From IMG/VR virus record IMGVR_UViG_3300029343_000059, positions 1-12,151 of that record: a stretch of 12,151 nucleotides of DNA; one strand, written 5' to 3'. The DNA is from a virus. Shown piece by piece: positions 1-12,151 of this stretch. The notes beneath the pieces are model-generated. The model searched no databases. It worked only from the letters and a program-made list of their open reading frames with translations, and was not told where the DNA came from. Every line of letters starts with the position of its first letter. Positions within the stretch are counted from its first letter, which is position 1. Position numbers and translations under genes: made by a program.

Positions 1-1387
1 GAATGACACGCACCATGTTGAATCCATAACTCTCGCACTCCTCACGCCAATACGTTGAAGACCAGCTGTCATAACCTATCCATGCAATCTGTATCCCATG
101 CACCTTGACCATTTCAACAAACCATGCTGTGACATCACTATAATTGATTGTATTGCCTTCACACAAACGCAACAAACCACGTTCACGCCATTTGTCATAT
201 GGGATTTTTTCTTCCTTCACACGTTCTTCAAATCGGTCAGCTGGAAGCCAATACATTTGCGTCACATGCCTTTGCATTGTGTTTTTGTCAATCATCAGCA
301 ATGTTGCACATGTCAAATCAGTTGTGCGGGATAAATCAGCACCGCCAATTGCATACACGCCCGCAAAATCATCAATGTTGAATGTGTCTTCATTGTTCAG
401 CGTGTCGAATGTTAGCCACGCACTTGACGTTGTTGACCGTATGTCAAAATCTTTGCACAATATTCCGTTCAAGTCCTTTGGATTCTGTTTTGCTCTTTCT
501 ACCTTTTCACGAATGTCAGACAATTTTTTGATTGTTCCAAGTGCTGGATTGGCTTTTGTCCATGCGTTCGGATTCTTCCATTCTTCTTTGCTGTCAAGTT
601 CGTATATTATTGGCAAAAAGCGTTCATCATGTATGATTCCGTCAACAATGTCACATGCGTATTTGTATAAGTCATCAAAAATTGATTCCCTTTTCGTTCC
701 AGCCGTGCTAATCATCAGCAACAACGGCTGTTGCCTTGCACTTTGTGATTGCTTGAGTACTTCATACAAACCACGGTCACATTCGTGCAATTCATCAATG
801 ACAATACAATGACCGTTCAATCCGTCCATGGTGTTATATTTTGCCCCTAATGGTTCAAACTTTGACATGGTAGCTGCGAAATATAAATCCGTTTTGCGCT
901 TCTTCAAATGCTTCCGCAAGTCGGGTGATTGTTTCACCATGTTCAAGCATTCATTGAAAATTATCTTGCTTTGTGCAAGTTTGGTGCTTGCACTGTATAC
1001 TTCCGCACCAGCTTCATTGTCAGCAATTAGCATGTATAACGCTATACCAGCAAGCATTGTTGATTTTCCATTTTTACGGGCAACCATGAACAAAGATTCA
1101 TTGTATTTTCGCAAGCCTGTTTCTTTATCTACAAAACCAAATAATGCTTGAATGTATGCTTTTTGAAACAATTCCAGCTTCACGGGTTTTCCTGCCCATT
1201 TGCCTTTGCTATGCTTGCAAAACCTTTCAATGAATTCAATCGGTTTTGTTCCCTTCTTTTCATCAAACACATATTGATTCGGGTGTTCAATGTCATGCAC
1301 TAATTTTTTATAAATCTTTCGGACACGTGTGCTTGTTACAATTTCACCAGCTTCAATTTTCTTTTGATATTCAATAACATAATTCAT
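1..1387 (-). CDS. terL: Terminase large subunit (TerL), 5' portion including the start codon. The gene continues across the circular join into 11782-12151. Total about 545 aa.
   Basis: Hand translation of the minus strand from ATG at 1387-1385 gives MNYVIEYQKKIEAGEIV...SLFMVARKNGKSTMLAGIALYML... This contains a Walker A (GKST). It also contains ...GHCIVIDELHECD (Walker B-like), ...VYAIGGADLSRTTDLT and ...IAWIGYDSWSS (RNaseH-like nuclease acidic motifs). The frame is continuous with track ORF 11782..12144, because positions 1-119 duplicate 12033-12151. The TerS stop (1392-1390) lies 2 nt upstream of this ATG. Confidence 0.9.
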   Translation of the reverse strand, partial: MNYVIEYQKKIEAGEIVTSTRVRKIYKKLVHDIEHPNQYVFDEKKGTKPIEFIERFCKHSKGKWAGKPVKLELFQKAYIQALFGFVDKETGLRKYNESLFMVARKNGKSTMLAGIALYMLIADNEAGAEVYSASTKLAQSKIIFNECLNMVKQSPDLRKHLKKRKTDLYFAATMSKFEPLGAKYNTMDGLNGHCIVIDELHECDRGLYEVLKQSQSARQQPLLLMISTAGTKRESIFDDLYKYACDIVDGIIHDERFLPIIYELDSKEEWKNPNAWTKANPALGTIKKLSDIREKVERAKQNPKDLNGILCKDFDIRSTTSSAWLTFDTLNNEDTFNIDDFAGVYAIGGADLSRTTDLTCATLLMIDKNTMQRHVTQMYWLPADRFEERVKEEKIPYDKWRERGLLRLCEGNTINYSDVTAWFVEMVKVHGIQIAWIGYDSWSSTYWREECESYGFNMVRVI

Positions 1388-1389
1388 TG

Positions 1390-1740
1390 CTACATATTGT
1401 CGTTTATAAAGTCCATTAACGGGTCATTTTCAATTGGTTGCGTGTCCTTTGGTAGTAAATCGCATAACTGTTTGTATAATGCGGAATACTGTTTGATTGT
1501 TGTGTTGTAGCTTTTCAATGCTGGTGATTCACGGAAAAAATCTTGCTTTCCTTGCTGGAAGTGTTCAATTGTTCCGTTTTCTTTCACATTTTCTTTCAGT
1601 TCAGCAAGGGTTGCTGTCATGAATGCAAGTTCATCAGCTATGTTTGAAGCTATTGCCTTTTTGTTGTCGGGTACCAGCTTCACAATTTGATTCAATTTTC
1701 TTTTTTCTGATTTTGTAATTTTATCTTTGTCAATTGTCAT
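1390..1740 (-). CDS. terS: Terminase small subunit (TerS), P27-like family, about 116 aa.
   Basis: MTIDKDKITKSEKRKLNQIVKLVPDNKKAIASNIADELAFMTATLAELKENVKENGTIEHFQQGKQDFFRESPALKSYNTTIKQYSALYKQLCDLLPK... Small helical protein placed between an HNH gene and TerL, the canonical cos-phage arrangement. Strong SD AAAGGTGA lies 5 nt upstream of ATG 1740-1738. The track's longer start at 1797 lacks an SD. The family call is from memory of P27-type TerS sequences. Confidence 0.65.
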   Translation of the reverse strand: MTIDKDKITKSEKRKLNQIVKLVPDNKKAIASNIADELAFMTATLAELKENVKENGTIEHFQQGKQDFFRESPALKSYNTTIKQYSALYKQLCDLLPKDTQPIENDPLMDFINDNM

Positions 1741-1797
1741 GCTATCACCTTTCAATCTTTCAATATTTATTGTAAACATGTATACAAGTATACCCAC

Positions 1798-2124
1798 CGT
1801 TCATGCAAAAACCTTCACGGGGGTTTTCTAATGTGGGGCGTTTGATTACTTTCCGCCTGCCCTGCCTTTTGGGTTGGGGCGGTATTAATTGCCATAGCTG
1901 TGCACTATAAATACCCAGCTAAACCGGATTGGGAGATATAAGGAAGAAATAGAAGAATTAATTTAATTTTGCTGTAAAGCGTCCGTGTGTATGCTTGCCT
2001 ATGAACTCACCGACGGCTGAAAGGACCGCATAGACTGCTCACCAGTCATAAGCAATCTATTAAAGTTCGGTTTGCATGAACACTTTCGCAAGTACCTATA
2101 GTGCACGGCTAAGGCAATTAATTG
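1798..2124. other. Candidate cos / packaging-recognition region: the HNH-TerS intergenic region, locally GC-rich with G/C tracts.
   Basis: This is the only sizeable gap inside the head operon and lies exactly between HNH and TerS, where HK97-like cos phages carry cos. G-runs on the plus strand: cacgggggtttt (1816-1827), tgtggggcgttt (1832-1843), ccgcctgccctgccttttgggttggggcgg (1853-1882). Confidence 0.4.
1884..2122. repeat. Inverted repeat of 26 bp (24/26 match) with arms at 1884-1909 and 2097-2122, enclosing 187 bp.
   Basis: Left arm attaattgccatagctgtgcactata. Right arm tatagtgcacggctaaggcaattaat, which is the reverse complement of the left arm with 2 mismatches. The right arm ends 2 nt from the HNH stop codon (2125-2127). 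Confidence 0.8.
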
Positions 2125-2415
2125 TTATAGCTTTACTAAATTGCCTTGATTGTCAAATATCAATCCCGCTTCTGTTACAGGTTTTTCCATATGCTCGTGT
2201 TGGTGACATGTCGCACACAATGCTTCGAGATTGTCCCATGAAAGCGTTATGTTTGGGTTGTTGATATTTGTCGGATTAATGTAGGTTTTGTGATGCACAA
2301 TGACGGCTGGCTTTCCACATCTCTCGCATACATAGTGTTTGCTTTGCATATATGCTTTTTGTGTGTCTCGCCATGCTTTTGACGCATAGAAACGTTTTGC
2401 GTATTCTTTCGCCAC
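2125..2415 (-). CDS. HNH endonuclease (zinc-finger HNH, terminase-associated).
   Basis: MAKEYAKRFYASKAWRDTQKAYMQSKHYVCERCGKPAVIVHHKTYINPTNINNPNITLSWDNLEALCATCHQHEH... The CxxC...HH...N...CxxCH architecture is classic HNH. GTG start at 2415 with SD GGGGAG upstream. Confidence 0.9.
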   Translation of the reverse strand: MAKEYAKRFYASKAWRDTQKAYMQSKHYVCERCGKPAVIVHHKTYINPTNINNPNITLSWDNLEALCATCHQHEHMEKPVTEAGLIFDNQGNLVKL

Positions 2416-2437
2416 TGTGCACCACTCCCCTTTTCAT

Positions 2438-2704
2438 TCAAATTTTTTTTATTGATATTGTCTTCAATAAGCTGTCAACGCTTCTTTGCATTCTTTCCGT
2501 GTCCACTTGCGTTGGGTCATACCATAAAGACAACAGAAATTTTTGTGCGGTTTCACACAAGGGACTTACGACTTGTTCAGCTTCAACAACGCCCGTTGTC
2601 AACTCTATGTATTCAACGGACGCTGTCAGCAATCCTTCAATGATTGGGTCATTGTCGGTGTTGTCTAATCTCAGCCATTCCCTTGCGGTTTCAAGCGTCA
2701 ACAT
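2438..2704 (-). CDS. gp6-like head-tail connector (DNA-packaging / head completion) protein.
   Basis: MLTLETAREWLRLDNTDNDPIIEGLLTASVEYIELTTGVVEAE... matches the conserved N-terminal pattern of gp6/SPP1 gp15-like connectors (L.L.E.K..LRID.D..D.LI..LI.AA..YI...TG). Its start overlaps the MCP stop (TAATG). Family recalled from memory. Confidence 0.7.
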   Translation of the reverse strand: MLTLETAREWLRLDNTDNDPIIEGLLTASVEYIELTTGVVEAEQVVSPLCETAQKFLLSLWYDPTQVDTERMQRSVDSLLKTISIKKI

Positions 2705-3930
2705 TATCCAGCTTTAACCGCAATTTTCACGAATGCTTCGGACACGATTGGTTTGCAATCCGCAATTGCTAGTCCTCTATAATCAACCTTGCCACTACGG
2801 AATGAAGATTGTGTTGAAGATTCAACAGCAATTCCAGCTGGAAGATTGTATCCCATATAATCAAAATTGCCGTAATAAATAACACCGTCAGCAATGTTGT
2901 CATCAATAACAACTTCATGTCCAAGAATGCTTCCAATGCTTTCTTTCTGTACATCAGCAAGGAAAATTGGACGCTTGTTTGTATCAACAATGTTATATGC
3001 ACCGTTGTATAATGTTGCACTATTCATTGCCCAAACTGCTTTCTTGTGGTATCCACGTTTAAGCATTGCCATTGCACTTGGGAAATTAGCATATGCAAGT
3101 GCATTTGTTTCAACAAGGTTTGTTCCAGCTGTCCAAGTAATTGTTTCAAGTCCGCTTCCCTGTCCTACGCCTGTACCATTTACAATACCGTCCGCAAGGC
3201 ATTCAAGAACACAATTGTTTAATTCGTCAACAAGATATGCTTCAAATGCGTCAATGCTCATGGTTTTAATTTTTGCACTTAGTGAGAAAATTTTGATAAT
3301 TTCATACCCATTGAATGCAACTTCAACAATCTGTGGAACGTCCGCTGCTGCGTCTTTTCCTTCAGTGTTCCAAGTTGCCTTGCTGGAAGGTGTACCAACG
3401 GGAATTGAAATATTGGAAGGCATTGCGAATGCTCTACAACGTGCAAGCAATCCACCTTCTTTTCTTGCCTTTGCAATAACTTCATTCAATGTTGCTGTTG
3501 GAAGCACAACAGCTGTGTTTGAACTCGTTGTGTAATTGTCCGCACGCTTTTCAATTTCCATTGCACGGTTCATTGCACGTGTTTCCGCACCGTTTAATTC
3601 TCTACCAAGTAAAGACTTGAAAAATGCACTTCTATATTCTTTTGACGCATACACATCACCCTTGACAGCTTCAACACTATCATTTGCCATGTTTAGACCT
3701 GTGATTGGATTCATGCTTCTTGCTTCACCTGTTTCACCTGTTGCATTTTCAGTTGCGTTTGCTTTTGCTTCGTTTAATCCTGTCAATTCAATGTTCATTG
3801 CTGTGATGTCAATGTCGGGGTCTGTTTCAATAATTGCTTTCATTTCTGTTGCACGCTTTTCCATTTCCGCAATGCTCTTTGTTCTGTAAAAATTAAATGC
3901 TTCCGCTACTGTTTTAAAGTTCATTTTCAT
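2704..3930 (-). CDS. Major capsid protein, HK97 fold, with an N-terminal delta/scaffolding region of about 100 aa.
   Basis: 408 aa, immediately after the prohead protease, with ATGA start/stop overlap at 3927-3930. The N-terminus is charged and coiled-coil-like (MKMNFKTVAEAFNFYRTKSIAEMEKRATEMKAIIETD...). No separate scaffold gene is present. SD AAGAAGG upstream. Confidence 0.85.
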   Translation of the reverse strand: MKMNFKTVAEAFNFYRTKSIAEMEKRATEMKAIIETDPDIDITAMNIELTGLNEAKANATENATGETGEARSMNPITGLNMANDSVEAVKGDVYASKEYRSAFFKSLLGRELNGAETRAMNRAMEIEKRADNYTTSSNTAVVLPTATLNEVIAKARKEGGLLARCRAFAMPSNISIPVGTPSSKATWNTEGKDAAADVPQIVEVAFNGYEIIKIFSLSAKIKTMSIDAFEAYLVDELNNCVLECLADGIVNGTGVGQGSGLETITWTAGTNLVETNALAYANFPSAMAMLKRGYHKKAVWAMNSATLYNGAYNIVDTNKRPIFLADVQKESIGSILGHEVVIDDNIADGVIYYGNFDYMGYNLPAGIAVESSTQSSFRSGKVDYRGLAIADCKPIVSEAFVKIAVKAG

Positions 3931-4577
3931 TTACCTTCTTTCATTAAAATTTTGTTGCACATGATTTTTAGATTCTGTTTTGCTCTGTATCTCTTTTTTT
4001 CAGCTTCAATTGCATTTCGTGATTCTACCGAAACACTTGTGCTTTCATACGCTGGAAACGGAACAATTGACACTTCATAGACCTTTGCAATTTTTGTGAT
4101 TGTTCTTGTGTTGGTCTTTGCGTCATAACTGTCCCCACCTTCGGGAATAGTGAATGCGAATGACATGCCCGTCAAATCGCCACGCTTTATTGCTTCATAT
4201 ACGCTTTTCCCGTCTTCGGTGTTTGGCAATTCCGCTGTCATTTCCAATGCCTTGTCTGTGACCGTGAATTGCATTGTTTTCGGTACTTTTGCAAGTGGAA
4301 CACGATTTGTTGAATGGTCGTATAACAAACGACTGTCCGACATGTCCGCACCTTCCAATGCACCTTTTTTGATAATTTCGATATAGTCCCCGTTTGGGTC
4401 ATGTATCGTTGTGGGAACATCAAAAACAATTGGCGTTCCCTTTATGTGTAAAGCTGTTTCATTTAATTCAGCTTGCACATTACTTGACCTTATTTCTTTC
4501 ATACTGTGACCGCCTTTCTTGCTGGTTTTCTTCATTGTGTCTTTTTTCGGTGCAATCACACTTTTCACATGGGTCAA
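3927..4577 (-). CDS. Prohead maturation protease, HK97 / S78 family.
   Basis: ...GTPIVFDVPTTIHDPNGDYIEIIKKGALEG...KVYEVSIVPFPAYESTSV... resembles HK97-type prohead serine proteases and sits in the conserved portal-protease-MCP order. The start at 4577 is TTG (the track shows M) with SD GGGTG. Internal ATG starts (MKKTSKK, MKEIRSS) are possible alternatives. Confidence 0.8.
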   Translation of the reverse strand: MTHVKSVIAPKKDTMKKTSKKGGHSMKEIRSSNVQAELNETALHIKGTPIVFDVPTTIHDPNGDYIEIIKKGALEGADMSDSRLLYDHSTNRVPLAKVPKTMQFTVTDKALEMTAELPNTEDGKSVYEAIKRGDLTGMSFAFTIPEGGDSYDAKTNTRTITKIAKVYEVSIVPFPAYESTSVSVESRNAIEAEKKRYRAKQNLKIMCNKILMKEGK

Positions 4578-4612
4578 GGTTGCACCCGCACAATGGACAT
4601 GTATAAAAATAA

Positions 4613-5818
4613 TTATGCCGTTTGTCCTTCATTTGTATTTCCTGTATCTGTTGCACCAGCGTTTGCAAGCTGGTATGCGTTCGCAATAGCTTTGTCAATG
4701 TAATTTAATGACACAATGCGTTTGTCACCGTCTTCAACGGCTGGAAGGTTTAATATTTCCATGCATTGATTGATTGTCAACAATCCCATTGGTGCAAGTT
4801 CCTTGATTATGTTCAATTTTGTTGCGTTGCTGGAATAAACCAAACGCCCACTATCAAACACAATTGAATTTCCAAATGCCCTTTCACGGTCATTGAAAAT
4901 CTTTCTTGTAAATTCCAATGACAATTGCAATGATAATGGTTCAATAACTGATTCATAAAAACTTGACCATTCGTCTTCGGTGTAGCTACTTGTCACAATT
5001 TTTTCTGTGATTCCAAGATATGAATAAATCTTGCCTTGCACCGTTTTCAGCTGTTCAGCGTCAATTGTTTGTGGTTTTGCTTCAATTGGTACATATTCCA
5101 TTTTGCTGTCAGTTGCCACAACACCACCGTTGTTTGAAATGTCCAAATATTCTTCCACAAACTTTTTTGAAGACTCTTTCAATTTGTCTTCATTCATGAT
5201 TTGTGTGTATTTTAAGATTCCACGAATGTTTGCATTGCTTTTGATTCCGTTCACAATGCCTTCGTCCATTGTTTGTGCAAGTGTCAATGCTGGTGCAACA
5301 GCGTCATTGCTGTCACCCAATAATTCATCACTATTGAAAAATCTTGAAATGTGTATCAAATCACGATATGCAAACACAAATGTTTTTCCATTACGGAAAC
5401 GGAATTCAACAAACAAATTTCCCTGTTCATCAGCAATGAAATTTGCTTGCGTTGCTGTGATTGGATATAAAGCAATTATGTTCCCGCTTCGGTCACGTTC
5501 TATGTATGCAAATGAATTGTTGTGAATGTAATAATGTGTGACCAACTTATACAAAAAGTTATATGCGGTCATGTATGGATTCGGTTGCACTTGCAACATT
5601 CTATTCAATCGGCTGTCCGTGAAGTCCTTTGTGTTTCCGTTTGACTTCACAACATGCATTCCTTTCAGCTTTCCAGCATTCCTTGCAATTGCGTCAATGC
5701 CTTGTCTATATAATGCATTGGTGTATGCATTCCCGTTCCAAGCTGTGAAGGGTGCAATGTCTGTGATAATTTTGCCCTTTGTCACTTCTTTTCTTCTTAA
5801 TCTGTCAAATAGACCCAT
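4613..5818 (-). CDS. Portal protein, HK97 family.
   Basis: 401 aa, first gene of the head operon, followed by protease and MCP. SD AAGGTG lies 6 nt upstream of ATG 5818-5816. Size and position are typical of HK97-type portals. Confidence 0.85.
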   Translation of the reverse strand: MGLFDRLRRKEVTKGKIITDIAPFTAWNGNAYTNALYRQGIDAIARNAGKLKGMHVVKSNGNTKDFTDSRLNRMLQVQPNPYMTAYNFLYKLVTHYYIHNNSFAYIERDRSGNIIALYPITATQANFIADEQGNLFVEFRFRNGKTFVFAYRDLIHISRFFNSDELLGDSNDAVAPALTLAQTMDEGIVNGIKSNANIRGILKYTQIMNEDKLKESSKKFVEEYLDISNNGGVVATDSKMEYVPIEAKPQTIDAEQLKTVQGKIYSYLGITEKIVTSSYTEDEWSSFYESVIEPLSLQLSLEFTRKIFNDRERAFGNSIVFDSGRLVYSSNATKLNIIKELAPMGLLTINQCMEILNLPAVEDGDKRIVSLNYIDKAIANAYQLANAGATDTGNTNEGQTA

Positions 5819-5829
5819 TCAATGCACCT

Positions 5830-6120
5830 TGCTTTCTTTCATTCTTTTTTGTTGTATTAAAATATTGCTTTATTGTTTACAGTAATTATAACACTTTTGT
5901 ATGCATTCAACAATCATATTTTTCTTTATTGCTTTAATGTTTACAATAATACAAAATAGCATTCCAGCTTTATTTCATAACATTCAATTGCATTCGTTTT
6001 TGGTCTTCCTGTTGTTATTCTCTATATAGTCTATTCTTGTATCTATATGTATTCCCTTTCTGTGGATATAAAGAATATAAAATATATATAAATATACGGA
6101 AAAAACAAAAAGTGCAAAAA
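5830..6120. other. AT-rich tract, a candidate DNA-unwinding element of the replication origin. It contains a DnaA-box-like 9-mer tgtggatat (6061-6069, 8/9 to TGTGGATAA).
   Basis: Long A/T runs (tatatataaatatacggaaaaaacaaaaagtgcaaaaaaatc) with no credible ORF on either strand. It lies immediately beside the tandem iterons. Confidence 0.45.
5885..5913 (-). promoter_or_regulatory. Candidate sigma70-type promoter for the head/packaging operon, with an extended -10.
   Basis: The minus strand reads TGTTATAAT (-10 TATAAT at 5890-5885 preceded by TG). The -35 is weak (TTGTTG, 17-nt spacing). It lies about 67 nt upstream of the portal ATG. Confidence 0.4.
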
Positions 6121-6164
6121 AATCAGTATTTATCGTGGTTTTCAGCACTTTGAAGCGAAAAAAT

Positions 6165-6230
6165 CATACCCACTTTGGCATGGTTTCATACCCACTTTGG
6201 CATGGTTTCATACCCACTTTGGCATGGTTT
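6165..6230. repeat. Three perfect tandem 22-bp direct repeats (iterons): catacccactttggcatggttt.
   Basis: Copies at 6165-6186, 6187-6208 and 6209-6230 are identical. They lie in the 1-kb intergenic region downstream of the prim-pol/rep genes, adjacent to the AT-rich tract. They are a candidate origin or centromere. Confidence 0.9.
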
Positions 6231-6741
6231 CGGCTTTTTGGTGGTCTAAGTTTCGTAAAACCATAAATACCTGTAGACTAGTCAAAAACGGCATTTTTTC
6301 CCGTGTTTATGCGGTAATTCGCATTTTTCCATTCATCACTTTTACATGGTTGCGTAATCACTTTTTTCCGGTTTCTAAATACAGACTTTTGAAGCAAAAA
6401 AAACAGTATTGCCATATTGGGCGTTTTTAGCCATTTTGAGCGTGTTTTGTGTGTTGGACGGTAAATTGTTCATGAAATGTGTTTGCGTGGCTCTACGGGG
6501 CAAATAAACACGTTCACGGGCATTCCAGCATGACTGTTTGATTATTCATGACAACATTTTGCAATCATGGTTCAATTTTCATGTTGTTTGGTGTCAATAT
6601 AAATCACAAATGCCCCTGTGACGCTCTCACGTGGCTTGTATTGGCTTTTGAATGTCTTAATGTACAATTTACCCATAAAGACAATAAAACCGTTCTACGG
6701 GCATTCTATGGCGTTTTACGGCATATTGTAAAAATAGGCAT

Positions 6742-6773
6742 AAAAAAAGCACACGCCAATTTTGCATGTGCTT
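6742..6773 (-). terminator. Candidate intrinsic terminator of the par/rep operon.
   Basis: On the minus-strand transcript: stem AAGCACA / loop of 13 nt / TGTGCTT, followed by UUUUUUU (plus-strand A7 at 6742-6748). Lies 30 nt after the stop of the 107-aa gene. Confidence 0.45.
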
Positions 6774-6804
6774 CATGTATTCTTCATGGTATATTTTATT
6801 GTTT

Positions 6805-7128
6805 CTAAATATTAAACTCTTTTCCAAATGCTACAGAAGCAATCACACGAAAGTCATGCTCCGCCCCATCAACAAAGAAGTCCCCATTTTCAAAACTGAA
6901 TAAAACACCATCAACATCAATTATTTTTCCGTCTTCATCATGCTTCATAATCAAGTATGTATCGTCTTTCTTGTCTTCAAAATGCTTATAAAAATCTTCG
7001 ATTTCTTCCCAGCTGCTAAAATCTTTAAATACTTTTTTCACTTCCACCTTGTTAACCGTGTTATTTGATTCGTCAACGATAACATAAGAATAAATGTCTA
7101 GATTGTTTGAATTTGTTTTTTTACTCAT
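6805..7128 (-). CDS. Hypothetical protein, 107 aa, acidic, last gene of the rep operon.
   Basis: MSKKTNSNNLDIYSYVIVDESNNTVNKVEVKKVFKDFSSWEEIEDFYKHFEDKKDD... SD AAGAAGG upstream of ATG 7128. Co-oriented with and 5 nt downstream of prim-pol. No family recognised. Confidence 0.55.
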   Translation of the reverse strand: MSKKTNSNNLDIYSYVIVDESNNTVNKVEVKKVFKDFSSWEEIEDFYKHFEDKKDDTYLIMKHDEDGKIIDVDGVLFSFENGDFFVDGAEHDFRVIASVAFGKEFNI

Positions 7129-7133
7129 TTTAT

Positions 7134-8078
7134 TTACCTTCTTTCTATGCTTTGAATGTATTTTGATAATGTTGGAATGTCGGAATACAATGCAACAGCT
7201 TTTCCAATGGTCATGCTTGCATAATCTTCACGCAACCATTTGTCACGGAACAATGCGGAATGCTTTATCATTTCAAAAATCATTTGCGGGTCATTATCGG
7301 TGTAAAATGCAAGATAATTGCACAATGCAATGTCCGCTTCGCTTTGTGATGTGTAATTGCTTGTGTTTCCTTCCCACAATGCTTTGATTTTGCCCCCGTT
7401 TTCACCTTTCAGCATAATTTCCAGCAATGTTTGCTGTTTTGTGGTCATTGGTTCAATGCTCTTTGTATCAACAAACAATGCTTGTGTCTTTTGTTCCAGC
7501 TTTTCAATGTATCGTTCATAAACTTTTCGCACTTGATACACGTGCGGTTTGATTTCTTTGCGGTCTTGATACACATTTCCCGTGATTGCAAAATATCTTC
7601 CACCCGTATACATTTCAATTTCGGGTTCTTTCTTTTTTCCGTCAACATTTCGTGTGTATCTGTGAAGCCTTGCAACGTCCAAATCAAATGCATTGCGGTT
7701 TCTATTCAATAACATGTCCCCTTTTACAATGATATGGAAGCCTTTTTTGCTTTGGCTGTATTCGGTGTAACTGTCCAGCATTTCAATAATTTCTTTTGCT
7801 TCGGTCAACACATTGCCTTTGCTGTCAATTACATTGTCAAGGTCAATTGCAATATAACCATGATTGAAGACAAAACCAGCACCAATGTATTTGCATTTTT
7901 TTATTGCTTGCATACAATCTTCAAATGTTGCCCATGTACTGGAAGCGTCTACCTTTGCGGGCATGTCTGTTTTTGCATTGTATGGTTGTTTCTTCGGTGC
8001 GTTCTTTGCAACCTTTCCCCAAACAACCCATTGTGCAAGGTCTTTCAATTCCTGTGGAATGTCTTTGTATTTCTTCAT
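7134..8078 (-). CDS. Bifunctional primase-polymerase (prim-pol N-terminal domain plus PriCT-like C-terminal domain). No helicase domain.
   Basis: Prim-pol motifs: GYIAIDLD (DxD), KKGFHIIV (G-x-H) and IEMYTGGRYFAITGN. The C-terminal ...SQSEADIALCNYLAFYTDNDPQMIFEMIKHSALFRDKW resembles the PriCT-type primase C-terminal domain. No Walker A/B anywhere in the protein. Its ATG overlaps the stop of the upstream 393-aa gene (ATGA). Confidence 0.75.
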   Translation of the reverse strand: MKKYKDIPQELKDLAQWVVWGKVAKNAPKKQPYNAKTDMPAKVDASSTWATFEDCMQAIKKCKYIGAGFVFNHGYIAIDLDNVIDSKGNVLTEAKEIIEMLDSYTEYSQSKKGFHIIVKGDMLLNRNRNAFDLDVARLHRYTRNVDGKKKEPEIEMYTGGRYFAITGNVYQDRKEIKPHVYQVRKVYERYIEKLEQKTQALFVDTKSIEPMTTKQQTLLEIMLKGENGGKIKALWEGNTSNYTSQSEADIALCNYLAFYTDNDPQMIFEMIKHSALFRDKWLREDYASMTIGKAVALYSDIPTLSKYIQSIERR

Positions 8079-9256
8079 TGTGTCTTTCCATCTCTTTTCA
8101 CAAAAATGTCAAAACCGTCCGTGCCTTCGGGTTTCCATTCAAACGATTCAATCATGTCATTTTCCATGAGATACACCAATTGTTTTTGCACGCTTTTCAA
8201 TGTGCGTGATTTCTTTTTTGCATAGCTTTGTTTTCTTTTATAATTTGCGGGTACAATGTCCGCATATTCCAGCAATTTATCAAATGAAATGTGATTGATT
8301 CTATTTGTATAAACTTTTTTGCCCTTCAATGCTCTGATTCTATTGAACAAATACACCTTGATTTTTCTATTTTCCACCGTGTCACGCATTGGTCCAAGCA
8401 AGAAATTTTGTTTTTCATCGTCAATGGTTGCAATCTGTCCAATAGTAAATGCATAATTCAATAATATTGGCGTTCCCCTAAATTCATAATAGTCAGAAAA
8501 TGTTCCATTGGCATTGCGTCCATACCAGCCCGCAACATCAACAAGATTTCCTTTTGTCTGTATTTTTCCAAGTTCGGGATACATGTGCAAAACTTCTTTC
8601 ACATCAAGTTCAATGAAGACTTTTGCCATTTTTCGTATGCTTTCGTCTTGTGCTTTCAATTGTTCGGGTTTTGGGTTTGCGTTCGGGGCTTGCATGATGA
8701 TTCTATACAATTGCACTGGTGTCAATTCTTTTTGACCCATTCGCAACGCATTCCCTATTCCCATTAGTACGGTAAAATCATACCCATTCAATTGAATATT
8801 TTCTTTTTGTGCTGTTTCCTGTATCTGTCTTTTGATTATATTCACGGCACGTGCTTTTCTGTCCGTGTTGAATTCTTTGCCACTTGTCAATGCTGGAAGC
8901 CATTTGTCAAAGGGTAAATCTTTATTGAACACCGTTTTGTTTGCATTGTCATACGGCACAATCAATGTTCCGTATTTTCCACGATTTGTTGCAATTTGTT
9001 TTGGTTTATTGATTTCTTGAAACGTTGCATTGCTTTGCAATATTTCGTCAAGTTCCTGTTGTATGATATCGTCATTTTTTGCTGTCATATCGGACGCATA
9101 AAAACATCCTTCATCATCTTCATCATTTGGAATGTCAATGTATCCTTTATCAATTGCGGTTGCTATGGTTTCAATTAGAATATTTCTTTTTTCGTTTGAG
9201 TCTTCAATGTTTGCAGTTTTGCTTGCTATGTATCTCAATATTTCTTCACCGTACAT
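8075..9256 (-). CDS. Hypothetical protein, 393 aa, translationally coupled to prim-pol. Possibly a replication initiator or origin-binding partner (inference).
   Basis: MYGEEILRYIASKTANIEDSNEKRNILIETIATAIDKGYIDIPNDEDDEG... Strong SD GGAAGGAAAGGG upstream. No nucleotide-binding motif and no family recognised from sequence alone. Confidence 0.7.
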   Translation of the reverse strand: MYGEEILRYIASKTANIEDSNEKRNILIETIATAIDKGYIDIPNDEDDEGCFYASDMTAKNDDIIQQELDEILQSNATFQEINKPKQIATNRGKYGTLIVPYDNANKTVFNKDLPFDKWLPALTSGKEFNTDRKARAVNIIKRQIQETAQKENIQLNGYDFTVLMGIGNALRMGQKELTPVQLYRIIMQAPNANPKPEQLKAQDESIRKMAKVFIELDVKEVLHMYPELGKIQTKGNLVDVAGWYGRNANGTFSDYYEFRGTPILLNYAFTIGQIATIDDEKQNFLLGPMRDTVENRKIKVYLFNRIRALKGKKVYTNRINHISFDKLLEYADIVPANYKRKQSYAKKKSRTLKSVQKQLVYLMENDMIESFEWKPEGTDGFDIFVKRDGKTQ

Positions 9257-9444
9257 TTCTGTCCCTTTCCTTCCAAGTATTCTTCAATTTGCTTTTCTGT
9301 GAAATACCAAACATACCCAATGCGGTTTCCTTTCAATGTCCCATCATCAACACGCCTTTTCACGGTCTTTGTTGAGCATTTGAACATGTTGGCAACTTCT
9401 TCAATGTCATAAATCTTCACATTATCAAGTTTAATCATGTTCAA
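9235..9444 (-). CDS. Small HTH DNA-binding protein of the excisionase/AlpA (HTH_17-like) family.
   Basis: ...KIYDIEEVANMFKCSTKTVKRRVDDGTLKGNRIGYVWYFTEKQIEEYLEG fits the Xis/AlpA-type HTH pattern (E.A..L.VS..TI.R....G.LP..KIG..WRF....I.E..). The track start at 9444 is TTG. ATG at 9438 (MIKLDNV...), 2 nt after the ParG stop, is the more likely start. Confidence 0.7.
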   Translation of the reverse strand: MNMIKLDNVKIYDIEEVANMFKCSTKTVKRRVDDGTLKGNRIGYVWYFTEKQIEEYLEGKGQKCTVKKY

Positions 9445-9716
9445 TCTTCCTTTCTTTTCGCAATGTCCTTGTCTTTCAAAAAGTCGGTCAAAATCATTTC
9501 AAGTGCTTCTTTCAAGGTCATGTTTTCATAGAATGCATAACCCTTTAATTGTTCAACAATTTCTTTATCAATGCGGAATGACACAACAGCTGTTGTTCCT
9601 TTTTCCGTTTTCTTGCGTCCACGCTTCTTTGTTTCCGTGCTTGCTGGTGTTTCATTGCTGGATATTAAAGAATCCGCAACGCTGTTTCCATTCATGTTGT
9701 ATTTTTTATTTGCCAT
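9441..9716 (-). CDS. ParG-like ribbon-helix-helix partition/regulatory protein: basic N-terminal tail plus RHH.
   Basis: MANKKYNMNGNSVADSLISSNETPASTETKKRGRKKTEKGTTAVVSFRIDKEIVEQLKGYAFYENMTLKEALEMILTDFLK. A disordered K/R-rich tail is followed by a beta-alpha-alpha (RHH) pattern. It overlaps the 3' end of ParA by 11 nt. This is the type-Ib arrangement (ParF/ParG-like). Confidence 0.55.
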   Translation of the reverse strand: MANKKYNMNGNSVADSLISSNETPASTETKKRGRKKTEKGTTAVVSFRIDKEIVEQLKGYAFYENMTLKEALEMILTDFLKDKDIAKRKED

Positions 9717-10479
9717 TTTGTTTTGTCTCCCTTCCTAAAATTTCAGACACAATGCCGTTGTAATCAATTGCACCGTTGCTTTTTGGGTCATATTCAAATA
9801 TGTCAACACCGTTGATTGGTGCTTCCGCAATAGCAACATTGTTTCGTATCTTTGTATTGAATACTTTTTGCGGGAATGCTTCTTCCAGCTTTGCAACAAT
9901 GTCTTTATGTAAATTTTTGCGGTTGTCATACATGGTTACAATAACGCCTGTAACGGCAATTGTTTTGTTTGTATATTTCTTTATCGTTTCAATTGTCTTT
10001 TTCAGTTCTACAATTCCCGACATTGCAAGGTATTCCGCTTGTGTTGGGATATAAACTTCATTGCATGCGGTCAATGCGTTGATTGTCAGCAATCCAAGTG
10101 ACGGTGTATTGTCTATCAAAATATAATCATATTCATTCATGATTGGTTGCAATGCTTCTTTCAAAACATATTCACGCCCCGTTTGGTCACTGATATTCTT
10201 TTCCGCAATGGTCAATCTTTGGTCTGTTGCTATCAAATCACAATTTGAAAGTTTGTTGATTGCTTCTTTTGCTTCACATTCACCCGTCATTACATCAAAC
10301 ATTGTGTATTTCAATGATTTTGCGTCAATTCCAAGTGAAATGGTCATACTTCCTTGCGGGTCAAAATCAACCAACAAAACACGCTTCCTGTTTCGTGCTA
10401 GTCCAACACCAATGTTGATTGTGCTTGTGGTTTTTCCAACACCGCCTTTTTGATTCACTATTGCAATAATTTTTGCCAT
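9706..10479 (-). CDS. parA: ParA/Soj-family partition ATPase (small, type Ib).
   Basis: MAKIIAIVNQKGGVGKTTSTINIGVGLAR...VLLVDFDPQGSMT... carries the deviant Walker A KGGVGKTT and a DxD motif. 257 aa, no N-terminal HTH. Confidence 0.9.
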   Translation of the reverse strand: MAKIIAIVNQKGGVGKTTSTINIGVGLARNRKRVLLVDFDPQGSMTISLGIDAKSLKYTMFDVMTGECEAKEAINKLSNCDLIATDQRLTIAEKNISDQTGREYVLKEALQPIMNEYDYILIDNTPSLGLLTINALTACNEVYIPTQAEYLAMSGIVELKKTIETIKKYTNKTIAVTGVIVTMYDNRKNLHKDIVAKLEEAFPQKVFNTKIRNNVAIAEAPINGVDIFEYDPKSNGAIDYNGIVSEILGRETKQNGK

Positions 10480-10512
10480 GTTCTTTTTTTCCTTTCCTAG
10501 CCTTTCATGTCC

Positions 10513-10809
10513 TTAAGAACATAAATTCTCTTTAATATCTTTACCCGTTAAATCTTTATATTTATTTTCTATTCTTTCTAGTTTCTCTTTTCTATCATTT
10601 GCCCACTGTTCAGCAAAATTGTGAAGTTCTTCAACATCTTCTATTGATTCATCTTCATTTAAACGACCTAGTGCCATATCAAGCGACATATAAGCAATTA
10701 GTTCCTCTGTTTTGTCAACTGTGTCTATGGCTTTATCATAATCCTTTTGATATGTTTCATATTCTCTAATTAATTTTTGAGTTTCCTTTGTTGTTTCCAT
10801 TTCTTTCAC
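10513..10809 (-). CDS. Hypothetical, strongly acidic, predicted all-helical protein of 98 aa.
   Basis: MKEMETTKETQKLIREYETYQKDYDKAIDTVDKTEELIAYMSLDMALGRLNEDESIEDVEELHNFAEQWANDRKEKLERIENKYKDL. About 30 D/E against about 18 K/R. Its ATG overlaps the stop of the upstream 68-aa gene. Confidence 0.5.
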   Translation of the reverse strand: MKEMETTKETQKLIREYETYQKDYDKAIDTVDKTEELIAYMSLDMALGRLNEDESIEDVEELHNFAEQWANDRKEKLERIENKYKDLTGKDIKENLCS

Positions 10810-11012
10810 CTTCTTTCTTCAATGTGTCCGTCCTTGCATACCTTCAAGAACAATTTTCCTGTTTCGTCTTCCAACGTGAATTCATTCGGGTGTGCTGGAC
10901 TATCTTGCACAATCACAATGTTGTTTTCGGGCATGAAGTTTTCTTCAATCCATGCTTCAATCTTTTTGTGGTAGTATTCCTCAATAGTTTTTGCACCTTT
11001 GATTGCTTTCAT
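10806..11012 (-). CDS. Hypothetical protein, 68 aa, first gene of the par/rep operon.
   Basis: MKAIKGAKTIEEYYHKKIEAWIEENFMPENNIVIVQDSPAHPNEFTLEDETGKLFLKVCKDGHIEERR. SD AGGTGG lies 9 nt upstream of ATG 11012. The promoter is about 70 nt upstream. Confidence 0.5.
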   Translation of the reverse strand: MKAIKGAKTIEEYYHKKIEAWIEENFMPENNIVIVQDSPAHPNEFTLEDETGKLFLKVCKDGHIEERR

Positions 11013-11079
11013 GTAAACATTCCACCTTTCTTTTTTTATTTCTTCATTGCATGTTTGCTTGTATGTTCTTGCATGTCCA

Positions 11080-11108
11080 TATTATAGACAATAACAAAAT
11101 AAATTGCA
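11080..11108 (-). promoter_or_regulatory. Candidate sigma70 promoter of the par/rep operon: -35 TTGCAA, 17-nt spacer, -10 TATAAT.
   Basis: The minus strand reads TTGCAA(11108-11103)-tttattttgttattgtc-TATAAT(11085-11080). The -10 is perfect and the -35 is 4/6. It lies about 70 nt upstream of the first gene of the operon. Confidence 0.55.
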
Positions 11109-11177
11109 ATAGGTTTCTGAAAATGTTGCTTTTTTTCTTTTTTGTTTACATGTTTACGCTAATAAATTAAACACAAT

Positions 11178-11224
11178 AAAAAAACACCCTTCATAAATGC
11201 GTTCTACGGCACTTTTTAAGGGTG
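11178..11224 (-). terminator. Candidate intrinsic terminator after the head-closure gene, ending the head/packaging operon.
   Basis: Minus-strand transcript: CACCCUU (stem), a loop of about 26 nt, AAGGGUG (stem), then UUUUUUU. The loop is unusually long, which lowers confidence. Confidence 0.35.
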
Positions 11225-11341
11225 GTTAATATAAATTATCATTTGAACACAAAAACGCCAAATAAGGGCATTTCTGTGCGTTCTGCGTGGTATTACAATT
11301 AATCTAGGTTGTATGGTAGTACATTTTCCATTTTTTCATGG

Positions 11342-11764
11342 TTATCTGAGTAAATATTTAATTTCAGTATAATCTGGATTTATTGGTAACTTACTAGGGT
11401 CATAAGGAATCATAGTGTTTATTTTATCCGTCGTAAGTCTGCAATATAGCACCAAATCCCTTTTATATCCTTCGTACGGGTCAACTCTGGTTACTTGGTA
11501 TAAAATCCCGTCGTAATATACATAATAGTCATTAGCGTAATTTGATAAGATTGCGTCTGTATAGTTGATTCTAAATAGACACTCTTCCTTTATTGCTGTT
11601 GTATTGCTTGCATAAAACAAACTTGCCGAAAGCTGTTTAAAATATGCCCAGACGTTATCCTGTGGGTGAATTGGCATATAAGCCTTTAGGTCGAAACCGT
11701 CTTCGTCCGTTGTCTCGATATACATGTATATCTTTATTTTTTTATCTTTCAATTTTGTTGACAT
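11342..11764 (-). CDS. Head closure / head-tail joining protein (SPP1 gp16-like family).
   Basis: The C-terminal half ...ECLFRINYTDAILSNYANDYYVYYDGILYQVTRVDPYEGYKRDLVLYCRL matches the conserved pattern of phage head-closure proteins (..h.I.hRY......ph.Y.gp.a.I..V......p.E.pL.C.E). Its start lies 17 nt after the TerL stop, with SD AGGTGG. Confidence 0.6.
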   Translation of the reverse strand: MSTKLKDKKIKIYMYIETTDEDGFDLKAYMPIHPQDNVWAYFKQLSASLFYASNTTAIKEECLFRINYTDAILSNYANDYYVYYDGILYQVTRVDPYEGYKRDLVLYCRLTTDKINTMIPYDPSKLPINPDYTEIKYLLR

Positions 11765-11781
11765 GTAAACATTCCACCTTT

Positions 11782-12151
11782 CTATAATGCATTTATGTAT
11801 TCATTATATCTTTCGTGTAAAACAACATATGCGTCCAGCAATGACGCAAAACCGTCAATGCGTTGTTTTGCCCCGTTTGCCTTTGTTGGGACAATATTGC
11901 CGTTGCGGTCTTCAACACATTTCACATTTGTCATGCACCATTTCAAAATCGGGTTGTTGTTATAGTTTATTTTTTTAGCTTCCAAATCAGCACCCAAATG
12001 TTGCATTGGCAATGACAATGTCTTTGCACCTTGAATGACACGCACCATGTTGAATCCATAACTCTCGCACTCCTCACGCCAATACGTTGAAGACCAGCTG
12101 TCATAACCTATCCATGCAATCTGTATCCCATGCACCTTGACCATTTCAACA
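11782..12151 (-). CDS. terL: Terminase large subunit, 3' (C-terminal nuclease) portion. Same gene as 1..1387, across the circular join.
   Basis: Track ORF MVKVHGIQIAWIGYDSWSSTYWREECESYGFNMVRV...HERYNEYINAL. The M shown is internal, since there is no stop upstream before the window edge. In-frame with the minus-strand ORF at 1-1387 (codon phase checked: 112 and 1387 are both 1 mod 3). Confidence 0.9.
   Translation of the reverse strand, partial: VEMVKVHGIQIAWIGYDSWSSTYWREECESYGFNMVRVIQGAKTLSLPMQHLGADLEAKKINYNNNPILKWCMTNVKCVEDRNGNIVPTKANGAKQRIDGFASLLDAYVVLHERYNEYINAL
12033..12151. repeat. 119-nt exact duplicate of positions 1-119. This is a wrap-around of a circular contig (period 12,032 bp).
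   Basis: Both copies read gaatgacacgcaccatgttgaatccataactctcgcactcctcacgccaatacgttgaagaccagctgtcataacc...ccatttcaaca. The duplicate lies inside the TerL coding sequence, so it is not a regulatory repeat. Confidence 0.9.

Follow-up and report, generated by a model that had tools for sequence, protein, structure and literature searches.

What kind of element encodes a complete phage head and no tail, lysis or integrase genes, and how is it maintained in its host? Capsid-forming satellite-plasmids (cf-PISP) have been proposed in the marine bacterium Vibrio crassostreae (PMC13230959; preprint 10.1101/2025.10.10.681744), with relatives that their authors saw in Vibrio only (PMC13230959); a head-only, partitioned element is therefore not the undescribed combination for which a preliminary description of the present locus had taken it. 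That description had also read the window, by which we mean the whole 12,151-nucleotide stretch of an IMG/VR virus record analyzed here, as a 12-kb circle, and this reading holds. Bases 1-119 match bases 12033-12151 exactly, giving a circular unit of 12,032 bp, which the window covers in full, and the TerL open reading frame, with both of its Pfam domains, runs unbroken and in frame across the 12032/1 join.

Gene content of the circle

All credible genes of the circle lie on the minus strand, in two co-directional transcription units (Table 1). The maintenance/replication unit runs from orf68 through orf98, ParA, a ribbon-helix-helix (RHH) protein, an HTH_17 protein, a Rep-fold initiator, a primase-polymerase (prim-pol) and orf107 to a terminator, 3′ of which lies an origin region with five phased 22-bp iterons and an AT-rich stretch. 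The head/packaging unit comprises, in order, portal, protease, HK97 capsid protein, adaptor, HNH, a conserved non-coding stretch, TerS, TerL and the head-closure protein. Pfam and PHROG profile searches of every open reading frame on both strands found no tail, lysis, baseplate or integrase families, as the preliminary description had stated, and returned zero matches for orf68, orf98 and orf107.

Table 1. Positions of genes and sequence features in the window.
Feature	Position	Strand	Evidence or remarks
Terminal assembly overlap	1..119		Identical to 12033-12151; marks 12,032-bp circle
TerL, 5′ part	1..1387	-	Gene start 1387, through join, end 11782, 545 aa; TerL_ATPase E 1.9e-30, TerL_nuclease E 8.8e-37
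Probable small terminase TerS	1390..1797	-	Terminase_4 sub-cutoff; phrog_1066 E 2e-35, phrog_2343 E 2e-4; directly upstream of TerL
Non-coding HNH-TerS interval	1798..2124	-	Candidate cos / terminase recognition site; 31-nt inverted repeat 1884-1914 / 2092-2122
HNH endonuclease, packaging accessory	2125..2415	-	PF01844 E 1.1e-8
gp6-like head-tail connector/adaptor	2438..2704	-	PF05135 E 3.2e-6
HK97-type major capsid protein	2704..3930	-	PF05065 E 9e-32, residues 140-403
Prohead serine protease S78	3927..4577	-	PF04586 E 1.2e-28
Portal protein	4613..5818	-	PF04860 E 6.6e-55
Region upstream of head operon, candidate operator/promoter	5855..5951	-	Two repeat copies containing TGTAAACA
AT-rich stretch, candidate DNA-unwinding element	6050..6130		Adjoins iterons
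Three perfect 22-bp tandem iterons	6164..6231	-	GAAACCATGCCAAAGTGGGTAT on coding strand
Two more iteron copies, phased, 22 bp apart	6337..6373	-	Iteron core match
Terminator-like hairpin	6746..6774	-	11-bp stem, then T run; closes maintenance/replication operon
orf107	6805..7128	-	Last gene before terminator hairpin
AEP-type primase-polymerase	7134..8078	-	NrS-1 HBD (helix-bundle domain) E 7.5e-17, phrog_1829 E 5e-69; no helicase domain
Replication initiator candidate orf393	8075..9256	-	Predicted tandem winged-helix fold as in iteron-binding Rep proteins
HTH_17 (AlpA / excisionase-type) DNA-binding protein	9235..9444	-	HTH_17 E 3e-10
91-aa RHH protein	9441..9716	-	Basic flexible N-terminus, C-terminal ribbon-helix-helix; ParG/omega-like layout
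ParA/Soj-type partition ATPase	9706..10479	-	AAA_31 E 1e-55, phrog_164; deviant Walker A KGGVGKT; no N-terminal HTH
orf98	10513..10809	-	Within variable accessory region
orf68	10806..11012	-	First gene of maintenance operon
Intergenic control region	11013..11341	-	Promoter-like site 11109-11081; GTAAACATGTAAACA repeat ~11140-11155
Head completion/closure, SPP1 gp16 type	11342..11764	-	PF05521; TIGR01563 (SPP1 gp16) over its cutoff
TerL, 3′ part	11782..12032	-	Continuation of same 545-aa gene past join

The HK97-type head and packaging set that had been read from the sequence was recovered by profiles for the portal, protease, major capsid protein (MCP), gp6-like adaptor, closure protein, HNH and TerL, and the MCP does carry an N-terminal delta-like region ahead of its capsid domain, which starts at residue 140. 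The TerS assignment fared less well, its score against Terminase_4 (17.9 bits) falling under the cutoff of 24.7; its sequence scores are weak and its position upstream of TerL fits, and we regard it as the probable TerS, a homologue of which was found in 124 related loci. The listed TerS start is GTG 1797, with an ATG at ~1740 judged likelier, and for the S78 protease ATG 4502 is the likelier start, giving 191 aa as compared with ~192 aa in relatives. Between HNH and TerS, the DNA is conserved among relatives and the homologous stretch in the window contains stop codons; this interval may serve as a cos or terminase recognition site. The head genes show dN/dS values of 0.1-0.33, indicating purifying selection.

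Replication and partition

Profile matches upheld the prim-pol, and the proposed iteron/AT-rich origin is borne out by five exact matches to the iteron core that adjoin the GC minimum of the window. Allowing one mismatch, the window holds nine matches against 1.5 expected, a count attained by none of 200 shuffles. Relatives that share the Rep module carry 3 x 22-bp arrays in the corresponding position, and the iteron sequence varies between related elements with different replication modules; in a 95%-identical relative, two iteron bases are changed, both of them in all three copies. The predicted fold of orf393 makes it a candidate iteron-type plasmid Rep, although neither sequence similarity to iteron-type initiators nor Pfam membership was detected. 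This fold, together with adjoining 22-bp direct iterons and an AT-rich stretch, resembles what is seen for RctB (domains 2-3), RepE, pi and RepA, but classical iteron plasmids have no prim-pol such as the one that accompanies the Rep-fold protein of the window.

The partition pair claimed in the preliminary description is firm for ParA and less so for its partner. ParA/Soj proteins are the best-matching solved structures for the ATPase, 48 of the 55 ParAs in the family retain an intact deviant Walker A motif, and a dN/dS of 0.05 between the window and its two closest relatives indicates strong purifying selection. The 91-aa RHH protein scores weakly (PHROG Arc-like, E 3.5e-5; family profile against the RHH protein SvtR, E 0.0017) and is a candidate centromere-binding partner and repressor of the ParG/omega type. 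The arrangement recalls type Ib systems such as ParF/ParG of TP228 and delta/omega of pSM19035: the ParA is small, lacks an N-terminal DNA-binding domain and precedes a small protein whose N-terminus is flexible and basic and whose RHH domain lies at the C-terminus. Profile matches include the omega repressor; however, that match is not significant (E ~0.6), and the ParA sequence is nearer to Soj-type ParAs. Seven near-complete relatives have neither ParA nor integrase, indicating that ParA is dispensable to the family. The HTH_17 protein, encoded next to the RHH protein and correctly recognized beforehand as an AlpA/Xis-type HTH, is likely a transcription regulator.

Relatives and the proposed episomal state

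The contigs of 50 near-complete ParA-bearing relatives measure 11-16 kb without exception (median 12.5 kb; 24 circular), and chromosomal or other non-element flanks were found in none of them, whereas of 30 integrase-type relatives whose head module is homologous, 14 are in contigs that exceed 16 kb and reach 199 kb (Fisher p 9.6e-8). The same comparison without IMG/VR contigs gives 0/34 versus 10/13 (p 5.5e-8). The islands of the integrase-type relatives are flanked by the housekeeping genes groEL, RNase R and dnaX. Because of this difference in flanks the episome reading is well supported, and, along with the ParA selection and the predicted Rep fold, it agrees with the partitioned episome envisaged in the preliminary description. 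Circular contigs alone would be no proof of a plasmid state, since L162, an integrase-bearing relative with a serine recombinase, also assembles as a circle. We infer episomal maintenance, helper dependence and packaging of the element from sequence, and conclude, with a probability of about 0.72, that the window holds the whole of a capsid-forming phage satellite maintained as a plasmid, functionally a cf-PISP, that is, a cf-PICI with a partition module in place of the integration module.

An alternative that we consider unlikely is that the circle represents an integrative island in excised, replicating or packaged form, in which case integration by a host recombinase (XerCD, as for IMEX) or a helper-encoded one would make the circle a transient rather than a resting state. 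The circularity of L162 and the retention of an excisionase-family HTH fit such a scheme, but HTH_17 is the AlpA-type regulator in integrated relatives that also have an integrase, ParA is strongly constrained, the element has a dedicated origin with iterons and a Rep of predicted fold, and the contrast in flanks comes from the same kinds of assemblies. It is quite improbable that the window is a decaying phage-plasmid that lost its tail and lysis genes and survives as a cryptic plasmid no longer making particles. Full-size ParA-bearing phage-plasmids with distantly related capsid genes do exist in Bacillota, such as the 32-36 kb Clostridioides difficile plasmids; against decay, however, more than 50 elements with capsid proteins sharing only 54-65% identity agree in gene set, gene order and size (12-14 kb), the head genes are under purifying selection, and integrated sister elements share the tail-less module, like known cf-PICIs.

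Less credible again is that the window represents a fragment or wrongly closed part of a larger phage genome, or a single segment of a multipartite phage with its tail genes on another replicon. Assemblies from short reads may be closed into circles at repeats, and two family contigs of 21-25 kb are chimeras joining two different elements; however, TerL is intact over the join, no joins to tail genes were seen in the relatives examined, and a database search for related circles recovered 27 contigs with exact terminal overlaps, from independent assemblies with different k-mer sizes, that close at 11.7-14.3 kb. A 15.9-kb contig from the ParA-less group wraps onto itself. An autonomous tail-less virus, suggested by the fully self-encoded head and packaging and by three small ORFs without assigned function, is hardly credible given that the tail-docking parts (portal, adaptor and SPP1-gp16-type stopper) are all kept, that no lysis or receptor-binding candidate is present and that the cf-PICIs with this module that have been studied by experiment depend on helper tails (10.1101/2022.09.08.507074).

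Proposed life cycle and known systems

As a satellite kept as a plasmid, the element would replicate by binding of the Rep protein to the iterons and opening of the AT-rich DNA, with the prim-pol priming alongside proteins of the host replisome; segregation of the copies by ParA and the RHH protein would ensure vertical inheritance. A helper phage would switch on the head operon, possibly by way of the HTH_17 regulator and the TGTAAACA sites preceding the transcription units. Small procapsids would then assemble from the element's own proteins, TerS, TerL and HNH would cut and package 12-kb unit-length DNA, and the adaptor and stopper would close the filled head, to be joined by helper-made siphovirus-type tails and freed by helper lysis. 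Because all head-building and head-filling genes are present on the circle, a helper is probably needed only for tails and lysis. The search for helper phages yielded no candidate, since no homologue of the head-closure protein was detected among INPHARED phages.

The closest integrated relatives are found in Bacillaceae, including a Lentibacillus island adjoining groEL (MCP 52-53% identical), and Vibrio is absent from the 39 PLSDB records that match the window capsid protein; the host group of the lineage is probably Bacillota. The family occurs widely in metagenomes of the human gut and of fermenters. Like the window (12.0 kb), the Vibrio TG54 cf-PISP (15.8 kb) is a small extrachromosomal circle with cf-PICI-type head and packaging genes, HNH, terminases, parA and a replication initiator, no tail genes and no integrase, and a proposed dual life as plasmid and satellite. 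Some relatives of the window, like TG54, have a small tyrosine recombinase within the head/packaging module, placed between HNH and TerS in those relatives and between portal and head-tail adapter in TG54. Compared by description only, the TG54 capsid clusters with gammaproteobacterial cf-PICIs, in contrast to the Bacillaceae affinity of the window, and TG54 has repA, ProQ/FinO and an Stl-like regulator where the window has the prim-pol, Rep-fold protein and HTH_17/RHH pair. The element is a lineage independent of the Vibrio cf-PISP and, as far as our literature search showed, the first cf-PISP-like family found outside Vibrio; an element type described from Vibrio in 2025-26 is now represented in gut metagenomes by a large and unrelated family.

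Relative to cf-PICIs (EcCIEDL933; Firmicutes cf-PICIs), the window has 10 of 11 core components of the SatelliteFinder model (PMC10085698): alpA-type regulator, primase/replication, capsid, protease, portal, adaptor, connector, HNH, terS and terL. Tail and holin genes are absent from both, but the window has no integrase, cI/Stl-type repressor or chromosomal location, and instead carries ParA, the RHH protein and a Rep/iteron origin. The satellite phage P4 is likewise ~12 kb, can persist as a plasmid and obtains virion parts from its helper. P4 has an integrase and lacks capsid, portal and terminase genes of its own, its capsid protein coming from the helper and being resized by Sid. Phage-plasmids (P1, N15 and SSU5 types; the C. 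difficile plasmid prophages) share plasmid replication and partition and horizontal spread in capsids with the window, but form complete virions with tails, encode lysis genes and are several-fold larger; capsid identity between the C. difficile plasmid prophages and the window is 25-29%.

Head and packaging genes of the 12-kb circle

The window closes with an exact repeat of its first 119 bp, so that the unit is a circle of 12,032 bp, as had been read from the sequence alone. The circular join is not an arbitrary closure, since the large terminase (TerL, 545 aa, with both ATPase and nuclease domains present) reads in frame across position 12032/1. At the level of the assembly, this corresponds to the extrachromosomal circular replicon described for capsid-forming satellite-plasmids (cf-PISPs; PMC13230959). 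All credible genes of the window lie on its minus strand.

HMM searches confirmed the head and packaging genes named in the preliminary description: portal (E = 6.6e-55), S78 prohead protease (1.2e-28), an HK97-type major capsid protein (MCP) with its capsid domain from residue 140 on (9e-32), a gp6-type connector (3e-6), a head completion/closure protein whose SPP1 gp16 match exceeds the NCBIfam cutoff, HNH (1e-8) and TerL. Across Pfam, PHROG and NCBIfam, the window thereby holds the capsid, protease, portal, head-tail adaptor/connector, HNH and TerL genes expected of capsid-forming chromosomal-island satellites (cf-PICIs). The P27-like small terminase (TerS) proposed alongside them stands less firmly by score, with weak matches to Terminase_4 (17.9 bits against a cutoff of 24.7) and phrog_2343 (E = 2e-4), but its position upstream of TerL is conserved and the gene is kept in 124 related loci.

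The reported lack of tail, baseplate, lysis and integrase genes was borne out, no ORF on either strand matching a tail, baseplate, lysis or recombinase family in Pfam, PHROG or NCBIfam. Holin and tail genes are thus absent by family search, as in cf-PICIs, and three small ORFs (orf68, orf98 and orf107) match nothing. PADLOC detected no defence system among the small unassigned ORFs, and an Rfam scan covering the full window (E <= 0.1) returned no RNA family. A hydrophobic ORF of 54 aa has neither a homologue in related loci nor a family match, and so is probably neither a real gene nor a holin.

The spacer between the HNH and TerS genes, which has no Rfam match, is likely the terminase recognition/cos region. 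An ORF called here in many relatives (cluster 14) was rejected for the window, whose homologous stretch contains stop codons and was therefore treated as conserved non-coding DNA.

Positions of sequence features in the window
Feature	Position	Strand	Remarks
Terminal repeat	1-119, 12033-12151		exact
HNH-TerS spacer	1798-2124		DNA conserved, equivalent region in 50 relatives; includes a 31-nt inverted repeat
TGTAAACA sites	5874-5881, 5938-5945, 11143-11150	-	
54-aa hydrophobic ORF	5984-6148	-	within the AT-rich origin region
Iterons	6164-6231		three perfect 22-mers
Iterons	6337-6373		two more copies
orf393	8075-9256	-	replication initiator candidate

Predicted partition and replication modules

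The preliminary description had assigned the element a type Ib partition pair, of which the ATPase is confirmed and the ribbon-helix-helix (RHH) partner is indicated by weak profile scores. ParA (257 aa) matches AAA_31 (1e-55) and phrog_164 (2.7e-63), carries the deviant Walker A motif KGGVGKT at residues 11-17, has no N-terminal HTH or extra DNA-binding domain, and aligns over its full length with solved ParA/Soj structures. With a dN/dS of 0.05 against its two closest relatives, and with the Walker A motif retained in 48 of 55 ParAs of the family, the protein clearly looks functional. The 91-aa partner gene overlaps the 3' end of parA, and its family is represented in 57 related loci; in the family alignment, a basic, variable N-terminal tail precedes a strand-helix-helix pattern. 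The family profile matches SvtR, an RHH protein (E = 0.0017), and, non-significantly, the omega repressor of pSM19035 (E = 0.6), and PHROGs labels the window's protein Arc-like, which together lend moderate support to a predicted RHH fold. A ParA lacking an HTH, paired with an overlapping RHH-like partner that bears a basic tail, corresponds to a type Ib partition layout.

No centromere was identified for the partition pair. The short repeat TGTAAACA occurs six times in the window (1.3 expected) and, on the coding strand of 50 ParA-type elements (those pairing the homologous head module with ParA), 92 times against 19.6 expected, a 4.7-fold enrichment absent from integrase-type relatives, which have a tyrosine integrase or serine recombinase instead. 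Its copies cluster in front of the portal and TerS genes and behind the head-closure gene; because these are starts of transcription units, an operator fits as well as a centromere, and the repeat is probably an operator/promoter element for a family-specific regulator. Overall, promoter and terminator scans did not rise above shuffled expectation, so we cite only sites at operon boundaries, as weak evidence.

Regulatory and replication genes of the kind found in cf-PICIs are also present, both as first proposed: an AlpA-type regulator (HTH_17, E = 3e-10) and a prim-pol (phrog_1829, E = 5e-69) of the AEP type with an NrS-1 helix-bundle domain. A further candidate replication gene, orf393, retrieved nothing in profile searches of Pfam, PHROG, NCBIfam and PDB sequences. 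A full HMMER scan yielded 139 representative relatives, 66 of which were used for an alignment of 67 sequences; the resulting AlphaFold model (pLDDT 86.7, pTM 0.76) predicts a Rep initiator with a tandem winged-helix fold. This model replaced a first one built from a shallow alignment of 25 sequences (pLDDT 59), for which a fold search gave no usable match.

The iteron/AT-rich origin of the preliminary description likewise holds. Five copies of AACC-N5-AAAGTG lie on one strand in 22-bp phasing about 1.7 kb downstream of orf393, from which they are separated by the prim-pol gene, orf107 and a terminator-like hairpin, and the AT-richest stretch of the window adjoins this direct-repeat array. Allowing one mismatch, the window has nine matches to the iteron core where 1.5 would be expected, and none of 200 shuffles reaches that number. 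Arrays of three 21-22-bp copies stand at the corresponding position in at least 13 elements that have the orf393/prim-pol module; their core is shared and their flanks vary. Relatives with another replication protein, of 558 aa, have unrelated repeats of 31-68 bp; across relatives, the repeats thus appear to behave like iterons that co-vary with the replication module. Comparison with the 95%-identical relative L094 (at about 11.3-11.4 kb of that locus) shows the same two adjacent bases altered, CC versus TA, in all three copies of the first array, indicating that the array evolved in concert. ParA, the Rep-fold orf393 and the iterons make up a set of plasmid maintenance genes such as defines cf-PISPs. 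A GAATGCCCGT(A)GAACG-like motif (6501-6525, 6682-6706 and about 11200) was discarded as a candidate, its three occurrences comparing with 1.1 expected and being reached by 19 of 200 shuffles.

Probably episomal and integrated relatives, and known satellites

To place the element among its relatives, we gathered 173 related loci via the capsid protein, clustered their ORFs and labelled the clusters by Pfam. In the 50 near-complete loci with ParA (median contig 12.5 kb), the RHH and HTH_17 genes nearly always stand alongside, and 24 of these loci have exact terminal overlaps. None of the 50 has chromosomal flanks, one 15.5-kb contig (L019) having been examined in part. The sole ParA-type contigs above 16 kb, L001 (24.5 kb) and L003 (21.5 kb), each hold two different family members head-to-tail, with their own ParAs and differing replication modules, and could reflect either misassembly of co-resident variants or genuine cointegrates.

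Thirty relatives that share a homologous head module encode a tyrosine integrase or a large serine recombinase in place of ParA. For 14 of them the contig is longer than 16 kb, reaching 199 kb, and the flanking genes are groEL, RNase R, dnaX or hsdM. Contigs above 16 kb with chromosomal context number 0/50 for the ParA type versus 14/30 for the integrase type (Fisher p = 9.6e-8), and 0/34 versus 10/13 (p = 5.5e-8) when IMG/VR contigs are set aside on account of possible trimming. L162, a relative with a serine recombinase, likewise closes as a circle. This family-wide contrast favours the initial view of an episome rather than an integrated island, and we put the probability that the window is a tail-less, capsid-making element maintained as a partitioned episome, the best explanation of its sequence, at about 0.7. 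Related circles were found. A search of phages with the head-closure protein gave no match and hence no helper candidate.

Individual islands illustrate the integrated state. In Lentibacillus sp. N15 (L007, 93-14570), a classical cf-PICI-like island with a tyrosine integrase and an MCP 52-53% identical to that of the window sits directly downstream of groEL, in the order groEL, int, cI-like repressor, HTH_17, prim-pol-helicase, portal through TerL, and head closure; by gene order, it shows what the window seems to have swapped out. By clustering, the Alkalibacillus silvisoli locus (L008) shares this gene content. On human-gut contigs of 38-199 kb (L167, L171, L155-L157 and L169), chromosomal islands of about 13 kb, with RNase R or dnaX as flanking genes, combine a homologous tail-less head module with genes for a large serine recombinase and a sigma-70-like protein, and some also have an HK97-gp10-like gene. 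They are cf-PICI-like islands relying on serine recombinases.

Two known classes do not accommodate the window. It is not a phage-plasmid, as it lacks the tail and lysis genes of a complete virion set, nor a cf-PICI, as it has neither integrase nor chromosomal integration. SatelliteFinder identified 969 cf-PICIs, 'all but three in chromosomes', with integrases among the core genes of all satellites (PMC10085698), and a 2025 review knew of a single plasmid satellite, that of an inovirus (PMC12282955). The combination had first been taken as undescribed, a claim that does not stand: TG54 of Vibrio crassostreae (preprint October 2025, Nat Commun April 2026; PMC13230959) is an extrachromosomal circle of 15.8 kb that carries parA, repA and the head genes of a cf-PICI and has neither tails nor integrase. 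Its authors, who coined the term cf-PISP for it, found no relatives beyond Vibrio. The window matches this description and so belongs to an already named kind.

Within that kind, the family appears to be a lineage independent of the Vibrio one, set apart from TG54, on comparison with its published description, by different replication and regulatory genes and a far wider spread. No Vibrio occurs among the 39 PLSDB records matched by the MCP, and our literature search met the cf-PISP concept in no paper besides the Vibrio one. Beyond the preliminary description, which overlooked the orf393 Rep module, our analysis contributes an initiator with a predicted Rep fold, co-variation of the iterons and the contrast with integrated relatives. 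We lean towards regarding the family as the first recognised satellite-plasmid lineage outside Vibrio: large, probably of Bacillota and common in the human gut, with ParA-RHH, tyrosine recombinase and serine recombinase modules repeatedly exchanged on one head/packaging chassis and some members having none.

If such exchange is real, island and plasmid would be interchangeable satellite lifestyles rather than separate classes, and one head module paired with either ParA or integrase would offer a natural comparison for what drives the choice between them. A widespread independent gut family would make satellite-plasmids a general strategy, one that tools keyed to integrases and chromosomes would miss; small circles labelled 'viral' or 'plasmid' in gut metagenomes may be both at once.

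Variation within the family and probable host

In a neighbour-joining capsid tree, computed without support values, two large groups consist of ParA-type elements; others of this type are nested within the tyrosine-integrase group, a pattern suggestive of repeated module exchange. Seven near-complete members keep RHH and HTH_17 and have neither ParA nor integrase. A sub-clade of this gene content (L104, L110, L009, L018, L108, L113 and L106) is complete at 11.7-12.3 kb, with two members circular; high copy number and a purely lytic satellite cycle are possible means of its maintenance. In the ParA-less group, one contig of 15.9 kb runs on into its own start again (85% identity).

Five ParA-type members (L060, L082, L088, L089 and L076) carry an extra tyrosine recombinase of 182-279 aa, in most of them 182-190 aa and reduced to the catalytic domain, on circles of 13.6-14.3 kb that also bear ParA. 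The gene lies between HNH and TerS, beside the presumed cos, in the three layouts inspected (L060 at 6388-6960, L082 and L088). The enzyme may be a dimer resolvase, and it recalls the small recombinase noted within the head module of TG54.

We infer a Bacillota host from strong Shine-Dalgarno-like sequences, a GC content of 37% and the nearest relatives, which are Bacillaceae islands, with clostridial and Butyrivibrio phage capsids more distant. An exact look-up of the capsid protein returned no record, and its matches among PLSDB plasmids and INPHARED phages do not exceed 32% identity, so that these collections hold no cultured relative; ParA gave only generic matches there, of about 40-49% identity and uninformative on host. 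Several human fecal contigs of 10-14 kb, deposited as MT83xxxx 'Bacteriophage sp.', encode ParAs 41-42% identical to that of the window. Two of 12-14 kb, MT836188.1 (L174) and MT836017.1 (L175), were rejected as relatives, as they have no gene besides ParA in common with it.

Window positions 10497-10812 (around orf98) and 11217-11597 (head closure to orf68) do not align with L094, and another relative, L095, aligns over the second stretch and not the first. The region between the head-closure gene and parA is the variable accessory-gene slot of the family, which in other members holds a 350-aa DUF7659 protein and DUF3846.

Follow-up and report, generated by a model that had tools for sequence, protein, structure and literature searches.

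The DNA analyzed here (the window) is a stretch of 12,151 nucleotides, positions 1 to 12,151 of IMG/VR virus record IMGVR_UViG_3300029343_000059, in which a gap containing a near-perfect inverted repeat separates the genes of an HNH endonuclease and the small terminase (TerS). The question raised by this locus is whether the gap is a cos site with the repeat as part of its architecture, or whether the repeat is something separate. Comparison with related loci indicated that the gap is probably made up of two independent elements, namely an HNH-dependent cos site (1788–1883) and a 239-nt structured RNA domain that would be processed at its closing helix, P1.

A 119-bp terminal direct repeat makes the window a circular contig of approximately 12,032 bp. 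Every gene of this 12-kb element is carried on the minus strand. In order, they encode ParA, an Arc/RHH protein, an AlpA/excisionase-like HTH protein, a 393-aa protein without a family match, a prim-pol, the portal, an S78 protease, an HK97-type capsid protein, a gp6-type connector and the HNH endonuclease (2415–2125), followed by the gap, TerS (ATG at 1740), TerL, whose gene spans the contig junction, and a head-completion protein. The 12-kb circular element has neither tail nor lysis genes and no integrase gene. The order of portal, protease and capsid genes leading to hnh, terS and terL is that of one group of capsid-forming PICIs of Firmicutes (10.1101/2022.09.08.507074). Relatives are mostly contigs of 11–15 kb, several of them from human-gut assemblies, with HNH homologs showing 48–91% identity across approximately 150 relatives. 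Two further assemblies were 100% identical to the window, and megablast of phage and plasmid collections with the window as query gave no close match. The sequence-only reading of this DNA had called TerS P27-type. The assignment as TerS is backed by its position and its synteny with TerL, but is weaker than was stated, with E=0.004 to Pfam Terminase_4 (below the cut-off) and 2e-4 to the PHROG TerS family. It should also be noted that three perfect 22-bp iterons lie at 6164–6231, downstream of and next to the rep/prim-pol gene and far from the gap, for which reason the gap was rejected as a replication or single-strand origin.

The gap had previously been given as 327 bp (1798–2124). It is real and non-coding, but the GTG at 1797 that bounded it is a mechanical ORF start. 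Since the RBS AAAGGTGA lies just ahead of an ATG at 1740, this was taken as the true start of terS, and the gap extends for 384 nt from 2124 down to this codon. No ORF longer than 35 aa was found within it, and a coding region was rejected for the gap element on account of this and of indels that are not in threes. Approximately 250 related loci were gathered from IMG/VR, GTDB genomes and metagenomes using the capsid, HNH and TerL as anchors, and synteny was kept across them. Most have short gaps between the HNH and TerS genes of approximately 72–140 nt (20–143 nt overall, with a few overlapping), with 50 distinct complete cases in one set and 43 of 55 in another, among them prophages of Priestia, Cytobacillus, Clostridium, Staphylococcus and Macrococcus. 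Long gaps of 266–645 nt occur in a minority. The long gap was found to be the short gap plus an insertion of 120–350 nt (1884–2122 in the window), which runs from the HNH stop codon to directly before the conserved C-run of the cos region. The best stem of the insertion copies starts between −5 and +8 nt from the hnh stop, the sole exception being L104 (+28).

The cos region (approximately 1788–1883) is conserved in every relative, including the short-gap loci and the prophages of cultured Bacillota. On the minus strand it lies between hnh and terS (1740–1390), upstream of terL. The earlier placement of cos in the G/C-rich part of the gap is supported by this family-conserved block, by the contig termini of relatives and by the layout of Lactobacillus phage iA2. 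The G/C-rich block itself (1853–1883) is the window's version of a C-run present in all relatives and is kept in the alignment of 25 diverse loci, some of them prophages of cultured hosts, where the C-run, AAAACCYCTCC, GTTTT and GGGGAGGGGTAAAC blocks all line up. Read along the gene strand, the family pattern consists of the hnh end (GNLIx), NCCCCCC, approximately 30 nt, GACCG, 9–11 nt, YTTYN AAAACCYCTCC, GTTTTY...RTAT, GGGGAGGGGTAAAC, approximately 25 nt, the RBS and terS. The window matches this pattern with ACCGCCCCAACCC...AAGTAATCAAACGCCCCACATTAGAAAACCCCCGTGAAGGTTTTTGCATGAACGGTGGGTATAC.

The position of the cut is indicated by the ends of related contigs. Eight independent IMG/VR contigs (L185, L190, L211, L236, L247, L249, L257, and L258) share a single homologous start base, located exactly 6 nt ahead of the AAAACC/TTTTCC motif. 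In one contig of 13.3 kb, which ends with ...GGGAGACCGTGGGAAA and starts with GTTTTCTAAACC, the two ends abut at this common base. Two further contigs end with ...GGAGAC, which on alignment to related loci falls 9–11 nt upstream of it, giving three contig ends in all that lie 0–11 nt upstream of the common start base. Four type-A contig ends (the type of the window, see below) do not coincide exactly and scatter over approximately 35 nt. The ends lying 9–11 nt upstream suggest a staggered cut. By homology, the packaged left end of the window is predicted to start at plus-strand coordinate 1833 (CATTAG being 1828–1833), reading CATTAGAAAACC... on the minus strand, with a stagger tentatively placed at approximately 9 nt (approximately 1834–1842).

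Phage iA2 is an isolated phage with a linear deposited record, in which HNH is encoded right up to the final base and the ORF next to terL begins at nt 58, with C6 approximately 55 nt before the right end and G7 approximately 25 nt after the left end. The location between hnh and terS is shared with the HNH-dependent cos sites of HK97, Staphylococcus phages phi12/phiSLT, SaPIbov5, the cf-PICIs and iA2, as is the arrangement of HNH last at the right end, then C-run, cleavage site, G-run and terS. Both the dependence of cos packaging on HNH and the order of genes in cf-PICIs have been described (10.1101/2022.09.08.507074). The sequence comparison thus supports the cos part of the gap being an ordinary, routine HNH-dependent cos with nothing unusual relative to known ones. 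With cos in the HNH–TerS gap, the TerS and TerL genes come to lie at one packaged end and the portal, capsid and HNH genes at the other. It is therefore supported that the left end would carry TerS, TerL and the head-completion gene and the right end the portal, capsid and HNH. The earlier description of a linear packaged genome with head genes at both ends and par, rep and ori genes in the middle holds, given this location of cos. The features of the region are collected in Table 1.

Table 1. Coordinates of features in and around the hnh–terS gap of the window, with the basis or details of each assignment.
Feature	Position	Strand	Basis or details
HNH endonuclease gene, 96 aa	2125..2415	-	Pfam PF01844, E=1.1e-8; stop codon 2125-2127
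Segment 'a': last hnh codons, stop and first bases of the 5' arm	2117..2132	-	Direct repeat of 1884-1899
P1 5' arm, from 2 nt after the HNH stop	2091..2122	-	Pairs in the fold: 2091-2121 with 1885-1915
5' domain enclosing P3 and P4	1990..2078	-	RNAalifold and pair counts on 16 sequences; invariant columns
P2	2074-2078 with 1990-1994, plus 2069-2070 with 1998-1999	-	
P3 hairpin	2030..2059; 2048-2058 with 2032-2042	-	Most covariation of all helices
P4 hairpin	2012..2029; 2025-2028 with 2014-2017	-	
Conserved sequence GAGUUCAUAGGCAAGCAUA in the 5' domain	1990-2008	-	
P5 helix	1916..1974; 1971-1974 with 1916-1919, 1965-1967 with 1923-1925	-	Encloses the CU-rich tract
CU-rich single-stranded tract inside P5	1931-1959	-	
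P1 3' arm	1884..1915	-	Includes tandem G·U 2096/1910, 2095/1911
C-run block (ACCGCCCCAACCC...GGCGG), start of the cos region	1853..1883	-	CCCCCC column in 25 loci; same layout in iA2
Predicted cos cleavage zone	1833..1843	.	Homology to contig termini of relatives
Small hairpin AAAACC...GGTTTTT and T-run, just inside the left end	1805..1827	-	Conserved block
G-run GAACGGTGGGTATAC, counterpart of the family's GGGGAGGGGTAAAC	1788..1802	-	
Small terminase (TerS) gene with RBS AAAGGTGA, ATG at 1740	1390..1752	-	

The inverted repeat belongs to the insertion. A repeat finder placed its arms at 1884–1914 and 2092–2122 (31 nt each with 87% complementarity, separated by 177 nt), and the Watson-Crick-only score in the 384-nt gap was 20, compared to 8.2 ± 1.1 (maximum 14) in 300 dinucleotide-preserving shuffles. 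The near-perfect 26-bp repeat (24/26) first noticed is thus real, its 26-nt arms being the outer part of these 31-nt arms, and the arm described as ending 2 nt from the HNH stop is confirmed as the gene-strand 5' arm, with its end at 2122. The proposal that the repeat represents cos symmetry could not be upheld, as most relatives have the cos block without the repeat and one close relative, L114, has lost the repeat and kept cos.

Approximately 40 distinct copies of the insertion were found, and these fall into several sequence types: type A, to which the window belongs (21 variants); type B (L004, L008, L028, L007, and L044); type C (L015, L016, L116, L117 and others); type D (L035 and L057); and types with a single example (L006, L147, L153, L003, and L242). 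The arm sequences are unrelated between types (e.g., ATTAATTGYYATAGC..., AAGGCTATAAGGTTAAGCGGCCGG..., CGTTGTGCAAGGCGTTCCGGG..., and CTGTAGAACTCAGTAGCCGG...), the interiors are not alignable between types, and a k-mer search for a core common to all of them gave nothing longer than 7 nt. A closing stem occurs at the same place in each type, with 20–34 bp in most and 11–13 bp in L003 and L153. Watson-Crick-only z-scores of the stem were 4–14 in 8 of the 16 representatives tested. The type-C stem has 5–7 G·U pairs, its arms being 21/30 Watson-Crick, and is significant only when G·U is counted, with the stem boundaries of the copies having been chosen by a score that favors G·U.

Covariation was assessed on an alignment of 16 type-A sequences. 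RNAalifold predicted 59 pairs and detected compensatory changes at 18 of these, and pair counting found 95.7% of cells paired, a value which falls to 26–39% when the 3' partner is slid by 1–3 columns. Double-sided changes were present in 19 of the 59 pairs compared to 10.8 ± 1.9 in shuffles (none of 500 reached 19), although the sequences are related and their independence is overstated in this comparison. The compensatory changes are spread over the structure, affecting six pairs of P1 and six of the 12 pairs of P3, and also P2 and P5. The tandem G·U of P1 is found in 16/16 and 15/16 copies.

These G·U pairs also reveal the strand on which the structure exists. Counted over the type-A structure, 742 cells are Watson-Crick and 150 are G·U, with only 10 cells that would become G·U in the complementary strand. 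Alifold assigned the gene strand an energy of −54.5 kcal/mol vs. −25.5 for its complement, and the gene strand gives the more stable fold in 39 of the 40 copies, with a mean gain of 14 kcal/mol. Folding of the minus-strand transcript of the window region agreed with this (z of −5.2 for the minus strand vs. −3.3 for the plus strand). Both compensatory changes and strand-specific G·U pairs, the marks of a structured RNA, are therefore present, and the asymmetry of the G·U pairs together with the strand-biased folding indicates an RNA rather than a signal in double-stranded DNA. The comparison shows the predicted fold of the insertion to be conserved, multi-helix and specific to the gene strand, where in the window it spans 239 nt from 2122 to 1884. 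Since unrelated arms always pair, compensatory changes occur and both G·U pairs and folding favor the gene strand, the inverted repeat is the closing helix (P1) of a structured RNA that would be co-transcribed with hnh. The long-range RNA stem proposed in the sequence-only reading is hence favored, in that it closes a multi-helix RNA, while the suggested insulation of TerS translation is not supported; at the 8 loci scored, the CU-rich tract had no specific complementarity to the TerS start region.

The same data bear on the possibility that the element is a DNA-level accessory of cos, such as a cosQ-like termination signal, a scaffold for terminase or a bending protein, or a cruciform at the last-packaged end. 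Its location on the cosQ side, with approximately 50 bp separating it from the predicted right end, would suit such a role. However, relatives with the same cos block and the same HNH, TerS and TerL genes do without the element, the strong strand asymmetry would be invisible to double-stranded DNA, the type-C arms are only 21/30 Watson-Crick, and the distance between arms is 120–350 bp and variable, which makes a cruciform or a protein dimer site unlikely. This role is thus considered very unlikely. A phase-variable segment, inverted between its repeats, is hardly credible at all: repeats of a length typical of invertons do flank approximately 180 bp, but every copy is colinear, with the 21 type-A variants and the two identical assemblies all oriented as in the window, the 12-kb element encodes no recombinase and the arms carry fixed asymmetric mismatches. 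The earlier mention of an invertible segment was accordingly dropped.

The history of the element was examined through the hnh gene next to it. In a neighbor-joining tree of HNH, which is rough given the short protein, types A, B, C, L006 and L003 form one clade, types D, F and G being interspersed with element-free loci. Segment 'a' (e.g., AAGCTATAGCAAGTAAT) recurs as a direct repeat at the end of the 3' arm, where it is termed segment 'c' (CAGCTATGGCAATTAC). In L114, which lies inside the type-A clade and has no element, hnh reads ...AAGCTATGGCAATTACATCCCCCC, a hybrid of a and c, with cos and terS kept. In basal relatives GNLIx leads directly to NCCCCCC without the direct-repeat sequence. 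The hybrid in L114 and the basal sites lacking the sequence show that the direct repeat is part of the element itself and that L114 is a deletion scar. A target-site duplication was therefore rejected, the direct repeats of 14–16 nt being internal to the element. In many type-A copies there is an alternative to the outer part of P1, a hairpin of 10 bp with a GUAA/GUGA loop (p≤0.007) in which segment 'a' pairs with the first bases of the 5' arm. This hairpin is also found in L008 and L028, is absent in several types and is weak in the window (z=−1.45), and is treated as a feature of a subfamily and not as universal. Taken over all loci, the distribution of sequences shows the element to be dispensable, as it is absent from most relatives and lost in L114.

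These observations are relevant to a further explanation, that of a selfish palindromic insertion at the hnh 3' end, a relic of a MITE resembling Correia/NEMIS that is kept by descent without function. The Correia/NEMIS elements of Neisseria are MITEs present in hundreds of dispersed copies with TA duplications, and their hairpins are targets of RNase III in mRNAs. The present element shares with them a size of approximately 100–250 nt, bounds formed by inverted repeats and, as predicted here, co-transcription with a neighboring gene. An origin of this kind could account for its insertion-like appearance relative to the basal gap of 72–140 nt, its terminal inverted repeats, the direct repeats of 14–16 nt at both ends with a solo-repeat scar in L114, and its patchy presence outside the main clade. 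Unlike Correia/NEMIS, the element of the window occupies a single locus and diverges vertically, with G·U-rich arms and covarying internal helices. It is single-copy: a pattern scan of IMG/VR for the type-A core motif TCATAGGCAAGYRTAYA, together with nhmmer, gave 30 stretches, with the element occurring only in 8 hnh–terS contigs. This restriction to the hnh–terS context also counts against the earlier suggestion of a MITE-like insertion. Moreover, the arms differ by conserved transitions compatible with G·U, unlike the arm identity that a transposase needs, double changes keep the pairing, including that of the interior helices, and the direct repeats are not a target duplication, the basal relatives having no such sequence. 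A MITE relic is therefore regarded as improbable.

The interior of the RNA has further recurring features. CU-rich tracts are present in all types, often with UCUUAUUCA or CCUCUCUC, and have grown by tandem duplication in L010, L101 and L102. Loops and tracts of CCUCC/CUCUCUC, resembling an anti-SD, occur among the copies. The CU-rich tract was considered as a cis-acting anti-SD for terS and was rejected, as no complementarity beyond base composition was found; for the tract against the terS start at 8 loci, z ranged from −0.83 to +1.28, with 7 of the 8 within ±0.9. In type A many unpaired nucleotides are invariant, which suggests that the RNA may bind a specific partner. The interior of type B contains a three-way-junction module, and in this type a second long hairpin, with CUACGGGGCUUUU at its end, comes after the element; this hairpin is terminator-like and fits a 3'-UTR position or the 3' end of a transcript. 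In the window, no canonical terminator was found after the element. One optional hairpin, whose loop is the palindromic AAGUACAA, was observed to recur in unrelated phage tRNA regions.

No match to a known RNA was found. A search of the window with the Rfam 15 covariance models, which include group I introns, 6S, tmRNA, ROOL/GOLLD and ribozymes, gave none at E≤1. The same search on 12 relatives gave a single match, to a eukaryotic lncRNA family (E=0.63, below the gathering score), which was taken as spurious. ARAGORN predicted no tRNA or tmRNA in the window. As pairing between the 5' arm and the end of hnh is possible, a group I intron or other self-splicing RNA was considered and was rejected, there being no Rfam match, copies of 120–130 nt being too small and no core being shared between types. 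No description of an RNA at the hnh 3' end was found in the literature, where it could be listed anonymously in catalogues (PMC10690425; PMC8040213), and the supplements of the Fremin 2021 catalogue lack the motif. Judged against Rfam 15 and the literature that could be searched, this family of hnh-3' structured RNAs is apparently undescribed.

With regard to its function, the RNA would be transcribed as a 3' extension of the hnh cistron, together with the head-gene/hnh operon. RNase III cleaves long duplexes in polycistronic mRNAs of phages and around rRNA intervening sequences. A near-perfect P1 duplex of 26–34 bp at the end of a cistron would be a typical substrate of this enzyme, and the predicted P1 is of this length in all major types, compared to a duplex of at least approximately 20 bp for such a substrate. 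Cleavage at P1 would separate the head-gene/hnh mRNA from the cos/terminase leader and would leave a protective stem that stabilizes the 3' end of the upstream mRNA, and/or would free the inner 180 nt or so as a stable RNA. The most likely role of the RNA, judged from this analysis, is thus that of an RNase III-type processing or stability element, or of a stable RNA cut from the late transcript. This arrangement is similar to RNase III sites, such as the intercistronic sites of T7 and sib of lambda, where a long near-perfect duplex of distant segments is found at the end of a cistron. It is also similar to the rRNA intervening sequences excised by RNase III, which are inserted segments closed by a stem whose removal need not disrupt the flanking genes. 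It differs from both in that its interior is a conserved multi-helix domain and not a simple loop, and in that cleavage here is putative.

A serious rival to processing in cis is a stable non-coding RNA from the late transcript which acts in trans and serves conflict between satellite and helper, by binding a protein or RNA of the host or helper phage (in the manner of 6S or as a decoy) or by oligomerizing. Features in keeping with it are the invariant unpaired nucleotides of type A, the multi-helix interior with its three-way junction in type B, the anti-SD-like CCUCC/CUCUCUC loops and tracts, and the hairpin with the AAGUACAA loop recurring in unrelated phage tRNA regions. Against these stand the CU tract's want of specific complementarity to the terS start at the 8 loci, the absence of a shared core from the interiors of the types, the dispensability of the element and the absence of an Rfam match such as 6S. 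We consider it unlikely, though it deserves more weight than the other alternatives to processing at P1.

A more specific form of an RNA-based role, to which only a low probability is given, is that the RNA is particular to capsid-forming, tail-stealing satellites and, once freed by cleavage of P1, would act on packaging or on the helper phage. As examples, it might bind the terminase/HNH complex or the cos-proximal portal, or might sequester a factor of the helper or host. Structured RNAs of phage-like elements are known in the large or ornate phage-associated RNAs ROOL and GOLLD (PMC12286853) and the pRNA of phi29, and the phi29 pRNA gene likewise adjoins the genome end and the packaging genes. 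The RNA described here differs from all three in having no sequence or structure match in Rfam and a length of 120–350 nt, and from phi29 in that the terminase system is unrelated; a link to the motor is not supported by the evidence here. If this role were true, the RNA would be an RNA component of a terminase-type cos packaging system or of an interference system.

The predicted placement of cos would fix the ends and the gene map of a widespread family of gut elements of approximately 12 kb. Lying within approximately 50 bp of the right cos end, the RNA element would therefore be the last DNA to be packaged. It represents a covariation-supported RNA family in the last 290 bp of the packaged genome, directly attached to the stop codon of the HNH gene for packaging, a location that is fixed and unusual, and its carriers are capsid-forming, satellite-like elements. 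The natural variants with and without the element, together with a clean deletion scar, make its role testable, whether in late expression, in packaging or in conflict between satellite and helper.

The structured RNA between the hnh stop and the C-run that begins the cos region has been precisely lost from L114 (~2270-2440), a relative otherwise of the same sequence type (type A) as the window. In this natural deletion the hnh sequence ...AAGCTATGGCAATTACATCCCCCC is a hybrid of both 14-16-nt direct repeats bounding the RNA element, and the HNH protein is extended by a 15-codon tail, reading through the cos C-run.

Further sequence was found at the same junction in other related loci. A second domain lies between the RNA element and the C-run in type-B gaps (L004, L008, L028 and L044), and in L242 and L003, and consists of a long hairpin of 75-110 nt with a conserved 3' arm, CUACGGGGCUUUU, followed by a U-run. 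This domain looks like an intrinsic terminator in extended form, or else like another structured RNA. In some relatives, cos is separated from hnh, or from the RNA element, by an additional ORF, which in L006 (~8470-8900) encodes a protein of ~140 aa; gaps of 750-1030 nt, also with an extra ORF, were found in L048, L058, L059, L230 and L235-L246. The hnh-cos junction appears to be an insertion hot spot.

An optional hairpin module with a 9-nt loop, NAAGUACAA, in which a GUAC palindrome has A's on either side, was found in both type A (L012, L014, L019 and L104) and type B (L004, L028 and L044) and is missing from the window. This YUGG-GAAGUACAA-CCRG hairpin also occurs at L272, L291, L289 and L292; in unrelated IMG/VR phages it sits within other small stem-closed structures, with tRNA-Lys or tRNA-Met genes ~30-370 nt away. 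No matching Rfam family was found for this hairpin, which could be a kissing-loop or protein-binding module.

Within the type-B and related elements (L008, L007, L004, L028, L006 and L116), there are 17 gene-strand copies of the pentamer AGCGG, the Chi sequence of B. subtilis, against a single occurrence of its complement CCGCT, with approximately 4 expected. Given the directionality of Chi recognition, AGCGG on this strand would be oriented towards an AddAB-type enzyme that enters from the right cos end (the hnh side). The strand bias may be no more than a reflection of G·U-rich stems. The pentamer is absent from type-A elements, including that of the window.

The small terminase is only weakly recognisable, with a match to Pfam Terminase_4 (E=0.004) under the family cut-off; it also matches PHROG 1066 (2e-35), a family of unknown function. 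In public gene calls its start is placed further upstream, giving 129 aa, but the RBS favours the ATG at 1740 instead.

Features of the window outside the RNA element
Feature	Window position	Location
Terminal direct repeat, 119 bp	1-119 and 12033-12151	
TerS ORF	1390-1797	
24-nt direct repeat, 92% identical, spacing 64 nt	5862-5950	directly upstream of portal gene
Three perfect tandem 22-bp iterons (TCATACCCACTTTGGCATGGTT)	6164-6231	non-coding, downstream of rep/prim-pol
30-nt repeat, 80%	11027-11155	gap preceding head-completion gene

The iterons are the probable replication origin of the element, and the other two internal repeats are possible binding sites for regulators, or possible late promoters. 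The terminal direct repeat indicates that the contig is circular and therefore has a true length of ~12,032 bp, the contig junction interrupting the TerL gene. The element has a complete set of head and packaging genes, encodes no tail, lysis or integrase genes, and also encodes ParA, an Arc/RHH protein, an AlpA-like HTH protein and a prim-pol. Because of this gene content, it looks like a satellite resembling the capsid-forming cf-PICIs, with plasmid-type maintenance.

Follow-up and report, generated by a model that had tools for sequence, protein, structure and literature searches.

The gene-free region at positions 5819 to 6804 of the window (the whole 12,151-nucleotide stretch of DNA that was analyzed) is most likely the single large control region of a phage satellite, combining a replication origin with the promoter of the head genes. 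We favor, with reasonable though not high confidence, the reading that it is an iteron origin, probably initiated by the 393-amino-acid (aa) protein of the rep operon (p393) in partnership with a prim-pol that has no helicase. An iteron-controlled theta origin had been proposed in the earlier note from the layout of the region. The part of that proposal concerning the repeats stands, as they lie in the replication module, appear to follow the p393 lineage, and have an AT-rich tract 68 nt away, whereas the DnaA box is found at chance level. The lack of an encoded helicase and of a GC skew origin signal also speaks against this reading. Most likely, the origin is of an ordinary kind, and its repeat-binding protein comes from an uncharacterized family.

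The element and its relatives

The window represents a complete circle of 12,032 bp, and its overall GC content is 0.374. The element is a capsid-forming, head-only, tail-less phage satellite of the human gut. All of its genes are on one strand (minus) and the GC skew is monotonic around the circle, and for these reasons the skew is uninformative for the origin. The satellite encodes its own HNH protein, TerS (positions 1390 to 1797), and TerL, an AlpA-like HTH protein, a ParG-like (Arc/RHH-like) protein (9441 to 9716), and ParA (9706 to 10479), and it has no integrase. The head operon contains the portal, protease, and capsid genes. The rep operon consists of the p393 gene, the prim-pol gene, and a gene for a 107-aa protein (p107), and it is followed by a terminator and then by the gene-free region. 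No match to this region was obtained in BLAST searches of phage and plasmid collections. About 90 related elements were recovered; the first were picked up via the 22-mer pattern described below and form a biased sample, whereas the portal-based sample is free of that bias.

Repeat arrays in the gene-free region

The absence of credible ORFs from positions 5819 to 6804 was confirmed: only ORFs of 42 to 86 aa are present, none has a Pfam match, and they are conserved solely in near-identical relatives. Read in the sense of the genes (minus strand), the layout runs from the rep operon terminator through an unassigned stretch of ~340 nt to the arrays (two degenerate units and then three perfect ones). 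It continues across a 68-nt gap into a very AT-rich tract and ends with the putative promoter and leader of the portal-protease-capsid operon.

Three perfect tandem copies of a 22-nt unit, CATACCCACTTTGGCATGGTTT, had been noted at positions 6165 to 6230 (plus strand; array 1), and Tandem Repeats Finder (TRF) recovered 3.1 copies at 6164 to 6231 with a score of 136 and a match of 100%. The sequence of the unit on the gene-sense strand is AAACCATGCCAAAGTGGGTATG, and the consensus of the 22-mer family is YATACYCACTTT(GGC/TAC)ATGGTTT. We also identified a second array (array 2; 6331 to 6374, plus strand), missed in the earlier reading, in which two degenerate 22-mers are oriented as in array 1. 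These are ATTCATCACTTTTACATGGTTG (6331 to 6352) and CGTAATCACTTTTTTCCGGTTT (6353 to 6374), with one and two mismatches in the core, respectively, and their block is 92% identical to a block of relative L002. Among the relatives, the array copy number varies from 2 to 8 and the units are homogenized within each element, which fits binding sites at the DNA level.

The segment bearing the iterons is bracketed by a direct repeat. Two copies of TTTGAAGCRAAAAAA had been described, and both were found, as TTTGAAGCGAAAAAA at 6149 to 6163 and as TTTGAAGCAAAAAAA at 6388 to 6402 (plus strand), with no further copy elsewhere in the window. Between the arrays lies a spacer (6231 to 6330; GC content, 0.39) with homologous blocks in relatives. 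Three sites of the type gcatttttt(t)cc had been taken as one repeat family, but side-by-side reading of related intergenic regions resolved them into unrelated pieces. A ~30-nt repeat, amplified in relatives whose Rep is different, has its only local copy at the site near 6291, and the spacer holds one copy of an AAAAAC(C/G)G...TTTTT unit (6284 to 6299). The site near 6321 belongs to a hairpin, ATGCGGTAATTCGCAT (6309 to 6329), of which it forms the 3' arm and the T-run; the flanking TTTATGCG and the T-run are found again in every relative, but the stem is not. The third site (6359 to 6374) is part of a degenerate 22-mer.

That hairpin with its T-run, together with a promoter-like minus-strand site (6732 to 6703), would be expected if the repeats were part of a structured noncoding RNA gene, the finding that the earlier note had named as one that would overturn its proposal. 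However, no Rfam match was obtained up to an E value of 1, the folding z-scores of the two strands were -1.49 and +1.30, and a copy number of 2 to 8 with units homogenized within arrays is a poor fit to a fixed fold. With no sign of such a gene in either analysis, we consider an RNA role exceedingly unlikely.

AT-rich tract and DnaA-box-like site

The AT-rich tract reported previously is real, with a GC content of 0.19 to 0.27 over positions 5819 to 6130, compared with 0.374 for the whole circle. On the basis of composition, positions 5901 to 6130 are a candidate DNA-unwinding region. Its core (6061 to 6130) has a GC content of 0.19 and contains short AT tandem repeats (6066 to 6096), the tract with these repeats lies 68 nt from array 1, and the remainder (5901 to 6060) has a GC content of 0.27. 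A 24-nt direct repeat is present at 5863 to 5886 and 5927 to 5950. The proposed DnaA-box-like 9-mer, ATATCCACA (6061 to 6069, minus strand), agrees with the box at 8 of 9 positions. However, two matches with at most one mismatch occur in the window, compared with a mean of 4.6 in shuffled sequences, and the 9-mer was not seen in the intergenic sequences of distant relatives that were read.

Distribution of the arrays among related elements

A near-perfect array of 21- to 23-nt units (2.8 to 4.0 copies) is present in the replication module of all 10 elements that have a p393-family ORF (the window, L153, L155, L157, L158, L166, L168, L170, L211, and L227). An AAGTG core is common to the array units, and the rest of the unit differs between p393 lineages. 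Retention of the window-type core CACTT..CA.GGTT by elements with a divergent p393 (27% to 33% identity) and another base composition also speaks for an iteron origin. In L170, L211, and L227, the array begins no more than ~12 nt past the stop codon of the p393-family gene, ahead of the primase gene. In L211 and L170, the iterons are followed after 65 to 68 nt by repeats of the 9-mer TATAAGCT, an arrangement resembling that of the window. Judged from these sequence comparisons, the arrays appear to track the replication module and the p393 lineage and not ParA, the ParG-like protein, TerS, or the portal promoter.

Type-B satellites have an unrelated Rep and ~30-nt repeats of their own, and six of them (L002, L014, L150, L151, L152, and L154; Rep of 543 to 561 aa) also share the 22-mers. 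No p393-family ORF was identified in these six, and p393 therefore cannot be the cis binder there. Type-B elements L164 and L167 contain Rep543 and its ~30-nt repeats, and the 22-mers are absent. One explanation would be that the factor binding the 22-mers is not the element's own, be it a host protein, a helper-phage protein, or the p393 of a coresident type-A satellite. In that case, the region would be a site for replication or induction dependent on a factor acting in trans and not a self-contained Rep-iteron origin. The six type-B elements hold three to eight 22-mer copies without a p393 homologue, and their Rep proteins are only 78% to 87% identical to one another, suggesting that the arrays have been maintained and are not a recent accident. 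In addition, the window-type core CACTT..CA.GGTT is unusually conserved, being kept where p393 proteins are only 27% to 33% identical and base composition differs. However, we found no large IMG/VR phage contig with tandem arrays of this core, L164 and L167 do without the 22-mers, and in all other lineages the arrays lie beside the initiator-position gene of the element itself and vary along with it. Binding by such an outside factor is possible but rather unlikely.

It is also conceivable, if doubtful, that the type-A 22-mers are a shared currency of competing satellites, type-B elements having captured and retained arrays, but not the p393 gene, either for replication in trans by a coresident type-A satellite or to titrate the initiator of that satellite. 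If true, this would amount to parasitism or interference between satellites at the origin, with titration serving as an iteron-based incompatibility weapon, and p393 would represent a new replication-initiator family working with prim-pols.

Other binders and chance matches were considered and rejected. Rep543 was dropped because L164 and L167 have it without 22-mers and because no Rep543 subregion tracks the 22-mers. The window and L002 encode versions of a 98-aa protein (10513 to 10809 in the window) with 92% identity, but this protein is missing from L014 and others, and the HNH and head-completion proteins were dismissed on the same kind of ground. The hit to L156 in the metagenome scan was a chance match inside a coding gene, and a scan of genome contigs with a one-unit 22-mer pattern returned single chance matches only.

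Possible partition and packaging functions

The earlier note had offered a ParG centromere as an alternative role for the iterons, and the distribution of the 22-mers now argues against it. The element does have ParA and a small Arc/RHH-like protein, many array-bearing relatives also have ParA, and the centromeres of type Ib par systems are often direct-repeat arrays. However, five relatives without a detectable ParA (L014, L150, L151, L152, and L154, of which L151 and L154 are complete circles) retain the 22-mers, whereas ParA-bearing L167, whose ParA and RHH proteins are 86% and 58% identical to those of L002, lacks them. The 22-mers are common to the window and L002, whose RHH proteins show only ~35% identity. 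Four genes, including the rep genes, also separate the arrays from the RHH gene, which is 2.7 kb upstream of them, and another AT-rich gap, containing repeats of its own (11013 to 11341), lies upstream of the par genes. A partition centromere for the ParG-like protein and ParA is thus an improbable role for the 22-mers.

Repeated sequences can also occur in TerS sites, and the element has its own HNH-TerS-TerL machine, for which the 22-mers might be a pac or cosB-like recognition site. However, the TerS and TerL of L167 are 88.5% and 90% identical to those of L002, and L167 has no 22-mers. In an HNH-type system, cos would be expected in the HNH-TerS gap (1798 to 2124), which has its own 31-nt inverted repeat, and terS is 4 kb from the arrays. 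Terminase recognition of the 22-mers is highly implausible.

p393, the prim-pol, and a possible mechanism

The co-occurrence with the arrays makes p393 (8075 to 9256, minus strand) the candidate iteron-binding initiator, acting in trans. Its family comprises 139 representatives at 50% identity, without annotation. Neither p393 nor p107 had a match in Pfam, PHROG, NCBIfam, or PDB sequences, and a PDB-sequence profile search likewise found nothing. We were not able to recognize a DNA-binding domain in p393, although its secondary structure hints at a winged helix. The AlphaFold2 (AF2) model was poor (pLDDT, 50; shallow alignment), and a Foldseek search of the PDB with this model gave no significant hit (best E value, 0.24). 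Word-indexed homology searches recovered only close or L166-like relatives of p393, and no match was found in the phage collection. The one weak match, in an Anaerotruncus plasmid, had no clear iterons next to it. By hhalign, the p393 family could not be linked to the proteins of 466 to 600 aa encoded at the same position in L163, L172, L185, and L232.

The presumed priming partner, encoded by the adjacent gene (7134 to 8078, minus strand), was identified by domain search as a prim-pol with an AEP domain and an NrS-1-type HBD. The earlier description of this protein as a prim-pol without helicase holds: only AEP and HBD were detected, and a scan of the larger ORFs, including the whole rep operon, recovered neither a helicase nor a P-loop domain. 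Distant relatives encode a fusion of the prim-pol homologue with a DnaB_C helicase domain. Comparison with these relatives indicates that a DnaB-like helicase domain was lost in the prim-pol lineage of the window, so that a helicase must be borrowed.

In the iteron origin that we favor, the 22-mers would be binding sites spaced two helical turns apart. p393 would bind them, melt the adjoining AT-rich tract, and pass the opened DNA to the prim-pol, and the host or a helper phage would supply the replicative helicase and the other replisome components. The second array may serve copy control or pairing.

Comparison with known replication origins

The iteron plasmid origins compared were R6K gamma ori, which has 22-bp iterons, pPS10, RK2 oriV, and P1 oriR. 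Like these, the satellite has tandem ~22-bp direct repeats in one orientation and two helical turns apart, a neighboring region that is AT rich by composition, a second and more degenerate repeat cluster, and a candidate initiator in the same module. Unlike in these origins, no Rep_3/RepA-type winged-helix initiator is detectable, the candidate binder being p393, which has no known domain, and the partner is an archaeo-eukaryotic-type prim-pol and not the host DnaG. Furthermore, the region has no credible DnaA box, and its carrier is a phage satellite and not a plasmid. Iteron-type plasmid origins are treated in a review (PMC4980987).

The origin of phage-inducible chromosomal islands (PICIs) is located immediately 3' of the pri and rep genes (PMC6092414). 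Their iterons form two sets of 5- to 6-nt repeats, some in opposite orientation, flanking an AT-rich center, and their Rep, a self-loading helicase, has a winged-helix domain at its C terminus (PMC9371898, PMC6092414). The satellite resembles PICIs and SaPIs in having an AlpA-like gene, a primase-type gene, a candidate origin 3' of the replication genes, and two repeat sets, and its head-gene content matches the capsid-forming PICI class. It differs from them in that the units are 22 nt long and on one strand, the inter-array spacer has a GC content of 0.39, and there is ParA in place of an integrase and no helicase.

In satellite phage P4, the alpha protein fuses primase, helicase, and DNA-binding domains, and octamer repeats are found in ori and crr. 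Both P4 clusters are needed for replication, and the satellite similarly has one direct repeat in two separate clusters and, with p393 as a candidate only, an element-encoded, primase-linked repeat binder. In contrast to P4, the proteins are separate and the units are 22 nt long, and no sequence similarity was found. In phage lambda, the iterons are 19-mers containing inverted repeats and are located inside the O gene. As in lambda O/ori and related phage cassettes, the initiator gene is tied to the iterons, the array abutting the initiator-position gene in distant relatives, and the helicase would be recruited and not intrinsic in the window's lineage. However, O and p393 are unrelated.

For the ~12-kb head-only satellites of human-gut Firmicutes, a large and unstudied group with ParA in place of an integrase, the gene-free region provides a concrete candidate origin, and it suggests origin recognition as a likely role for the unannotated p393 family. 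The presence of these iterons in satellites with an unrelated Rep is an unusual pattern that could reveal cross talk between mobile elements. If the region is simply an origin, it would be useful for annotation and vector design but unsurprising.

Rep operon terminator and candidate head operon promoter

An intrinsic terminator with an 11-bp stem followed by a T-run (6774 to 6746, minus strand), absent from the earlier reading, directly follows the last gene of the rep operon. In type-B relatives, the Rep gene is followed by an equivalent GC hairpin. Between the terminator and the right flanking repeat is a noncoding rep-proximal segment (6403 to 6745), in which ACGGGCATTC occurs twice (6516 to 6525 and 6697 to 6706); related TAGAAnGCC-type motifs are present in relatives.

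The arrays lie 350 to 550 nt upstream of the portal start, and type-B relatives have one lone 22-mer ~200 nt upstream of the portal gene, as might be expected if the 22-mers were operator or enhancer sites of the head operon for, e.g., a helper late activator or the AlpA-like HTH protein. However, in L163, L170, L172, L185, L211, L227, and L232, the arrays are located between the initiator-position and primase genes, ~3 kb from the portal gene, and in L211 the portal gene begins 53 nt after the primase gene. A regulatory role of this kind is very improbable.

The head operon itself has a putative promoter and leader by the portal ATG that were not part of the earlier reading. The candidate sigma-70-type promoter, read by eye (5885 to 5913, minus strand), consists of TTGTTG, a 17-nt spacer, and an extended -10 element, TGtTATAAT; the promoter scan omitted it because its -35 element matches at only 3 of 6 positions. 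The putative portal leader (5819 to 5884, minus strand) contains a Shine-Dalgarno-like AAGGTG (5830 to 5825) and, just past the -10 element, the motif TGTAAACA (5881 to 5874). The same motif adjoins a TATAAT-like hexamer in those related portal leaders that were read.

Probable control region between the rep operon and the portal gene

The gap between the rep operon and the portal gene (positions 5819 to 6804) is a real, non-random feature. Most plausibly it is a composite control region, made up of the rep-operon terminator, an iteron origin together with an AT-rich tract, and the promoter of the head operon. As the earlier note had claimed, it holds no credible gene; the only ORFs, of 42 to 86 aa, have no family match and are conserved in near-identical relatives only. 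AT richness was also confirmed (GC content of 0.19 to 0.27 at the portal end of the gap versus 0.374 overall), as were the three perfect tandem copies of a 22-mer (array 1, 6165 to 6230; 3.1 perfect copies at 6164 to 6231 according to Tandem Repeats Finder) and a repeated flank, the direct repeat TTTGAAGCRAAAAAA at 6149 to 6163 and 6388 to 6402, which is absent elsewhere in the window. The proposed DnaA-box-like 9-mer was not significant (two matches with at most one mismatch in the window versus 4.6 in shuffles), and the three T-run sites described as one motif family were, in our side-by-side reading of related intergenic regions, pieces of three different conserved blocks.

Previously missed were two degenerate 22-mers at 6331 to 6374 in the same orientation as array 1, a strong intrinsic terminator on the gene strand (6774 to 6746), and a head-operon promoter candidate, TTGTTG-17-TGtTATAAT (5913 to 5885), which was read by eye at a site that the promoter scan did not list and is accompanied by an AAGGTG ribosome-binding site. 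The rep-proximal 340 nt of the gap contain ACGGGCATTC twice, and looser TAGAAnGCC-type motifs are common to the window and its relatives. The absence of an Rfam match in the 22-mer region and folding no better than that of shuffles on both strands (z = -1.49 and +1.30) argue against a structured RNA.

Repeat arrays and the p393 lineage

The profile of the family of p393, the 393-aa candidate initiator, was built from an exhaustive HMMER search (139 representatives) and detects homologues in ten elements, all ten of which carry near-perfect tandem arrays (units of 21 to 23 nt, 2.8 to 4.0 copies). In the three elements with the most distant p393 proteins (loci L211, L170, and L227), the array starts at most ~12 nt from the stop codon of the p393-family gene, ahead of the primase gene. 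The gene-strand units are ACCTAGCATTAAGTGGTGATAC in L211 (4.0 copies of 22 nt), TACCCCGTAGAAGTGGTAACGC in L170 (2.9 copies of 22 nt), CCCCCCGAAAACTGGCTACCATA in L227 (3.0 copies of 23 nt), and AAACCATGCCAAAGTGGGTATG in the window (22 nt). AAGTG is common to nine of the ten lineage variants, the L227 unit having AACTG at that place, and the rest of the unit varies with the p393 lineage. The window-type core CACTT..CA.GGTT (plus strand) persists even in L166 and L168, although p393 identity there is only 27 to 33% and the 6 nt between the core halves bear no resemblance to those of the window. Copy number across elements ranges from 2 to 8, and the arrays are homogenised inside each element yet unlike between near-identical elements: three GGC-type units in the window, three TAC-type units in L153, and three CATACT/TAC-type units in L158. 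Protein-binding iterons that are coupled to a replication initiator would be expected to behave in this way.

In L211 and L170, tandem 9-mer repeats of TATAAGCT begin 65 to 68 nt beyond the iterons; in the window, AT tandem repeats (6096 to 6066) lie 68 nt beyond array 1 when read in the direction of the genes. We give this likeness modest weight because L166 has no such layout. Four further elements (L163, L172, L185, and L232) have an unrelated protein of 466 to 600 aa in the position of p393, followed by a 21- to 22-nt array (3 to 4 copies) and then the primase. The pairing of iterons with a gene in the initiator position is thus a cassette general to this satellite group.

Relatives and their two replication modules

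The exact 22-mer was found in one IMG/VR contig when searched for in other elements, and a tandem-unit pattern search returned eight real relatives from human-gut metagenomes, mostly contigs of 11.6 to 12.4 kb that are circular, as indicated by their assembler-type terminal overlaps. A portal-based, repeat-independent search added 80 loci, mostly of 4 to 15 kb. The ~90 relatives come from human-gut metagenomes and IMG/VR; many complete ones are 11.6 to 15 kb long, and some encode a DUF7659+NUMOD protein in place of ParA. Upstream of the DUF7659+NUMOD gene, L150 (1939 to 2011) and L151 (7857 to 7922) have arrays of 21- to 22-nt units that include GGAAGTGTTCC, and the L163 iterons (3597 to 3681) have a core similar to GGAAGTGTTCC. 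Most relatives (L153, L157, L158, and type-B intergenic regions) have one or two copies of a 17-nt palindrome with a variable centre, GTATGCTCACAGCATAC, close to the 22-mers; the window has none.

Similar backbones carry two replication modules. Type A encodes an AlpA-like protein, p393, and prim-pol (the window, L153, L155, and L158 and, distantly, L157, L166, and L168). Type B encodes an AlpA-like protein and Rep543, an unrelated Rep of 539 to 572 aa with an AEP-like N terminus and a winged-helix-like C terminus (L002, L014, L150, L151, L152, L154, L164, and L167). The type-A 22-mer is nevertheless present, in 3 to 8 copies, in six type-B elements without any p393-family ORF. Their Rep543 proteins are 78 to 87% identical among themselves. 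Their backbones are L167-like, which makes the 22-mer block a small patch of the type-A kind, apparently retained. These 22-mers could be served in trans by p393 of a co-resident type-A satellite (hitch-hiking or iteron-based interference), be bound by a host factor, or be a recombination relic. No large phage contig of IMG/VR has such arrays, which gives no support to the idea of a helper phage bearing these iterons. Functional sharing of iterons across replicons, if true, would raise the significance of the finding.

Type B has a repeat of its own, of ~30 nt with the core AAAAACCGTCCTTTTTAG and in 4 to 12 copies, seen in L002 (Rep543-portal intergenic region), L014, L151, L152, L154, L164, and L167. 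As it is present in every Rep543 element, including L164 and L167, which have no 22-mers, it is associated with Rep543 and probably represents the iterons of that protein. One copy lies in the window (6284 to 6299).

The earlier note had offered the ParG centromere as an alternative identity of the 22-mers. This does not agree with their distribution: five relatives without detectable ParA (L014, L150, L151, L152, and L154, of which L151 and L154 are complete circles) keep the 22-mers, whereas L167 lacks them although its ParA and ParG-like ribbon-helix-helix protein are 86% and 58% identical to those of L002. Conversely, the ribbon-helix-helix proteins of the window and L002 are ~35% identical, though both elements have 22-mers. 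A terminase site is disfavoured by the same pair, L167 having TerS and TerL 88.5% and 90% identical to those of L002; moreover, the expected cos position is the HNH-TerS gap (1798 to 2124). This non-coding gap has its own 31-nt inverted repeat (arms at 1884 to 1914 and 2092 to 2122, 87% complementary) and is the likely cos region for packaging by an HNH-type system. That the 22-mers act as a head-operon enhancer is argued against by the distant relatives, in which the arrays are ~3 kb from the portal gene.

The origin reading thus stands in that the arrays follow the p393 lineage and the layout is like that of an iteron origin, and fails in its DnaA box, which is at shuffle level. Because 22-mers occur in type-B elements without p393, our confidence is held down on both points: we lean towards the 22-mer region being the origin, and consider the chances of p393 binding the 22-mers to be about even.

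Candidate replication proteins and known origins

No match to p393 was found in Pfam, PHROG, NCBIfam, or PDB sequences. Its AlphaFold model is poor (pLDDT of 50) and the fold matches are not significant; many winged-helix proteins among them, and a C terminus predicted as a helix followed by two strands, give only a hint of a winged helix. A weak homologue of p393 (24% identity; E = 1e-5), a hypothetical protein of 421 aa, is encoded on a human-faecal Anaerotruncus colihominis plasmid of 52 kb (L241; NZ_CP094683.1, 33687 to 34952), with no clear iteron array beside it. Prim-pol is fused to a DnaB_C (DnaB-like helicase) domain in both of the distant relatives scanned (L211, 4794 to 6755; L163, 3814 to 5829; 653 to 672 aa). 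The 314-aa window prim-pol is without this helicase half, so the satellite, judging from its gene content, must borrow a helicase.

Like iteron plasmid origins, the window has direct repeats of 22 bp next to an AT-rich stretch, and a second cluster of repeats, but it has neither a Rep_3-type initiator nor a credible DnaA box. In PICIs, the origin follows the pri/rep genes, and the window candidate is likewise placed after the replication genes (PMC6092414). However, PICIs are defined by iterons that are short, run in both directions, and surround an AT-rich centre, and by a Rep of the helicase type that ends in a winged-helix tail; the window has neither (PMC9371898). By these defining features the candidate is outside both families, and its novelty lies in an uncharacterised, putative initiator family combined with a helicase-less prim-pol.

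Genome organization and host

The window ends (1 to 119 and 12033 to 12151) are identical over 119 nt, and the window is therefore a complete circle of 12,032 bp. All credible genes are on the minus strand, in the order TerS-like (1390 to 1797), TerL (545 aa; spanning the circle junction and intact only across it), head-completion protein, 68-aa and 98-aa proteins, ParA (9706 to 10479), ParG-like Arc/ribbon-helix-helix protein (9441 to 9716), AlpA-like HTH_17 protein (9235 to 9444), p393 (8075 to 9256), prim-pol with an NrS-1-type helix-bundle domain (7134 to 8078), and a 107-aa protein (6805 to 7128), the last of the rep operon; after the gap come portal, prohead protease, major capsid protein, gp6-like connector, and HNH endonuclease. 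The gene set includes no tail genes or integrase and is that of a capsid-forming phage satellite (cf-PICI-like) with a plasmid-type ParA. Shine-Dalgarno-like sequences preceding the portal gene in the window and relatives, together with the weak p393 homologue in the A. colihominis plasmid, point to Firmicutes/Clostridia hosts.

The L154 counterpart of the 107-aa gene (330 to 656, 82% identity) follows the unrelated Rep543; found behind both rep types, the gene moves independently of them and is probably accessory cargo. Upstream of the genes for the 68-aa protein, the 98-aa protein, and ParA is an AT-rich gap (11013 to 11341) that holds CATGTAAACA and TGTTTACATG. Common to this gap and to the portal leaders of the window and relatives is TGTTTACA, which in the window (5874 to 5881 and 5938 to 5945) lies directly after the -10 elements of portal promoter candidates and may be a shared operator.
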